Position numbers and translations under genes: made by a program. Source: Vulcanimicrobiota bacterium (GTDB lineage: Bacteria > Vulcanimicrobiota > Vulcanimicrobiia > Vulcanimicrobiales > Vulcanimicrobiaceae). From it: DNA of 64,000 nucleotides. The notes under the pieces were generated by a model that was not told the origin of the DNA, did not search any database, and saw nothing but the letters and a program-made list of their open reading frames with translations. Below are positions 1 to 64,000 of this stretch, in pieces. The stretch's first letter is position 1; each line of letters starts with the position of its first letter. Where the stretch lies: assembly GCA_963812155.1 (NCBI GenBank), contig CAWETW010000003.1, forward strand, positions 1,024,001-1,088,000. The letters are read 5' to 3'.

Positions 1-177
1 CGTTTCGTACGCGCGCAGTTCGTTTTCGAGCGACGTGCGCGCCGCACTCGAAAGCGCCCCGGAACCGTCGGTGACGTAATGGTTGGGGGTCGGCGGCGGG
101 GCGAAATCGGCTGCCGCAACGCCGAGGGGAAGGGCGACCGCCAGCGCAAGCAGCGCCGCAAAACAGATGCGGATCAT
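1..177 (-). CDS. TPM-domain (YgcG-like) protein, N-terminal part; runs off the window edge
   Basis: Manual translation from ATG 177 gives MIRICFAALLALAVALPLGVAAADFAPPPTPNHYVTDGSGALSSAARTSLENELRAYET: signal peptide plus typical TPM start. ATGA overlap with the upstream TPM gene; lemA-TPM-TPM operon context. Confidence 0.75.
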   Translation of the reverse strand, partial: MIRICFAALLALAVALPLGVAAADFAPPPTPNHYVTDGSGALSSAARTSLENELRAYET

Positions 178-563
178 GACGATTCCCCGCCGGTCGAGGG
201 GAAGTGGGCGTGGAGCGCCTCGCCGATGCGGCCGACGGCATGCAGCACGCCGTCGCGGGTCTCTCCGCGGACGAAATATTGCCGGCTCTCGGCCACGACC
301 GCATTCCAAAACTCGTCGCCGACGCGTTGGTGCAGCGCACGATCGCCGATCACGGCAAACTTGCGCGCGCCGGGCGCGACGAGGACCAGTGCCGCGTTGC
401 CGGCATCGTGGCGGTGCAGACCGGTGCGGGCGAACTCATGCACGGCGCGCTCGAAGGCGTCGACCGTTTTGTCGGGGATGACGCGAACCGCGATGCGCCC
501 CGTCGTACCGTCTTCGGCACTCGCGATGGCGCGGGCGATGTCGGCGCGATCGGCGGCGTTCAC
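174..563 (-). CDS. TPM-domain (DUF477-like) protein
   Basis: IARAIASAEDGTTGRIAV, FARTGLH, ALVLVAPGARKFAVIGD motifs; coupled to lemA. Confidence 0.8.
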   Translation of the reverse strand: MNAADRADIARAIASAEDGTTGRIAVRVIPDKTVDAFERAVHEFARTGLHRHDAGNAALVLVAPGARKFAVIGDRALHQRVGDEFWNAVVAESRQYFVRGETRDGVLHAVGRIGEALHAHFPSTGGESS

Positions 564-1177
564 TGCTGGAAGTTCACCGTTGGGGGCGTCTGCGCGCCGG
601 CTTGCGCTTGGAAGTAGGGCTTTTCGTTAAAGCGGCTCCCGAACATGCCGGCGAACATGACGGCCGGAAACGTGTCGCGTTTGGTGTTGAAAGCGCGCGC
701 ATCGTCGTTGTATTTTTTCCGTTCGTAGGCGATGCGATTTTCCGTGCCCTCGAGCTGCGCTTGCAGCGTTTGGAAATTTTCGGTCGCTTTGAGTTGCGGA
801 TAGTTCTCGGACACCGCAAGCAGGCGCGACAGCGCCGACCCGAGCTGGTCTTGCGCCTGCGCGTAACGCGCGAAGTCTTGCGGGTTATTGACCGCGTTGG
901 CGACGACCTGGGGAGAAATCTGGCCGACGCTGGCGCGCGCCTTCGCGACGTTTTCGTACGTGCTCGATTCGAAGTTGGCCGCTCCTTTGACGGTCGCGAC
1001 GAGGTTCGGAATGAGATCGGCGCGCCGCTGATAGACGTTCTGCACCTGGCCCCATTGCGCGTCGACGGCTTGGCTCAGCGTGACGAGCGAGTTATACGTC
1101 GCGCCGGCGAAAAGCGCGATGATAACGACCACGGCGATGACGACGATGGGGCCGGTCATCGATCGGCGTTGCTGCAT
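560..1177 (-). CDS. lemA: LemA family protein
   Basis: N-terminal TM segment; YNSLV, WGQVQNVYQRRADLIPNLV, ENYPQLKA, LEGTENRI; GAGGAG RBS. Confidence 0.95.
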   Translation of the reverse strand: MQQRRSMTGPIVVIAVVVIIALFAGATYNSLVTLSQAVDAQWGQVQNVYQRRADLIPNLVATVKGAANFESSTYENVAKARASVGQISPQVVANAVNNPQDFARYAQAQDQLGSALSRLLAVSENYPQLKATENFQTLQAQLEGTENRIAYERKKYNDDARAFNTKRDTFPAVMFAGMFGSRFNEKPYFQAQAGAQTPPTVNFQQ

Positions 1178-1198
1178 GCCGGTTCTCCTCGAGTAGCG

Positions 1199-2842
1199 CT
1201 AGATGCGCCATTCCCACGCGTTCCAAAAGGGCGTGACCGCGTGAGCCGGGCGATAGTTCTGCAAATCGGTGTTGACGACGTCGAGTTCCTGCTGATACCA
1301 GAGAACGAAGAACGGTAAGCCTTCCGCGGCGATCTCTTGAATGCGGTAATAGGCTGCGCGGCGCACGGGCGGATCGTACTGGGTGAGGGCCTCGTTCTCG
1401 GCGGCGTCGAGCGCGGGACTGCAAAAGTGGTAGACGTTCCAGCCGTTCGGCGGCGCCATTTTGCACGCAATGAGGATGGAGTCGTCGGGGTCGAAGCCGT
1501 TCGCCCAATTTTCGAAGATGACGTCGAACTTTCCGGACTGCTCGATGCCGCCGGCCGACTGCGTCGCGTAGAGCTGGCCTGACGGATAGTTCTTGATGCT
1601 TACGTCGACGCCGGCCTGACGCCATTGCGCCTGGATGAGTTCTTCGGCGGCGGCGGCCGTTTGCGACCCCGTGAAGCTGGCCAGCGTGAGCGCGAGCGGG
1701 CGGCCGTTTCGGTAACGGATGCCGTCGGACTGCATGCGCCAACCGGCGGCGGCGAGCAGCCGCGCGGCCGCCGCGAGGTCGTAGGGATAGTGACGTGCGT
1801 GCGGATCGTACGCCCAGGAAAACGGCGGCTGATCGGTTTCGCCGAGAATCGTCACGCCGTGCGTCACCTTATCCACGAGCGCTTTGCGATCGGTTGCGTA
1901 CGCCAGCGCGCGGCGCACCCGCACGTCGCTCAGCGCGGGAACCGACGCGTTGAATCCGATGTCCGCGTAACGCGTGAACGGCGAGAGCACGACGCGAGTT
2001 CCAGGAATGCCGCGCAGGCTTTGCACCATCGTTTCGGGCGCGCGATAGAAAAAGTCGATCGCGTGGGATTGCAACATGGCGAGCATCGTGTTGTCGTTGG
2101 CAACGATGTGCCACTCGATGCGGCGCAGGCCGGGCGGCCCGCGCCAATACCGATCGTTCGCCGTGAAGACGATTTCGGAGCCGCGTTCGTAGCGCTCGAT
2201 GCGGAAGGGCCCGGTCCCTACCGGCCGTTCGTTATAGGCAACGCGATTGAGGTCGGGATAGCGCGAGAGCAAATGTTTCGGGAGAATGCAGTCGGGATGG
2301 TTGGCCATCGTGAAAAAGCCTGCCACGAACGGCGCGTAACGGCGTTTGAGATGCACGACGACCGTATAGGCGTCGAGCTGGTCGATGCTCGAGATCAGAT
2401 CGTAGCCTTGGCGGCTGACGACCGCGTTGCGCGGATTGAGCATTTGATGCCACGTGTAGACGAGATCGCCGGCGGTGAACGGCACGCCGTCTTGCCACGT
2501 GACGCCGCGGCGCAAGCGATACCTGATCGCCAAACCGTCTTTCGAGATATCGCCGTTGCGCAGCGTCGGCTCGCGCATCGCCAACTCCGGGACGAGCACG
2601 TTTTTGTCGCTGACGTGGAAGAGATAGGCAGCCCAGAACATCGAGAGATCGGTGTCGATGGTCTCGGTTCCGAGCAGGATGTTGAGGTTCGAAGGGTCCT
2701 GACGCGACGCGATGCGCAAAACGCCGGGAACCGTCCACGCATTGCCTTGGCCGGCGTGGCGGTCGCCGGTGCGCGTGCACGCGGTTGCGGCGAGGGCGGC
2801 GAGGACGAGCGACGCGGCAATCCGCGCGGCGCGTCTTTCAAT
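1199..2842 (-). CDS. Peptide/nickel ABC transporter substrate-binding lipoprotein (family 5); start codon uncertain
   Basis: LRRGVTWQDGVPFTAGD and PVGTGPF motifs. The frame extends upstream of the track start (2719) through a lipoprotein signal RRAARIAASLVLAALAATAC to about 2842, with no in-frame ATG/GTG/TTG (ATT at 2842, or an out-of-frame TTG at 2841). Confidence 0.85.
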   Translation of the reverse strand: MERRAARIAASLVLAALAATACTRTGDRHAGQGNAWTVPGVLRIASRQDPSNLNILLGTETIDTDLSMFWAAYLFHVSDKNVLVPELAMREPTLRNGDISKDGLAIRYRLRRGVTWQDGVPFTAGDLVYTWHQMLNPRNAVVSRQGYDLISSIDQLDAYTVVVHLKRRYAPFVAGFFTMANHPDCILPKHLLSRYPDLNRVAYNERPVGTGPFRIERYERGSEIVFTANDRYWRGPPGLRRIEWHIVANDNTMLAMLQSHAIDFFYRAPETMVQSLRGIPGTRVVLSPFTRYADIGFNASVPALSDVRVRRALAYATDRKALVDKVTHGVTILGETDQPPFSWAYDPHARHYPYDLAAAARLLAAAGWRMQSDGIRYRNGRPLALTLASFTGSQTAAAAEELIQAQWRQAGVDVSIKNYPSGQLYATQSAGGIEQSGKFDVIFENWANGFDPDDSILIACKMAPPNGWNVYHFCSPALDAAENEALTQYDPPVRRAAYYRIQEIAAEGLPFFVLWYQQELDVVNTDLQNYRPAHAVTPFWNAWEWRI

Positions 2843-3653
2843 GATGGTCCTTGCGCTGCGCCGGGGCTCGCGCGCGCATTTCGTCGACGAGTTCGACGAT
2901 GCCGGCGGCCGCGGCGTCGAAGAGCGCGCGACCTTTTTCGGGCGTCGCCTTGGTCGGATCGCCCATCACGCCGGTGTCGCTGATCGCGCTCCAATGCTCC
3001 ATCATCACGAGCGGTCCGTCGCCGCCGATCAAATCGCCCCAGTAGTTTTTCGACGGGCGATGGGAGAGTTCGCGCACGGCCTGGGACATGTCGACTAACT
3101 CCGGTGCTAGCGCGAGATAGAGCGACGTCTCGAACTCGCAGGCGTGATTCATTCCGCCGATTCTGTCCGATTCGCGCAACGATTCGGCCACCTCTCGCAC
3201 GCCGGGGGCCGCCCAGTAATTCACGGCGGCGGCGAGCACGCCGGTCTCGACGACGGCCAGGCGCGCGATGATGTCGATAAACGGCGTGTTGCTGCCGTGC
3301 CCGTTGACGATCAGGATTTTGCGGAAACCGTGATGCGCGAGACTGCGGCAGACGTCGACGCCGTAGTCGATGAGCGTGTGGGCGCCGATCGTAATCGCTC
3401 CCGGGAAATCGAGGTGATGTGGGCTATAGCCGTGGTTGATCGCCGGCACTAGCACGACGCGGTCGCCGGCGCGCGCGGCGGCCTCTTCGCAGACCGCAGT
3501 GCACAGGCGCAAATCGGTGTCGATCGGCAGATGGCGGCCGTGGTCTTCGAGCGTCGCGATCGGGACGATCGCCACCCGCCCTTGCTGCGCGGCCTGTTTC
3601 ACTTCAGGCCACGTCAGTTCTCCATAGCGGTATTTCGCGAGCGTACTAGTCAC
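2838..3653 (-). CDS. Creatininase / creatinine amidohydrolase family protein
   Basis: EDHGRHLPIDTD, NGHGSN, HACEFETS, GVMGDPTKATPEKG motifs. Confidence 0.92.
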   Translation of the reverse strand: MTSTLAKYRYGELTWPEVKQAAQQGRVAIVPIATLEDHGRHLPIDTDLRLCTAVCEEAAARAGDRVVLVPAINHGYSPHHLDFPGAITIGAHTLIDYGVDVCRSLAHHGFRKILIVNGHGSNTPFIDIIARLAVVETGVLAAAVNYWAAPGVREVAESLRESDRIGGMNHACEFETSLYLALAPELVDMSQAVRELSHRPSKNYWGDLIGGDGPLVMMEHWSAISDTGVMGDPTKATPEKGRALFDAAAAGIVELVDEMRARAPAQRKDHH

Positions 3654-3684
3654 TCAACGTGACGTTGCTCGCTGTCCGCCGGCG

Positions 3685-3760
3685 GTCCTTCGACTGCGCG
3701 TGCTGCGCACGCGGAGCCTGTGCTGAGCGAGCGAAGCGAGTCGAAGTGCTCGGATGACAC
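3685..3760. repeat. REP-like palindromic element, composite copy with an inverted unit nested inside
   Basis: GTCCTTCGACTGCGCGTGCTGCGCACGC...GCTCGGATGACAC enclosing GCTGAGCGAGCGAAGCGAGTCGAAG; shares its ends with copies at 5224, 24378, 24451 and 43690. Confidence 0.8.
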
Positions 3761-3776
3761 GGTCAGGATCACACGG

Positions 3777-5210
3777 CTAGTCGGGCGGCCCGCCGTCTTT
3801 TTGGATGATTTCTTGTGATCGCGTGAAACCGGGGCGGCGCAGGAAATACGCCTGGCCAAACGGCGCGCGGAATGGCGTGAACTTTCCCGGCGATTGCTTG
3901 AAGTCTAAGATGTCGCCGATCGAGTTTGCGCGGACGTCGGTCGCTCCGAGCGATCCGGTGCTGAAGTTTTGTTCGATAAACTTGAGCACGCTGCCGAACT
4001 CGTACTGCGTTTTGGAGACGTAGTGGCGCTTGGCGTAGGGCGAGATCACGAGCAGCGGCACGCGCATGCCGAGGCTCGTGTAATCGAGTTGCGGCGGCGG
4101 CACGTTGTCGTAGAAGCCGCCCCAGTCGTCCCAGAGCACGACGATGACCGTGCTGTTCCAATAGGGGCTCTGTCCGACGGCGTTAACCACCGACGACACC
4201 CACGAGGGGCCCTTGTTGTTGCCGCTTGCGGGATGGTCGGAGTCGGGCAGGTACGGAATCACCCACGAGACTTGCGGGAGCGTCCCGGCTTTGATGTCTT
4301 TGAAGATCTTGGTGTTGGGAGTGCTGACGTTTTTCCAATCCGAACCGTATCGCACGCCCTTGATCGCGTCGAAGCCGTTCCAGACTCCGCCCGAAAAGTC
4401 GTCGAGGAATCCGGCGACGTAGAATCGCCAGGAGACTTTGGCGGCGTCGAGCACGTCGGCCATGGTCTTATACTGCGTCAGGCACGGAAACGGGCCGGCG
4501 TTGTCGTCGACCTTGCCGTTGCTGTAGATCAATCCCGTGGTGGTGCGCTTGTCTTCGTTGTCGCAGCCCCACGGGATCGACGACGGCGTATCCACCAGCG
4601 ACTCGTTGGAGTTCAGTGCGGTCGTGCCGGCGATTATCTGCTGGTGCGCGACGAAACTGTCGGTCGTCGCGGTCGAGAACATGTGATCGCCCACCGCGTA
4701 GCGCGACGCCATGTCCCAATACGGCTGCACCTCGCTGCGCTCGACGAACGCGTAGGGATAAAACAGCGCCGGACCGTTGCCGCCCGCGGTTCCAAATGAG
4801 ATGGTGTCGAACCCATCCATCTTTCCGCCGTCGTATTCGGCTTCGAACGCGGCGTGATCGTGGGCGATGTCGGTTCCGCCCAAACACTTGCAGGTCTCCA
4901 GCGTGATCTGCTGCAGCGGCACCGGCGTGGGCGACGGACCGGGGCAGATCTCCTTATGTTTCGGCGGCGTGTACGGGATGCACAAGCCCGTCGTGCTGGT
5001 ATCGGCGCCCGGAAAACTCATGAAGATGTTGTTGAAGCTGCGGTTCTCTTGCAGCATCACGATGACGTGCTGGATCTTCGAGACGGGCGGAGGCGTCGGC
5101 GTAGGGCCGGCCGATCCCGTTGGCAGGGGAGCCGTCGACGTATTGAGATTCGAACTGCAGCCGCCCGCAGCGATGATTGCGAGGGCGATGAAAGTCCGAA
5201 AGCGATTCAC
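3777..5210 (-). CDS. Phosphoesterase (AcpA/phospholipase C family) lipoprotein, copy 1
   Basis: Lipobox [42 protein letters not shown]. Confidence 0.92.
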   Translation of the reverse strand: MNRFRTFIALAIIAAGGCSSNLNTSTAPLPTGSAGPTPTPPPVSKIQHVIVMLQENRSFNNIFMSFPGADTSTTGLCIPYTPPKHKEICPGPSPTPVPLQQITLETCKCLGGTDIAHDHAAFEAEYDGGKMDGFDTISFGTAGGNGPALFYPYAFVERSEVQPYWDMASRYAVGDHMFSTATTDSFVAHQQIIAGTTALNSNESLVDTPSSIPWGCDNEDKRTTTGLIYSNGKVDDNAGPFPCLTQYKTMADVLDAAKVSWRFYVAGFLDDFSGGVWNGFDAIKGVRYGSDWKNVSTPNTKIFKDIKAGTLPQVSWVIPYLPDSDHPASGNNKGPSWVSSVVNAVGQSPYWNSTVIVVLWDDWGGFYDNVPPPQLDYTSLGMRVPLLVISPYAKRHYVSKTQYEFGSVLKFIEQNFSTGSLGATDVRANSIGDILDFKQSPGKFTPFRAPFGQAYFLRRPGFTRSQEIIQKDGGPPD

Positions 5211-5223
5211 GTAGTTTCCTCCA

Positions 5224-5266
5224 GTCCTTCGACTGCGGCGCTGCGCGCCTCCGCTCAGGATGACAC
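5224..5266. repeat. REP-like palindromic element
   Basis: GTCCTTCGACTGCGGCGCTGCGCGCCTCCGCTCAGGATGACAC; one mismatch to the copy at 24378-24420. Confidence 0.85.
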
Positions 5267-5393
5267 GCGTGGGGACGACACACGTTTTTGCGTGTTTTGG
5301 GGCGTTCCCTCGAAAACGCAGGAAAAACGACCGTGGTTATTGCACCAAAGGAACGCTAAAATCTAGTGGTTTCCGTACGTAAGGAGAAAGTCA

Positions 5394-5903
5394 ATGCGTT
5401 ATCTCACCTCGGCGCTGGCAATCGTAGCGATCGCATTCGCATTCGCGGCTTGCACCGGCAAGTCGTCGTCGAGTTCCGACCAGTCAAACTCGACGAGCGC
5501 GGAAGCGACCGCCGCGGCGAGCGGGGAAGCAACCGCAGCGCCGAGCTCGGATGCCGGCGCGATGAGTTCCGAGGCCAGCGCCGAACCGGCCGCTGCCGCG
5601 GCATCCGGCCCGATTCCGGACTATCCGGGCGCGACGGTGCGCAGCCAAAGCGACGCGTCGAACATGATGACGACCAACGCAATGGGGCGCGTCCTCGAAA
5701 CGCCGGATTCGTTCGATAAGGTCTATCAGTGGTACCAGCAGAAAATGCCGCCGGATTCAGAGCGCATGCACGTGACGCAGCCTCACCCGGACGCCGTCTT
5801 CGTCATCACCGATCCGGCCAAGGGTCAGGATTCGGTGGCGATCGTGGTCAGCCACGGTAAGACGATGATTACGATCGCCCACGTGGGCCTAAAAACGAAG
5901 TAG
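5394..5903 (+). CDS. Hypothetical lipoprotein with Ser/Ala-rich linker
   Basis: AAGGAG RBS; lipobox FAAC; C-terminal domain beginning IPDYPGA and containing TPDSFDKVYQWYQ. Confidence 0.75.
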   Translation: MRYLTSALAIVAIAFAFAACTGKSSSSSDQSNSTSAEATAAASGEATAAPSSDAGAMSSEASAEPAAAAASGPIPDYPGATVRSQSDASNMMTTNAMGRVLETPDSFDKVYQWYQQKMPPDSERMHVTQPHPDAVFVITDPAKGQDSVAIVVSHGKTMITIAHVGLKTK

Positions 5904-5915
5904 CGAGCGCGGCGG

Positions 5916-6176
5916 CTATTTTTGAACGGCGCGCCACGCGCCGTCATCGCCGCCGCTCCACTCCACGTACCAGCCGCCGCCGCATGGAATGGCGGGCTTG
6001 TCGAGTTGGTCGGGAGCGATGCCGAACGCCATGAGAACGTGCTTCGACGCTTCGCGCATCTCGCGCGACCAGCGTTCGACTTCGGGAGTCGCAGTGGCCG
6101 GAATAGCCCGGGTTGCCCGAGCGATTCCGTTGAGTCCGTCGGCGATCGAAGCGGCGATCGCCTTGTAGTCGATCAC
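5916..6176 (-). CDS. Small hypothetical protein (86 aa)
   Basis: GTG start 3 nt after the HD-GYP stop; protein-like composition; fills the gap to the convergent gene. Confidence 0.6.
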   Translation of the reverse strand: MIDYKAIAASIADGLNGIARATRAIPATATPEVERWSREMREASKHVLMAFGIAPDQLDKPAIPCGGGWYVEWSGGDDGAWRAVQK

Positions 6177-6179
6177 GAG

Positions 6180-6992
6180 TTATGCAGCAGTCGAGCGGAC
6201 GATGCGCAACCGGCGCGTGCCCATCAAGCGGTCGAGCGCAGCGACGACGTCCGAATCGTAGAGTTTTCCGGCGTGGTCGTCGAGATGGACGAGCGCGTCG
6301 TGAACGGCCAGCGTCCCGCTTGCGGATGCCATCGTCGTGAAGACGTCAGCGACGGAAAGGATGCGCACTTCCAGCGGAATGTCCGGGCCGCGCAGTCGAT
6401 CGGGATAACCGGATCCGTCGAGACGTTCGTGATGGGCGCGAATCCAAGGTGCATAACGCTGGAGTGCGGGAATCGCGCGCAGCATGTTTTCACCGGCAGC
6501 GGCGTGGCCGTCCGTGTGCGTCCCCTGCGTGGCGATCTTTCCGACGTCTAATAGGCGTCCGGCGACGACGACGTCGTGGACGCGATCTCCGTCGAGCCCG
6601 AGGGACTTGGCGATGCTACCGGCAAGGGTGCCCACACCCGAGAGATGAGTGGAGAGCGTCGGATCGACGGCTCGAATCATCTCATGCATCGCATCGACCA
6701 AGTCCTCGGGCTTCGTGCCTCGGACGGAGGCTTGTTCCCACGCAACTTCGCGGACACGCTCGCGCAGCGCATCAAGACGAGCGAGCGTCGTGCGGCGGCG
6801 CTGTGCCGGAATTTGCGTGGATATTTCAACGCTTGCGCGATCGACGAGAGCTTCGATCTCGTCGGGCGTGGCGGCGTGCATCTCGCGCCGCACCCAATCG
6901 ACGATCGCCCAGCGATCCTCGAGCGTCACTTCGTTGGCAACGATCGAGAGCAGCTCAGAGTAGGCGGAGTGCTCTCCGGGATAGCGCTTCAT
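6180..6992 (-). CDS. HD-GYP domain protein with degenerate HD motif
   Basis: HHERLDGSGYPDRLRGPDIP and RILSVADVF are present; the HD position reads RLLDVGK instead of the usual LLHDIGK. Confidence 0.85.
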   Translation of the reverse strand: MKRYPGEHSAYSELLSIVANEVTLEDRWAIVDWVRREMHAATPDEIEALVDRASVEISTQIPAQRRRTTLARLDALRERVREVAWEQASVRGTKPEDLVDAMHEMIRAVDPTLSTHLSGVGTLAGSIAKSLGLDGDRVHDVVVAGRLLDVGKIATQGTHTDGHAAAGENMLRAIPALQRYAPWIRAHHERLDGSGYPDRLRGPDIPLEVRILSVADVFTTMASASGTLAVHDALVHLDDHAGKLYDSDVVAALDRLMGTRRLRIVRSTAA

Positions 6993-6998
6993 GCCAGA

Positions 6999-7085
6999 CT
7001 ACGGGTTTGGCAGGTACGGCGGAACGATGTTGGGCAGCACGTGGTGCGCGAACACAATCAACTGGTGGAGTACGGCCAAAAGCAT
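6999..7085 (-). CDS. Putative small hydrophobic peptide (28 aa), not in the ORF track
   Basis: MLLAVLHQLIVFAHHVLPNIVPPYLPNP*; AAGGAG RBS at 7097-7102; TAGAAT -10 at 7121-7126; stop 6 nt before the HD-GYP start. Confidence 0.6.
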   Translation of the reverse strand: MLLAVLHQLIVFAHHVLPNIVPPYLPNP

Positions 7086-7261
7086 GGGGGAGGGTTCTCC
7101 TTAGTGAGGCAAGTGCGTTGATTCTACCGGGTGCCGGATTCGCGCGCATGACACTTCGATGCTATCGTCGCTCTCTATGACTTCGCTGCTGCGCAAGCTG
7201 CGATCTAGGTGGCACGGATAGGTGCGCGCTCGCGGGGAGGCACGCTTTGTCTGAGGATTAT

Positions 7262-9625
7262 TTAGAGGAGGCCGAGGCGACGCGCGATGGCGACCGCTTC
7301 GAGGGTGTTGCCCGCGCCGAGTTTGCCGATGATGGACCGGCGTTGATTTTTGATGGTATGGACCGAACGCCCGGTCAGCGAGGCGATGCGCGGCGCGTCC
7401 ATGCCGGAAGCCAGATAGGAAAGTACCGAGAGCTCGGCGCGCGAGAGGGTCGAGCGCTGGCGATCGAGGCCGCAGGCGTCGGCCATCATCGCGATGCCGG
7501 CAAAGCCCGACGAACGCATGGCGTCGGCGTAGCTTGCGATGTCGTGCTGCGCGGCAAAGCGCCGCGCGGCCCCAACGAAGACTTCACCAATGGCCGTCGA
7601 GGCTTCGCACTGGAGCCGGGCCGAGGCCGACGCGGGCCGGCGCAGCAGCACCTCGGCCATGGCGGCGAACGACGAGGCCATCTCGGCGTGGGCGATCGCG
7701 AAGGGGTCGGGCGCGGCCGGGGCCGCGAGCGAAAACTGGCGGAGCAACTCCGAGCCCCGTTCGGACGCGCCCGCGGCGCATGCGAGGAACGCGCCTAAGC
7801 CCAGAGGCAAGCGCTGCATCTGTGGCGGGGCGGCGCAGGCGAAGGCGGCGAGCCGGTCGACTGCCGGCAGCAGTTGTCCGTTCCAGCCGTCGACGATCGA
7901 CCGGCAGACGGCGTAGGTCTCCATGCCGAGCCAGTCGGGGCCGATGCGCCGGATGGCTTCATCGTAGGCTGCAGCGCGCGCGGCCCGGCCCGCCAGGACT
8001 TCGATTTCAAAGGCGGCGACGAGGTCCGAGGCGCGCTCGGTCGGGTCACCCACGAGTTCTTGGAGCGCGATGAGCCGGCCGGAATGGACGGCCGCGAGAT
8101 CCACGTTCGCGCGCAGCGTCGCAATCGCGTAACGGATTTTCAAGGCGCGCACTTCCAGCAGCACCGAGCCGCCGGCTCGGGCCGCGTCTTCGCCGCGGGA
8201 CGCGAGGCCCTCGGCTTCGTCGAGGGCATTGTTGCGCGCCGCATGGAGCGCGCCGTAGATGGCTGCGCGAGCGACGAGCCGCGGTTCGCCGCTGCGCGAT
8301 GCGGCATCCGCCGCGGCGGTGAGGTGGCCTCGATCGGCCGTAATGTGTCCGAGCAGACAGGCGCGCAGGACGATCGTATCGGCATCCTCGGGCGTCATAG
8401 ACAAGAGCGCCTCAACCGCATTCGGGCCACGCGCGGTGTGTGCCATCGAACGCGCGAGGCGGACGGCGGCCGCGGGCGCGCGGCGGGAGGCTTCGCTCAG
8501 AACGCCTTCGGCGACGATCGCCGCCTCCTCGAACTGCGAGGCGAAGGTGAGCAAGAAGCAGCGCGCGGCGGTGCGCGCCGGCGCGGGAATTTCCGGGTGG
8601 GCCGCAAGCCGCTCGAGTGCACCGCGGTCGAAGCGCTCGAAGAGCGGCGCGAGGAGGCTCCAGCCGCGTTCGGCCAAAACGTGCGGCGCTTCGGCCGCCA
8701 GCAGCCCGAAGACCGCCGAAGGATCGGCGTGGTCGAGCGTCATCGCCTCGGCAACGGCCGCGCGTTCGGCGGGATCGGCGGCCTTGTGCACTGCCGCGAC
8801 GACCACCTCGTGCAATCCCGACTCCGATTCGGGGAAACCCAAGCGGCGCGCGACGCGCAACTGTTCGGCCGACGGGCGAATTCCGTGTGTGCCGGCGATG
8901 GCCGCCGCGATTAAGGCAATCCGTTCGGGGGGCGCCATTTCGGCCAGGGTCGAGGCGGCCACCGACGCGACGCCGTCGCCGAGTTGCGCGAGAACCTGTT
9001 CCGGCGTGCAGCCGCGCCGCAGCAACGACGCCCCGAGCGTCGCCGCGATCGGCCATCCGCCGTAAGCGGAGACGATCGTCGTCGCCAGCGTCCGCGCGTC
9101 GGGTGCGTCGCCGAGCACCTCGAGCACCTGTTCGGTGCGAAACGCCAGCGTATCGGGACCGAACGGCATGCCGATCAATCCCCGCGCCATCCACGAGCCG
9201 ACCGAAAAGGAAGCCATGGAACGCCCGATGAGCACGAGATGCGGGTCTTCCGCGTCGACCAGTGCTTCGACTAAACGCAAGCCTTCGGGATCGAGACGCT
9301 GCACGTCGTCGACGAGCAACGAACAGCGCGGCGGCACGGCGGAAAGAATGGATCGAATCGCACCGTCGGCGTCGCCGGCTAAACGCGCGACGATGCTGCC
9401 GGCGTCCTCGGCGCTCAAGCCAAGCGCGTGCAAAAGCGCACGATGAAACGATCCCGGGCGCGAACCCGCCGGAACCTCAATATAATGCGCGTTTGGAAAC
9501 GCCGCGCGCACGGCGGTTGTTTTGCCCCAACCGGGACCGGCTTCCACGAGTAAAACTCGCTCGTGAAGAAACGCCGCCCGCAGCGCTCGGACCGCCCCGG
9601 TTTCAACCCTCGCCCGTTCCTCCAG
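7262..9625 (-). CDS. MalT-like (STAND) LuxR-family transcriptional regulator
   Basis: Walker A GPGWGKTT, Walker B LLVDD, GGWPIA, Ala-rich helical middle region, C-terminal LuxR HTH (LSRAELSVL...SVHTIKNQRRSIIGKLG). Start probably CTG at 9625 behind GGAGG; the track start at 9547 cuts into the P-loop strand. Confidence 0.88.
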   Translation of the reverse strand: MEERARVETGAVRALRAAFLHERVLLVEAGPGWGKTTAVRAAFPNAHYIEVPAGSRPGSFHRALLHALGLSAEDAGSIVARLAGDADGAIRSILSAVPPRCSLLVDDVQRLDPEGLRLVEALVDAEDPHLVLIGRSMASFSVGSWMARGLIGMPFGPDTLAFRTEQVLEVLGDAPDARTLATTIVSAYGGWPIAATLGASLLRRGCTPEQVLAQLGDGVASVAASTLAEMAPPERIALIAAAIAGTHGIRPSAEQLRVARRLGFPESESGLHEVVVAAVHKAADPAERAAVAEAMTLDHADPSAVFGLLAAEAPHVLAERGWSLLAPLFERFDRGALERLAAHPEIPAPARTAARCFLLTFASQFEEAAIVAEGVLSEASRRAPAAAVRLARSMAHTARGPNAVEALLSMTPEDADTIVLRACLLGHITADRGHLTAAADAASRSGEPRLVARAAIYGALHAARNNALDEAEGLASRGEDAARAGGSVLLEVRALKIRYAIATLRANVDLAAVHSGRLIALQELVGDPTERASDLVAAFEIEVLAGRAARAAAYDEAIRRIGPDWLGMETYAVCRSIVDGWNGQLLPAVDRLAAFACAAPPQMQRLPLGLGAFLACAAGASERGSELLRQFSLAAPAAPDPFAIAHAEMASSFAAMAEVLLRRPASASARLQCEASTAIGEVFVGAARRFAAQHDIASYADAMRSSGFAGIAMMADACGLDRQRSTLSRAELSVLSYLASGMDAPRIASLTGRSVHTIKNQRRSIIGKLGAGNTLEAVAIARRLGLL

Positions 9626-9698
9626 GTCTACCTCCGGAACTGCCCGATTCTGGGCTGCCCGTCCGGCTCCTTGAAAAAGCGGAGCTTGGTGTGAACAG

Positions 9699-11585
9699 TC
9701 AGCCGCCGGAGACGTCGATCAGAAGTTCGGTTGCCAGCGCGATCAGGAAGCCGGCAGTGATTGTCGTGGTGACCAGCGCGGTGAGGCCGGAACGGCGCAG
9801 CAGCGACCAGAGCTCGCCGATGACGAAGACGAGCGCGCCGACGGCAGTTGCCAGAAACAGCACCGAAAGCACGGGCGAGTAGAACTGATAACCGACCACC
9901 GTGCCCAAGAAGGTTGGACCGCCGGCAATCAGGCCTGCGACGCCGATTTGAAACCAGGTCGGCACGAAGCGGCCGACGAGCGGCGCGGCGATCCCGAAGC
10001 CTTCGGTCGCATTGTGCAGCGCGAAGCCGACGATGAGCGCGACGGCGATGGCCGTCGAACCGGCCGCGGCCGACGCGCCGATTGCCAAACCTTCGCCGAA
10101 GTTATGCGCGCCGATACCGATCGCGACGATCGTCGACAGCAACAGCGGATTCTCGGCATGCTGGGCGGCGTTGCGCGTGAGGTGCGTGGCGACACTTCCC
10201 AGTCCGACCAGCCCGACCAACAGGCCGATGATGAAGACTGCGACGGTCGTGAACGGGAACGGCTGCGTGCCTGCGTGCCAGGCGTTGACGTTTTGCACGA
10301 TGGGTGCGATGGCGTTCTGTGCAATTTCTACGACGAGGTAGAGCAGAATGCCGATGGCGAGCGCGTTGAGCAACGCAATCGTCTGCATCGATACCCGCCG
10401 TGCACGCGCGATCGGGAGACCGAGGAAGATCGTAAAGCCGGCGATGGCGCCGAGAACGATCGTCATCCCGAAGCTCAGCGGTTTGGGCGCCGAAGCGTTC
10501 ATGGCGGGCATCATTGCGTCGTACATGCTGGCGATCGTGTTCGGCGTACCGGCGTAGTGAATCGCGGTAACTAAACCATCGGGCATGCCTCGCCCGTCTT
10601 CGACGTGATCGAGGACGTGGCAATGCAGCAGCCACGTCCCGGGTTTTGCATCGGCTTTCACGACGACGTCGATGCGCTGTCCAGGCGCGAGCATCACGGT
10701 ATCTTCTAGTTCGGGAGCGCTCACCGGCTGCGCGTCACGCGCGACGATTTGCTGATAGTGGCCGTGCGTATGCATCGTGTGAAAGTTTTCGGCCGAGATA
10801 TTGACCCAGCGTATGCGAAAACGTTCGCCCGCTTTTACGTCGAGCGTTTGCGCGAGCGGATACTCTTTGCCGTTGAGCGTGAACTCATCTTCGGCCGCGC
10901 TTTGAATCTGCCAGGAGGAAAGTATCTCGAGGAAGTCGCCGCCGAGATTGCGTTCGTAAGGGAGCGGATGCGACGGCTTGACGACGATCGCGCCGTAGAG
11001 CCCGGAGTTGAGCATCGCTTCCTGATCGTGCGAGTGATAGATGAACGTGCCAGGCGTGTCGGCGACGAAGCGGTAGACGAAGTGTCCGCCGTGCGGCACG
11101 AGCTGCTGCGAAATTCCAGCGACGCCGTCCATAGAAACGGGAATGTCGTGGATGCCGTGCAGATGCACCGTGTCGGGCGTGACGTCGTCGTTGGCGTAGT
11201 CAATGACGACCGTATCGCCTTGGTTCACAACGATGGCCGGCCCGGGAACGACCCCGTTGTAGGTGTTGGCCATTACCGTCAATCCCGGCTTGAGCGTCCA
11301 GGGCGCGGCGCGCTCGACGATGTGGAACGTTTTCGTGCGGCCTTGGACTTGTGGGATCGCTTGGTAGGCGCCGTCCGGGCGCCGGGACGTGCGCGATTCG
11401 CCGGGAGCCGGCGTCGCTACGGGAATCGGGCCGCGGATCGGTTGCAAACCGAGCGTCGTGGAGTTGGCGCTCGGAACCTCGTCGGCGTCGGCCCGCGCGG
11501 GGACCGGCGCGAAGGCTGCCGCGGACAAAGACGGCGAGGAGACAACGCGAGCAGCCAATGGCTTGCAGAGCCGGCAGAAAGGCAT
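9699..11585 (-). CDS. Two-domain multicopper oxidase fused to a ZIP-family metal transporter
   Basis: Copper motifs HLHG, YHSH, HTMHTHGH, HCHVLDH, then about 8 hydrophobic segments with ZIP signatures GIGAHNFGEG and ALHNATEG, all in one uninterrupted ORF. Confidence 0.9.
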   Translation of the reverse strand: MPFCRLCKPLAARVVSSPSLSAAAFAPVPARADADEVPSANSTTLGLQPIRGPIPVATPAPGESRTSRRPDGAYQAIPQVQGRTKTFHIVERAAPWTLKPGLTVMANTYNGVVPGPAIVVNQGDTVVIDYANDDVTPDTVHLHGIHDIPVSMDGVAGISQQLVPHGGHFVYRFVADTPGTFIYHSHDQEAMLNSGLYGAIVVKPSHPLPYERNLGGDFLEILSSWQIQSAAEDEFTLNGKEYPLAQTLDVKAGERFRIRWVNISAENFHTMHTHGHYQQIVARDAQPVSAPELEDTVMLAPGQRIDVVVKADAKPGTWLLHCHVLDHVEDGRGMPDGLVTAIHYAGTPNTIASMYDAMMPAMNASAPKPLSFGMTIVLGAIAGFTIFLGLPIARARRVSMQTIALLNALAIGILLYLVVEIAQNAIAPIVQNVNAWHAGTQPFPFTTVAVFIIGLLVGLVGLGSVATHLTRNAAQHAENPLLLSTIVAIGIGAHNFGEGLAIGASAAAGSTAIAVALIVGFALHNATEGFGIAAPLVGRFVPTWFQIGVAGLIAGGPTFLGTVVGYQFYSPVLSVLFLATAVGALVFVIGELWSLLRRSGLTALVTTTITAGFLIALATELLIDVSGG

Positions 11586-11748
11586 TTAGGTACGCCTAAC
11601 CTTGGGTCGAGCCTTCTCCTAAGACCTCCTCACTTGCCGGGCGTTCGCCCGCAAACCCACGCTTGCGCAAGAACTCAGGATGTTGCCCATAAAGAGGGTC
11701 ACTGCAGTGGGCGAAAGGATAGATTCGCTCGCCAGAAAGAGGCCAACC

Positions 11749-12150
11749 GTGCCCCCGAGCCCCCCACCTGAAATTCAGAGCCTGATCGACCACCACATTA
11801 GCGGCTTCAACAGCCAGAACTCCGAGATGTTCCACCAAGTCTTTAGCGATACAGCCGTTATCATTGACGGCATAGCACCCTATCGCTGGCTGAACCCCAA
11901 TGCTCCGGCCAACTGGCTTGCCGACGTAGAGAAATGGCGTCAGGGCCTTGGCGTGACGTACGAGCACATATCCTACAAAATGGGCTTCTGGAACGTAGAG
12001 GGCTCCTATGCTTACGCCGTGATCGACGGAACGCTCACCGTAACGATAGGCGGCCAGACCACCGCTCGAACCGGGACTCTCGCGTACACGTTTTCCAAGC
12101 ACGGGTCGGAGTGGAAGATCGACGCCCAAGCCTGGGGCCGAACGTCCTAG
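11749..12150 (+). CDS. NTF2/SnoaL-like protein
   Basis: IQSLIDHHISGFN start and YTFSKHGSEWKIDAQAW end; GTG at 11749 with AGAGG RBS (track start 11680). Confidence 0.75.
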   Translation: MPPSPPPEIQSLIDHHISGFNSQNSEMFHQVFSDTAVIIDGIAPYRWLNPNAPANWLADVEKWRQGLGVTYEHISYKMGFWNVEGSYAYAVIDGTLTVTIGGQTTARTGTLAYTFSKHGSEWKIDAQAWGRTS

Positions 12151-12153
12151 CTT

Positions 12154-13339
12154 CTATCTGAGTTCGATGACTGGGAACGTCGCGGACTTCGTTGCGCCGG
12201 CGCCGGTCCACGTTATCGCGATAGGACGGCGCGCTTCGAGTAGCGCGTCCCAGGTGCGGTAATTCATTTCGGACGCCGGACGGCCGTTGATGGTAGCGAT
12301 AACGTCGCCAGAACGCATGCCAAGTCGTGCCGGCTGCATATCCGGTGTTACGAATCGAACGAGGCGTTCGTCACCAAACGTTACGGAGAATCCGGGCGTG
12401 AGCAGTGCCGGGAACCTGAAATTGGTTTCCTTGAAACCGAGGCTGAAACGCGACTCGTCGATCGGCGCGATCGAACTCGACGTTGAATTGATCGATGACC
12501 GGCATTCCGATGTCGGGAACGGGCAGCGAGTCGTTGATGCCGATAGCCGGCTGTCGTGAAAGCATCGGACCGAGGTTGAGAACGCCGTTTACCGTCGTGA
12601 TGTTAGTTTGCGTGACGCCGGTTTCGCCGTTGACGACCGTGGCTGCTGGTACGGGTGCGTGCGCGAACGTCAGGTCTTTGACGTTGGCGGCGGTCGCTTC
12701 CCACGCGTAGGCGTCGTCGCCGGTATCGACCAGCGTCGGCAACGTTAGCGAGCCGATCCTCAGGTCCACGTTCGGAATGCGGGCAATCAACGTGTACGGC
12801 AGCCAAAAGGCGTTGGGCAGCGGCACGGCGCTTTTGCTTACGATCAACGTTGACGTCGAAAAGTCGAAATCGAGATACGACGTGCCGAAGGCATTGAATC
12901 CGAGAATGCCGTCGACGTCGTCTCCGTCTCCGATTGCGGCGTAGTAGTCGCGCATCGATATTCCCGCGACTCGGACCTCGTCTGCACGGACGATGGCATG
13001 ATGGCCCGCCACTTGACTGACGATCTGCACTCCCGCTGCGCGGACGACTTTCGTGCTGAAAATCGTTACACTCGCACCCGTGTCGAAAAGGAACGTAAAC
13101 GGACCGCGGCCGTTAACGAATACCGTTACGTAGGGCGACCGGTAGTGTCCAAACCAGTCGGTTCCCGTCAACGGGATTCGCGCCGGATCCGCAGACCAGA
13201 CGATCGTCTTAGCGCCTTGCAGGTACGCCTGATGGATCGCCTCGGAAATCTCGGCTCCTGCCGCGCGATTCGCGGGAACGAAGCACGAGAGCAGTATCGC
13301 GATTCCGGTTGCGAGTAGCCGGCCGGCGATGCGGTGCAT
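12154..13339 (-). CDS. Secreted double retropepsin-like aspartyl protease with C-terminal PDZ domain, split by a frameshift near 12410
   Basis: FLFDTGAS, VDGILG, TLVDTG. Removing one C at 12408-12412 joins VPALLTPGF...GMRSGDVIATINGRP (PDZ-like) in frame. Confidence 0.8.
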
Positions 13340-13419
13340 GACCCTAGATTATCAAATATTTAGGGCTTTTGATATCTCTTTTAGAGCGCGGGGCAGACGG
13401 CAGTGTTAGGATGACGCCG

Positions 13420-14745
13420 ATGATACCGAGCGTTCGAATCCGGTTCGCCGCATGCGCCGCTGTCTGGGCGGCGTCCGCGGGAATTGCACCTTCGGGCGCG
13501 GAGCCGGCGGCGATGTTTCGCGTGGATGCAGCGCACTCTGGCGTCTACGCGTCGGCGGCGCCCTCGCTAAAATCGGTACGGTGGCGTTTTCACGCGGGCG
13601 GCGCGATCGTTTCGTCGTCCGTTGTTTCCGACGGCGCCGTGTACGCCGGCAGCAACGACGGCAACTTGTACGCAGTGCGCCGGAGTAACGGCACGCGGCT
13701 GTGGCGGTTTGCAACCGGTGGCGCGGTAACGTCTTCGCCGGCGCTCTCCGGCGGCGCGGTTTACTTTGCGAGCGCCGACGGCTACGTCTATGCCGTGGAC
13801 GCGAGAACTGGGACGCCGCGCTGGCGGTTCAAGACCGGCGGCGAGCGGCGCTTTGCAGCGCCCGGGATACACGGAATCAAGCCGGCCAACCAAATGATGG
13901 CCGATCCCTTCGACATGTTCGTTTCGTCGCCGGCGATCGCGGATGGAACGGTCTACATCGGCAGCGGCGACCACAACGTCTACGCACTGGACGCGCGCAC
14001 CGGCACCGAGCGCTGGCGCTTTGCGACGGGCGACGTCGTCCACTCGTCGCCGGCCGTTGCGAACGGCATCGTCTATATCGGAAGCTGGGACCGGAACTTC
14101 TACGCGCTCGATGCGGCGACCGGAAAACTTCGCTGGAAATTCCTGACCGGCGACGATCGAAAGATTCATAACCAAATCGGCATTCAGAGTTCGGCTTCGG
14201 TGGCGAACGGGATTGTCTATTTCGGATGCCGCGACAGTCATTTGTACGCCTTGGATGCGCGCGACGGCACGCTGCGCTGGAAGCACGACGAAAAGGGGAG
14301 TTGGGTCATCGGGACGCCTGCGGTTTACCATGGCGCGGTTTACTTCACGACCTCCGACGAGCGCGTGTTCTTCGCCGTCGATGCGATAACGGGCAAAACG
14401 CTGTTCCACGATGCCTACGCCTCGTTTTCATTTTCCTCACCGTCGCTCGCCGGCGGCGTCGCCTACTACGGTACGTTCGACGGTACGCTCTACGCCGTCG
14501 ATGCGCGCGACGGGAGGGTCGCGGCGACGTTCCAAACCGACGGCGCGAGAAAGAATCGGGCAGCGCATCTCGATAAAAAGGGCAACCTCGATCTCAACAC
14601 GTTCTATTCGAGTAATACGATCGACGGCATCAGTGCGGGTTTGGCGAAGATTTTCACGCTCGGTTCGATCGTGGGGTCGCCGGCGATTGCCGGCGGCGTA
14701 CTCTACATCGGCAGTACCGACGGCACGTTGTACGCGATCGACTAG
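13420..14745 (+). CDS. Secreted PQQ-like (BamB-type) beta-propeller repeat protein
   Basis: Repeated SSPA...VYxGSxDxxxYAxDAxTGxxRWxF units; signal peptide. Confidence 0.88.
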   Translation: MIPSVRIRFAACAAVWAASAGIAPSGAEPAAMFRVDAAHSGVYASAAPSLKSVRWRFHAGGAIVSSSVVSDGAVYAGSNDGNLYAVRRSNGTRLWRFATGGAVTSSPALSGGAVYFASADGYVYAVDARTGTPRWRFKTGGERRFAAPGIHGIKPANQMMADPFDMFVSSPAIADGTVYIGSGDHNVYALDARTGTERWRFATGDVVHSSPAVANGIVYIGSWDRNFYALDAATGKLRWKFLTGDDRKIHNQIGIQSSASVANGIVYFGCRDSHLYALDARDGTLRWKHDEKGSWVIGTPAVYHGAVYFTTSDERVFFAVDAITGKTLFHDAYASFSFSSPSLAGGVAYYGTFDGTLYAVDARDGRVAATFQTDGARKNRAAHLDKKGNLDLNTFYSSNTIDGISAGLAKIFTLGSIVGSPAIAGGVLYIGSTDGTLYAID

Positions 14746-14757
14746 CAGGCGCACTTC

Positions 14758-15729
14758 GTGACGCCGCCGGGCCGGCATCCGGCGACCGTCGAACCCCCGA
14801 GGGTGCTTTCTTTGGGCGACATTCGGGTTTCGCGTTTCAGGCCGGAGCGAGACTCGTTCCGAGATCTTACGAAACTGCTCAACGCCGCCTATACGAGCTT
14901 GGCGGACGCCGGTTTGAACTACGTCGCCGCCACGCAGGACGTTGCAGTCACGGCCAAGCGCGTCGAGGCCGCCTCGGCATGCTGGGTGGCGCACGCGGGC
15001 GAGAAGTTGGCCGGGACGATTTGTTACTACAATGGCACGCGTGCCGAGGCGGCGCCAGAGTGGTACGCGCGGGAAGAGGTTGGTTATTTCGCACAGTTCG
15101 CCGTCGATCCGGCGCTGCAGGGCTGCGGCATCGGTGCGCTGCTGATGAACGTTGCAGAAGAGCGAGCGTTGGCCGATGGAAACCTGGAGTTTGCCTGCGA
15201 TACCGCCGCGCCCGCTCGACGTCTCGTTCGTTTCTACCATCGAAGAGGATTTCGCGTCGTCGGGAGACATCAATGGGCGCACGCGCGCTACGAGAGCGTC
15301 GTCTTGAGTAAGCGGTTAGGGATTACGATCCGCTCGGCAACGCAAGCAGATTATCCGGCGATTGTGGCTATCTCCGATACGACGCCGTGGGAAAAGGGTG
15401 ACTTTCTGATGCACATGCTGTCGCGCCGTGCCGTCGACGTGGCGTGCGAGGGAGAGCGGATCGCCGGTTTCAACGCCTGGAATCGCGAGTTGTTTTCAAA
15501 GCCGATGATTTGGCTCATCGCCGTGCAGCCGCACGAGCGGGGTAAGGGTATCGGCAGTCTCTTGTTTTCCAAAGCCGAGCGCGATTGCAGCGGCAGCCGG
15601 CTCTACGCGTCGACGAACCGCAGCAACGTCGGAATGCAACGGTTCTACGAACGCCGGGGCTACCGCGCCTGTGGCGAACTCGATCTCGACCCGGGCGATC
15701 CGGAAATGTTCTACTGCATCGATCTATGA
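14758..15729 (+). CDS. Tandem GNAT-family acetyltransferase
   Basis: Two acetyl-CoA motifs, VDPALQGCGIGALL and VQPHERGKGIGSLL, each followed by FYxRRG[F/Y]. Confidence 0.85.
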   Translation: MTPPGRHPATVEPPRVLSLGDIRVSRFRPERDSFRDLTKLLNAAYTSLADAGLNYVAATQDVAVTAKRVEAASACWVAHAGEKLAGTICYYNGTRAEAAPEWYAREEVGYFAQFAVDPALQGCGIGALLMNVAEERALADGNLEFACDTAAPARRLVRFYHRRGFRVVGRHQWAHARYESVVLSKRLGITIRSATQADYPAIVAISDTTPWEKGDFLMHMLSRRAVDVACEGERIAGFNAWNRELFSKPMIWLIAVQPHERGKGIGSLLFSKAERDCSGSRLYASTNRSNVGMQRFYERRGYRACGELDLDPGDPEMFYCIDL

Positions 15730-15762
15730 AATCATACCTGAATATTTGTCCTCCGGGCGGCG

Positions 15763-15876
15763 CTTCGACGCCGCTCCCCTTCGACTCGCTACGCTCGCTC
15801 AGGATCGCTTCGCTCAGCGTGACACCTGGTTGGATGCCTTCGCTAGCGTGACACCGGGTTGGATGCTCAGGGTGAG
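15763..15876. repeat. Composite cluster of REP-like units
   Basis: CCCTTCGACTCGCTACGCTCGCTCAGGA, GCTCAGCGTGACAC and a tandem GCGTGACACC(T/G)GGTTGGATGC duplication. Confidence 0.7.
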
Positions 15877-15904
15877 GCGAGGTTAGTGAAGAAGAGTGGG
15901 GGCG

Positions 15905-16555
15905 ATGAGGGAGCGGTGGGTTTCGTTCGATTGCTTCGGAACGCTGGTCGATTGGCACACGGGATTTCGGCGCATTCTCGAACGCGCGGGGGCGCGCCGT
16001 GCGACGGAAATCGAGGCGGCGTTTCATCGCTGGGAACCGGAGGTCGAAGCCGGCGAGTACCGAGCGTATCGCGAGGTGACGCGGCTCGCGCTCGAGCGCG
16101 CGATGGACGATGTCGCCGATGAGCCGCATCTCTCGGCGACGGCCATCGCCGACAACTGGGAATCTCTTCCGGTGTTCGGGGACGCGCCGCCCGCGTTGCA
16201 GCAGCTTCACGACGAAGGCTGGCATTTGGCCGTGCTCACGAACTGCGACGTGGATCTGTTCGCGCTGACCGCGCCGTCGCTCGGCGTGACGATCGATCGC
16301 GTCGTCACCGCGCAAGACGTGCGCAGTTATAAACCCGCGCTCGGGCATTTCCATCGATTCCGGGAGACGATCGGCGACGTGGCTTGGGTGCACGTGGCCT
16401 GCAGTTGGTTCCACGACATCGCGCCGGCGCGCGCGGTCGGGATTCCTCGCATCTGGGTCGATCGCGACCGCACCGGTGAGGACCCGTCGATCGCGACGCG
16501 CGTCATACCGAATCTCGAGAGCTTGACGACGATTCTCCGCATGGTGATGCGATGA
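15905..16555 (+). CDS. HAD-family hydrolase (haloacid dehalogenase type II-like)
   Basis: FDCFGTLVDW, LTNCD, SYKP, HVACSWFHDI. Confidence 0.9.
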   Translation: MRERWVSFDCFGTLVDWHTGFRRILERAGARRATEIEAAFHRWEPEVEAGEYRAYREVTRLALERAMDDVADEPHLSATAIADNWESLPVFGDAPPALQQLHDEGWHLAVLTNCDVDLFALTAPSLGVTIDRVVTAQDVRSYKPALGHFHRFRETIGDVAWVHVACSWFHDIAPARAVGIPRIWVDRDRTGEDPSIATRVIPNLESLTTILRMVMR

Positions 16556-17787
16556 CCGTCGGCATTTTGGTCGGCGGCGGACCGGCGCCCGGCATCAACG
16601 GCGTCATCGCCTCGGCGACCAGCGAAGCGATTGCGTGCGGGCATCGCGTGCTCGGAATCTACGACGGTTATCGCGATCTCGCGTCAGGCAAGGTGCCCGC
16701 CACGGTGGAGCTTACGATCGACGAGATGTCGCACGTCGCCAACGGCGGCGGCTCGATCCTTCGCACCTCGCGGACGAACCCGGCAGAAAACGACGAGACG
16801 CTGGAGCGATGCGTCGCCGGCCTCCTGCGGCTGGGGATTCGCTATTTGCTGTGCATCGGAGGCGACGACACGACGTTCGGCGCGGCAAAGATTGCGGAGC
16901 GCACCGGCGATCGCATCGGCGTCGCTACCGTGCCGAAGACGATCGACAACGACTTGCCGCTACCCGATAACGCGCCGACCTTTGGTTTCGAAACGGCGCG
17001 CTCGGTCGGCGCGCAGATCATCGAGAGTCTCATCGAAGACGCGCGCACGACGACGCGCTGGTACGTGGTGGTCAGCATGGGGCGCAAGTCGGGGGCGCTG
17101 GCGCTGGGAATGTGCAAGGCGGCGGGCGCGACGCTGGCGGTGATCCCCGAGGAGTTCCCGGCGCAATCCTCGTTGAGCGCCGTCATCGACACGATTACCG
17201 GCGCAATCGTCAAACAGCGGGCGCTCGGGCGCAGCCACGGCGTCGCCGTCGTCGCCGAAGGCATTGCCGAACGCGTATCGGTCGAGGCGTTGGGCGATGC
17301 ACTCGGCGTCGCGGAACGCGATGCATTCGGGCACGTGCGCCTAGCGGACGTGCCGATCGGCACGGTGCTGCGCGACGGCGTGCGCAAGCGTTTGACGGAG
17401 CTGGGACTTCGCTCGACCGTCCTTGCCAAAGACATCGGCTACGAACTGCGTTGCGCGCGGCCGGTGCCGTTCGATCTGGACTACACGCGCACGCTCGGCT
17501 ACGGCGCGGTCCGCTACTTGGTCGAAGGCGGCAGCGGGGCGTTGATCGCGCTGAGCGGCGGGCGCGTAGTGCCGGTGCGTCTCGACGAACTGCTCGATCC
17601 CGAGACCGGCAGAATTCGGACGCGTTTGGTCGACGTGACGACCGAAGCCTATCGCGTGGCGCGCGACAACATGGTGCGTTTGGAGCCCGGCGATCTCGAG
17701 GGCGAAACGTTGGAGCGGCTCGCCAAGCAGACGAATCTCACGCCGCCGGCGTTCGCGGATGCTTTCGCGAAGATCGCTCGCTTGTGA
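16552..17787 (+). CDS. pfp: Pyrophosphate-dependent phosphofructokinase
   Basis: GGGPAPGIN, GGDD (PPi-type), PKTIDND, MGRKSG, GYELRC. Confidence 0.88.
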   Translation: MTVGILVGGGPAPGINGVIASATSEAIACGHRVLGIYDGYRDLASGKVPATVELTIDEMSHVANGGGSILRTSRTNPAENDETLERCVAGLLRLGIRYLLCIGGDDTTFGAAKIAERTGDRIGVATVPKTIDNDLPLPDNAPTFGFETARSVGAQIIESLIEDARTTTRWYVVVSMGRKSGALALGMCKAAGATLAVIPEEFPAQSSLSAVIDTITGAIVKQRALGRSHGVAVVAEGIAERVSVEALGDALGVAERDAFGHVRLADVPIGTVLRDGVRKRLTELGLRSTVLAKDIGYELRCARPVPFDLDYTRTLGYGAVRYLVEGGSGALIALSGGRVVPVRLDELLDPETGRIRTRLVDVTTEAYRVARDNMVRLEPGDLEGETLERLAKQTNLTPPAFADAFAKIARL

Positions 17788-17797
17788 GGGACGCACC

Positions 17798-18595
17798 GTG
17801 GTAATCGTCGCGATGTTCCTCGCCGTGCTGCTCGCGCAAGAGCCGCTTGCGGCGCCCTCGCCGCAGCCGTCGCCGCTCAAGCAGATCATCGAGGTAAAGT
17901 CACGTCCACTGTGCACCACGGTCGGCCGAAACGTGCAGATCGCGCTGGTCGGCCTGATGAAAAACGACGATGTGATCGAATCGGGGCGGCGCGAGTTCGC
18001 CAAGATGGCGTGGGACCAAGCGCAAGGCTCGGGCGCACTTGGCATCGACCGGCTGGCGCTCAAAAACGTCGCGTCGGCGATGGTGCACAATCTCTACGCG
18101 ATCGATCAAGTGCTCGACGATCCCGCCCGCTTTCCGAAAAATCCGTCCACCGGCGACGAGCGGGCCGCCGACCGGATGAAGGCGGCGCTGCAGGCCGTCG
18201 AAGATCGTCAGAAAGCGCAGTTGAACCTCATCGACGGAACCGTAGAAACCGACGAGATGAGCGAGATGCGCCACGACTACGCCGGCTTCAATCCGACGGT
18301 GAACAAACCGAATCAGAGTTCGGTGGCGGCTGCGAGCCCGGCACCGATTACCGACGCAGGAGTCAGCGCCGTTCCCAAAGCGGCGGCAACCATTGCGCCG
18401 CTCACCAGCGGCGGTTCGAGCGGCGGTCCCAACGGCGATGCCGGCGTCTCAGGCACAGCGCCGGCCGCGGCATTCATGCGCGAACTCGAGAACGGCCAGA
18501 CGTCGGACGTTCAACTGGAGAGCGAAGCGTCGGCGATTATCGTGCCGATCGCGCAGGAGTGCCGATCGACTCCGGCCGAGTCGCCGAGTCCGTAA
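17798..18595 (+). CDS. Hypothetical secreted protein
   Basis: Hydrophobic N-terminus followed by APSPQPSPLKQIIEVKSRPLC; followed by a terminator. Confidence 0.7.
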   Translation: MVIVAMFLAVLLAQEPLAAPSPQPSPLKQIIEVKSRPLCTTVGRNVQIALVGLMKNDDVIESGRREFAKMAWDQAQGSGALGIDRLALKNVASAMVHNLYAIDQVLDDPARFPKNPSTGDERAADRMKAALQAVEDRQKAQLNLIDGTVETDEMSEMRHDYAGFNPTVNKPNQSSVAAASPAPITDAGVSAVPKAAATIAPLTSGGSSGGPNGDAGVSGTAPAAAFMRELENGQTSDVQLESEASAIIVPIAQECRSTPAESPSP

Positions 18596-18628
18596 GGATC
18601 GCCCCTGCGGACTCTCCGGCGGATTGAT

Positions 18629-18656
18629 CGCAACGCCGGCGAGCGTTGCGCTTTTC
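18629..18656 (+). terminator. Probable intrinsic terminator
   Basis: CGCAACGC-6 nt-GCGTTGCG stem followed by CTTTT. Confidence 0.55.
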
Positions 18657-18736
18657 ATGGCGGCTACAGAAAAAGGCGGTCGTTTTGTCGCTAGGTAACA
18701 TGGATTCGGTGCCGCCGAAAGGATAGAATTGGCACG

Positions 18737-21700
18737 ATGATGCGATTGACCGCGACCGTTTTGCTCGTTGCCGCGTTCGTGTTCGCGAGCGCGCCGCGTG
18801 CGTGGGCCTCGACCACGGGGACGCTGCGAGGCCGCGTTGTGGAGCCTTCGACGAATGCTCCGGTGCCGGGTGCCACGGTGACGGCGGTGTCGCCCTCGCA
18901 GACGGCGACGACGACCACCGACGGCTCGGGCGCGTTCTCGTTTCTGGCTCTCAATCCCGATACGTACACACTGCGGGTGGAGAAGGCGGGCTATTCGCCG
19001 GCATCGCAGCCGGGTGCGAGCGTGTTTGCGGATCAGGCCAGCACCTTCGTCATCGTGCTCTCGCCCGCGCTCAAGACGATCGGACGCGTGGCGGCGCGGG
19101 GCGCCGGGAGCCTGCTGCACCCCGGCACGACCAGCGACGTGTATTCGGTGAACGCGGCCGGGCAGAAGGCGGCGCAGTCCGTTGCCGGATCGGGGTCGCT
19201 CAACCAGGCTTACGGCGCCATCGCCAGCGTACCGGGCGTCGCAGTACCGTCGGGGCAGCAGGGGTGGTACCAAAGCGTCTACGTCCGCGGCGGCGACTAC
19301 GACCAGGTCGCCTACGAGTTCGACGGCGTGCCGGTCGTCCGGCAATCCGATTTCGCGCCGATCGTCACGCTCTCGGCGCTCGGCCAGCAGGAAGTCCAAA
19401 TTTACACCGGCGGCACGCCCGCGACGTCGAACTCGTCGGGCCTCGCCGGTTACATCAATCAGGTCATCAAGAGCGGAACGAGCCCGGGTTACGCAACGGT
19501 CGACGGCGCGATCGGCGCACCCCAGTTCTACCATTTCATTTCGGCGGAAACCGGCGGCGCGACGCCCGACCGGCTTTTCTCCTACTACGTCGGCCTCGCC
19601 GGAGCCAACCAAACGTATCGCTACGTCGATCAGTTCAACGGCGTCAGCGATCCGCAATACTTCTATCCGCTGTCGGTCGCAACGAACAACGCCGTCTATT
19701 TCGTGCCCGATGGCAGCTGCACGCTCAAGCACGGTCCGAACTCGTGCGTTGGAGATCCGAACTACGGCGCGCTCTATTCGCCGGGTGCGTCGTACTTTCA
19801 AGCCGCCGGCTTCGATCGCGAAACCGTGATGAATTTCCACTTCGGCATTCCGCATCACAACGATGGAGGCAAAGACGACGTGCAGCTGCTGTACGTCACA
19901 GGCAACATCGAGACGCAGTTCTATTCGTCGTACAACGATACCAATGCCGGAGGCGTCTATCCGGGCGGCATTCCCTATCTCGACTCGACGTACTACGGCG
20001 GCGCGCTTGCGAAAGCGCCGAACCCGGCGCGACTTTACACCGGGCGTTTTCCGTATAGCCCGACCGACCGCGTCTACAACAACTCCACGGTGAACGGAAC
20101 GACTACGAATCCGTCGCTGGTAGGGCTCGATCAGCGCGACGGTAATAACGTCGGATTCTCGGTGGAGAAGGTGCAATACCAGCGCAACTTCGACAATCAC
20201 TCGTACCTGCGCGTTCTCGGTTACAGCGAGTTCTCCGATTGGCTCATCAACGGACCCAACGGCGCGCAGTTGGACTTCGCTGCCGATCCGGCCGAATACG
20301 ACGTGCTGGCGTGGATCTACGGGGCCGTCGCGATCTACTCCAATCAACTCGGCTCGAAGAATCTGCTGACGTCGAGCCTTTCATACAACACGCAGACGCT
20401 TGCGACGTACGATGCGGAGTTTGCCAGCGGCGGCCCGAATTCTCGCGGGGCGACGGGTCTCGGCACGGTGCTCTCGAGTTACGTCGGCAACAACGGCGAT
20501 TGTTATAACTTCCGGACGGGCGCGCAGTGGAGCTGCTTCGCCGCCGGGAGCCAAGGCGGCCTATTCTACCAAACGCAGCCGGGATGCCCTCACCCGCAAA
20601 ACTCTCCGTACATTTGCTTGACGCCGAATACGGCGCCGGCCGGTTCGCCGGCGGCCAAAGCCGGCGCGCACTGGATCATGACGGAGAACGGCGACGCCGC
20701 GCAGTTCGACGACGTGCGCCCGATCTTCGGATCGCTCGCGGTCACCGACGTGTGGACGCCCAACGACCGGCTGCTGATCAATCTCGGTGCGCGCGTCGAC
20801 AACTTCGTCTACAAGTTCGACGACACCGTATCCGGATTTCCGGCGCGCGCTTTCTGGTTCAACGCGTTCAACAATGAGAATTGCGGCGCCCCGGCGCAGG
20901 ATCCGGTCTCGCGGTGGAACGGCAGTTCGTTTACCCCATGTCCGGCCGGCTTCAAACCGATGACGGTTCCCGGCGTGGGGCTAGCAAACACCGTGCCGGC
21001 GAGTACCTCGTATTGGACGTTCTCGCCGCGTCTGGCGGGTACGTACACGCTCAATCCGGACAACGTGCTGCGCGCCTCGGCGGGCCGCTACGTTCGCGCC
21101 GCGGCAACGTCGTCGCAGGAAATCAACGACCGTCAGCAAGACCTGCCCGATCAACTGTCGGGATTCTACAAACTCGGATACACGACGCCGTATCACGAGA
21201 ACTTGCCGGACTCGTCGTGGAACTACGACGTCTCCTGGGAGCACCATTTCCACGGCACGAATCTGTCGTTCAAACTTTCGCCGTTCTACCGCGCGACGAG
21301 CAATCAGGTCCAGTATTTCGCGATCGACCCGGCGACCGGCATCGTGTCGGGCGTCAACGTCGGCAAACAGGAGTCCAGCGGCGTCGAGTTGTCGCTGCAA
21401 GGCGGCGATTTCTCGAGGAACGGGCTCTCGTTCTCGCTGTCGTACACGTACACCGACAGCCGCATCAAGTACGCGCCGATCGCCAACGGCGTTTCGGTGC
21501 TCGACAGCCTCAACGCGGCCATCGAGCAATATAACTCGTACACGCGCGGCTGCGCCGGATCGGCGGAGAAGTCGACGATCTGCGGCGGCGGACTCTACGC
21601 CGGCAACTCGCAGTCGGCGTTCAACAATTCCGGCGGCGTGCACGTTTCGAACCCTTACTATAACGGCACGATCGAACCGCTGATCGACCGCAACGGCTGG

Positions 21701-22339
21701 TACACCACCTACGACGTCATTCCGACTGCGTTCAGTTCCGCCAACGGCTTTGCGGTGCCCAACGTCGCGACGCTGCTGGTCAACTACAAGCACAACCGCT
21801 TCACGGTGACGCCGAACCTCACGTATTCATCGGGGTCGTTCTACGGCTCGCCGCTCTCCTGGGGCGGATACGTGCCGCAATCGTGCACCCGCAACCCGGC
21901 GCTCAATCCGGTTGCGCCCGGCGCGAGCTGCAGCGGCTCTTATCAGAATGCGGCCGGCACGACGATCGCGCCGGGCGTGATCTTCCTTCCGGATCCCTAT
22001 ACGCATCAGTTCGACACGCTGGGGGCGCTGCAGCAGCCCTGGCAACTCACGCTCAATCTCCAGGCGAGTTACGAAATCAACTCGCGCGCCACCCTGACGA
22101 TGACCGCGTCGAACCTCTACAACCAGTGCTTCCAGCGCGGCTACGCGTGGGACGATCCGAACATCTGCATGTACTCGAATCTGCCGTCGAACATTTTAGC
22201 GCCGGCGGGAAACTTCATAGCGAACCCGCCGACGCAGCTGAAATTCCCGTACGGTCCGTGGTCGAACCAAAACGAAGTCGGCTATACGGCCGTCAAGCAG
22301 CCCTTCCAGCTGACGTTCGACCTCAACTTCAGATTGTAA
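18737..22339 (+). CDS. TonB-dependent receptor with N-terminal carboxypeptidase-regulatory-like domain
   Basis: Signal peptide, TTGTLRGRV...GATVT, plug-like SVPGV...VYVRGG, NLGARVD, FSPRLA, C-terminal beta-strand; 1200 aa. Confidence 0.88.
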   Translation: MMRLTATVLLVAAFVFASAPRAWASTTGTLRGRVVEPSTNAPVPGATVTAVSPSQTATTTTDGSGAFSFLALNPDTYTLRVEKAGYSPASQPGASVFADQASTFVIVLSPALKTIGRVAARGAGSLLHPGTTSDVYSVNAAGQKAAQSVAGSGSLNQAYGAIASVPGVAVPSGQQGWYQSVYVRGGDYDQVAYEFDGVPVVRQSDFAPIVTLSALGQQEVQIYTGGTPATSNSSGLAGYINQVIKSGTSPGYATVDGAIGAPQFYHFISAETGGATPDRLFSYYVGLAGANQTYRYVDQFNGVSDPQYFYPLSVATNNAVYFVPDGSCTLKHGPNSCVGDPNYGALYSPGASYFQAAGFDRETVMNFHFGIPHHNDGGKDDVQLLYVTGNIETQFYSSYNDTNAGGVYPGGIPYLDSTYYGGALAKAPNPARLYTGRFPYSPTDRVYNNSTVNGTTTNPSLVGLDQRDGNNVGFSVEKVQYQRNFDNHSYLRVLGYSEFSDWLINGPNGAQLDFAADPAEYDVLAWIYGAVAIYSNQLGSKNLLTSSLSYNTQTLATYDAEFASGGPNSRGATGLGTVLSSYVGNNGDCYNFRTGAQWSCFAAGSQGGLFYQTQPGCPHPQNSPYICLTPNTAPAGSPAAKAGAHWIMTENGDAAQFDDVRPIFGSLAVTDVWTPNDRLLINLGARVDNFVYKFDDTVSGFPARAFWFNAFNNENCGAPAQDPVSRWNGSSFTPCPAGFKPMTVPGVGLANTVPASTSYWTFSPRLAGTYTLNPDNVLRASAGRYVRAAATSSQEINDRQQDLPDQLSGFYKLGYTTPYHENLPDSSWNYDVSWEHHFHGTNLSFKLSPFYRATSNQVQYFAIDPATGIVSGVNVGKQESSGVELSLQGGDFSRNGLSFSLSYTYTDSRIKYAPIANGVSVLDSLNAAIEQYNSYTRGCAGSAEKSTICGGGLYAGNSQSAFNNSGGVHVSNPYYNGTIEPLIDRNGWYTTYDVIPTAFSSANGFAVPNVATLLVNYKHNRFTVTPNLTYSSGSFYGSPLSWGGYVPQSCTRNPALNPVAPGASCSGSYQNAAGTTIAPGVIFLPDPYTHQFDTLGALQQPWQLTLNLQASYEINSRATLTMTASNLYNQCFQRGYAWDDPNICMYSNLPSNILAPAGNFIANPPTQLKFPYGPWSNQNEVGYTAVKQPFQLTFDLNFRL

Positions 22340-22345
22340 CCCGTT

Positions 22346-23944
22346 CTAGGGCGTGAAGCGGACGATACGATTGTTGTACGAGTCGGCGACGAAGACGTTT
22401 CCATGTGCGTCGACTGCGACGCCGTAAGGACCGCTGAAGCCCGAACCGATCGCGAGGATCGTCCCGTCCGGTTGGACTTCTTTCACCGCGTTGTTCGAGG
22501 TGTCGGCGATGAAGAGATCGCCCTGTGCGTCGACCGCCAGACCGTTGGGATGGTTAAAGCCCGAGCCGATCGTTGTCGTCGTGCCGCTGGGCGTGACCTT
22601 GACGACTTGATTGGCCATCGTGTTGGAGATGTAGACGTTCTTCGCTGCGTCGACCGCGATGCCGCCGTCGGAATCGAAGACTCCGCCGACCCGCGTGATC
22701 TGTCCGTGGGCGATTTTCTTTGCGACGTTATTGCCGGTGTCGGCAACGTAGACGTTTCCGGCCGCGTCCAGCGCGACGCCTTCGGGCAAGTAGAAGCCCT
22801 TTCCGAGCTTCACGTACTGACCCTTGGGCGGATACATGCGAACCGGTGCGACGCGCATCTCGACGCAGCCGACGAAGACGTCGTCCTTGGCGTCGACCGC
22901 GATACCGAACGGCGTCTTGAGCTCGCTGGCAATTTGTTTCGTGGTTCCGTCGGTGAGGATCTCCACGATAGTTCCGTTATTCGTGTCGGTGACGAAGACG
23001 TTGCCGTTGGGATCGACGGCAACGCTGCGCGGAATATTGAAACCGGTACCGATGACTTTGAGCATTCCCGTTCGCGCGACGACCTTCACCGCGTTGTTGC
23101 GCATGTCGCCGACGTATACGTTTCCGGTGGCATCTACGGCGACGCCGCCCGGCCGTCCGAAGCCGGAGCCGACGACGACGGTCGTGCTGCCCGAGACCTC
23201 GTCGAGGACGTTGTGATTCGTATCCGCCACGAAGATGTTGCCCGTTGCATCGCGAGCGACCGCATCGGGCGCGCTGAAACCGCTACCGACCTGCGTGACC
23301 TGGCCCTTCGGCGAACGTTTGACGACGCGGTTGTTGCCCGTGTCGGCGATGATCACGAAGCCGAGCGTTCCCACCGCGACGCCTTGCGGCGCGCTGAAGT
23401 TCTTTCCGATTTGCGTGATGGTGCCGTCGGTCGTCACTTTCTTAATCGCGTTGTTGCCGGTATCTGCGACGTAAACCGTACCGTCGGTTCCGACGGCGAC
23501 GCCGGCGGGCGCTTTGAATCCCGAGCCGATCGTCGTGATCTTGCCGCCGATGCGGGCGATCTTCTTGACGGCATCGTTGCCGGTATCGGCCACGAACACG
23601 TTTCCGGTTGCGTCAAGCGCAACGCCGTCGGGAGCGCTGAAGCCGGAACCGATCGACGACGTGCGGCCGGACGGCGCGATTTTCTTCACGGCATTGTTGC
23701 CGGCGTCGGCGACGTAGACGTTCCCCGTCGCGTCGACGGCGACGCCGCGCGGCGAGATGAATCCGCTGCCGATGCCGCGCGTGACGTCGTGCGGATGCAT
23801 CGTCCCGGCTGGAGCATAGGCCGCGGCCGCGCCCGGAGGCGTGGGAGCGGAAAGTGAGCCGGGCGAACAAGCGCTCACGGCAAGAGCGGCCCCTAACGCT
23901 GTAAGGCGCAGGGTCCGCTGGGACGCGAAGATTCCGGTGATCAT
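22346..23944 (-). CDS. NHL-repeat double beta-propeller lipoprotein
   Basis: About 12 repeats of IGSGFxxPxGVAVDxxGNV[Y/F]VADTGNNAVK; lipobox VSAC. Confidence 0.88.
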   Translation of the reverse strand: MITGIFASQRTLRLTALGAALAVSACSPGSLSAPTPPGAAAAYAPAGTMHPHDVTRGIGSGFISPRGVAVDATGNVYVADAGNNAVKKIAPSGRTSSIGSGFSAPDGVALDATGNVFVADTGNDAVKKIARIGGKITTIGSGFKAPAGVAVGTDGTVYVADTGNNAIKKVTTDGTITQIGKNFSAPQGVAVGTLGFVIIADTGNNRVVKRSPKGQVTQVGSGFSAPDAVARDATGNIFVADTNHNVLDEVSGSTTVVVGSGFGRPGGVAVDATGNVYVGDMRNNAVKVVARTGMLKVIGTGFNIPRSVAVDPNGNVFVTDTNNGTIVEILTDGTTKQIASELKTPFGIAVDAKDDVFVGCVEMRVAPVRMYPPKGQYVKLGKGFYLPEGVALDAAGNVYVADTGNNVAKKIAHGQITRVGGVFDSDGGIAVDAAKNVYISNTMANQVVKVTPSGTTTTIGSGFNHPNGLAVDAQGDLFIADTSNNAVKEVQPDGTILAIGSGFSGPYGVAVDAHGNVFVADSYNNRIVRFTP

Positions 23945-24017
23945 AATGCGGACACCTCGTAACAGCGTAGTCCGCCGCTTCTGCCCGGTTTGCGGGCAGA
24001 CCTTTGGAGGAGGAAAG

Positions 24018-24368
24018 ATGAAGGCCGAACGGGTCGCATTCGTGATGTATCCCGTCACCGACATGGCGCGCGCCACGGAGTTCTACCGCGGCGTGCTGGG
24101 GTTCGAGCCATCGGGATTGTCCAGCGATTTCTGGGTCGAGTTCGACGTCGGCGGGGTTCCGTTCGGCATCGGCAACTTCGAACAAACCGGTAAGCCGGGT
24201 ACCGCTCAGTCGCTTGCGATCGAGGTGAGCGACATGAGCGCGGCGCGCGCCGACCTTGCGGAGCGCGGGCTCGAGACGACTGAGCCTTTTGAAACGCAGA
24301 TTTGCTATATCTCGATACTGCGCGATCCCGACGGAAATCAAATCGTGCTGCACCAGGCCAAAAAATGA
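24018..24368 (+). CDS. VOC/glyoxalase family protein
   Basis: GGAGG RBS; PVTDMARATEFYRGVLG and RDPDGNQI. Confidence 0.9.
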   Translation: MKAERVAFVMYPVTDMARATEFYRGVLGFEPSGLSSDFWVEFDVGGVPFGIGNFEQTGKPGTAQSLAIEVSDMSAARADLAERGLETTEPFETQICYISILRDPDGNQIVLHQAKK

Positions 24369-24994
24369 CCGTCGTTCGTCCTTCGACTGCGGCGCTTCGC
24401 GCCTCCGCTCAGGATGACACAGTTGCATCGCTTCGCGATGCTTCGCTCAGCCCTTCGACTACGCGTGCTACGCACGCTGCGCTCAGGGTGACACTGATGG
24501 TTGCGTTGCTGTGCGTTTCGGTGGGAGCGGGAGCGAGGCCGGGGGCGCTGGATCTGCTCGACAAACTCGCGGGAACGTGGCAGAGTTCCGGAACGTTCGT
24601 CGACAGCGCGTATAGCAAAGCCGGCACGGCCACGGGCACGACGACCTGCGCCTGGTCGCGCGACCGGTACTTTTTGCTCTGCCAGCAGACGGTGTTGATA
24701 AACGAAAAGCCCGACCACGGCGTCGCGATCTACACCTACGACGACGCAACGAGCGCGTATAAGTTTTACAACGTCGGCATCAATCGCATGGGCAGCACCG
24801 GTATGAGCGTCAACGCCACGTCGATTACCTACGATGGTTCGTTCGACGACGCTGCAAAACACGTGCTGACGCGCACGACCAACGTGTGGGAGTCTCCGCG
24901 GGCATACGCGTGGCGCGCCGAGTATTCGCTCGACGCCGGAAAAACCTGGGTCTTGATGGGCGCGGGAAAATCGCTACTCGCGGTCGACGGGTAA
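24365..24994 (+). CDS. Hypothetical secreted beta-barrel protein (DUF1579-like); N-terminus reads through REP elements
   Basis: ATGA coupling to the VOC gene; LDKLAGTW and EYSLDAGKTW motifs; alternative starts at 24488 and 24497. Confidence 0.65.
   Translation: MTVVRPSTAALRASAQDDTVASLRDASLSPSTTRATHAALRVTLMVALLCVSVGAGARPGALDLLDKLAGTWQSSGTFVDSAYSKAGTATGTTTCAWSRDRYFLLCQQTVLINEKPDHGVAIYTYDDATSAYKFYNVGINRMGSTGMSVNATSITYDGSFDDAAKHVLTRTTNVWESPRAYAWRAEYSLDAGKTWVLMGAGKSLLAVDG
24378..24494. repeat. Tandem REP-like elements (24378-24420 and 24451-24494) with an intervening hairpin unit
   Basis: GTCCTTCGAC...GCTCAGGATGACAC, GCATCGCTTCGCGATGC, CCCTTCGAC...GCTCAGGGTGACAC. Confidence 0.85.
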
Positions 24995-26351
24995 AAACGA
25001 AGGCGGCTGCGCCAAGAAATACTTCTTCGACTTGTCCGACGGAATCGTGGCGAACGAGCGCGGCCTCTGCTTGAAGTTGAAAACGTTGCCGATCGAGGCG
25101 GCGCGGACGTCGGTGGTGCCCATGTTTCCGAGCTTGAAGGTTCCCTCGATGAATTTGAGGATGCTGCCGAACTCGTATTGCGTATGCGAGATTTCGCCGG
25201 CCGGCACGAACGGCGACACGATGATGACGGGCACGCGGAATCCGAGCCCGTAAACCGTCCCGTCGGCGGTCTTGTCGAGTGGCGGCGGCACTTCGTGATC
25301 GTAGAAACCGCCCCAATCGTCCCACAGAATGAAGATCGCGGTCGATTTCCAGTATGTGGACTGGCCGACGGCGTTGACGATCGAGGCGGCCCAGGCCGGG
25401 CCGTTGTCGGGCGCCCTCGAGCCGTTCGGATGGTCGGAGTTGGGCTGTTCGGGGATAACCCACGACAGCGCCGGCAGCGTGCCGCCGGAGATGTCGTTGA
25501 AGATGTTCGTTTCGGGCGTGGAGATGTTGCCCCAATCGGGACCGTGACGCACCGCGTCGATCGCGGCAAAGGCATTCCACAGTGCTCCCGCCGTGTCGTA
25601 CTTATACAGAGGCGCGTAGTATTTCCACGTGACGAGCTTTTTGTCGAGGAGATCGGCGAGCGTACCGGTCGGATAGGCGAGGCACGGAAACGGGCCCTGC
25701 CCTTGCAGATAATCCTTGTGGTAATCCATCACCGATGTGGTCGTCGGCGGCGACTTCGGAGCGTCGCAGCCCCAGCTCTTCCACTCCGATGGATAGTCGA
25801 TGACGCTTTGCGTGGAGTTGATCGCGGTCGTGCCGGCGATCAGATCCTGATGGGCGGTGAAACTGCCGCTGCCCTGCGTCTGGAACATGTGATCGGCGAG
25901 CGCGTACCGCTGCGCCATCGTCCAATACGGCTGAATCTGGGCCGGGTTCACGTATTGATACGCGTACGTGCCGCACGGCGTGCTGCCGTCGATCTTGCAG
26001 AGGTCGAAACCGTTCATCTTGGCGTGGTTGTATTCGGCGTAGTAGGTCTTCCAATCGTGATTGATGTCGAGCGCGCCCGCGAGGGCCTTCATCTTCAAGG
26101 GCTGCGACGTACCGTCGTGCTTCTTACCGCTGGTGGCGCCGTCGGCTCCGGGAAACGTCGCGAACAGGTTGTCGAAGCTGCGGTTCTCCTGGACGATCAG
26201 CACGATGTGCTTGATGTGCAGGCTGCTCGCATCGTCTTGAAGCGTCTGGACCGGCTACCGAGGCGGGCGCAAAAGACGTGCCGGCGCTCGTACCGCCGCA
26301 ACCGGAAACGGAAAGCGCGACGATCGCTGCAAGAAGTGCGACGCGTTTCAC
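24974..26351 (-). CDS. Phosphoesterase (AcpA/PLC family) lipoprotein, copy 2; frameshift near 26252
   Basis: Signal [18 protein letters not shown] lies in another frame from [16 protein letters not shown]; removing one base at 26251-26254 fuses them. Confidence 0.85.
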
Positions 26352-27700
26352 TGGTCGTCGGGTCCTCGCAGATCGACGCGTTCGTTGATGAAATCGGCGG
26401 CACGCATGTTCGTCGGAATCGGAGAGAACGAGCGCGGTGTCTGCGAAAAGTTGAAGCAGTCGCCGGCGGGCGAGTTTGCGCGCCGGTCGGTGGCGGCCAA
26501 GGCCGTCAGATTAAATCGTTGCTCGATGAACTTGAGCATGCTTCCGTGCTCGTATTGCACGTGCGAAACGTACCCCTTCTTGGCGTACGGCGAAATTACG
26601 ATGAGGGGAACGCGAATTCCTAACCCGTCGTAATCTTTCAGCGGCGGCGGAACGTGATCGTACCAGCCACCGTAGTCATCCCAAAAAACGAAAATGGCCG
26701 TAGACTTCCAATACGGTGACTTGCCGATTGCGTTAACGAGCGATGCGACCCAATGGGGACCGTGGTTAGAATCGCAGGTCGCGTGGTCGGAGTTCGCGCA
26801 CGTAGGAGTGACCCAAGTCACCGCCGGCAACTTGCCATTTGCAACGTCTTTGAAGAAGCGGGTCTGCGGCGTGGCGACGTTGGTTTTCCAGTCGGGGCCG
26901 TTGCGGATGTGATCGATGGCCTGGAATGCGTTCCAGATGCCGCTCGACGGGTTGCTCACGCTCGAGGTGTAGTAGCGCCACGAGATGCCGGCGGCGTCGA
27001 GTTCGTCGCCGAGCGTCTGATTGTCGAAACAGGGGGAAATATTCGGCCCGAGCGCTCGCTGCTGCGTGATGGTCGGAATGACGTCGCCGCCTCCCCCCCC
27101 GCATCCCCACACGCTCGACGGAAAGTCTACCGATGAACTCGCTTGGCCCGCAATGATGTACTGATGCGACACGAACGAGCTTGCGTCGAAGTTCGATGCG
27201 AACATCCGGTCGGCGAGCACGTACTGCGACGCCATCGCGACGTACGGCTTGGTTTCCGTGGCGGGAACGTAGCCGTATTGCGAATCCGGCTTGGGGCATT
27301 TCAGAGGGCCGCCGCCAAGCCCGCAACTCGTCGCCTCCTTGTCGAAACCGTCCATCTTGCATTTCGTGCCGGGCAGATTGCCTTGCCCGTCGCAGGCTGC
27401 GAAGTAGCTCGCCGAATCGTGGTCGATGTCCCATGGCGTTTCGAGACCGAAGGGCTTGAGGTCGAGCTTTTGGCCCGTGCTGGTGTATCCGTACGACTGC
27501 GTGTCGGCGCCCGGAAAACCTTGGAACAAATTATCGAAGCTGCGGTTTTCCTGGATGATAATCACGACGTGATCGATCTTATCGATGCCCGGCGGCCTAT
27601 CGGGAGAGACTGCATGCGTCGTTACGCTCGGCGCGATTGCGCTCGACGGCGCAGAACACGCAGCGAGCACGAGAAGCGCCGCTGCACGGAACTTATTCAT
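26348..27700 (-). CDS. Phosphoesterase (AcpA/PLC family) lipoprotein, copy 3
   Basis: LAAC lipobox; [27 protein letters not shown]. Confidence 0.92.
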
Positions 27701-29072
27701 TATCGGGCGGTCTCGGGTCGAGCCGTTCGCGCGCGAAATCGGCGGCGTGCAGACGGCTGGGAATCGTTACGAAGGGGCGCGGCGGTTTCGAAAAGTCGAA
27801 ACAGTCGCTCTGCGGAGAGCTCGCGCGCGAGTCGGATGCCGCCAAGCGAGCGAGGCCGAACTGGTCTTCGACGAACTTCAAAATGCTGCCGTGCTCGTAT
27901 CGAACGTGCGAGACGTAGCCTTGCTTTGCGTATGCGGAGATGACGAGCAGGGGGACGCGCGCGCCGAGGCCGTCGTAATCGACCATCGGCGGCGGGACGT
28001 GATCGTACCAACCGCCGCCGTCGTCCCAAAACACGAAGACGGCGGTCGAATCCCAATACGGCGACTTTCCGATCGCATTGACGATCGAGGCCACCCAGTG
28101 CGGGCCGTGGTTGGAGTTGCAGGCAGCATGGTCGGAGTTCGCACAGGTCGGCGTGATCCAGGAGACGGCGGGAAGTTTTTGCGCGCTGACGTCTTTGAAG
28201 AAGCGAGTCTGCGGCGTAACGACGTCGTCTTTCCAGTCGGCACCGTAACGAATGTGCCGGATCGCCTGGTACGCGCTCCAGTTTCCCGCATCGCCGGTCT
28301 CGATCTTCGACGTGTAGTAACGCCACGAGACGCCGGCATCGTCGAGTTCGTCGCCCAGCGTCTTTCCGTCGAAGCACGCCTGGATGGGGGTGCCGTACGT
28401 GCGCCGGTTGGTCAGCGTCGCGATCGTATCTTTGGCTCCCCCGTCGCACCCCCACACATTGATGGAAGGAAAGTCGACCGAACGCTCGGCCTGCGCGGCG
28501 ATGGCGTATTGATGCGACACAAAACTGCTGGCGTCGAGATTCGACGTGAACATGCGATCGGCCAATACGTATTGTTGAGCCATCGCGACGTACGGTTTCG
28601 TCTCGGCGGACGGCACGTAGCCGTATTGCGGATCCGCGTTGGGACAGCGGGGACCGCCGATGGGGCGTCCGCAGGTAACCGCCTCTTTATCGAAGCCGTT
28701 CATCTTGCAGTGCGTGCCCGGAAGTTTGCCGGTTCCGTTGCACGCCGCGAAGAATCCCTGCGCGTCGTGTTCGATGTCCCACGGCGCCTCGAGGCCGATC
28801 GGCGCGAGCGAAACCTTCGTTCCCTCACTGGTGTAGCCGTACGACTGCGTGTCGGCTCCGGGATAGCCTTGAAACAAGTCGTCGAAGGTCCGGTTCTCCT
28901 GAATGACGATCACGACGTGCGCGATCTTTCCGCTGCCGGCATGACGATTCGCAGGCGGGAGCATCGCGCGGGCGGACCCGCCGCCCGCGCCGCCGGCACA
29001 ACCTGCCATGAAGAGCAGCGCCGCCGCCGCGATGCTACTGGTCGTCGATGGGCCGAGAATCGGGCGGCTCAC
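27693..29072 (-). CDS. Phosphoesterase (AcpA/PLC family) lipoprotein, copy 4
   Basis: MAGC lipobox; [27 protein letters not shown]. Confidence 0.9.
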
Positions 29073-30426
29073 GTTCGAAGTCGATGGCGTTCATGTGCGT
29101 GGGAATGGCGGTGAAGGGGCGCGGCTGCTGCGAGAAGTCGAAGCAATCGCCGGCCGGGGAGTTGGCGCGCTTGTCGCTGACCGAGAGGCGCGAGAGACCG
29201 AAGAGATCTTCGATGAACTTGAGGATGCTGCCGTGCTCGTACTGGACGTGCGAGACGTAGCCTTTCTTTGCGTATGGCGAAATTACGAGCAGCGGAACCC
29301 GAATGCCGAGCCCGTCGTAATCGACCATCGGCGGGGGCACGTGGTCGTACCATCCGCCGTAATCGTCCCACATCACGAAGATCGCGGTTGAGTCCCAATA
29401 TTTCGACTTCCCGATCGCGTTGACGAGCGACGCGACCCAATAGGGTCCGTGATTGGTGTCGCACTGACCGTGGTCGGAGTTTGCGCAAGTCGGCGTGACC
29501 CAACTGACCGCGGGCAGCTTGCCGGCGGTGACGTCCTTGAAGAAGCGCGTCTGCGGCGTGATGACGTCGGTCTTCCAATCCGATCCGTAGCGAATGTGAT
29601 TGATGGCTTGATACGCATTCCAAATCCCGCCCAACGCGTAGTCGACTTTCGACGTGTAGTAACGCCACGAAACGTGCGCGGTGTCGAGCTCGTCTCCCAG
29701 CGTCTGGTAGTCGAAGCAAACCGGAACTTTTTCGTTGAGCGCCCGCTGCTGCGTAATCGTCCAGATCGTGTCGGTTTGCCCGCCGTCGCAGCCCCAGACG
29801 CCTAGCGAGGGGTAATCGATCGTTGCCGCCGCCTGAGCCGCAATAAAGTACTGATGCGAGACGTAGCTGCTGGCGTCGAAGTTTGACGTGAAGGTGCGGT
29901 CCCCGAGGACGTATTGCGTCGCCATCGAGACGTACGGTTTCGTTTCGCTCGGCTTGACGTAACTGTATTGCGGATGCTGATTCGGGCACGGCGGATTGGG
30001 ATTGATGCCGCAGGTGACGATTTCTTTGTCGAAGCCGTCCATCTTACAATGCGTGCCCGGAAGCTTTCCGCTCCCGTCACAGGCTTCGTAGTATGCGGCC
30101 GAGCGATGGTCGACGTCCCACTTAATGCCGAGGTCGATCGGCTGCAGCGTAATTTTCTGGCCGGTGCTGGTGTAGCCGTACGGCTGGAAGTCGGCGCCGG
30201 GGAAGCCTTGAAAGAGATTGTCGAAGCTTCGGTTCTCCTGCACGATGACGACGACGTGAGAGATTTTGCCGGCCCCGGTGCGACCGGTGAAGGCCTGCAT
30301 GTCGCCTGGTGCGGGCATGATGCCGCCTCGCGGACCACCGCCGCATCCGGCGAGCGAAACGCATAACGCGCCGGCGAAGACGATCGAAGCGATGATGGCG
30401 AAGCGTCGCATCGTACGGTTCCTCAC
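29035..30426 (-). CDS. Phosphoesterase (AcpA/PLC family) lipoprotein, copy 5
   Basis: LAGC lipobox; [27 protein letters not shown]. Confidence 0.92.
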
Positions 30427-30428
30427 GA

Positions 30429-31796
30429 TCAGTCGTTGTCGGGCGGGCGCGGATCGTCCGACTCTCGCTCGAAGTAGGTTGCGTTCAGCGGGGATTGGAT
30501 CGGAACGAAGGCGCGCGGCTGCTGTGAGAAGTCGAAGCAGTCGGCGGCCGGGGAGTTGGCGCGTTTATCGCTGGCCGAGAGCCGGGGAAGACCGAACAAA
30601 TCCTCGACGAACTTCAAAATGCTGCCGTGCTCGTAGTGCACGTGCGAAACGTAGCCTCGTTTTGCGTACGGCGAGATGACGAGCAGCGGCACGCGGATGC
30701 CGAGGCCGTCGTAGTCGACGTATGCCGGTGCCACGTGATCGTACCACCCGCCGTAGTCGTCCCAGAAAACAAAGATCGCGGTGGAATCCCAATACTTGGA
30801 CTTTCCGACGGCGTTCACCAGCGACGCGACCCAGCTCGGACCGTGCCCGGTATTGCAGCCGGCGTGATCGGAGTTTTCACAGGTCGGCGTAACCCAACTC
30901 ACCGCGGGCAGTTTGCCTTCACGCACCGCGGTGAAGAAGCGCTTGGCGGGGTCGAGCACGTCGTTCTTCCAATCGGGCCCGTAGCGGATGTGACGGATCG
31001 CTTGATAGGCGTTCCATAAATCGCCGTCACCGTCGATGCCGGCAGTGTAGTATTTCCATGAGACGCCGGCAGTGTCGAGTTCGTCGCCCAGCGTTTGATT
31101 GTTGAAGCAGGCGACGATTTGCGGCCCGAAGGTGCGCTGCTGCGTGAGCGTGCCGATCGTATCCCTCGAGCCGCCGTCGCAGCCCCACACCGTTACGGGA
31201 AAGTCGACCGCCGAGCTGGCTTGACCGGCAATGATGTACTGGTGCGAGATGAAACTGCTGCCGTCGAGATTGGACGCGAACATCTTGTCGCCGAGCACGT
31301 ATTGCTGCGCCATCGAAAAATACGGCTTGACCTCACTCTCGGGGACGTAACCGTACTGAGGCGTCTTGCTGGGGCATGGCGGCGGCCCGTGCCCGCAGGT
31401 GACGAGTTCCTTATCGAAGCCGTTCATCCGGCACTTCGTGCCGGGTATCGATCCCGTACCGTCGCACGCCGAGATGTAGGACGCAAACGTATGATAGACG
31501 TCCCAGGGAATGGAAAGATCGGTCGGCGCGAGCGAGACCTTGGCGCCGGTGCTGGTGAACCCGTACGACTGCGTGTCGGCGCCTGGATACCCTTGGAAGA
31601 GATTGTCGAGGCTGCGATTCTCTTGAATGATGATGACCACGTGGTCGATCTTCCCGCTTCCGCTCGATGCGCGCACCGCCGCAACCGCGCTCGCCGGCGG
31701 AAGTGCGGCGGGCGGCGGGCCGCCCGGCCCGCTGCAAGCGCAGAGCGTGAAGGCGGCAACGACGAACCCTCGGCCGGCCTGCCGGTAGTGACGCAA
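30429..31796 (-). CDS. Phosphoesterase (AcpA/PLC family) lipoprotein, copy 6
   Basis: LCAC lipobox; [36 protein letters not shown]. Confidence 0.92.
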
Positions 31797-31880
31797 AGGC
31801 GACTCCTCGAGTGCGAATTATGGGGCCGGGAAACCTACGACGAGCGGCGCCTCGAATCCCGGACGAGACCGTTCCGCGGT

Positions 31881-31898
31881 CTTTACATTAGCTTTACA
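31881..31898. promoter_or_regulatory. Direct repeat CTTTACA with 11-bp period (OmpR/PhoP-type box candidate)
   Basis: CTTTACAttagCTTTACA in the divergent intergenic region. Confidence 0.4.
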
Positions 31899-32042
31899 AA
31901 GATGGGGGGGCGAGCCTGCAGGTAACGCTTGCCTCGGAGCGCATTGTAGGTATCCCCCAGGTGTGGACCAGGGTCATCATCCGATTCCCGATCGAATGCA
32001 ACTGACTTTCACACTTTCATGAAAGAAAAGGGAAATTCATCA

Positions 32043-33133
32043 ATGAAGATTTCCAACTCGGCCAAGTACGTCATCGGCGTATCGGCGGCCGTTGCTCTCC
32101 TCGCCGGCTGTACGGGCAATGGCGGGACGGGCCTGACCCCCTCGAATTCTATGGCGCCGTCCGCGCATCGCACGATGGGCGCCAATCACAAAGTGAACCT
32201 TTCCGAGACGCTCGTTGTCCCGCGTAGCGTGAAAGCGAACCTCTCGCACAAGATTCAGAACGAGCACCTCGTTAAGCCCAACTGCTGCGCGCTGCAAAAG
32301 ACGCTGTTCGTGACCGACGCATTCGGCGGATCGAGCTTCACGGGCGCCGTGTACATGTTCGACTACAACTCGGGCGCTTCGCTCGGTCAAGTCGCGGCTC
32401 CGCCGGAAGGCTTCAGTGAAGTCCAGGGCGCCTGCTCCGACACCAGCGGCAACGTCTACTTCGCAAACACGGGCATGTCGACGGTCGACGAATACACCCA
32501 CAGCGGTTCGTTCGTCTCCTCCTCTCCGGATCCGGGCCAGTTCCCGGTCGGCTGTGCGTTTGACAAGTCCAGCCGGAAACCTCGCGATCATGAACATCAT
32601 CGACACGAGCGGCGGCCCCGGCAGCGTCCGCGATCGGCGGCAACACGTACTTCCCGTCCAACATGTCCCGCGTATACTTCGGTGGATACATGGGCAAGAC
32701 GGGCGTGCTGTACATCTCGGGCTCCGATTCGTCGGGCTTCTTCCAGTACGACTCGTTTAGCGGCGGCTCGTTCACGAACGTCGGCGTCCACGGCGCCAGC
32801 GTCGGCTTCCCGGGCACGGTTGCGTACTCGGCGATGAACAAGTGGATGAACGTTGGCGACCAAGACACGTTCTCGGCCCCGACCTTCTACCAGGTCGATG
32901 CCTCGGGTAACGTTCAAGGCTCGACGGTAACGGAATGCACGCAGTCCTCGGATTTCTGCGACATCGTCCAAGCGGCGATCAAGGGACCGGGAATCGTCGG
33001 AGCGGATGCAGTTCTGCTCAGCGCCAACCGTTTCGCCTATCCGGCCGGCGGCGCGCCGACGCTTAACTACCCGGCTGCTTACGTGCAGCCGATCGGTGCC
33101 ACAGTCAGCCCGAACAAGGGCGGCGGCGACTAG
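32043..33133 (+). CDS. Beta-propeller-like lipoprotein, paralog of 35872-36954, with two +1 frameshifts
   Basis: LAGC lipobox. Removing single Cs at about 32574 and 32629 restores colinearity with the paralog (HLVKPNCCALQKTLF, NIIDTSGGPGS, NMSRVY, GDQDTFSAPTFY). Confidence 0.8.
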
Positions 33134-33168
33134 CCTAACCTACCAACGTATCGGGAATCAATCGGAAA

Positions 33169-33200
33169 AACGGGCTCGCTTAGGCGAGCCCGTTCCTTTT
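33169..33200 (+). terminator. Intrinsic terminator, possibly bidirectional
   Basis: AACGGGCTCGC-TTAG-GCGAGCCCGTT then CCTTTT; A-run on the 5' side. Confidence 0.75.
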
Positions 33201-33299
33201 GTCTTTATTCGGCCCAACTCGTCGTCAGGTCGGCCCTCGATTACCGTAGTAAACTTCGGGCCGACCTTCCTAGATTTGGGGCGAATAAAGACAAAAGGA
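33194..33299. repeat. 106-bp long hairpin with perfect 18-bp terminal inverted repeats
   Basis: TCCTTTTGTCTTTATTCG / CGAATAAAGACAAAAGGA, with inner AGGTCGGCCC / GGGCCGACCT. Confidence 0.8.
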
Positions 33300-33307
33300 C
33301 GTGGCGG

Positions 33308-35740
33308 CTAGGCGAAATCGAGGGACGCTTCGCCGGCGGAGCCGAGCAATGCGAGATTGACGGCGTCGTCGGCGCTCAGCGATGCACCGGTTGCGGTCAA
33401 GGCCGACAGTTGCGCATCTGGAACGTTTGCTCGAAGCGACGCTTCAAGGCGCGTTCGCGTGGTGCTCTCGGTGTGTTCGCGCATGTAGCCCTCTCGCTCG
33501 TGCGCGGCCTCGGCGTAGCCGGCCAGCGTGGCCGCAACTTCATAGTCGGATTCGAGGGCGAAGACGAGCGCGAGGTGCTCCAGTGCGTTCGTCATGGAAT
33601 AAATGTCGGGATACAGACGATGGCCTTCGAGCAAAACCTGCCGGGCGGCTTCCTTCGCTTCACCGAGCCGTCCGGATGCGACGAGATACCCGCAAAGATT
33701 GGAGAGGCACAGTATCACGCTGACGCGATCGTCGGTCGCATGAAACTCGTCTATCGCTTGGCTAACGAGACTTACGGCTTCGCCGGTGTTGCCGCGCCAA
33801 TGCTCGTTCTCCGCCTGGTTTTGGGCGCACACGGCCGCCTCGGTGACGTCCCCGGCCGCGAGAAGCAGAGCGCGTAAGTCGCTGAAAAACATCGTGGCCG
33901 AGTCGTAGTCGCCGCTCAACGCCCACGCGGTTGCCCTCAGAAAGCGCGACCGATGGGTGGGGCCGGCGTATTGGTCGTGCGCATCGAGCGCATCCAATGC
34001 TTCGGCAACCCTGCCGCGCCGTATGAGAGCGTGCGCGTAAGCCGTCAGCGCGACGCTCAAGGCTACCCCATCGCCGGATGCGCGCGCCTCCTCGAGAGCG
34101 CGCTCTGCGGAGGTCATACAGAGATCGGGGTCGGTGTTGCAGGACGTGTAGGCGATCGTCGACCAGAGGTTCGCCGCGAGCTCGTGTTCCGTGCCTGGCA
34201 GCAGCGACGCATAGCCTTGCGCGCGCCGCAGTCCCTCGTCGTGAAGCCCCGCCCGTCTCCAGCTGACGCCGACGGCGGCCAGCAGCCGGGCGCCTTCGCA
34301 GACGTCGTGCTCGATGGCCCAGTCGAGCGCGGCGCGCACCTCTTCAAGTTCCGCCGCGAAGACGGCGTCCCGGCGGGTGGTGTTTACGGTCGACGGCGCC
34401 TCGGCCGGAACCGATCCGAAGATGCTTTGGAAGTACCGAAGATGGCATCGCGATATTACATCCCGTTCGGCCGGTTCCGATAACCGTTTGGCGTATGCGC
34501 GCGTGGATTCCAAAAGACGGAAGCGTTGCTCGCCGTCACGCGCTTCTCGTACGACCAAAGATTTATTTACGAGCGACTGCAGCGTATCGACGATCTCGAA
34601 CTCCTGGATGCTTGCATCCTTGCCGACGGCAATCGCACCCTCGAAGGTGAAACTACTGGCAAACACGGCCACGCGCCGAAGCAGCGTCCGCTCGCGCTCT
34701 TCGAGTAACTGATAGCTCCAGTCGATCGCTGCCAACAAGGTTTGCTGGCGGGCAAGCACGTCGCGCCGGCCGCCCGCCAGCAGATGAAAGCGCTCGTCAA
34801 GCCGTCGAGCGAGCTGCTGCGGAGTGAAAATCTTTACGCGCGCGGCAGCGAGTTCGATCGCGAGAGGTATGCCGTCGACGCGGCGGCAGATATCGGCGAT
34901 GACGTCGTGGTTTTCCGGCGTCAACGCAAAGGCGTCGTCGATTGCGGCCGCCCGCTCGGCAAAGAGCGTTACCGCTGCCTCGGGAGCGAGGGAAGGCATT
35001 CGAAACGTCGCTTCCCCTTGAATCTCGAGGGGTTGTCGCGAAGAAGCGAGGATCGCGAGTTGCGGACACTCCCGAAGCAATCGCGCGGCAACCGTAGCGA
35101 CGCCGGCGATGACGTGCTCGCAGTTGTCGAAAATCAAGAGGGCTTGCAAGCGCTTCAACGCTCGTCCGAGTTGCGCCAACGGATCGGCCTGGCCGATGAG
35201 CTGCACGCCCATCGCCGCGGCCACCGTGGTGGCGATGAGTTCGGCATTCGTTAGCGGTGCCAACTCGACGAACCAAACGCCGTCGGGAAATTGGTTCAGC
35301 AGGTCTTCCCCGACCTGTAGGGACGCGCGCGTCTTGCCTACGCCGCCGGCGCCCACAATCGTGACCAACCGATGGGTCGCAAGCAGGCTGGTAATCCGCG
35401 CCACTTCGTCTTCCCGCCCGACGAGATCGGAAAGCAGCGGCGGCAGATTCGTCCGCGCTTCATCCCCGCCCGCGCCCCGCGCTGCAGCGCCGGGACGGCG
35501 CCCACGGGCGTGCTCCGCCGCAGCGGTGAGTTCGTCACAGGCTTCGCCTCGTACGTCCAGCGCTTCAATCAATAACGCCAGGGTATCGCGATGGGGTGCC
35601 CGGCGGATGCCGCGCTCGTAGGCGCCCACGGCCTGAGCGCTAATTCGAGCCCGTTCCGCGAGCTGCTCTTGAGATAACCCGGCACCTACCCGTAACCGCT
35701 TGAGCAGCGTCCCGAAACTGAAAGCCTCCTGCTGCTGCAC
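33308..35740 (-). CDS. XRE-HTH + NB-ARC-like STAND ATPase + TPR-like regulator
   Basis: LSQEQLAERARIS...YERG, LVGRE, GAGGVGKT, FDNCEH, DGIPLAIELAAAR, helical C-terminus. Confidence 0.92.
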   Translation of the reverse strand: MQQQEAFSFGTLLKRLRVGAGLSQEQLAERARISAQAVGAYERGIRRAPHRDTLALLIEALDVRGEACDELTAAAEHARGRRPGAAARGAGGDEARTNLPPLLSDLVGREDEVARITSLLATHRLVTIVGAGGVGKTRASLQVGEDLLNQFPDGVWFVELAPLTNAELIATTVAAAMGVQLIGQADPLAQLGRALKRLQALLIFDNCEHVIAGVATVAARLLRECPQLAILASSRQPLEIQGEATFRMPSLAPEAAVTLFAERAAAIDDAFALTPENHDVIADICRRVDGIPLAIELAAARVKIFTPQQLARRLDERFHLLAGGRRDVLARQQTLLAAIDWSYQLLEERERTLLRRVAVFASSFTFEGAIAVGKDASIQEFEIVDTLQSLVNKSLVVREARDGEQRFRLLESTRAYAKRLSEPAERDVISRCHLRYFQSIFGSVPAEAPSTVNTTRRDAVFAAELEEVRAALDWAIEHDVCEGARLLAAVGVSWRRAGLHDEGLRRAQGYASLLPGTEHELAANLWSTIAYTSCNTDPDLCMTSAERALEEARASGDGVALSVALTAYAHALIRRGRVAEALDALDAHDQYAGPTHRSRFLRATAWALSGDYDSATMFFSDLRALLLAAGDVTEAAVCAQNQAENEHWRGNTGEAVSLVSQAIDEFHATDDRVSVILCLSNLCGYLVASGRLGEAKEAARQVLLEGHRLYPDIYSMTNALEHLALVFALESDYEVAATLAGYAEAAHEREGYMREHTESTTRTRLEASLRANVPDAQLSALTATGASLSADDAVNLALLGSAGEASLDFA

Positions 35741-35871
35741 CGGCGCCTCCGTTACGGAATTGGCAATACCGTCGAACCTACGGCGCGCTTAGCCGGTTGC
35801 CTTCTAATTGTACTGGTTAACTGTATGGGTGTCGGTGTTTTCCTCTAGCCAAAATCCGGCACGATTGGGAG

Positions 35872-36954
35872 ATGATGAGATACTTCTGCTGTGCCTGCGC
35901 CGTCGTAGCGCTTCTATCGGGTTGTTCGAGCAACGGCGGCTCGCAGATAGCGCCTTCCGGCGACTCGGTGGCTGGACCACAGCGCTCGACGATGGGCCGA
36001 AGCCACAAGGTCGAGGCTTCCGAAACGCTGGTGGTGCCCATGAGCGTCAAGCCGAATCTGAGCCGGAAAATCCGTGACGAGCACCTCGTAAAGCCGAACT
36101 GCTGTGCGCTTCAAAAGACGCTCTTTCTCGGCGACGCCTTCGGCGGCTCGAGTTTCACCGGCGCGATTTATATGTTCGACTACGTGACGGGCGTTGCGCT
36201 CGGGCAAGTCGCGGCACCGCCGGAAGGCTTCGACGAAGTGCAGGGCGGATGCTCCGACGACAACGGCAACGTGTACTTCGCGAACACGGGCACGTCGACG
36301 ATCGACGAATTCAACCATAGCGGCACCTACCTCGCGACCTTCCAAGATCCGGGAGAGTTTCCCGTCGACTGCTCGTACGATAGGTCGAGCGGCGACCTTG
36401 CGGTGTCGAACATCATCGATACGAGCGGAGGGCCCGGCAGCTTCTCGATCTTCAAAAACGGCGTATTGCAGCGCACCTACGTTCCGCCGAACATGTCGCG
36501 CGTGTACGCCGTCGCCTACGAAGGCAAGACCGGCGTACTATGGCTCGACGGCGCGGACTCGTCAGGAATCTTCGCGTTGGACACGTTTTTCGACGGGACG
36601 TTCAAGGTCATCGGCATCCACGGTGCGACCATAGGCTTCCCGGGAACGCTTCAGTGGTCGGCGCAGACCAAGACGATAGTGCTCGGCGACCAGGACACGT
36701 TCAGCGCGCCGACGTTCTACTGGATTGACGACAACGGCAACGTCGTCGGTCAGACCGTATTGGAGTGCGGCCAAACGTCGGATTTCTGCGACATCGCTCA
36801 GGCCGCCATCAAAGGGTCTGGCATCGTGGGTGGGGATGCGGTTGCCCTGACGGCGGCGAGGTTCCCGTTCTCGGCCGGAGGCGCACCGGTATTGGAATAT
36901 CCAGCGCCGTTCGTGCAGCCAATCGGTTCGGCGGTGAGCGCAAACAAGAACTAG
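35872..36954 (+). CDS. Beta-propeller-like lipoprotein
   Basis: LSGC lipobox; GNVYFAN and GDLAVSN blade-like motifs; paralog of 32043-33133. Confidence 0.8.
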   Translation: MMRYFCCACAVVALLSGCSSNGGSQIAPSGDSVAGPQRSTMGRSHKVEASETLVVPMSVKPNLSRKIRDEHLVKPNCCALQKTLFLGDAFGGSSFTGAIYMFDYVTGVALGQVAAPPEGFDEVQGGCSDDNGNVYFANTGTSTIDEFNHSGTYLATFQDPGEFPVDCSYDRSSGDLAVSNIIDTSGGPGSFSIFKNGVLQRTYVPPNMSRVYAVAYEGKTGVLWLDGADSSGIFALDTFFDGTFKVIGIHGATIGFPGTLQWSAQTKTIVLGDQDTFSAPTFYWIDDNGNVVGQTVLECGQTSDFCDIAQAAIKGSGIVGGDAVALTAARFPFSAGGAPVLEYPAPFVQPIGSAVSANKN

Positions 36955-36960
36955 CAGCGC

Positions 36961-38349
36961 TTATTCGGTGTCGACGGGGCCGTAGGACGGCGGGCGGTGC
37001 AGAAAGTAATCGCGCCCTTCTTGCGACGGAATCACTTTGAAGTGGCGCGCTCTTTGGTTGAAGTGGAAGATGTCGCCGATCGATTTGGCGCGCACGTCGG
37101 TCGTTCCGAGCGAGCCGAGATGGAATGTCCCCTCGACGAACTTCAGGATGCTGCCGAACTCGTATTGCGTGTGCGAGATCGTGCCGGGCGCAACGTACGG
37201 TGAGATGACGAGCATCGGCACGCGGAAGCCGAGGCCGCCCGCGTTGTCGAAAAATGCCGGCGGAACGTGATCGTACCAGCCGCCCCAGTCGTCCCAGACG
37301 ACGACGATAACGGTGGAGTTCCAGTAACTGCTCGTGCCGATCGCATTGACGACCGATGCGACCCACGCAGGGCCGGTGTATTTGCCGGTCTTCGTGTGCG
37401 CGTGGTCGGAATCGACTTGATCGGGAATCACCCAGGAGACCGCCGGCAGTTGTGAATTCGTGACGTCGTTCAAGATGTTCGTTTCGGGCATCGAAATGTT
37501 CGTCGCCCACTCGGGGCCGTTGTAGACCGCGTCGATGGCGGCAAAGGCATTCCACAGCACGCCGACGGTATTGGGCTTATGCGGCGGCGCGTAGTATTTC
37601 CACGAAACGTGCTTGGCGTCGAGGAGATCGCGCATCGTGCCCGTCGAGTAGGTCAAGCACGGAAAGGGACCGCCATCTTGCAGATATTGGCCGGTTTTGG
37701 TCAACATCGGCGTCACCGTGCCGGTTTTTGCGTTGCAGCCCCAGTTGTTACTCGAGGGATAGTCGATGAGGCTGCCGATGTGGTTGTTGTACACCTGGTG
37801 CGTCGTGCCGGCAATCAGATCTTGATGGGCGGTAAAGCTCCCGCTGCCTTGGGTTTGGAACATGTTGTCGGCGAGGGCGTACTCTTGAGCCAGCGTCCAG
37901 TACTGTTGAATCTGCGACGGATCCACGTACTGATAGGGATAGAGGCCCGCGGGGTTGTTGCCGTTGATGCCCTCGAGGTTAAAACCGTCCATGCCGCCAT
38001 TGTCGTAGGCGCCGATGTAGGGCTGATAGCCGTGATTGATATCGAGGCCGGCGAGCGTGGTCTGCGTGAGCGGCGTTTGCGTGCGAACGTATTTGGCGCC
38101 GACTTTCTTCAAATAGTAGCCCGTCGTCGTGCCGTTGGCCCCCGGAAACGTCGCGAAGAAGTTGTCGAAGCTGCGGTTCTCTTGAATCATGATGACGACG
38201 TGCTGGATGGGGGTCGTCGCAGGACGAACGGCGCCCGCTCGCGTGCCGGCAGCCGCCGGAATAGACGGCGGCGCCCCGGATCCGCCGGCGCACGCCGCGA
38301 GGCCGGGCGTAAGCGCGAGCGCGGCGATGACTGCACGTCGGGCGATCAT
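36961..38349 (-). CDS. Phosphoesterase (AcpA/PLC family) lipoprotein, copy 7
   Basis: LAAC lipobox; QENRSFD, GSFTAHQ, SDH, WDDWGGWYDH; AGGAG RBS. Confidence 0.92.
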   Translation of the reverse strand: MIARRAVIAALALTPGLAACAGGSGAPPSIPAAAGTRAGAVRPATTPIQHVVIMIQENRSFDNFFATFPGANGTTTGYYLKKVGAKYVRTQTPLTQTTLAGLDINHGYQPYIGAYDNGGMDGFNLEGINGNNPAGLYPYQYVDPSQIQQYWTLAQEYALADNMFQTQGSGSFTAHQDLIAGTTHQVYNNHIGSLIDYPSSNNWGCNAKTGTVTPMLTKTGQYLQDGGPFPCLTYSTGTMRDLLDAKHVSWKYYAPPHKPNTVGVLWNAFAAIDAVYNGPEWATNISMPETNILNDVTNSQLPAVSWVIPDQVDSDHAHTKTGKYTGPAWVASVVNAIGTSSYWNSTVIVVVWDDWGGWYDHVPPAFFDNAGGLGFRVPMLVISPYVAPGTISHTQYEFGSILKFVEGTFHLGSLGTTDVRAKSIGDIFHFNQRARHFKVIPSQEGRDYFLHRPPSYGPVDTE

Positions 38350-38358
38350 GAACTGCTC

Positions 38359-39711
38359 CTATTCTGTGTCGACGGGTTCCAACGACGGCGGCTTATGCAC
38401 CAGAAACGAACGCGAGAACTCCGCAGGGATCGGAACGAACGCGCGCGGCGGCTGACTGAAATCGAACACATCGCCAATCGATGCAGCGCGCGCGTCGCTG
38501 CGCCCCATTTGCGCCAGTCCCCAGTTGTCCTCGATAAAGCGCAAAATGCTTGCGAACTCGTACTGCGTGTGCGAAATATAGCCCTGCGGTACGTAGGGCG
38601 ATACGACGAGCATTGGAACCCGGAAGCCAAGCCCTTGGTAGTCGAGTTGCGGCGGCGGCTCGTGGTCGTAAAAACCACCCCAGTCATCCCAAATCACGAC
38701 GATCGCCGTCGAATTCCAATCCGGACCCTCGCCGATGGCGTCGACGACGCGCGCAACCCACGAGGGACCGTAGTGCGCTCCGGAGCCGGGATGATCGGAG
38801 TCATGTTTATCGGGAATCACCCACGCCACGGCCGGCAGCGTTCCGGCGTCGGCGTCGGTGAAGATTTTGGATTGCGGCGTAACCACATTGGCGTGCCAGT
38901 CAGGACCGTACCGGACGGCCCGAATCGCATCGAACGCGCTCCACAGCCATCCGCCGTTTCTGAATGAGAACCGTGGCGTGTAGTAGCGCCACGACAACCC
39001 TTTCGCGTCGAGTTCGTCTGCGATGGTGCCGTAGTCGAGACACGGAAACGGACCCTGATCGTGCATGTACTGGTTTTTCGTGATGAGCGACGTCTTCGTA
39101 CCGCTGGGTGCGTCGCATCCCCACGGCATGTTGTTCGGCGTGTCGACGAGACTCGCGCCGGGACCGATCGGCGTACCGGCCGCGATTAAGTCTTGATGTC
39201 CCAGGAAACTGCCGCTGCTCTGCCGCTCGAACATGTGGTCGGCGAGCACGTACTGCTGCGCGAGCGTCCAGTATGGCTGGATTTTCGCGGGGTCGACGTA
39301 CTGATAGGGAAAGAGACCGGCCGGCGGACCGCCGCCGCTGCCGAAATGAATGAGATCGAAACCGTCCATCTTGCCGCCGTCGTACTCTTTTACGAACGTC
39401 TGCCATTGGTGGGTAATGTCGTTTTGATCCTCGAGCCGCGCCTTCTTCAACTCGACGGTTTCGCCAGTGTGAGTGAGCCCGCTCGTCGCACCATCGGCGC
39501 CGGGAAACGTTGCGAAGAGATTGTCGAAACTGCGGTTCTCTTGCACGATGATGACGACGTGTTTAATCTGCCGCTGCATACGAGGGCCGGAAGTTGCGCT
39601 CATCCGTCCCGGCGTGAAGCGAAAATCGCCGGACGCTTGCGGAGGTCGCCCGCAAGCCGCCCCGGCGAGCAGCGCAACAAAGCAAAGAAGATGTAGGCCG
39701 GGGATCTTCAC
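38359..39711 (-). CDS. Phosphoesterase (AcpA/PLC family) lipoprotein, copy 8
   Basis: Start placed at GTG 39711 (MKIPGLHLLCFVALLAGAAC); [28 protein letters not shown]. Confidence 0.9.
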   Translation of the reverse strand: MKIPGLHLLCFVALLAGAACGRPPQASGDFRFTPGRMSATSGPRMQRQIKHVVIIVQENRSFDNLFATFPGADGATSGLTHTGETVELKKARLEDQNDITHQWQTFVKEYDGGKMDGFDLIHFGSGGGPPAGLFPYQYVDPAKIQPYWTLAQQYVLADHMFERQSSGSFLGHQDLIAAGTPIGPGASLVDTPNNMPWGCDAPSGTKTSLITKNQYMHDQGPFPCLDYGTIADELDAKGLSWRYYTPRFSFRNGGWLWSAFDAIRAVRYGPDWHANVVTPQSKIFTDADAGTLPAVAWVIPDKHDSDHPGSGAHYGPSWVARVVDAIGEGPDWNSTAIVVIWDDWGGFYDHEPPPQLDYQGLGFRVPMLVVSPYVPQGYISHTQYEFASILRFIEDNWGLAQMGRSDARAASIGDVFDFSQPPRAFVPIPAEFSRSFLVHKPPSLEPVDTE

Positions 39712-39797
39712 CGGCACCAGATACCCGGTGCGCGGGAGCGGTTCCCCCGTACGCGCTTTCGAGGGTTCGAACGCGGCGGCACGAAGCCGGAGTCGCG

Positions 39798-41159
39798 ATG
39801 ATGCACGTCCAGCGTGCCTGCGCCGTTCTCGCGCTCGCTGCATGCGTGGGGCCGACTGCCTGTGCTTCGAGCGGCGTGCCGCACGCATCCGGGTTTACGC
39901 CGGCGACGGTCGAGATCGCGCCGGCCGCCAGTTCGCATTACATCCGGCACGTCGTCTTGATCGTGCAAGAAAATCGCACGTTCGACAATTTCTTTTCGAC
40001 CTATCCCGGCGCCGATGGTGCGACGACCGGCAAGATGCACAACGGCAAGACCGTCAAGCTGAAGAAGATTCCGCTCGAGGGACCGACGCTCGATAACGGC
40101 TGGGCGTCGTTCGACACCGCGTACGACGGCGGAAAGATGGACGGCTTCGATCTCGACAAGTGGGGCGGCCCCGGGCACGCGGGCACGCAGCCGTACACGT
40201 ACGTGGATCCGAAAGTCATCGCACCCTACTGGACGTTGGCGAGTCGCTTCGTGCTCGGCGACGAGATGTTTCAAGGTGAAGGCAGCGGCAGTTTCACGGC
40301 ACACCAAGAACTCGTCGCCGGTGGCGAACGCATCGATGCAGACGATGCGCTGGTGAACTGGCCGTATACGCCGCAACCGGGCAGCCACGCGTGGGGATGC
40401 GATGCTCCGCACGGGACGGTGACGTCGCTCATTACGAAAGACAATGCGTACGAGAACAAACGAGGCCCGTTTCCGTGCCTTACCTATGAGTCGCTCGCCG
40501 ATGAGCTCGACGCCCACCACATCAACTGGCGGTATTACTCGGGATTACTGCAGCCCGGAGGCGCCGGCTATATGTGGAACGCGTACGATGCCATCAAGTC
40601 GATACGGTACGGACCGGACTGGAACTCCGACATCTCGACGCCGTCGACGAACGTGCTGCACGACGTCCCGCATGGCAAGCTGGCGGCCGTGACGTGGGTG
40701 ACGCCCTCGGTTCCCGATTCCGACCACGAATACAACGGCAAGGATCACGGACCGTCGTGGGTGGCCTCGGTCGTGAATACGATTGGCGAAAGCCGGTTTT
40801 GGGATTCGACTGCGATCGTCGTCGTGTGGGACGACTGGGGCGGCCACTACGATCACGTACCGCCAAAACAATACGGCTACGGCGAACTCGGCTTTCGCGT
40901 TCCCTTGCTCGTGATCTCGCCGTACGTGCATTCAGGACACATTTCGCATACCCAGTATGAGTTCGGCAGCATTCTGCGCTTCATCGAAGACAACTGGGGT
41001 CTGCAGCCGATGCAGGCCGACGACCGTCGCGCGACGAGCATCGGCGACGTCTTCGATTTTACGATGAAGCCGCGTCCGTTCGCGCCGATCCCGTCGGACG
41101 AACCGCTCGCGCACTTCCAGCACGAGCCGCCTTCGAACTATCCGCCCGACGGCCCCTAG
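39798..41159 (+). CDS. Phosphoesterase (AcpA/PLC family) lipoprotein, copy 9
   Basis: Cys-containing signal peptide; QENRTFD, GSFTAHQ, SDH, WDDWGGHYDH. Confidence 0.92.
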   Translation: MMHVQRACAVLALAACVGPTACASSGVPHASGFTPATVEIAPAASSHYIRHVVLIVQENRTFDNFFSTYPGADGATTGKMHNGKTVKLKKIPLEGPTLDNGWASFDTAYDGGKMDGFDLDKWGGPGHAGTQPYTYVDPKVIAPYWTLASRFVLGDEMFQGEGSGSFTAHQELVAGGERIDADDALVNWPYTPQPGSHAWGCDAPHGTVTSLITKDNAYENKRGPFPCLTYESLADELDAHHINWRYYSGLLQPGGAGYMWNAYDAIKSIRYGPDWNSDISTPSTNVLHDVPHGKLAAVTWVTPSVPDSDHEYNGKDHGPSWVASVVNTIGESRFWDSTAIVVVWDDWGGHYDHVPPKQYGYGELGFRVPLLVISPYVHSGHISHTQYEFGSILRFIEDNWGLQPMQADDRRATSIGDVFDFTMKPRPFAPIPSDEPLAHFQHEPPSNYPPDGP

Positions 41160-41248
41160 GCGGACGCCGAAGTCACGATGCCTGAAGGCGAAAACTCCAC
41201 GAGTCGCAAAACCTTAGTAAGAACAGCCGGGTGTGGAGGAAACGTGTG

Positions 41249-42319
41249 ATGCGGTTGCGCGGCCTTATTATTGCTTACGTTAGCGGCGTCGTCTTGAGCG
41301 CTTGCGGCGCTGCCGTTCAACCGGCGGCGAATACAGCGACGCTGCCACGGATAGCCGCGGCAGGAGCAGCCGCCGGGGCCGCTTCGCGCGCCGCAAAGAA
41401 AGGCAGCCTCTACGTGGCGAACACTGGGGCCAATACGGTCACGGTCTACGCCGCTGGGGCCAATTCGGTCACGCGTACCATTTCCAAGGGGGTAAATGCC
41501 CCCGACGCACTTGCGTTCGACAGCGCGAACAATCTCTACGTAGCGAACGCCGGTGCCGGCACGGTAACGGTATACGCTCCCGGCAGCGGCTCCGTTTTGA
41601 GGTCGATTTCCGAAGGCGTTGACGGCCCGCGCGCCCTCGCGTTCGATGGTACGGGTAATCTTTACGTCGCAAACGGCGCGGCCAATACGGTAACCGTGTA
41701 CGCCCCGGGCGGGAAATCCGTTCTTCGCACCATCGATCAAGGCATAAACGTGCCCGATGCGCTTGCAACCGGCAACGGGGGAAGCCTCGACGTCGGCAAT
41801 GTGTACGGGGCGGGCTACAGCGGCGGAACGGTAACGGTATATAAGCCCGGCAACGGAGAGCCAAAACGCACACTGCCCCAGGGCAGTGCCCCGGTCGCGC
41901 TGTTGTATGATGCTTCGGGAAATCTCTACGTTGCTAATGACAGCCCACCTTGCTGTTACGAGAACTGGGTCACCGTTTATTCGCCAACTAAAGAGTTACT
42001 GCGGACGATCAATCTCGTCCATCATCCCGACGCCCTCGCATTCGACGGCTCCGGCAACTTGTACGTTGCGGACAATGGCGGCAAGTACGGACATCCAGTC
42101 GGTCAGATTACCGTATTCGCTCCGGGGAGTAACGCCGTTTTACGAACGATCTCAATGGCCGTGCATCATCCCGTTGCGCTGCAAGTGGATGGTCTCGGAA
42201 GTCTTTTCGTCGCAAACAACAGCACAAGCACCGTTACGGTCTATGCCGGCGGAGAGACGCTCCAACGGACTATTTCGGAAGGCATTAACGCCCCAAGCGC
42301 GCTCGCGTTCGGGCCGTAA
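41249..42319 (+). CDS. NHL-like beta-propeller lipoprotein
   Basis: LSAC lipobox; repeats of LYVANxxxNTVTVYxPG...LRTIS.G...P.ALAFD. Confidence 0.85.
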   Translation: MRLRGLIIAYVSGVVLSACGAAVQPAANTATLPRIAAAGAAAGAASRAAKKGSLYVANTGANTVTVYAAGANSVTRTISKGVNAPDALAFDSANNLYVANAGAGTVTVYAPGSGSVLRSISEGVDGPRALAFDGTGNLYVANGAANTVTVYAPGGKSVLRTIDQGINVPDALATGNGGSLDVGNVYGAGYSGGTVTVYKPGNGEPKRTLPQGSAPVALLYDASGNLYVANDSPPCCYENWVTVYSPTKELLRTINLVHHPDALAFDGSGNLYVADNGGKYGHPVGQITVFAPGSNAVLRTISMAVHHPVALQVDGLGSLFVANNSTSTVTVYAGGETLQRTISEGINAPSALAFGP

Positions 42320-42320
42320 C

Positions 42321-43676
42321 TCATTCGTAGTCTGGGGGACGGAAGTCGTTGCGTTGGTGGAGGAAGAAAGGCGGCGCCTTCGGCGCCTTGATCGGCACGA
42401 ACGTGCGCGGCGGTTGTGCGAAGTCGAAGCAGTCTGCGGCCGGCGATGCCGCCCGCGCGTCGGCTGCGGCGAGTCGCCCCAAACCGAAGACGTCTTCGGC
42501 GAACGTGAGCACGCTCGTGGTTTCGTAGGCGACGTGCGAGACGTAGCCCTTTTTCGCAAACGGTGAAATCACGAGCAAGGGCACGCGGAATCCGGTCCCG
42601 TCGTAATTGCGATGAATCGGTGGAACGTGGTCGTAGAGGCCGCCCCAATCGTCCCACAGCACGAAGATGGCGGTGGATTTCCAGAACACGCTCTTTCCGA
42701 TCGTATTGACGATCGAGGCGACCCAGGAGGGACCGTATCCGCCGCCGCACGCGACGTGATCGGAATCGTCGCACAGCGGCGTGATCCATGTGACGGCCGA
42801 CAGCGTCCCGTTCTTGACGTCGCTAAGGAATGAACTCTGCGGCGTAATGACGTCTTTCTTCCAGTCGGACCCGCGGCGAATGTGGCGGACGGCGCGATAC
42901 GCGGACCACAAGCCGGCGGTGCCGCCGGTCGGGCTGACGGCTAAGCTGGTGTAGAAGCGCCAGGGTAGACCCGCCGCGTCGAGTTCGTCGCCGAGGGTTT
43001 TGTAGTTGAAGCAGGGCCGCTCGAAGCCGCCGTAGGTGCGATCGGGTTTGATCGTTGCGACGACGACATGCTTGTCGTCGACGCAGCCCCAAGGTCCGTC
43101 GGGGGTGTTGACGGCATCGTGCGCTTGCGCTGCGATGAGATATTGATGCGCGACGAAGCTTTCGTCGAGCTGCGATGCGAACGTCCGGTCCGAGAGCACC
43201 CACTCGTGCGCCATTGCGAAGTACGGTTTCGTTTCGTCGTGAGGAACGTAGACGTACTGAGAGAGCCGGACCGGTCCGCCCTCGACGCTCTCCCGGTCGA
43301 ACCCGTCCATACGACACTGCGTTCCCGGAAGATGGCCCGTTCCGTCGCAGTCTTCGAACATCGCATTCGACGAGTGATCGATTTGATAGACCGCTTTGAG
43401 GCTGACGGGCTTCAGCGGTATCCAACGGTGCTTCGAATCCTCGCCCTGCGCAACCGTGTCTGCGCCGGGATAGCCTTGAAACAAGTTATCGAAGCTGCGA
43501 TTTTCCTGAATGACGATGACGACGTGCTTGATTTTTCCCGACCCGATCGCATTGTCCGTTGCGAGCAGCTGGTTGTAAGCTGCGACGGGCACGTACGACT
43601 GCGACGACGGCGCACGGCTCGACAACGAGCAGGCGGTGAGCCCGAGCATGGCCGCGATGACAAACGCGTTGCGCAC
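42321..43676 (-). CDS. Phosphoesterase (AcpA/PLC family) lipoprotein, copy 10
   Basis: Start placed at GTG 43676 (MRNAFVIAAMLGLTAC); QENRSFD, ESFVAHQ, SDH, WDDWGGLYDH. Confidence 0.9.
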   Translation of the reverse strand: MRNAFVIAAMLGLTACSLSSRAPSSQSYVPVAAYNQLLATDNAIGSGKIKHVVIVIQENRSFDNLFQGYPGADTVAQGEDSKHRWIPLKPVSLKAVYQIDHSSNAMFEDCDGTGHLPGTQCRMDGFDRESVEGGPVRLSQYVYVPHDETKPYFAMAHEWVLSDRTFASQLDESFVAHQYLIAAQAHDAVNTPDGPWGCVDDKHVVVATIKPDRTYGGFERPCFNYKTLGDELDAAGLPWRFYTSLAVSPTGGTAGLWSAYRAVRHIRRGSDWKKDVITPQSSFLSDVKNGTLSAVTWITPLCDDSDHVACGGGYGPSWVASIVNTIGKSVFWKSTAIFVLWDDWGGLYDHVPPIHRNYDGTGFRVPLLVISPFAKKGYVSHVAYETTSVLTFAEDVFGLGRLAAADARAASPAADCFDFAQPPRTFVPIKAPKAPPFFLHQRNDFRPPDYE

Positions 43677-43689
43677 CGCTCGTGCTTCT

Positions 43690-43725
43690 GTCCTTCGGCT
43701 GCGCGCCCTTCGCCTAGAGTGACAC
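43690..43725. repeat. Degenerate REP-like element
   Basis: GTCCTTCGGCTGCGCGCCCTTCGCCTAGAGTGACAC keeps both family ends. Confidence 0.55.
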
Positions 43726-43731
43726 GAGGGG

Positions 43732-44727
43732 TTAGTTCGGCAACGAGTTCGGCAAGGTGATGAACGCGCCCGGCGTTCCTCCGCTATAAACTCCCTCGCT
43801 TTTCCCACCGGGATACGTGAGTTCGTCGATCTGAGCTCCGCTGCCGTTCGCATCCATGAGGAACATGTTTTGCGAAGCGGCGTCGAGACGGAAAGTGCCG
43901 GCACAGTACGACGTGTTGAGATCCACTTGCGTTGCCGTCTTCGGAGAGTACGGCGGCGCGTAGATCGTCATGCGGCCGTCGCCGCTGCCGTCGCACGAGT
44001 TCGGATTATCGATGACGATGAGATCGTCGGTAGCCGGATCGATGCCGATGCCGCCGAGGATGCCTTGTTCGGGCTTGAGGTTGAGCGGCGTGCACGTCCA
44101 GGAACTCGTCGGAAACTCAATGACGCCCGCGAAGCTCGAGCCGTAGCCGTTGACGAAGATGTCGCCCTGGTCGTCGACTGCGACTGAAACGGCTTCGCTG
44201 ATGCTTGGGCAAGAGAACGGGCGGCCCGCCGAACGGTCGAGCGGATACCCGACGACGTTTTCGTCATTAATTACGTATGCGGTGTCACCCTTGGCGAGGG
44301 CGATATCGAGGGGCGGTCCGCTGGGATCCGGATAAGTCAGCTGCACCTTGCTACGCAGGTCGTACGTCAACATTACGCTCGGCGATGAGCCCGCGATGGT
44401 TACGAACGTCCCATCGGCGGCCATGCCTGCAGCGCTGTCTATCCTGAGCGAGGACGTGATGGCGACCGGTTTATGGCTGCCACCCTGCTGAATCGTCCAG
44501 TATTCCAGCGTTCCGGTGGAGTTATCGAACGCGACCAGCGCGGGATTTTTGAACAGGCCCGAGCTCGTCCCGAGCGGCGAGCGCTGCGGCTCTGAGGCAG
44601 TGACGGGATCATTCGCGACGCCCGTTGCGAAGTTCGCCGAACAGGCCGGCAGCGTTGCTGCAAGCGCACACGCACTGAACAGGGCTGCGGGAAATTCGAC
44701 GCTTACGAAGCGCGAGTAAAAAGGCAT
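43732..44727 (-). CDS. Hypothetical beta-propeller-like lipoprotein
   Basis: LPAC lipobox; VAVDDQGDIFVNG and GIGIDPATDDLIV blades. Confidence 0.75.
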   Translation of the reverse strand: MPFYSRFVSVEFPAALFSACALAATLPACSANFATGVANDPVTASEPQRSPLGTSSGLFKNPALVAFDNSTGTLEYWTIQQGGSHKPVAITSSLRIDSAAGMAADGTFVTIAGSSPSVMLTYDLRSKVQLTYPDPSGPPLDIALAKGDTAYVINDENVVGYPLDRSAGRPFSCPSISEAVSVAVDDQGDIFVNGYGSSFAGVIEFPTSSWTCTPLNLKPEQGILGGIGIDPATDDLIVIDNPNSCDGSGDGRMTIYAPPYSPKTATQVDLNTSYCAGTFRLDAASQNMFLMDANGSGAQIDELTYPGGKSEGVYSGGTPGAFITLPNSLPN

Positions 44728-44922
44728 TTGCAGAAGTCCCCCTCATTCGAGTGAACGGTATGGGCGGGGGACCTGCGACGGCGGGAAATTGGAAAAGCGA
44801 ACCGCTTCGGCGTCCCGCTCGATTCGAGGGCTGCCGCCAAACGGTCCGCATTCCGGAAATTTTTCGCGATCGCCACACCCTGCCAAAGAGTTTCGAGCCG
44901 CTCGGCGTCAAACCTACCGGCC

Positions 44923-45588
44923 GTGGACTCGCTGCGTAACGTTGCCGCATGGCCGTTCATTCACGGCTTTTTGTTTGTGTCGCTCGCCCTGTTTCCGATC
45001 GTCAATCCGTTGGGAATGTCGGCAATTTTCATGAGCTACACCGAGGAGCTCGACGAAGGCACCGTCGCGCGGCTGGCACGGCGCGTCGCGATCAATGCGT
45101 TCTTTCTGACTGCGGCGTCGTTCGTCGCGGGTCCGTTGCTGCTCACCTTTTTCGGCCTGAGCCTCGCCGCCGTGCGGCTCGGGGGCGGTCTGCTTCTCGC
45201 ATGGGCCGGCTGGAGGCTCCTGAACCAAGGCCAAGAGGATCCCACGCACCGCGCGCCGGCGGCGTCGGCCGAAGCAATTCTCAGCGGCGCGTTCTATCCG
45301 CTCACGTTACCGCTGACGATCGGGCCTGGGTCGATCGCCGTCATGGTGACGCTCGGCAGCACTATGCTGTTCGGCAGCAGCATCTCGATATGGGACGACG
45401 CGGGCGCGATCGTCGGGCTGCTCGTGTTGTCCGCGGTGATCTATCTCTGCTACAGCCAGGCGGAGCATATCTTGAAGAAGCTCGGAGCGAGCGGCGTGAA
45501 CGTGCTGCTCCGCCTCTCCGCCTTCGTCTTACTGTGCATCGGCGTTCAAATCGCATTGGCCGGATACAATGCGTCGATTCAACACTAG
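44923..45588 (+). CDS. MarC family membrane protein
   Basis: LFPIVNPLG, FYPLTLPLTIGPGSIA, LLRLSAFVLLCIGVQ. Confidence 0.92.
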   Translation: MDSLRNVAAWPFIHGFLFVSLALFPIVNPLGMSAIFMSYTEELDEGTVARLARRVAINAFFLTAASFVAGPLLLTFFGLSLAAVRLGGGLLLAWAGWRLLNQGQEDPTHRAPAASAEAILSGAFYPLTLPLTIGPGSIAVMVTLGSTMLFGSSISIWDDAGAIVGLLVLSAVIYLCYSQAEHILKKLGASGVNVLLRLSAFVLLCIGVQIALAGYNASIQH

Positions 45589-47164
45589 GCGCTTCGCGTT
45601 AATAGCGTTAGCCCTTTGCGCGTTATGCGGATGTTCGCGCGGCGCCTACGCGCCGGCGCACGTGTTGCGCATTGCGTACGCCGGCGACCCGGCGTCGCTC
45701 GTGTCGCTGATCGCGGTCGACCAAGAGATCATTGCGACGGCGACGCTGTTCTGCCAGACGCTCGTCGGACTCTCGGCCGAGAATCGTGAGGTGCCGATTT
45801 TAGTGACGCGAGTGCCGTCGCGTCAAAACGGCGATGTTTCCCGCAATGGAATGCGAATCGTCTATCACTTGCGCCGCGGCGTGCGGTTCGCCGACGGCAT
45901 CGAACTGACGTCGGCAGACGTCGCATTCACGTATCGCGCAATCTTCGATCCGCGCAATCGGACGACGTCGATCGAGCCGTATCGCCGCATTCTTTCGCTG
46001 CGAACGCCGGACCGGTACACGGTCGTCGTGCGGCTGCGCGCGCCGTGGAACGCGGCGGTGCGCGTGCTCTTCGCGCAGGCCGACTACGCATTCGGCATTT
46101 TTCCGGAACACGCGTTTGCGGACACGAAAATCGTGGGCACGCGATGGGAGGATGCGCCGTTCGGAACGGGCCCGTTTCGGGTGAAGGAATGGCGCCGGGG
46201 CGACCGCATCCTGTTCGAGCCCAATCCGTACTACCGGCCGAGACCGAAACTGAGCGCGATCGTGATGCAGATCGTCCCGAACCTCGACTCGAACTTCGTC
46301 ACCCTGCGGTCGGGCGCCGCCGACGTCGGCACGCTGACCCCCGAGAACGTCGAGCAGGCCGCACGCCTGCCGGGCGTTCGCGTCATGCGTGTTGCCGAGA
46401 ATGCGACCAACCTGCTCTACACGCAGTTCAAGGCCGCGCCGACCAACGACGTTCACGTGCGCCGGGCCATTGCGTACGCCCTCGACTACAGGGCGCTGGC
46501 AAATGCATGGTTGCACGAATATCCGAGCGCAACGTCGTTTCTAGCGCCGCCGATCGTGACGTGGAAGAGCATCGCCGTGCGGCCGTACCGGCACGATCTC
46601 GCCGCGGCGAAGCGGGAGCTCGACGGGGGCGGCTGGCTCGTCCGCGACGGCGTTCGGCAGCGCGACGGCGTGCCGCTTACCGCGCTGATCGGCGCGGACT
46701 CCGAAAATCCAATCAGCGTCCGCATCGCCACGATGGTGCAGTCGCAGATGGCCGCGATCGGAATGCGCGCCTCGATCAAAACCGATCCCGCTCGAATTTG
46801 GTTTTCGCCGGGCGGATTGCTCCGCAACGGGAAGGCGACGCTGCTGAGCGAATCGTGGGTCGGCGGCAGCGACCCGGAGCAGTCGTTGAACCTGCGATGC
46901 GTGCAGGCGACGCCCGGCGACGAAAACCATTCGTTCTACTGCTCGCCGCGCTTCGAGGCGCTGTTCGACGATCAGGCGACCACGCCCAGCGCGAAGCGTC
47001 GCAACCGCGATTTCGACGCGATGCAGCTGCTGATTCACCAGGACGTTCCGATGATTCCGTTGTTCTATGAGTACCGGCTGCTCGGCGTAAGTCGCCGGGT
47101 GAGCGGCTACCGCATCAACATGTTATTCATGCCGGTCGACGCGGAGCGGTGGGATGCAAACTAA
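45569..47164 (+). CDS. Peptide/nickel ABC transporter substrate-binding lipoprotein (family 5)
   Basis: LCGC lipobox; LRRGVRFADG, PFGTGPF, DVPMIPLF. Confidence 0.9.
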   Translation: MRRFNTRRFALIALALCALCGCSRGAYAPAHVLRIAYAGDPASLVSLIAVDQEIIATATLFCQTLVGLSAENREVPILVTRVPSRQNGDVSRNGMRIVYHLRRGVRFADGIELTSADVAFTYRAIFDPRNRTTSIEPYRRILSLRTPDRYTVVVRLRAPWNAAVRVLFAQADYAFGIFPEHAFADTKIVGTRWEDAPFGTGPFRVKEWRRGDRILFEPNPYYRPRPKLSAIVMQIVPNLDSNFVTLRSGAADVGTLTPENVEQAARLPGVRVMRVAENATNLLYTQFKAAPTNDVHVRRAIAYALDYRALANAWLHEYPSATSFLAPPIVTWKSIAVRPYRHDLAAAKRELDGGGWLVRDGVRQRDGVPLTALIGADSENPISVRIATMVQSQMAAIGMRASIKTDPARIWFSPGGLLRNGKATLLSESWVGGSDPEQSLNLRCVQATPGDENHSFYCSPRFEALFDDQATTPSAKRRNRDFDAMQLLIHQDVPMIPLFYEYRLLGVSRRVSGYRINMLFMPVDAERWDAN

Positions 47165-47241
47165 ATGTCGTCAACAGAGCGGCCAGCGCATAGGCTAAGA
47201 TGCGTCGTCTCATGACTCTCCCCGGACTTGAGGGGCCCGTG

Positions 47242-48024
47242 CTATCGGCCGTGGACCGAGTCCTGCCGTGCCAACCAGCCGGCGACGACCCACGCTGAGG
47301 CAGCAGCCGCGAGATTATAGGCGTTGCCGCCCCACGCTTCGTGTCCGCGCGGATCTTGGAAAATCCACGGTAGGCATACGAGCGCGCTGAAGACGAGAAG
47401 CATCGCAGTCAATAGGCGCGCTGCGAGAAGATCGAGGATGCCGGTGAGTATTGCGATTCCGGCAAGCATGAACGCGGTGCCGGTGAAGAGCGCCCAAAAT
47501 GCACCACCCGGCGCAAGCCACTTCGGAACGAGCGCCGACACGGCTGCAACGCCGAAGTAGTGGCCGAGTCCGAAGACGATGCAACTGAGGCCGAACGCCC
47601 ACCAGGCGAGGTGCACGGCGCGTGCCTTGCCCGACGAGTCCCCTGAAAAATACGCCCAAACGAGTATGCCGGCTGAGACGAGAATCGCTTGCTGAGCGGC
47701 GCCGTCGAGCACGCCGATGATGTGTGCGGGGCTAAATCCGTAGAGCCGCGTGACCCAGTACAAACGCGGTAACCAGAAGATGCCGAAGACGGCGTAAACC
47801 ACCGCGAGCGCTGCGCCGCCGGCAGCGGCGGTGCGACGCGAGAGTAGCGCCGTGCCCGCGGCGATGAGCCAAACGGCCGTGACGATCGCGAGAAGTTCCC
47901 GCCCCGGCACATGGTCGCCGAAAGCCGTGATCGGTTGCCATCCGAGCGCGAAGTCGTGCCAAATCAAGTTGACGACTCCTGCAGCAACGCTCGCGACGGC
48001 GAAAATGAAGACTCCAGCTCGCAT
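47242..48024 (-). CDS. DoxX-like multi-pass membrane protein
   Basis: About 8 hydrophobic segments; FGLGHYF, LVPKWL...FWALFTG. Confidence 0.7.
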   Translation of the reverse strand: MRAGVFIFAVASVAAGVVNLIWHDFALGWQPITAFGDHVPGRELLAIVTAVWLIAAGTALLSRRTAAAGGAALAVVYAVFGIFWLPRLYWVTRLYGFSPAHIIGVLDGAAQQAILVSAGILVWAYFSGDSSGKARAVHLAWWAFGLSCIVFGLGHYFGVAAVSALVPKWLAPGGAFWALFTGTAFMLAGIAILTGILDLLAARLLTAMLLVFSALVCLPWIFQDPRGHEAWGGNAYNLAAAASAWVVAGWLARQDSVHGR

Positions 48025-48071
48025 CGTAATCAGGAAATGCAACGCGCCAAGGCGGCGTCCTTCGACTGCTG

Positions 48072-48431
48072 CTAGAGCCCGATTTGGCTGAGATTCCACG
48101 CGAATCGCTGCATCGCCGGACTCTCCCACCAGTTGGCGACGATCGCTTCGAGTTCCGGAAGCGCGCGCAATTCCTTTACGTGGCCTTCGATCGCGTTGCG
48201 GTTCGGTTCCGTGCTTCCCACTTCGGCGTGCAGCCGATCGATGGTTGTGTGTGCCGGATGCTCGCCGGGTAAGGCCGCATGCATTTCTTCACGCGGCATC
48301 GGGTCGGGCGCAAGCGGCAGAAGCGTTTCGGCTGCGGTGATGGCTTCTTCGTCGGCAACCATGCCGGTTGCGTCGGCGCCGGTAATGCCGTCACGCAAGC
48401 CGGCGAGGCGTTGTTCGATATCGTCCTTCAT
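48072..48431 (-). CDS. Hypothetical protein
   Basis: 119-aa ORF with protein-like composition filling the gap between co-oriented genes. Confidence 0.6.
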   Translation of the reverse strand: MKDDIEQRLAGLRDGITGADATGMVADEEAITAAETLLPLAPDPMPREEMHAALPGEHPAHTTIDRLHAEVGSTEPNRNAIEGHVKELRALPELEAIVANWWESPAMQRFAWNLSQIGL

Positions 48432-48484
48432 GCTGCTGGATTAGACGCGCCGCTCATGCGCGTCCTTCGCCCGTCGTCCTTCGT

Positions 48485-49408
48485 CTAGGCGATGCGGCGG
48501 TAAGCGTCGGAGACTCCGGACCATGACACGACGTCCGGATGAATGAGGTGCGCGAGGAGTTCCGTGCCGTCGACGATACGGGGTCCTGGCCTGGCGAAAT
48601 ACGCGTCTGCGTCAACTGCGTAGACGCGTCCGCTTTTCACCGCAGGCAACTCATCCCACTGAGGCAGCGATTGCAAAACCCGAGCTTGTTCCACCGCCCC
48701 GCTCAGGTGGAAACCACACGGCGTGACGATGAGTATTTCGGGTGCCCACGCTACTACGTCGCTCCAGCTTACGCGTCGCGAATCTTCACCGGGATGTCCA
48801 AGCCCGTCGAACCCGCCGGCGATGTGGACCATTTCGGGCAGCCAATGGCCGCAAGAGAAGATCGGATCGACCCATTCGGCGCAGAAGACGCGCGGCCGTT
48901 CCTTCGCGTCGCGCAACGCGGTGCGGACCTTTTCCAAGCGGGATTCGGCGGCCGCTACGAGTGCGTCGCCTGCCGCTTCTTGTCCGGTCGCGGCCGAGAG
49001 TTCGATGACGTTGCGCTGCACGCCGGCCATCGAGTGCGGGCTCATGAACAGCACTGCAGGGGTCGCCTTGAGCGATTGGAGGGCGCGGCCGAGTTCGTTG
49101 CCCGACGGAGCGCAGACTCGGCACAAGTCTTGCGTGACGATGAGATCGGGTTCGAGCTCGTGCAGCAGCAGTTCGTCGATTTCGTAGATGCTCTCGCCGA
49201 GCGCAATGCGAGCCGAGATGATGGCGTCGATCTCCGCGATCGTCATGCCGGCGAGGTTCACGGACGGGCGCGATACAACCGGTTTGCTTCTCGCGTCGTT
49301 CGGGAAATCGCATTCGTGCGTCACGCCGGCGAGCCGGTCGCCGATGCCCAGCGCGTAGACCATTTCCGTGGCCGCCGGCAGAAGCGATACGATGCGTTGG
49401 CCCTTCAT
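48485..49408 (-). CDS. Cobalamin/iron-siderophore binding protein (BtuF-like), no signal peptide
   Basis: RIVSLLPAATE, GVTHECDFP, TQDLCRVC, RPGPRIVDG. Confidence 0.88.
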   Translation of the reverse strand: MKGQRIVSLLPAATEMVYALGIGDRLAGVTHECDFPNDARSKPVVSRPSVNLAGMTIAEIDAIISARIALGESIYEIDELLLHELEPDLIVTQDLCRVCAPSGNELGRALQSLKATPAVLFMSPHSMAGVQRNVIELSAATGQEAAGDALVAAAESRLEKVRTALRDAKERPRVFCAEWVDPIFSCGHWLPEMVHIAGGFDGLGHPGEDSRRVSWSDVVAWAPEILIVTPCGFHLSGAVEQARVLQSLPQWDELPAVKSGRVYAVDADAYFARPGPRIVDGTELLAHLIHPDVVSWSGVSDAYRRIA

Positions 49409-49476
49409 GGCCGGGAGTGTCTCACGTCGAGGTCCGCGAGTCCTGGCGGAATAAGACGGAAGATTAGGTCGAGCGG

Positions 49477-49896
49477 CTAAACGCGCGGGACTTCGGCGAG
49501 AAAGTCTAAGTCGACAAGTCGGTTGTCGTCGGGAACGGCGTCTTCCAGCCGATCGGTAAGGGTGAAGACCTCGGCCAAGCGCAGGATATCGAAGATGCGG
49601 CGAAGCGCGTCGTTGGGGATCACGATCGTTTCGCGTTGCAGGCCTTTGGCTTTGCGCACCTTATGCAAGCGGATAAACTCGCCGATGGCGGTCGAGTCGA
49701 GATAGCGAACCTCGGTAAGGTCGAGGATGACGTTGCTTACGTCGTTGAGCCGTTCCAACCCGGCACTCAGGCGATCCCGAGTACTGATGTCGAACTCGCC
49801 GATGAGCGTCATGACGACGGTGCGGCCGTCGCTGGATGTCACTTGCGGAGCCATCCCGGCGTGTCCGTTGGTGGAGTGACCTATCTGCTGTTGCAT
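49477..49896 (-). CDS. STAS-domain anti-sigma factor antagonist
   Basis: GEFDIS, ILDLTEVRYLDSTAIG. Confidence 0.88.
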   Translation of the reverse strand: MQQQIGHSTNGHAGMAPQVTSSDGRTVVMTLIGEFDISTRDRLSAGLERLNDVSNVILDLTEVRYLDSTAIGEFIRLHKVRKAKGLQRETIVIPNDALRRIFDILRLAEVFTLTDRLEDAVPDDNRLVDLDFLAEVPRV

Positions 49897-50067
49897 CTCA
49901 AAACCCCCCGAGCGACGATCCCGTTATGAATAGTCTACGGTGCGGACGAACGGCAAACAAGATGTGACTGTTATGAATAAATCCCCGGGTTTCATAAATT
50001 TGTCGACGCACATCAGGCGCGAAGCGAAGCACGTTCGGTATGTGATTCGGACCGAGGAACAAGGCGG

Positions 50068-50463
50068 TTACGCACCATTGCGGGACGCGAAGGAGCGCGC
50101 CGCGATCATGAGGGAAACTTGGGCCGGCTCGAGCGGCTGATCGCGCAGGACGGTGAGCGGCGTCAAGTCGTGCAACTGCGGATTGGATCCGTGGAACCAC
50201 GCCCGAGCGAGTTCGCGCGAGGCGACCGTCGAAATCATCAGCGCCATCTGAAGGGCAAAGCGCAGGACGTTGGGGCGTTGGGGCTGGCGCGTTCCCGCAA
50301 TCCATTGCTGCACGGCACGCGTTTCTTGCACTCCGCCGAGAGCCGCCACGGTGGGCGCGCCGAGGAGTTCGACCAAGGACTCGACGACCCGCTCCATCGG
50401 GAGCGACATGGCTTCATTATGGGCGTCGCCCGACGTCAGGACGGGCGCTCGCTGGTCTTTCAT
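50068..50463 (-). CDS. Xre/MbcA/ParS antitoxin-like protein
   Basis: HTH-like VAALGGV..TRAVQQW and C-terminal ARAWFHGSNPQL..LTPLTVLR; ATG at 50463. Confidence 0.65.
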   Translation of the reverse strand: MKDQRAPVLTSGDAHNEAMSLPMERVVESLVELLGAPTVAALGGVQETRAVQQWIAGTRQPQRPNVLRFALQMALMISTVASRELARAWFHGSNPQLHDLTPLTVLRDQPLEPAQVSLMIAARSFASRNGA

Positions 50464-50470
50464 GTCAGGT

Positions 50471-50498
50471 AGTATAACAGGGTGAATCCCACTGTCAA
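50471..50498 (-). promoter_or_regulatory. Near-consensus sigma70 promoter (leaderless transcript)
   Basis: Minus strand TTGACA-16 nt-TATACT with extended TG, 7 nt before ATG 50463. Confidence 0.7.
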
Positions 50499-50512
50499 TA
50501 GCTAGGAAAATA

Positions 50513-52375
50513 ATGGTACGAATCCCGCAGCGGAGCCGCAACCCAGCCGTCGAAGCCGGACGCGTGCACAGGCGCGGCTCGCCGTTACGGGAGTTCATTC
50601 GCTTCGTCTGCGAACGGCTCTCGCTTGCGGTCGTGGCTATCGGCACGATCGTCATGGTGCTCGTCTTCGTCGTGGTCGAAGACAATGCGACGCATATCGG
50701 CTACTTCCCGATCGTCTTCGAACACAACGACAACCGGGTGGAAGTGGAGTCGGCGCCGGCGGGCGGCGAGGCTTTGCGGACCGGCGATCGCGTCGATCTA
50801 GAGGCGCTGACGCAGCCCCAACGGTTCTCGCTCTTGCGCGGAGCGCCGGCCCAGGAAACGATCGCGCTTCAGGCGTCGCGCGGCGAGCGTCGCTTCACCA
50901 CGCACGTCACTGCCAGCGCGGTCGATCATTCGCCGCGTGCCGTTATTGCGCGCGACGTCGGCACGCCGCTGTGCTTCTTCGTATCGCTCGCACTCGCGAG
51001 TGCGCTCTTCTTGATTCAACCGCGCACGATCACGCTCGCTTTTTATCTTTACACGATGCTGATGCTCGTGAAGGTAAACCAGACCGCGCTCGATCTCGCC
51101 AACTGGCCGATCAGCCTGGCGAGCGACCTGGTCATCCAAGTGCTCTATCCGCTGACGCAAATCATGATTCTGGTGTTCGCGCAGCGGCTCTACGGGCGGC
51201 CGAGCCGGCGGTGGCCGTGGTTCTTTTACAGTGCGGTTGCGCTATCGCTCGTCGCGTTCGTCGCATGGGTCGATCCGCTGGTCTGGATCGTCTACCAACG
51301 CTACGGTTTTCCAGGCCCGGCGCAGCTCTTCATGAGTCTTTCCGATATCGCGCTGCTATCGGTAGTCATCGCCGGCTTGGCGTACATTGCGTCGGGCGCG
51401 ACGCTGCTCGACCGCCGGCGCGTCACGTGGGTCGTTGCGGGCATCGCGCTTTCGCCGATTCTGGACCTCACTTGGGCGATCACCAACGCTTTTGCGACGC
51501 TGATCGGCAACAGCTCGACGACGCTGCTGTACGTGCAGCACTGGACGGACGTGCTGGCTCCGTGGTTCGGGCTTGCTGGGTCGGTCTTCGTGGTCTACGG
51601 ATTTTTATCGGAGCGCGTCGTCGATTTTCGCTTTGCGATCGGACGCGCCGCGATCTACGGCGGCGTTACCGCGGTGTTGCTGCTCTGTTTCGGCGCGCTC
51701 GAGTGGTGGGCCGAGAAGATTTTCGAAACGACGCGTCCGGCGATCTATCTGAGCTTGTTTGCAGCATTGGCGATCGGGCTTACGCTCAACGCACTGCACG
51801 GACGGATCGAGGGATGGCTGAACTCGGTTTTCTTTCGCGAGCAGAAGCGCGCCGACGACGCGTTGCGACGCGCAGCGCGGGCGCTCGCAACGACGTCGTC
51901 GGAGAAGACGCTCATCGAGTTTCTCGTCGAAGAGCCGGTGCGCGTGCTCGACCTCACCTCCGCCGCGCTCTTTCTCGCGCGCCGTGAAGGCGGCGAGTTC
52001 GAACGTACCGCAGCGCGTGGCTGGACGCGCGAGGAGACCGAGCGCATCGATCCCGAGGATCCGCTCATCGTCGAACTGCGCGCCGAGCTGGGACCGGTGG
52101 TACTCGACGGCAGGCCGCGCGCCGAAACGATTCTTCCCGGCGGCGCGAAGGCACCGTCGCTGGTCGTTCCCTTGGTAATGCGCGCGACGGTGTTCGGCTT
52201 TGTTTTTTACGGCGTGCGTTCGAGTGGGTTGGCACTCAACCCCGACGAACGCATCTTACTCGAATCCATCGCGGTCAGCGCGGCCGCCGCCTTCGATCAC
52301 ATCGACGCGGAACGTTCGCGGGCGCGGATTCACGAACTCGAGCGGCGGCTCCACGAACTGGGTGCGTCGCCGTAG
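50513..52375 (+). CDS. Multi-pass membrane protein with C-terminal GAF domain
   Basis: N-terminal TM, small PDZ-like segment (LRTGDRVD), about 8 TMs, GAF-like LVVPLV...FGFVFYG...DERILLESIA; no output domain. Confidence 0.75.
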   Translation: MVRIPQRSRNPAVEAGRVHRRGSPLREFIRFVCERLSLAVVAIGTIVMVLVFVVVEDNATHIGYFPIVFEHNDNRVEVESAPAGGEALRTGDRVDLEALTQPQRFSLLRGAPAQETIALQASRGERRFTTHVTASAVDHSPRAVIARDVGTPLCFFVSLALASALFLIQPRTITLAFYLYTMLMLVKVNQTALDLANWPISLASDLVIQVLYPLTQIMILVFAQRLYGRPSRRWPWFFYSAVALSLVAFVAWVDPLVWIVYQRYGFPGPAQLFMSLSDIALLSVVIAGLAYIASGATLLDRRRVTWVVAGIALSPILDLTWAITNAFATLIGNSSTTLLYVQHWTDVLAPWFGLAGSVFVVYGFLSERVVDFRFAIGRAAIYGGVTAVLLLCFGALEWWAEKIFETTRPAIYLSLFAALAIGLTLNALHGRIEGWLNSVFFREQKRADDALRRAARALATTSSEKTLIEFLVEEPVRVLDLTSAALFLARREGGEFERTAARGWTREETERIDPEDPLIVELRAELGPVVLDGRPRAETILPGGAKAPSLVVPLVMRATVFGFVFYGVRSSGLALNPDERILLESIAVSAAAAFDHIDAERSRARIHELERRLHELGASP

Positions 52376-52942
52376 CTACTCGGATGGGGGCGCGGCCTTC
52401 TGAGCCTGCACGGCCTCCACGTTGAGTTCGATGCGGACCTCGTCGCCGACGACCACGCCGCCGGTTTCGAGCGCAGCGTTCCAGGCAAGGCCGAAGTCTT
52501 TGCGGTTGATCGTGCCGTGCGCGGCATAGCCGACGCGGATGCCTCCCCACGGGTCCGCTGCACGACCTTCGAAACTGCCGCTGAGCCGCACGTCGCGCGT
52601 GACGCCGCGAATCGTGAGCTTGCCGTCGATCGTCATCTCTTGCGGAGTTCCCTCGATTCGCGTGCTCTCGAACGTAAGCTGCGGAAAGTTATCAACGTCG
52701 AAGAAATCGGCTGACCGTAGGTGCGCGTCGCGCTGCTCTTCGCGCGTGTCGATCGAAGTGGCGTCGATTGTGGCGGTTATCGCGGCCGGCAGGTCGCTGC
52801 CGGGCGTCAGCTCGACTTGCCCCGTGAAGGTCGTGAAGCGGCCCCGAACCTTAGTGATCATGAGGTGGCGAACGATGAACTCGACGGTCGTGTGGGCCGG
52901 GTCGAGGGTGTAGACGGTGCGTTCTTGGAGTTGGGTGGGCAC
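52376..52942 (-). CDS. YceI family protein
   Basis: LDPAHTTVEFIVRH, RDAHLRSADFFD, INRKDFG. Confidence 0.95.
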   Translation of the reverse strand: MPTQLQERTVYTLDPAHTTVEFIVRHLMITKVRGRFTTFTGQVELTPGSDLPAAITATIDATSIDTREEQRDAHLRSADFFDVDNFPQLTFESTRIEGTPQEMTIDGKLTIRGVTRDVRLSGSFEGRAADPWGGIRVGYAAHGTINRKDFGLAWNAALETGGVVVGDEVRIELNVEAVQAQKAAPPSE

Positions 52943-52978
52943 GGTTTTCTCCTTCGTTGCGAGGATTGCGGTTGCGGT

Positions 52979-52998
52979 TAGGCGACAGGTGTCGTATA
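52979..52998. promoter_or_regulatory. Putative TetR operator
   Basis: Palindrome TAggCGACAggTGTCGtaTA between divergent yceI-like and tetR genes; TTAGGCGAC recurs at 53066-53074. Confidence 0.5.
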
Positions 52999-53086
52999 CT
53001 AGCCTCGTGTCGAGTATCTACCCACCGAGTTCGAGCGTCAACCGGCAAAAAGGCGGAAGTGTTGCTTAGGCGACGGTTGTGCGAAA

Positions 53087-53644
53087 GTGGCGGTTAACGC
53101 ACCGGCCGAGCGCCCGCGACGCGTCGATCCGCGGGTCGCGCGTACGCGCAAGCTCATTCGCGATGCGCTAGCCTCGTTGCTGGCGGAGAAGAATTTCGAA
53201 TCGATCAGCGTGCTCGATATCGCCGAACGCGCGACCGTGAATCGCGCGACCTTTTACGCGCACTTTACCGATAAATTCGCGCTGCTCGACGCGATGATTC
53301 GTGAGGATTTTGCCGCGCATCTCGCCGACGGCGATCCACTGAACGCTTCGCAAGTCGGCGCGCTGTTGCGCAAGACCGGTGAGAACACGTTCGGGTTCGT
53401 CGGTTTGCACCGGCGGTGCCGAGTCGATCGCGATTTCGAGCCGCAGATGCAGCGCAGCCTCGAAGCGGAGTTAACGGAGTTTCTTTCTGCGCGTTTCGGG
53501 CATTGCACGGCGATGCTCGTGGCGTCGGCGCTGGTCGGCGCCGCAATGAATTGGCGGCATCAATCCCCCAACGCTCCCGCCACGCCGATCGTAGCAAACA
53601 TCGTGCGCATTCTCGTCGACGGGGTCGGCACGACGGCACGGTAG
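53087..53644 (+). CDS. TetR/AcrR family transcriptional regulator
   Basis: DPRVARTR, ISVLDIAERATVNRATFYAHFTDK. Confidence 0.93.
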   Translation: MAVNAPAERPRRVDPRVARTRKLIRDALASLLAEKNFESISVLDIAERATVNRATFYAHFTDKFALLDAMIREDFAAHLADGDPLNASQVGALLRKTGENTFGFVGLHRRCRVDRDFEPQMQRSLEAELTEFLSARFGHCTAMLVASALVGAAMNWRHQSPNAPATPIVANIVRILVDGVGTTAR

Positions 53645-53827
53645 CGGGTGGGACGAGCGGCGGTCTCGGGCCACCGCAGACGTCGGATCTCGCGGCGGCC
53701 CCAAGCTGTCGATTGCCGGAACGTCATTGCAGTGCTATCGTAGGGGACTAGGGCTCGCTTGGTGGAGCTGGAGGGCCGCTCGCCGTTGCAACAGGTTCTG
53801 CGGCAAACGTACGCGTTGGAGGAATAG

Positions 53828-55048
53828 ATGAGGGCACACGTCGGCGCGACCGTTATCGCGCTTTTCGCGGCTTCAGTTTTTGCGGGCTGCTCCGGGTCAC
53901 CACAATCGGATCTCCCAGCGCCAAGCGGATACGCGGCGATCTCGTCGTCGCACGCTCAGCCGGGAGCTGAGCAGTTCCGCAGCGCTCGTCCTTTCTCGGA
54001 GTCGGTGCTCTACAGCTTCGCGAACGCCCCGGATGGTTTGGAGCCGTGGGGATCGGTCATCAACGTGAACGGCACGTTTTACGGCACGACCACGGGCGGT
54101 GGTGCGAACAATCTCGGCACGGTCTTCACCGTTTCGACCAATGGGGTGGAGCACGTGCTCTATAGTTTCGCCGGCGGTACCGACGGTGCGACTCCGTACG
54201 GCGCGTTGGTAAAAGTCGGCAGCAAGTTGTACGGCACCACCGCGTTCGGCGGCTCCAACAACAATGGGACGGTCTATTCCATCACCACGGGCGGCGCGGA
54301 AAACGTGCTCTACCGTTTTCTGGGTAACGGGGCCGACGGCGTGACGCCGTACGCTCCGTTGACGAATATCAACGGGACGCTGTACGGCACGACCGATCAC
54401 GGCGGTCCGCAAGGCAATGGCACGATCTACAGCATCACGACGTCAGGCACGTACAATTCGCTTCACGACTTCACCGGTTTTCCGAGCGACGGAGCACATT
54501 CGTACGCCGGATTCACCAACGTAGGCGGCGTCCTGTACGGTGCAACGATCGCCGGCGGCGCAAACGACATGGGAACGATTTACAGGTATACCCCGGGCGG
54601 GTCGGTGCACGTGGTATACAGCTTTGCCGGAGGGCACGACGGCGCGATGCCCTACGCCTGCTGCGTGAAAATCGGCAAGGCGCTCTACGACACGACGGCA
54701 TTCGGCGGGAAAAGCTTTGGTACGATTTTCAAAATTACGATTGCAAACGGTAAGGAGAAGGTGCTCTACCGCTTTCTCGGCGGAGCCGACGGAGCAGATC
54801 CGTATGCGGGACTCACGAACCTCAACGGAACGCTCTACGGTGTGACGCAACAACAGGGTGCTAGCGGTAACGGAACGATGTTCAGCATTGTTCCCGGAGG
54901 CGCTTACGCCAAGCTCCACGACTTTGGTGCGGCGCCCGACGCCGGAACGTCGTATGCCACCATGCTCGACGTCAACGGCACGTTGTACGGGACAAGCTAT
55001 GCGGGTGGCACCGCTGGCGCCGGAACCGTATTTGGCTTTACACCGTAG
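53828..55048 (+). CDS. Tandem-repeat beta-propeller lipoprotein (GloVer-type repeats)
   Basis: FAGC lipobox; repeats of VLY[S/R]F.G..DGA.PY..L...NG.LYGTT..GG....GT[V/I][F/Y]. Confidence 0.85.
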   Translation: MRAHVGATVIALFAASVFAGCSGSPQSDLPAPSGYAAISSSHAQPGAEQFRSARPFSESVLYSFANAPDGLEPWGSVINVNGTFYGTTTGGGANNLGTVFTVSTNGVEHVLYSFAGGTDGATPYGALVKVGSKLYGTTAFGGSNNNGTVYSITTGGAENVLYRFLGNGADGVTPYAPLTNINGTLYGTTDHGGPQGNGTIYSITTSGTYNSLHDFTGFPSDGAHSYAGFTNVGGVLYGATIAGGANDMGTIYRYTPGGSVHVVYSFAGGHDGAMPYACCVKIGKALYDTTAFGGKSFGTIFKITIANGKEKVLYRFLGGADGADPYAGLTNLNGTLYGVTQQQGASGNGTMFSIVPGGAYAKLHDFGAAPDAGTSYATMLDVNGTLYGTSYAGGTAGAGTVFGFTP

Positions 55049-55100
55049 CGGAATGTTCGAGTTGTTCAACGTGCGATATCCGCGACACGCGTACGGCGTA

Positions 55101-56087
55101 ATGCGATCGTTGCAAGCGCTTGCAGCGTCCGCTGCGCTTGGGCTGGCGGCGGGATGTGCCGGTGCCGGCTCGGTGAGTGCCGCGCCCGAGCCGTCGCCGG
55201 CAACCAGCGTGACGGTCTATGGGAATGCCGCGATGGGCGACGCCGCTCCGGCACGCATCATCGTGGGTGCTCGCACCGGGTTGCACTTCCCCAGCGCCGT
55301 CGCGATTGACGCGCACGGAAACCGGTACGTCGCCAACCGCGCCGACAATAGCGTCACCGTCTACGGCAGCAGCGCGCGCGGTAATGCGGCGCCGCTCCGG
55401 ACAATCGCCGGCGTCCGAACGGGTCTCGACCTTCCGACGGGTCTCGCGCTCGATGCGCGAGGCAACGTCTACGTCGCGAACCGGTCGGGCAACACCGTCA
55501 CGGTTTACGCTTCGGCGGCCGGCGGAAACGCCGCGCCGATTCGTACGTTAAGGGGATCGCTCACGCATCTGGATGGGCCGACAAGCATTGCCCTTGACGC
55601 GCATCAAAATGTCTACGTCACCAATCTCGCTGGCCGAAGTGTCACGACGTTCGCGCCCGGCGCGGGCGGCGACGTTGCACCGGTTCGCATAATTCGCGGT
55701 AACCGGACGCGACTGACGGCGGCCTTCGCGATCACGGTCGATCGAGGTGGGACCGTGTACGTCGTGAATTCCGACGACAACGGCGTCGAAGGCGTGCTCG
55801 TCTTTGCGCCCGGAGTTCACGGCAACGTTGCACCCGCGCGCATCATTGCCGGTTCGGCTGCAAAGCTGGAAACTGCGAGCGGTGTCGCAGTCGACGCGCG
55901 TGGGTCGATCTTCGTCTCCGACCACGGAGGGAGCGGCGGCCCCGGCGCGATCCGAGTTTTTGCGAAGGATGCCGACGGCAACACTGCTCCTCTCTATTCC
56001 ATCGCCGGCAGCGCGACGCGTTTGCGCCCGTACGGCATCACGATCGATCGTAGCGGCACCATCAACGTCGTCAATCAAGCGGAGTAA
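55101..56087 (+). CDS. NHL-like beta-propeller lipoprotein
   Basis: AAGC lipobox; repeats of G[N/D].AP.R.I.G..T.L..P..[I/L]A.D..GN.YV.N. Confidence 0.82.
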   Translation: MRSLQALAASAALGLAAGCAGAGSVSAAPEPSPATSVTVYGNAAMGDAAPARIIVGARTGLHFPSAVAIDAHGNRYVANRADNSVTVYGSSARGNAAPLRTIAGVRTGLDLPTGLALDARGNVYVANRSGNTVTVYASAAGGNAAPIRTLRGSLTHLDGPTSIALDAHQNVYVTNLAGRSVTTFAPGAGGDVAPVRIIRGNRTRLTAAFAITVDRGGTVYVVNSDDNGVEGVLVFAPGVHGNVAPARIIAGSAAKLETASGVAVDARGSIFVSDHGGSGGPGAIRVFAKDADGNTAPLYSIAGSATRLRPYGITIDRSGTINVVNQAE

Positions 56088-56128
56088 CCGGCGTCGCAGT
56101 GCGGACTAAGAGAAAGGACTGGCGGCAC

Positions 56129-57220
56129 ATGCATTCAGCTTCACCGCGTTTCGCGTCTAATGCCCTCGCGTTTTTCATATCCTGTACGCTGCTGATCGGC
56201 TGTGCGAGCGGGGGATCGCAACTGGCTCCCGCACAGCCCATGACGCGAAACGCTTTTTCTTCGGCTTTGAGCGCCGGCGATGTGGACGAGCGCGAAACGA
56301 CGCTTGCCGGAACCGCGGGCCCGAACCTGTACGTCGCAAACACCGGCAATAATACGGTGACCGTCTACCGGCGAGGAAGCACGACCCTGCTGCGGACGAT
56401 CTCTCAGGGGATAGACGGCCCGATTGCACTGGCGTTCGGTCGCTCCGGCGAGCTCTTCGTGGCAAACGATCAAGCAAATACGGTGACGGTGTACGCCTCA
56501 GGCAGCACATCGCTGCTGCGGACGATTTCCGGATTGGATTATCCGGATGCATTGGCGGTCGGAAACTCCGGCAATCTCTACGTCGCAAACGGGAATGCGA
56601 ATACCGTCACGGTGTACGGTCCCGGCGGCCGATCGCCGTTACGGACCATCTCTCAGGGTATAGACAGCCCGCAACATCTGGCGATTGCTGCGTCGGGCAA
56701 TCTCTTCGTTGCCAACGTTAACAGTCACACCGTAACCGTGTACCGCCGAGGCAGCACAACGTTGTTGCGGACGATCTCGCAGGGCGTGTCCGTTCCGACC
56801 GCCCTGGCGTTTGACGGCAACAATAATCTCTATGTGGCCAACTGCGGTGCGAACTGTGGAGGGTCGGGGAACGGCACGGTGACGGTCTACGCCCCCGGCA
56901 GCACTTCAGTGCTGCGTACCATCTCCGAAGGCATGAACCGGCCAACTGCGCTGGCGATTAACGCGTCGGGTAAACTCTTCGTGGCGAACGATCTAGCAAA
57001 TACCGTGACGGTCTACGCTCCAGGCAGTACGTCGGTACTGCGTACCATCTCTCAGGGCATCAGCAATCCTGTTGGACTGACGTTTAGCAACTCCGGCGCG
57101 CTCTTTGTCACAAACAGCGCCGCTAACGACGTGACCGTCTATGCCAAGGGGCGGTCTGCGGTGCTGCGGACGATCTCCCAGGGCGTGAACAATCCGGGGT
57201 CGCCGGCCTTTGGGCCATAA
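56129..57220 (+). CDS. NHL-like beta-propeller lipoprotein, paralog of 41249-42319
   Basis: LIGC lipobox; seven L[Y/F]V[A/T]N...VTVY..G....LRTIS repeats; same AFGP C-terminus. Confidence 0.85.
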   Translation: MHSASPRFASNALAFFISCTLLIGCASGGSQLAPAQPMTRNAFSSALSAGDVDERETTLAGTAGPNLYVANTGNNTVTVYRRGSTTLLRTISQGIDGPIALAFGRSGELFVANDQANTVTVYASGSTSLLRTISGLDYPDALAVGNSGNLYVANGNANTVTVYGPGGRSPLRTISQGIDSPQHLAIAASGNLFVANVNSHTVTVYRRGSTTLLRTISQGVSVPTALAFDGNNNLYVANCGANCGGSGNGTVTVYAPGSTSVLRTISEGMNRPTALAINASGKLFVANDLANTVTVYAPGSTSVLRTISQGISNPVGLTFSNSGALFVTNSAANDVTVYAKGRSAVLRTISQGVNNPGSPAFGP

Positions 57221-57234
57221 GTCCCGCGAAACGT

Positions 57235-57663
57235 TCACGACGATGCGCACATTAACTCGACGGTGTTGCCTGAAGGATCGCGCACGTAGAGCGAGAGCGT
57301 TTTGCCCTGTGGATCGTCGTTGACTCGCTCTTCGACGACCTCGATGACGTGCTCGACGAGATGACGGCGCAACGCTCCTTCGTCGCTCGCGTCTAACCGG
57401 AGGGCGAAGTGGTCGACGTTGCGGCCGCCGGCAACTGTGGGTCGCGCCCACGCGCCTTCCGGCACTGCGATATCGACGACATCGATGTGCGAGGCGCCCG
57501 CGCGCAACTCGGCCATCCCGTACGCGGGCAGCCTCGTCTCCAATCGCGCGCCGAGCACCCCTTCATAGAATTCAAGCGTCTCGTCCATGCCGCGTACCAA
57601 GAGCAGCACGTGCTCGATTCCCTTCAGCGTAAAGGGTGGCCGTGACGCATCCGTATCCCGCAT
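57235..57663 (-). CDS. VOC/glyoxalase family protein
   Basis: IEHVLLLV...FYEGVLG, VDHFAL, YVRDPSGNTVEL. Confidence 0.9.
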   Translation of the reverse strand: MRDTDASRPPFTLKGIEHVLLLVRGMDETLEFYEGVLGARLETRLPAYGMAELRAGASHIDVVDIAVPEGAWARPTVAGGRNVDHFALRLDASDEGALRRHLVEHVIEVVEERVNDDPQGKTLSLYVRDPSGNTVELMCASS

Positions 57664-57735
57664 CGTTGCGCACACTTCCACTCTTGCTACGCTTCTACTT
57701 CCGGCCCGGAACCTCGCGTCGTCGATTCGCTTCAG

Positions 57736-58740
57736 CTATCTCTTGTTGCTGATCGTCGAACCAAATGGCTCCTGGAAGCTTCCGTTCTCGACGATCTTGA
57801 TCGGCGAACCGCCGGACGGGTAATCCCAGAGGCCGGCACCACCGCCGTACGATGCGACAACCTTACTCCCTTGAATCGCGAACTGATCGAGAACAGGCGT
57901 CGGGCCGAGCGGAGTCGAGCCGACTTGGGTCGCGTAGACGCCCTTTACTTTGAAGTGGTAGATCGTGCCCACCGAAGAGTCACCGATCGTCAGGTGCGTA
58001 CCATCCCACTGAATGCCGCTGACGCCGCCGATGGATTGGTTTAGAAACAGGTCCTCGAGCGACGCGGCGCTGTGAGGGAGCTCGGCGAGTACGAACGCGT
58101 CGTTGCCGAACTGCACGCCATCGACGAAGAGGTTGCCCTTGGGGTCGTAGCTGCAAAGGAACATCTCGTACATGATAGCGTCCGTGTAGTACGCCGCCGG
58201 GGTGCCCTGGGCGCCGGTGTAGATCGCAACGTTGCCCGGAGTAGTGTCGCTGTTGCTGTAGTTCGTGACGGCCAGGTTTCCGGTCGTCGGATCGACGGAA
58301 CAACCGGAAGGGTAGTAGCCCGAATCGCTCAGCGTTGCGATTGGGTTCGTGCCGCCGTGCGCGTACTCGAAGATCTGCTGGGTTCCAAAATTTGTAATGA
58401 AAACGTTTCCTGCGCTGTCGACGCACTCACCGGAAGGCGTGGCGAACCCCGTAAGCGTTCCCTTTAACCTCAGCTTCGGGTAAGAGTAGGCGTAGACGTC
58501 GTTCGTTCCGACGTCGGAGACGTAAAGGAGATTTTGCGCCTGTGCGTCGGGAGCCATTCGCGAACGGCTGTGGTCGGAATGCACGGACTGCGGTCGCCCG
58601 AAGGTGAACTGGCTTGTGCTTTGCATCGCCGGCAGCGACGAGCCGAGGCCTGCTCGTGATGCGCCGTTTCCGCACCCGGCGAGCAACGCCGCAGCAACCG
58701 CGACGCCCAGCGCACCCCAGGTTGATCTCGAGACTTTCAT
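57736..58740 (-). CDS. Hypothetical beta-propeller-like lipoprotein
   Basis: LAGC lipobox; LLYVSD, GECVDSAGNVFIT, GCSVDPTTGNLAVTN, IQWDG. Confidence 0.8.
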   Translation of the reverse strand: MKVSRSTWGALGVAVAAALLAGCGNGASRAGLGSSLPAMQSTSQFTFGRPQSVHSDHSRSRMAPDAQAQNLLYVSDVGTNDVYAYSYPKLRLKGTLTGFATPSGECVDSAGNVFITNFGTQQIFEYAHGGTNPIATLSDSGYYPSGCSVDPTTGNLAVTNYSNSDTTPGNVAIYTGAQGTPAAYYTDAIMYEMFLCSYDPKGNLFVDGVQFGNDAFVLAELPHSAASLEDLFLNQSIGGVSGIQWDGTHLTIGDSSVGTIYHFKVKGVYATQVGSTPLGPTPVLDQFAIQGSKVVASYGGGAGLWDYPSGGSPIKIVENGSFQEPFGSTISNKR

Positions 58741-58957
58741 AAAAAGTTTGTCCTCAACGAGAGAGCGGCCGCATCGGCAGCCGCGAGCTGTGAAAGAACT
58801 AGCCTAGCACACAATAGGCCTCCGAAAGTATTTACAGCATGGCTGCCGCCGTATGAACGACTCAACGCTGACCGAACGTCGATCGACGCACCTCAGGCTG
58901 GAATCGCGCGTTCTAAAGTGGCCCTGTCATTGCGGTGAGGTTCGCTCGTGCTTGCGT

Positions 58958-59995
58958 TCACTTCTGCTCGTTGGCTGTGCGAATGGCGGGAGCGACAATG
59001 CGCGTTACGAGCACTTGCAACACGGCCGCAGCCGGGACGGCGAGGAAGGCGCCACCAATACCGAGCAAGGTTCCGCCCACGACCGTCGCCAGAATGATCA
59101 GCAGGAAGCTGAGCTGAACCCGTTGGCCGAAGACAATCGGCGAAACAACGTTTTGGTCAATCACCTGAACGACGGTGAAGATCGCTAGCGCGATGAGCAT
59201 CTTCGACCAGCCGCTCGTCGCCAATACAACCAGGAGAATGATTGGCCCAGAGATCACGGCGCCCAGCATCGGAATCGCCTGAAAGATTGCGGCGATGAAT
59301 CCCAAGAGTAAGTAATATGGAACGCCGAGGAAGGCCAGCGAAATGCCCATAACGACGCCGACGATCGAGCCGTTGATGACGACGCCCCCCACGTAAGCAC
59401 TCAGCCGCTTCCCGATGTCGTCAAGAGCGTCGCGCCACTGCGAACGCGCCCCCGGAGGCATCAGGCTCAATACGAATCGCGCGAGCTCATCGCTCGAGAG
59501 CATCCAGCCGATGGCGAGCAAAAGAATGAGGACGCCGTTGCCGATTGCCGTGGCGGCGAATGCCGTCCCGTTGAGGAGGCGAAGGCCGATGGCGCTGGCC
59601 GCATTGCCGGCACTGCCGGCTAAGGCACCGGCGATCTGGCGCGCCATCTGGTCGTTTTCGAAATGACGCTGTACGACCGCGAGTTGAGTTTGGAGCGCAT
59701 TCGCATAGCCCGGCAATGACTGGACCAACTTGACGAGCTCCGCTCCTAACGGCTGGATGAGCACGGTTCCAATTACGACGATTACCGCGATGACGGCGAC
59801 GAACGCTAGACCGACCGCAACGCCGTACGGCATTCGCTTCGCCATTCGGTCGACGATCGGCCGAAGACCCGCAGCGAAAAGCACGGCCGTAAACATCAGG
59901 AGCAACGACGAGAGTGCCCCCGAGAGCACGTCCCAGATCAATACGGCGCCAGCGACGACCGCGGCACCAATGAGCCATCCGCGTATGCTATTCAT
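58958..59995 (-). CDS. AI-2E family transporter
   Basis: Multi-TM; LRPIVD, IPMLGA, QVIDQNVVSPIVFG, GIGGAFLAVP. Confidence 0.92.
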   Translation of the reverse strand: MNSIRGWLIGAAVVAGAVLIWDVLSGALSSLLLMFTAVLFAAGLRPIVDRMAKRMPYGVAVGLAFVAVIAVIVVIGTVLIQPLGAELVKLVQSLPGYANALQTQLAVVQRHFENDQMARQIAGALAGSAGNAASAIGLRLLNGTAFAATAIGNGVLILLLAIGWMLSSDELARFVLSLMPPGARSQWRDALDDIGKRLSAYVGGVVINGSIVGVVMGISLAFLGVPYYLLLGFIAAIFQAIPMLGAVISGPIILLVVLATSGWSKMLIALAIFTVVQVIDQNVVSPIVFGQRVQLSFLLIILATVVGGTLLGIGGAFLAVPAAAVLQVLVTRIVAPAIRTANEQK

Positions 59996-60252
59996 TCAAT
60001 GCACCCTAACGATTCGTCAATCGCATAGGAGCCTCTCCGAAAACGTAGTTCGTAACTATGGATTCGCGGCAACCCTGCGACGCCCCCGTGCTCGACGAAA
60101 ATGCGCGCAGGTCGCTCGGCGGACGGCACACGAATGCGCGGGAGTTTCCTGGGGGTGGCGGAACGGAAGACGAACACAACTCCACGATGGCGCAGTGGAC
60201 CGTCATCCGAATGGCCATCGCCGAGCCACTTGGCCCATTCTGTTGTCGCCAT
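59992..60252 (-). CDS. Possible small hypothetical protein (86 aa)
   Basis: ATG at 60252 after a purine-rich AGGTGG; stop overlaps the AI-2E start (ATGA). Confidence 0.4.
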   Translation of the reverse strand: MATTEWAKWLGDGHSDDGPLRHRGVVFVFRSATPRKLPRIRVPSAERPARIFVEHGGVAGLPRIHSYELRFRRGSYAIDESLGCIE

Positions 60253-60423
60253 TGCAACCCACCTAAGCGCCACACAGTACGTTAACTGATGAAGCGAAAC
60301 GTGGGGCCGCCGGCCTGTGGTCAAACGCCGAGGCGTAATCCTTAGGCCTTTTTCTCATTGATTTTTAGGCATCGAGCGGCCGGCAGTCTGCCGGGCGGCG
60401 GTTGTTTCGCTTAGAATAGACCT

Positions 60424-61362
60424 ATGACGACCGATCCCTGGGGGCGGGCCCTCGCGGCTTTGGCGACCGCGGCATTTTTTGCGCTCAACGGCGCCCCAGG
60501 GCGGGCCGCCTCGCAGGAAGAGCAATGGGAGATGCAAACGGGCAGTCAACAGTTTGTGCAGATGTCACAAAGTGGGCGCATCGTTCAGGCATCGCCTTAC
60601 TACGACGTGCTCAATCCCATCGCGATGCGAATCGCTGCCGTGGCTGGTCCGCAATACTTTGCGCCGTTTCATTTCATTCTCGTAAACGGCCAGTCGCCAA
60701 ATGCGTTCGCGGTCCCCGGCGGCAATGTTTACGTGACGACCGCTATGATGACGTTTGCCAAGAACCAAGACGAGTTGGCAGGTGTCCTTTGTCACGAAGT
60801 TTCCCACAATATCCATCACGACGTGTATAACAACGCGCACAAAGGTCAAGGCCTACAGATGGCTGCCGGCGTGTTGGGAATGCTCGTGGGCTACAACATG
60901 CTGGGGCAAATGGCCGTAGGGTTAGGCGCGGGTGCACAGGCGATGACGTTCTCACGCGCAGTTGAATCCAATGCCGATCGGGCGGGTGCGTACACCTGCG
61001 CGCAAGCCGGGTTCAATCCGTATGGAATGGTCTGGCTGTTCCAGCGGTTCACTTCGAAACGGGGCGGCGGATCGCTGGAAATGCTTTCGGATCACCCGCG
61101 CGACGATCATCGCGTTTCGGATCTCGAAAATCTCTTCAAAAGCGATCCTGCGACATTCGCTCGGTTCAGCCCCGACGAAGCGCAGGGCACGCCGCTGCCT
61201 AAGTTATCGCAGGGCTATCCGTCGCAGCAAGGCTATCCGCCGCAGCAAGGCTATCCGCCGCAGCAAGGCTATCCACCGCAGCAAGGCTATCCACCGCAGC
61301 AAGGCTATCCACCGCAGCAAGGCTATCCACCGCAGCAAGGCTATCCGCAGCCGCCGCAGTAG
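60424..61362 (+). CDS. Secreted M48-family metallopeptidase with QQGYPP repeat tail
   Basis: PNAFAVPGG, HEVSH, FSRAVESNAD, SDHP. Confidence 0.92.
   Translation: MTTDPWGRALAALATAAFFALNGAPGRAASQEEQWEMQTGSQQFVQMSQSGRIVQASPYYDVLNPIAMRIAAVAGPQYFAPFHFILVNGQSPNAFAVPGGNVYVTTAMMTFAKNQDELAGVLCHEVSHNIHHDVYNNAHKGQGLQMAAGVLGMLVGYNMLGQMAVGLGAGAQAMTFSRAVESNADRAGAYTCAQAGFNPYGMVWLFQRFTSKRGGGSLEMLSDHPRDDHRVSDLENLFKSDPATFARFSPDEAQGTPLPKLSQGYPSQQGYPPQQGYPPQQGYPPQQGYPPQQGYPPQQGYPPQQGYPQPPQ
61207..61350 (+). repeat. 18-bp coding tandem repeat, about 8 units
   Basis: CAGCAAGGCTATCC(G/A)CCG-type units starting at 61225, 61243, 61261, 61279, 61297, 61315 and 61333, plus a degenerate first unit. Confidence 0.95.
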
Positions 61363-61477
61363 CGCGGCCTTCCGAGGACGCGATTGCGCGGCGCCGAACG
61401 GCTTACCCGGCATCGATGGAACGTCGCGGCATGAGTAGAAGACACCCCAGCATTCACTTCTGGTGTGAGTCGATTTA

Positions 61478-62725
61478 GTGTCACGCCGCACGACGATCAT
61501 GGTCGTTCTGATAGGAATCTCGGTTTTTATCAACTACATCGATCGCGGCAATCTCTCCACCGCAGCGACCCTCGTCAAGCACGAGTTGCACCTCACGGCG
61601 ACGCAGCTGGGGTTCCTCTTGACGGCGTTTTTCATCACGTATATGCCGATGCAACCGGTCGTGGGATGGCTCGTCGACAAATTTACCGCGAGCCGCGTAC
61701 TCGTCGCGGGTTTTTTGCTCTGGTCGCTCGCGACGATTTTGAGCGGCTTTGCCGGCGGTTTTGCCATGCTTTTCGCATGCCGGCTGTTGCTCGGCATTGG
61801 CGAATCGGTTTCGTTTCCGTCGATGTCGAGAATTCTCTGTGAAAACGTTACGGAGGCGCAGCGTGGCTTGGCAAACGGCATCGTACAGTCGGGACTCGCA
61901 TTCGGCCCGGCATTCGGCATCTTTTTCGGCGGCATGCTCATCGCGGCATGGGGTTGGCGTCCATTTTTTGTGGGATTTGGACTAATTAGTTTGCTCTGGG
62001 TCATCGCGTGGATGGCGATCTCGCACCGTCACGTGGAGCACACCGCCGACACGAGCGCCGGCGACGGACCGCCGATGTCGCTCATCCTGCGAGAGCCGTC
62101 TTTGTGGGGTGCCTCGCTCGCGCACTTCTGCTCCAATTTTCTACTTTACTTTCTCCTAACGTGGATACCATATTACCTCGTACACGAACGTCACTGGTCG
62201 CTCTCCCAAATGGCCAGCATTGGCGGCGCTGCGTTTCTACTGATGGGCGCGGGCATGTTGGCCTGCGGTACCATCGGGGATCGATTCATTCGTAGCGGGC
62301 TGTCGGCGACGCTGGTGCGCAAAGCGACATGCGGGGCCGGTGCTGCGATCGCCGCGGTTTCGATGATCGGAGTCGGCTACTCCGGCAACGACGCGTCGGC
62401 CGTATGGCTCATGTTTGCTGGAATCGGCACCGGCTTTTTGGGGATCAACACGTTCGTCGTCGCGCAGACAATGGCCGGCCCCGTAGCAACCGGCAGATGG
62501 GTCGGCGTGCAAAATACCGTGGCGAATATCGCCGGCATCATCGCACCCTCGCTCACCGGCATTCTCGTGGATCGAACCGGCAGTTTCCACGTTCCGTTTG
62601 CAATAGCGGCCGCGCTGGCGCTAGGAAGCGGCATCTCGTGGACGTTTCTAGTCGGCCAAATCACACGCATAGATTGGAGCAGTCGACTCGGTCAAATGCC
62701 CGCCGTTACGCCCGCGGCTTCGTAA
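61478..62725 (+). CDS. MFS transporter (anion:cation symporter-like)
   Basis: INYIDRGNLS, GWLVDKF, RLLLGIGES; about 12 TMs. Confidence 0.92.
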   Translation: MSRRTTIMVVLIGISVFINYIDRGNLSTAATLVKHELHLTATQLGFLLTAFFITYMPMQPVVGWLVDKFTASRVLVAGFLLWSLATILSGFAGGFAMLFACRLLLGIGESVSFPSMSRILCENVTEAQRGLANGIVQSGLAFGPAFGIFFGGMLIAAWGWRPFFVGFGLISLLWVIAWMAISHRHVEHTADTSAGDGPPMSLILREPSLWGASLAHFCSNFLLYFLLTWIPYYLVHERHWSLSQMASIGGAAFLLMGAGMLACGTIGDRFIRSGLSATLVRKATCGAGAAIAAVSMIGVGYSGNDASAVWLMFAGIGTGFLGINTFVVAQTMAGPVATGRWVGVQNTVANIAGIIAPSLTGILVDRTGSFHVPFAIAAALALGSGISWTFLVGQITRIDWSSRLGQMPAVTPAAS

Positions 62726-62727
62726 GA

Positions 62728-63624
62728 ATGCACGACTTTCGCATGGTGCGACTCGATGAGGTAACCTTTTCGAGTTCCGATGAGCTCGCCGCAATGTATA
62801 AGCTGAGTCCTTGCGTGTGGCAGGAGAAGGGCGGATTCGAGTTGCTCGTGCGCGTCGTAAACCGCTCGGATAACCCGTCGGAAAAGGTTGCGCGCATCCA
62901 TCACGGCCGGTCTACGGACGGCTTACGATTCCATCTCGGTGAAGCGCCGGTCATCGCCCCAGGCCCCGACATTGCAGGTTCTTACGATAGCGGAGGCTGC
63001 GAGGATCCAACCGTCGCGCGCGTCGACAGCGAGTACTATGTTTATTACACCGGTTGGAACGAGCATCTGAAGCGCGGCGAGTTGCTGCTTGCGACGGGAC
63101 CGGACATGCTCCGTTTACGCAAGAGGGGCATCGCCCTCGCGTCATCCCAGCGTACCGCCAATCCGAAGGAGGCTACGATCGTGCAGGCTCCCGACGGCAC
63201 GTGGCGGCTCTTTTTTGAATACGCCGATGAAAACAAGTCGAAGATCGGGCTCGCTCGATCGTCAAGCGTCGCCGGAAAGTGGGAAGTAGTCGCACCGCTC
63301 TTCGAAGCTCGACCTGGTGCCTGGGACTCGTGGCATCTCAGCACCGGCCCGATTCTCGATTCGAATCCCGATTTTCCGGTAATGTTTTACAATGGTGCAA
63401 CCCCGAACGCGCAGTGGCGCGTCGGCTGGGTTGCATTCGATGCTTATTACACCCGGGTCGTGGCTCGTTCGATGGCTCCTCTCCTTTTGCCGCACCTCAG
63501 ACTCCACGCCGACGATTCGGATATCGCCTTCGCGGCGTCAAGCATCGAGATCGACGGAGCCATTTACCTGTACTATTCGGTAGCCGATCAATATGTCACG
63601 AGAGCCACTATCGAGCGCGTCTAG
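62728..63624 (+). CDS. Five-bladed glycosidase/phosphorylase (GH130-like)
   Basis: GCEDPTV, YYVYYTG, NPKEA, MFYNGA, YLYYSVAD; starts 2 nt after the MFS stop. Confidence 0.75.
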   Translation: MHDFRMVRLDEVTFSSSDELAAMYKLSPCVWQEKGGFELLVRVVNRSDNPSEKVARIHHGRSTDGLRFHLGEAPVIAPGPDIAGSYDSGGCEDPTVARVDSEYYVYYTGWNEHLKRGELLLATGPDMLRLRKRGIALASSQRTANPKEATIVQAPDGTWRLFFEYADENKSKIGLARSSSVAGKWEVVAPLFEARPGAWDSWHLSTGPILDSNPDFPVMFYNGATPNAQWRVGWVAFDAYYTRVVARSMAPLLLPHLRLHADDSDIAFAASSIEIDGAIYLYYSVADQYVTRATIERV

Positions 63625-63670
63625 CGCCGACAGAGGGCCGCGTGGCACGCGGGACTCCCGATTGCCCAGG

Positions 63671-63868
63671 ATGAAAAAGGAGTCGTTTACGATGAATCCC
63701 TCCGAGCAGACGGTCGACTTTGCCGGCGACGCAGGCGTGGTTCACGGCTTGAACACGCTCATGCAGTCGGGGAAGACGCTCGCGCGCGAGCGATACACGG
63801 ACGTCTACGTCAAGCGCAACGGCACGTGGATGGCCTTATCTGCGCAGGAGTCAAATATCGCGCAATAA
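63671..63868 (+). pseudogene. C-terminal fragment of an NTF2-like (DUF4440) protein
   Basis: VDFAGDAGVVHG and RYTDVYVKRNGTW; the N-terminal helices are absent. Confidence 0.5.
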
Positions 63869-63943
63869 CGATTTAGCTCGTACTCTGACCAATGCGCGAT
63901 CACCAATAGTGAAAATCCGCGCCGATTTAAGCGCGGATCGATT

Positions 63944-63963
63944 TAGCCTCAGCGGGATTCGAA
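63944..63963 (-). other. tRNA 3'-end-like fragment (possible att site)
   Basis: Minus strand reads TTCGAATCCCGCTGAGGCTA (T-loop to acceptor strand); the T-arm 5' strand and the rest of a cloverleaf are missing. Confidence 0.4.
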
Positions 63964-64000
63964 GAGTGTCAGCCTCCCCGACTGATTTGCCGCCTAGGGA

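Follow-up and report, generated by a model that had tools for sequence, protein, structure and literature searches.

Organization of the locus and the 28-codon gene

The locus lies in the window (the whole 64,000-nucleotide stretch of DNA that was analyzed) and comprises four ORFs, all on the minus strand. The largest (7262-9625) encodes a MalT-type STAND transcription regulator of 787 aa, counted from a CTG codon with the RBS GGAGGT (9630-9635) 4 nt 5' of it; GGAGG followed by a CTG start was found also in 12 of 12 regulator homologs listed. The regulator gene is separated by 269 nt from the gene of a 270-aa HD-GYP-family protein (6180-6992), and this gap contains a 28-codon ORF (6999-7085), preceded by the RBS AAGGAG (7097-7102) and the -10 hexamer TAGAAT (7121-7126) of a putative peptide/HD operon; the hexamer and both RBSs were read from the sequence. 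The small ORF stops 6 nt before the HD-GYP start, and an 86-aa ORF (5916-6176) begins 3 nt after the HD-GYP stop. The four ORFs are located where an earlier note, made from the letters of this DNA, had placed them, and the AAGGAG RBS, the -10 hexamer and the 6- and 3-nt spacings that it named are present. In one metatranscriptome run, with 8% of words present, contigs of 209 and 222 nt fall on 5748-5956 and 6598-6819, and no contig covers the small ORF or the regulator.

An ORF of 25-28 aa with an RBS and a common core is present at the equivalent site in all 14 orthologous Ca. Tumulicola loci, and the AGGA core of the RBS is kept across them. The pooled dN/dS of the small ORF is 0.31 (9 pairs). 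The predicted product consists of a hydrophobic, uncharged leader (residues 1-19) followed by a Pro-rich tail. The leader drifts (all-pairs pN 0.50 vs. pS 0.67), whereas the core IVPPYLP (residues 20-26; 7008-7028, minus strand), the proposed mature signal, to which the final two residues of the product may also belong, has pN 0.07 vs. pS 0.45 and is near-invariant in the genus as (I/L)VPP(Y/S)(L/M)P, with Y, S or H at its fifth position. Of the longer tail PNIVPPYLPNP named in the earlier note, the Pro-rich character stands and only the portion IVPPYLP is conserved. The note had suggested both the dN/dS estimate and a search beside homologous regulators, taking the lack of a conserved small ORF there as a refutation; such an ORF is present, and the idea survives. 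As judged from its presence in all 14 loci and these substitution patterns, the 28-codon ORF is a real gene under purifying selection with the pattern of a propeptide.

Simple pattern searches reveal in the window peptide an h-region, no K/R, no Cys, no lipobox and no clear AxA site. In a tblastn search of the genome it comes from, the peptide gave, besides itself, chance-level matches only; the second locus of this genome was located through its regulator. The genome encodes 13 SBP_bac_5 (OppA-like) binding proteins and two M50 protease loci, genes so common that their presence proves nothing specific. The leader-core layout resembles that of RiPP precursors, and some small hydrophobic ORFs encode type I toxins, so that a precursor of a modified peptide, or a small toxin or structural protein outside signaling, may be considered. 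However, the unit contains no modifying enzyme or exporter, the conserved portion is a short Pro-rich tail, and no antisense partner was noticed, although no dedicated search was made; such a function appears extremely improbable.

Promoter region and neighboring genes

Upstream of the small ORF, a 20-bp imperfect dyad (7146-7165, minus strand) overlaps the -35 position. This box has 17 invariant columns in 14 loci and, in a scan allowing up to 2 mismatches, is matched exactly once per genome, always at this place, in 14 of the 15 genus genomes; the reversed control gave 1 match overall. Each of the other 13 loci has a TA-n-n-n-T/A hexamer as far from the box as TAGAAT is here, and 18-bp dyads occupy the equivalent place in other clades. 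Automatic choice of the best palindrome often settled on GC-rich noise and passed over the imperfect box of the genus, and the boxes were read by eye. A consensus scan of 5200-9800 yielded 0 sigma-70 sites with both hexamers and no -35, and the conserved box overlaps the place of this absent element. The conservation and uniqueness of the box mark it as operator-like, and it is proposed to be the binding site of the regulator.

The same region bears on whether the small ORF encodes a cis-acting leader or arrest peptide, in which stalling at the diproline would govern downstream translation or termination, as known for mgtL/mgtP and RAPP-type arrest peptides. A diproline near the stop codon, the nearby HD-GYP start and the well-conserved core codons would suit this role. 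However, the transcribed leader has no consensus RNA structure (the 4 predicted pairs all fall within the upstream DNA box, with 0 covarying), the spacing to the following gene ranges between 4 and more than 100 nt across the family, and the repeats within secreted lipoproteins described below cannot work in this way. Force sensing is unlikely because most of the peptides (17-28 residues) would not clear the ribosome tunnel. Stalling alone would need no such structure and may still act here; overall, a cis-acting role is considered very improbable.

The HD-GYP-family protein carries the sole Pfam HD_5 match in the genome (E 1.7e-23), and its gene has a dN/dS of 0.16. The HHExxDGSGYP motif (residues 187-197) and the first helix His are intact, as in HD-GYP phosphodiesterases, but the HD histidine is replaced (Leu148-Asp149) and 14 residues are deleted. 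All 14 genus copies lack this histidine, having Leu, Val or Cys instead, and 10 of them have lost a loop of 13-17 residues, while the HD dyad is intact in 29 of 30 rows from outside Ca. Tumulicola. The protein is therefore rightly described as degenerate. The suggested output to cyclic-dinucleotide signaling is well founded for the family at large, where by their motifs the intact HD-GYPs would lower c-di-GMP, but within the genus catalysis is doubtful, and binding of a nucleotide or protein is the more likely mode of action. A precedent linking a peptide with c-di-GMP is reportedly Thermotoga TM0504; no paper naming this gene was found in the literature searched.

The 86-aa gene has so far been found in this genus only, in the same 14 of its 15 genomes as the rest of the locus. 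It lies within 130 nt of the HD-GYP gene in 10 genomes and 1.5-3.2 kb away in 4, and a hairpin with a U-run precedes it in all 5 relatives folded. Its inclusion in the module is thus upheld only in part: it is a conserved neighbor with a 3-nt spacing here, but a terminator-like hairpin or inserted DNA parts it from the HD-GYP gene in most relatives, and it probably lies outside the core of the circuit. Its structure model is confident; there was no Pfam match above cut-off, no usable ESM Atlas hit and no Foldseek match under E 1, and a fold search of 48,161 chains gave a best Z of 5.7, with helical hairpins only. The missing fold match does not establish a new fold.

The regulator, its homologs and their peptide precursors

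The Pfam domains AAA_22 and GerE exceed the cut-off in the regulator. Its NOD module contains Walker A (residues 30-36), Walker B (103-107) and the sensor-I Arg135, which is invariant in 96 sequences, and is followed by a winged helix and arm, a helical-repeat sensor (about 380-720) and a LuxR HTH (GerE, 726-781). The AlphaFold2 model (pLDDT 91.6) aligns with the MalT NOD structure 8bob over the NOD, winged helix and arm (Z 24.4, rmsd 3.7, 344 aligned) and with MalT domain III, 1hz4, over the sensor (model residues 412-723; Z 22.5, rmsd 4.0, 304 aligned), at 12-17% identity to MalT; the best Foldseek match is the STAND protein 6mfv (E 9.6e-9). Fold, STAND motifs and the C-terminal LuxR HTH all agree with the original description of a MalT-like LuxR regulator. 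The sensor superhelix also aligns with the peptide receptors RapI (Z 18.9, rmsd 3.4, 252 aligned) and NprR of NprR-NprX (Z 17.0, rmsd 5.5, 286 aligned), a likeness only, because helical repeats match broadly.

In the family tree the regulator of Ca. Tumulicola is located on a very long branch (1.83), and family results therefore transfer to it only via synteny and anatomy. A fixed rule (an RBS, 17-45 aa, a hydrophobic 11-mer and a start 40-260 nt after a stop) is satisfied behind 53 of 101 related regulators vs. 18 of 1916 genes in a rough gene set of the window genome, an imperfect control because that set missed the second regulator of the genome. In a second, partly overlapping regulator set a small ORF was found in 56 of 76, and a metagenome scan yielded 5 loci, 3 of them useful. 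Among 102 distinct peptides, collected by a rule not asking for Pro, 100 have this residue among their C-terminal 10 positions, 77 have PP among the C-terminal 12, and 49 end with Gly. Only one carries K/R within the first six residues, the others having no positively charged n-region; by simple patterns, 9 have a lipobox and 19 an AxA 6-12 residues before the end. Tail types follow receptor clades, an agreement that may only mirror descent. Pocket conservation, over all residues of the main clade, is 0.54 vs. 0.51, and within the genus, at mapped positions, 0.84 vs. 0.78, which is not significant (p 0.083).

Other regulators are accompanied, at the equivalent position, by lipoproteins in which a short motif is repeated in tandem, 2-5 times, after the lipobox, so that the motif would be exported in these precursors; some precursors are fused to a subtilase-like domain, and three (L201, L218, L221) have little or no leader. 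No precursor lies directly downstream of 20 of 102 regulators, and for 9 of 102 the next gene encodes a larger secreted protein in which repeats are not evident.

Co-folding of the tail with the regulator, proposed in the earlier note, succeeds for a homologous pair, L181 (G133), whose regulator is about 20% identical to that of the window. The score was 0.63, the best of 3 controls, none of them a non-cognate peptide, reaching 0.01. Among solved complexes, 116 of 157 attain the mark applied, as do 2 of 215 mismatched pairs; this mark is rough here, with alignments of our own. At least 60% of contacts are shared between runs, at a partner pLDDT of 44-45. Of peptide residues 7-36, only the last nine are placed in the sensor groove, with confident contacts for 28-31 and 33-36 only. 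The predicted complex may pass through likeness to solved TPR-peptide complexes.

These data bear on an alternative in which the small protein would serve HD-GYP (or another target) as membrane partner or anchor and be merely co-regulated with it. The peptide stop lies 4-17 nt from the HD-GYP start in 13 related genus loci, and one promoter is common to both genes, as would be expected of such partners. However, both the PPDP(F/L) clade and the second locus of the window genome (G000 C1) keep the peptide without an HD-GYP gene, the orphan regulators L185, L189, L191 and L193 keep the box and HD-GYP gene without a peptide, and the homolog co-fold favors the regulator as the partner. The distribution of these genes indicates that the peptide tracks the regulator rather than the HD-GYP gene, and an HD-GYP partner is quite improbable.

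Proposed circuit and comparison with known systems

The tail bearing IVPPYLP is probably the signal sensed by the adjacent STAND regulator. The conserved ORF, the box, the tandem-repeat precursors and the homolog co-fold support the circuit put forward in the earlier note, and the locus is best read as an autoinducing, quorum-sensing-like peptide circuit with a MalT-type STAND protein, not an RRNPP protein, as its receptor, to which a probability of roughly 0.6 is assigned. The position and uniqueness of the box and the HTH of the regulator suggest that the regulator binds at 7146-7165 and switches on the promoter shared by the peptide gene and the HD-GYP gene. The hydrophobic leader would bring the 28-aa product to the membrane, where cleavage would free a Pro-rich tail of 7-9 residues, which could build up outside and return through an oligopeptide ABC transporter. 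As predicted for the homolog, the tail would bind the concave groove of the helical sensor. In MalT, maltotriose drives ADP/ATP exchange and oligomerization; the peptide may act likewise, with the HTH domains consequently binding the box. Positive feedback would give more peptide and more HD-GYP, which would lower c-di-GMP in most of the family and in this genus more likely bind a nucleotide or protein.

Conservation, promoter logic and the co-fold fit equally well a feedback within the same cell, in which the product is membrane-held or its tail is released inward and binds the sensor groove, tethering or tuning the regulator, much as MalK and MalY restrain MalT and MgrB restrains PhoQ. The uncharged leaders would allow either topology, and the few precursors with little or no leader would suit this arrangement. 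It is at odds with the position of the lipoprotein motif copies on the exported side of the lipobox, with their tandem arrangement, which makes sense as a dose of diffusible signal, and with the peptide-less orphans, whose box and HD-GYP gene are as expected of eavesdroppers. Feedback confined to the cell is therefore rather unlikely.

A wider version of the autoinducing circuit has about even chances. According to it, a family of peptide circuits with NLR-like STAND receptors evolved in Vulcanimicrobiaceae separately from the RRNPPA systems of Firmicutes. The signals would stem from short hydrophobic propeptides, from multi-copy lipoproteins or from a third precursor type, lipoprotein proteases with N-terminal tandem signal copies, perhaps self-cut. 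Pocket and tail would co-diversify into dialects, with c-di-GMP turnover as the usual output. The literature searched contains no description of a STAND-LuxR peptide circuit, in line with the earlier note, which knew of no such combination, and the locus suggests that a family of systems for communication by peptides has gone undescribed. If this is true, intracellular peptide-pheromone sensing arose at least two times, and its second origin built on a STAND ATPase, which serves MalT and NLR immune receptors as their switch. To our knowledge, nearly all inducers of the STAND-type regulator class are unknown, and ligands for it would be provided, together with cell-to-cell signaling in an abundant, barely cultured soil phylum. 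About 100 natural receptor-peptide pairs with single-site operators would be available, each of which could become an orthogonal communication part.

MalT of E. coli and the LAL regulators share with the regulator the domain order, the fold and intact Walker A, Walker B and sensor-I motifs. The ligand of MalT is maltotriose and its DNA targets are arrays of asymmetric boxes; the locus described here instead has one dyad box, in front of a peptide gene of its own, and for its regulator a peptide is predicted as the ligand.

The lux box is a dyad of about 20 bp over the -35 region. As in LuxR/LuxI, the activator adjoins the signal gene and the dyad overlaps the -35 of the signal promoter; unlike in LuxR/LuxI, the signal would be ribosomal, and the sensor is a helical superhelix with an ATPase rather than an acyl-homoserine-lactone domain.

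For the RRNPPA systems, one account (PMC9765709) describes multi-copy precursors, orphan receptors and propeptides with a variable hydrophobic N-terminal part and a conserved C-terminal core with one variable position. These systems (Rgg/SHP, ComR/ComS, PlcR/PapR, NprR/NprX, Rap/Phr, AimR/AimP) have in common with the locus a cytoplasmic helical-repeat receptor and an adjacent propeptide gene, both single- and multi-copy precursors, orphan receptors and one variable core position. Their effector is an N-terminal HTH or three-helix bundle with no ATPase, whereas the receptor described here is twice as long, with an N-terminal STAND ATPase, a C-terminal LuxR HTH and a sensor best matching MalT domain III, and some precursors are lipoproteins or are fused to a subtilase-like domain. 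RRNPPA systems are hosted by Firmicutes or their mobile elements, and the circuit proposed here by Vulcanimicrobiota (Eremiobacterota).

The propeptide gene and its promoter

Re-reading of the sequence confirmed the positions described in the earlier note for a minus-strand unit of four ORFs with its gaps: a LuxR-type regulator (7262-9625, 787 aa), a small ORF of 28 aa (6999-7085), an HD-GYP gene (6180-6992) and an 86-aa ORF (5916-6176), with a -10 hexamer TAGAAT (7121-7126) and a ribosome-binding site (RBS) AAGGAG (7097-7102) ahead of the small ORF. The organism belongs in or close to Ca. Tumulicola (Vulcanimicrobiaceae, Vulcanimicrobiota/Eremiobacterota), judging from labels on related sequences. 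Orthologs of the HD-domain gene, 47-95% identical, are present in 13 of the 14 other genomes of the genus, probably Ca. Tumulicola; the single genome lacking one is 65% complete. At all 14 genus loci, window locus included, a regulator gene lies upstream of the HD gene, and an ORF of 25-28 aa with an RBS lies between them, as the proposal of a hidden peptide gene beside homologous regulators had anticipated. Nine close, hand-chosen pairs give the small ORF a pooled dN/dS of 0.31, compared to 0.16 in the HD gene; the value of 0.10 obtained with the last 280 regulator codons is inflated by a frameshift in one regulator row. When every pair is taken, pN is 0.07 and pS 0.45 in the seven-codon core (I/L)VPP(Y/S)(L/M)P (7008-7028); the corresponding values in the leader, where hydrophobicity is retained, are 0.50 and 0.67. 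Core position 5 is His in one metagenomic locus. Since the leader drifts yet stays hydrophobic while the C-terminal core is fixed, the small ORF is read as a propeptide gene, judged by its pattern of substitution. A cis-acting leader occupying the same position is very improbable, no conserved RNA structure having been found; a modified peptide or toxin appears even more remote.

Seventeen columns upstream of the -10 are invariant across the 14 loci, while the flanking sequence is divergent. With at most two mismatches tolerated, the 20-bp box (7146-7165) occurs a single time, and invariably at this promoter, in 14 of the 15 genomes of the genus; its reversed form gave one match in total over these genomes. 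The box overlaps the -35 position, and because it covers this position a consensus promoter scan found no promoter. Other clades carry, as read by eye, an 18-bp dyad 21-23 nt before a -10, the sequence of which varies together with the HTH recognition helix. The box is operator-like, a candidate operator of the regulator, and its single occurrence per genome suggests that the visible regulon is limited to the peptide and HD genes.

Several other elements surround the unit. A single frame of 628 aa (9699-11585, minus) joins multicopper-oxidase domains to a ZIP-like transporter domain, and its C-terminus is also found upstream of the regulator in loci L106, L115, L116, and L118. A REP-like element is repeated between genes (about 5225-5266 and 3686-3760), and in another genome (G007, locus L003) three partial copies stand between the regulator stop and the box, leaving box and peptide undisturbed. 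One of the 13 OppA-like binding proteins of the genome is encoded in the window (1199-2719).

Distribution and diversity of the regulator loci

A profile of 33 rows (one being L021 of genome G022) was built on the C-terminal part of the regulator and seeded from peptide-bearing loci. Unpublished genomes bear on the conclusions solely through the L021 row and the tallies by family. Among the matches listed, the strongest (E <1e-21, long frames) belong to the Vulcanimicrobiaceae and one sister-family genome, and those in other families are mostly short, ordinary LuxR-type frames. The first locus set comprised 80 long-frame loci among the 150 matches listed, with 437 more beyond the listing, and 20 chosen regions. 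Out of 185,579 species genomes, a pattern scan retained 80 loci. Apart from two exceptions (L235, L257), ranks 1-76 bear Vulcanimicrobiota or unnamed-bacteria titles; the remaining four match weakly and come from other phyla. A fixed rule, which asks for a hydrophobic ORF of 17-45 aa preceded by an RBS, fired behind 53 of 101 regulators versus 18 of the 1916 genes roughly called in the studied genome; with a tail Pro and at most two charges added, it fired behind 50 of 101 regulators versus two of the 1916 genes, the window locus accounting for one of these. The second set gave 59 loci of 85, and 56 of 76 once metagenomic and weak rows were set aside. All these counts measure enrichment and not independent trials, as both sets overlap and contain close kin and the profile had been seeded from loci with a peptide. 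The 102 distinct peptides have a median length of 24 aa, with Pro within the last 10 residues in 100, PP within the last 12 in 77 and a C-terminal Gly in 49. On this sequence evidence the peptide unit is family-wide in Vulcanimicrobiaceae. Short peptides of the main clade carry Cys 6-14 residues from the end in 28/102 cases, with a lipobox-like motif there in 9/102; some signals of this clade could be lipopeptides.

Manual sorting of 102 regulators, including that of the window (three truncated or unrelated rows were dropped), placed downstream of them a short peptide (57), a repeat-bearing protease-like lipoprotein (14), a small precursor (2), another secreted protein (9) or nothing directly downstream (20). 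The clade with PPDP(F/L) tails has the peptide without an HD gene behind it, as does a second locus of the same genome (contig C1, near 316,400; 23-aa peptide), while L185, L189, L191, and L193 keep box and HD gene without the peptide. Because peptides persist without the HD gene and HD genes without peptides, the peptide goes with the regulator rather than with the HD gene, and it is improbable that the small protein is a partner of the HD protein that it adjoins.

The second locus (L119; C1, about 316,300-319,000, minus) consists of a STAND-LuxR regulator and a hydrophobic peptide ending VTPPTLIA, behind which come a conserved gene of unknown function and then a response regulator. Its orthologs in other genera retain HD-GYP at that place, and the counterpart in G010 (L121) lacks the peptide. 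A well-supported subclade of seven loci (L170, L174, L176, L177, L178, L182, and L187), branching among the PPDP(F/L) loci, has lost peptide gene and box and kept a full-length regulator. In a sister regulator clade (L124, L125, L195, L196, L199, L202, and L051) operator-like boxes are present, and the genes precede beta-propeller-like lipoproteins of 350-360 aa with no evident repeat.

Secreted tandem precursors occupy the peptide position in L018 (five AIPVS-type copies), L020 (three DAPSPGF copies) and L280 (five PFPVS copies). Behind some regulators, 8-9-mers ending in xxLPG occur in 2-5 copies ahead of a subtilase-like domain, in which the Pfam S8 match is weak, under the cut-off in two of three tested. 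More broadly, lipoproteins of about 400 aa with 1-5 tandem LPG-ending motifs of 8-9 residues before a subtilase/sedolisin-like domain, seemingly without prodomain, follow STAND-LuxR genes at L137, L141, L143, L146, L156, L157, L162, L165, L166, L169, L179, L192, L194, L061, L270, L271, L274, L276, L278, and L283; the motif differs by receptor subclade, and these proteins may be signal precursors that process themselves. In L221 (3460-3564, three VVPVGG copies), L201 (15 aa) and L218 (21 aa), a normal box and RBS are followed by a precursor whose hydrophobic leader is minimal or missing, which points to export by a different route or to action within the same cell. Tail types track receptor clades on the tree, a match that may reflect descent alone.

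Proposed HD-GYP output and the 86-aa neighbor

The HD-GYP protein is degenerate, as had been claimed: the HD-dyad histidine is lost in all 14 genus copies, and a loop of 13-17 residues is absent from 10 of them. The gene is still under selection in the genus, and its product would more probably act by binding than as a catalyst, judging from these residues. Since copies from other genera keep the dyad (29 of 30), the family output is plausibly c-di-GMP breakdown; the cyclic-dinucleotide output proposed earlier is thus plausible for the family and doubtful as catalysis here. The studied genome (84% complete) encodes one GGDEF protein, no EAL protein and a single HD_5 match, the window gene; its minimal c-di-GMP set comprises a GAF-like + GGDEF protein (C2:265380-265847) and the degenerate HD-GYP.

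The 86-aa gene, earlier counted as part of the module, is treated as a neighbor. It is found in the same 14 of 15 genomes as the unit, 1.5-3.2 kb away in four of them, with an opposite-strand phosphoesterase-like gene intervening at the one locus inspected. A hairpin and U-run precede it in five of five others folded (z -0.8 to -4.7), and it begins 2-3 nt past the HD stop solely in the window's subclade. The predicted fold is confident; structure comparison gave no telling match.

The regulator, its predicted ligand and known systems

The regulator has Pfam matches to AAA_22 and GerE. Its AlphaFold2 model (pLDDT 91.6, 96 sequences) is closest to two parts of MalT: the NOD part (8bob; Z 24.4, rmsd 3.7, 344 aligned) and domain III (1hz4; Z 22.5, rmsd 4.0, 304 aligned). 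Next rank peptide-binding superhelices, RapI (Z 18.9) and NprR with NprX (Z 17.0) among them, scores similar to those of many unrelated TPR proteins. The homologs share Walker A, Walker B and the sensor-I arginine with the regulator, which starts, like all 12 homologs inspected, at a CTG behind GGAGG. Its predicted fold and its motifs place the regulator among the MalT-type STAND proteins.

Co-folding of a homologous pair (L181 of G133; sensor 335-796, peptide 7-36), whose receptor is about 20% identical to the window regulator, scored 0.63, versus 0.01 for the best of three controls with unrelated proteins. Of solved complexes, 116 of 157 attain the pass mark, as do two of 215 mismatched pairs, figures that are only rough here, with our own alignments; the pass may stem from likeness to solved TPR-peptide complexes. 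Runs share at least 60% of contacts (partner pLDDT 44-45); the confident contacts lie within the sensor groove and are confined to residues 28-31 and 33-36 of the peptide, its Pro-rich tail, and the hydrophobic leader is left unplaced. In the main clade, conservation at polar-consensus columns is higher at the interface, 0.65 (15 columns) versus 0.47 (102 columns), and over all columns hardly higher, 0.54 versus 0.51. Genus-wide conservation of mapped pocket positions is not significant (p 0.083). Among genus receptors, position 396, next to the peptide C-terminus, is His in seven of the eight paired with a C-terminally extended peptide and Tyr in all seven paired with an unextended one; of six substitutions specific to the Ser-core group, three coincide with pocket positions as mapped (hypergeometric 0.04, one clade). 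Mapped across a 20% alignment, these are hints.

The peptide circuit on a STAND-LuxR regulator put forward in the earlier note draws support from the conserved propeptide gene (14/14), the enrichment in the family and the co-fold of a homolog, the circuit itself being the most likely reading. The tail would be exported, then re-imported to switch the STAND regulator, resulting in autoinduction; we give this a probability of roughly 60%. That the peptide tethers or tunes the regulator within the same cell is rather unlikely; by one route or the other, the tail is quite probably the regulator's ligand.

In agreement with the earlier note, no account of such a unit was found in the open literature, mostly exclusive of subscription journals and supplements; term look-up in the accessible text gave no mention of MalT in PMC9765709 and PMC12700828, or of LuxR in the latter. 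The regulator-propeptide system is real, conserved and apparently undescribed. Its multi-copy precursors, peptide-less receptors and one variable core position resemble the peptide quorum-sensing receptors of Firmicutes (RRNPPA), for which multi-copy propeptides, orphan receptors and one variable core position are described in PMC9765709. The unit would work like RRNPPA systems but is not a member, because its effector, a LuxR HTH at the C-terminus, follows an ATPase and its host is not a firmicute.
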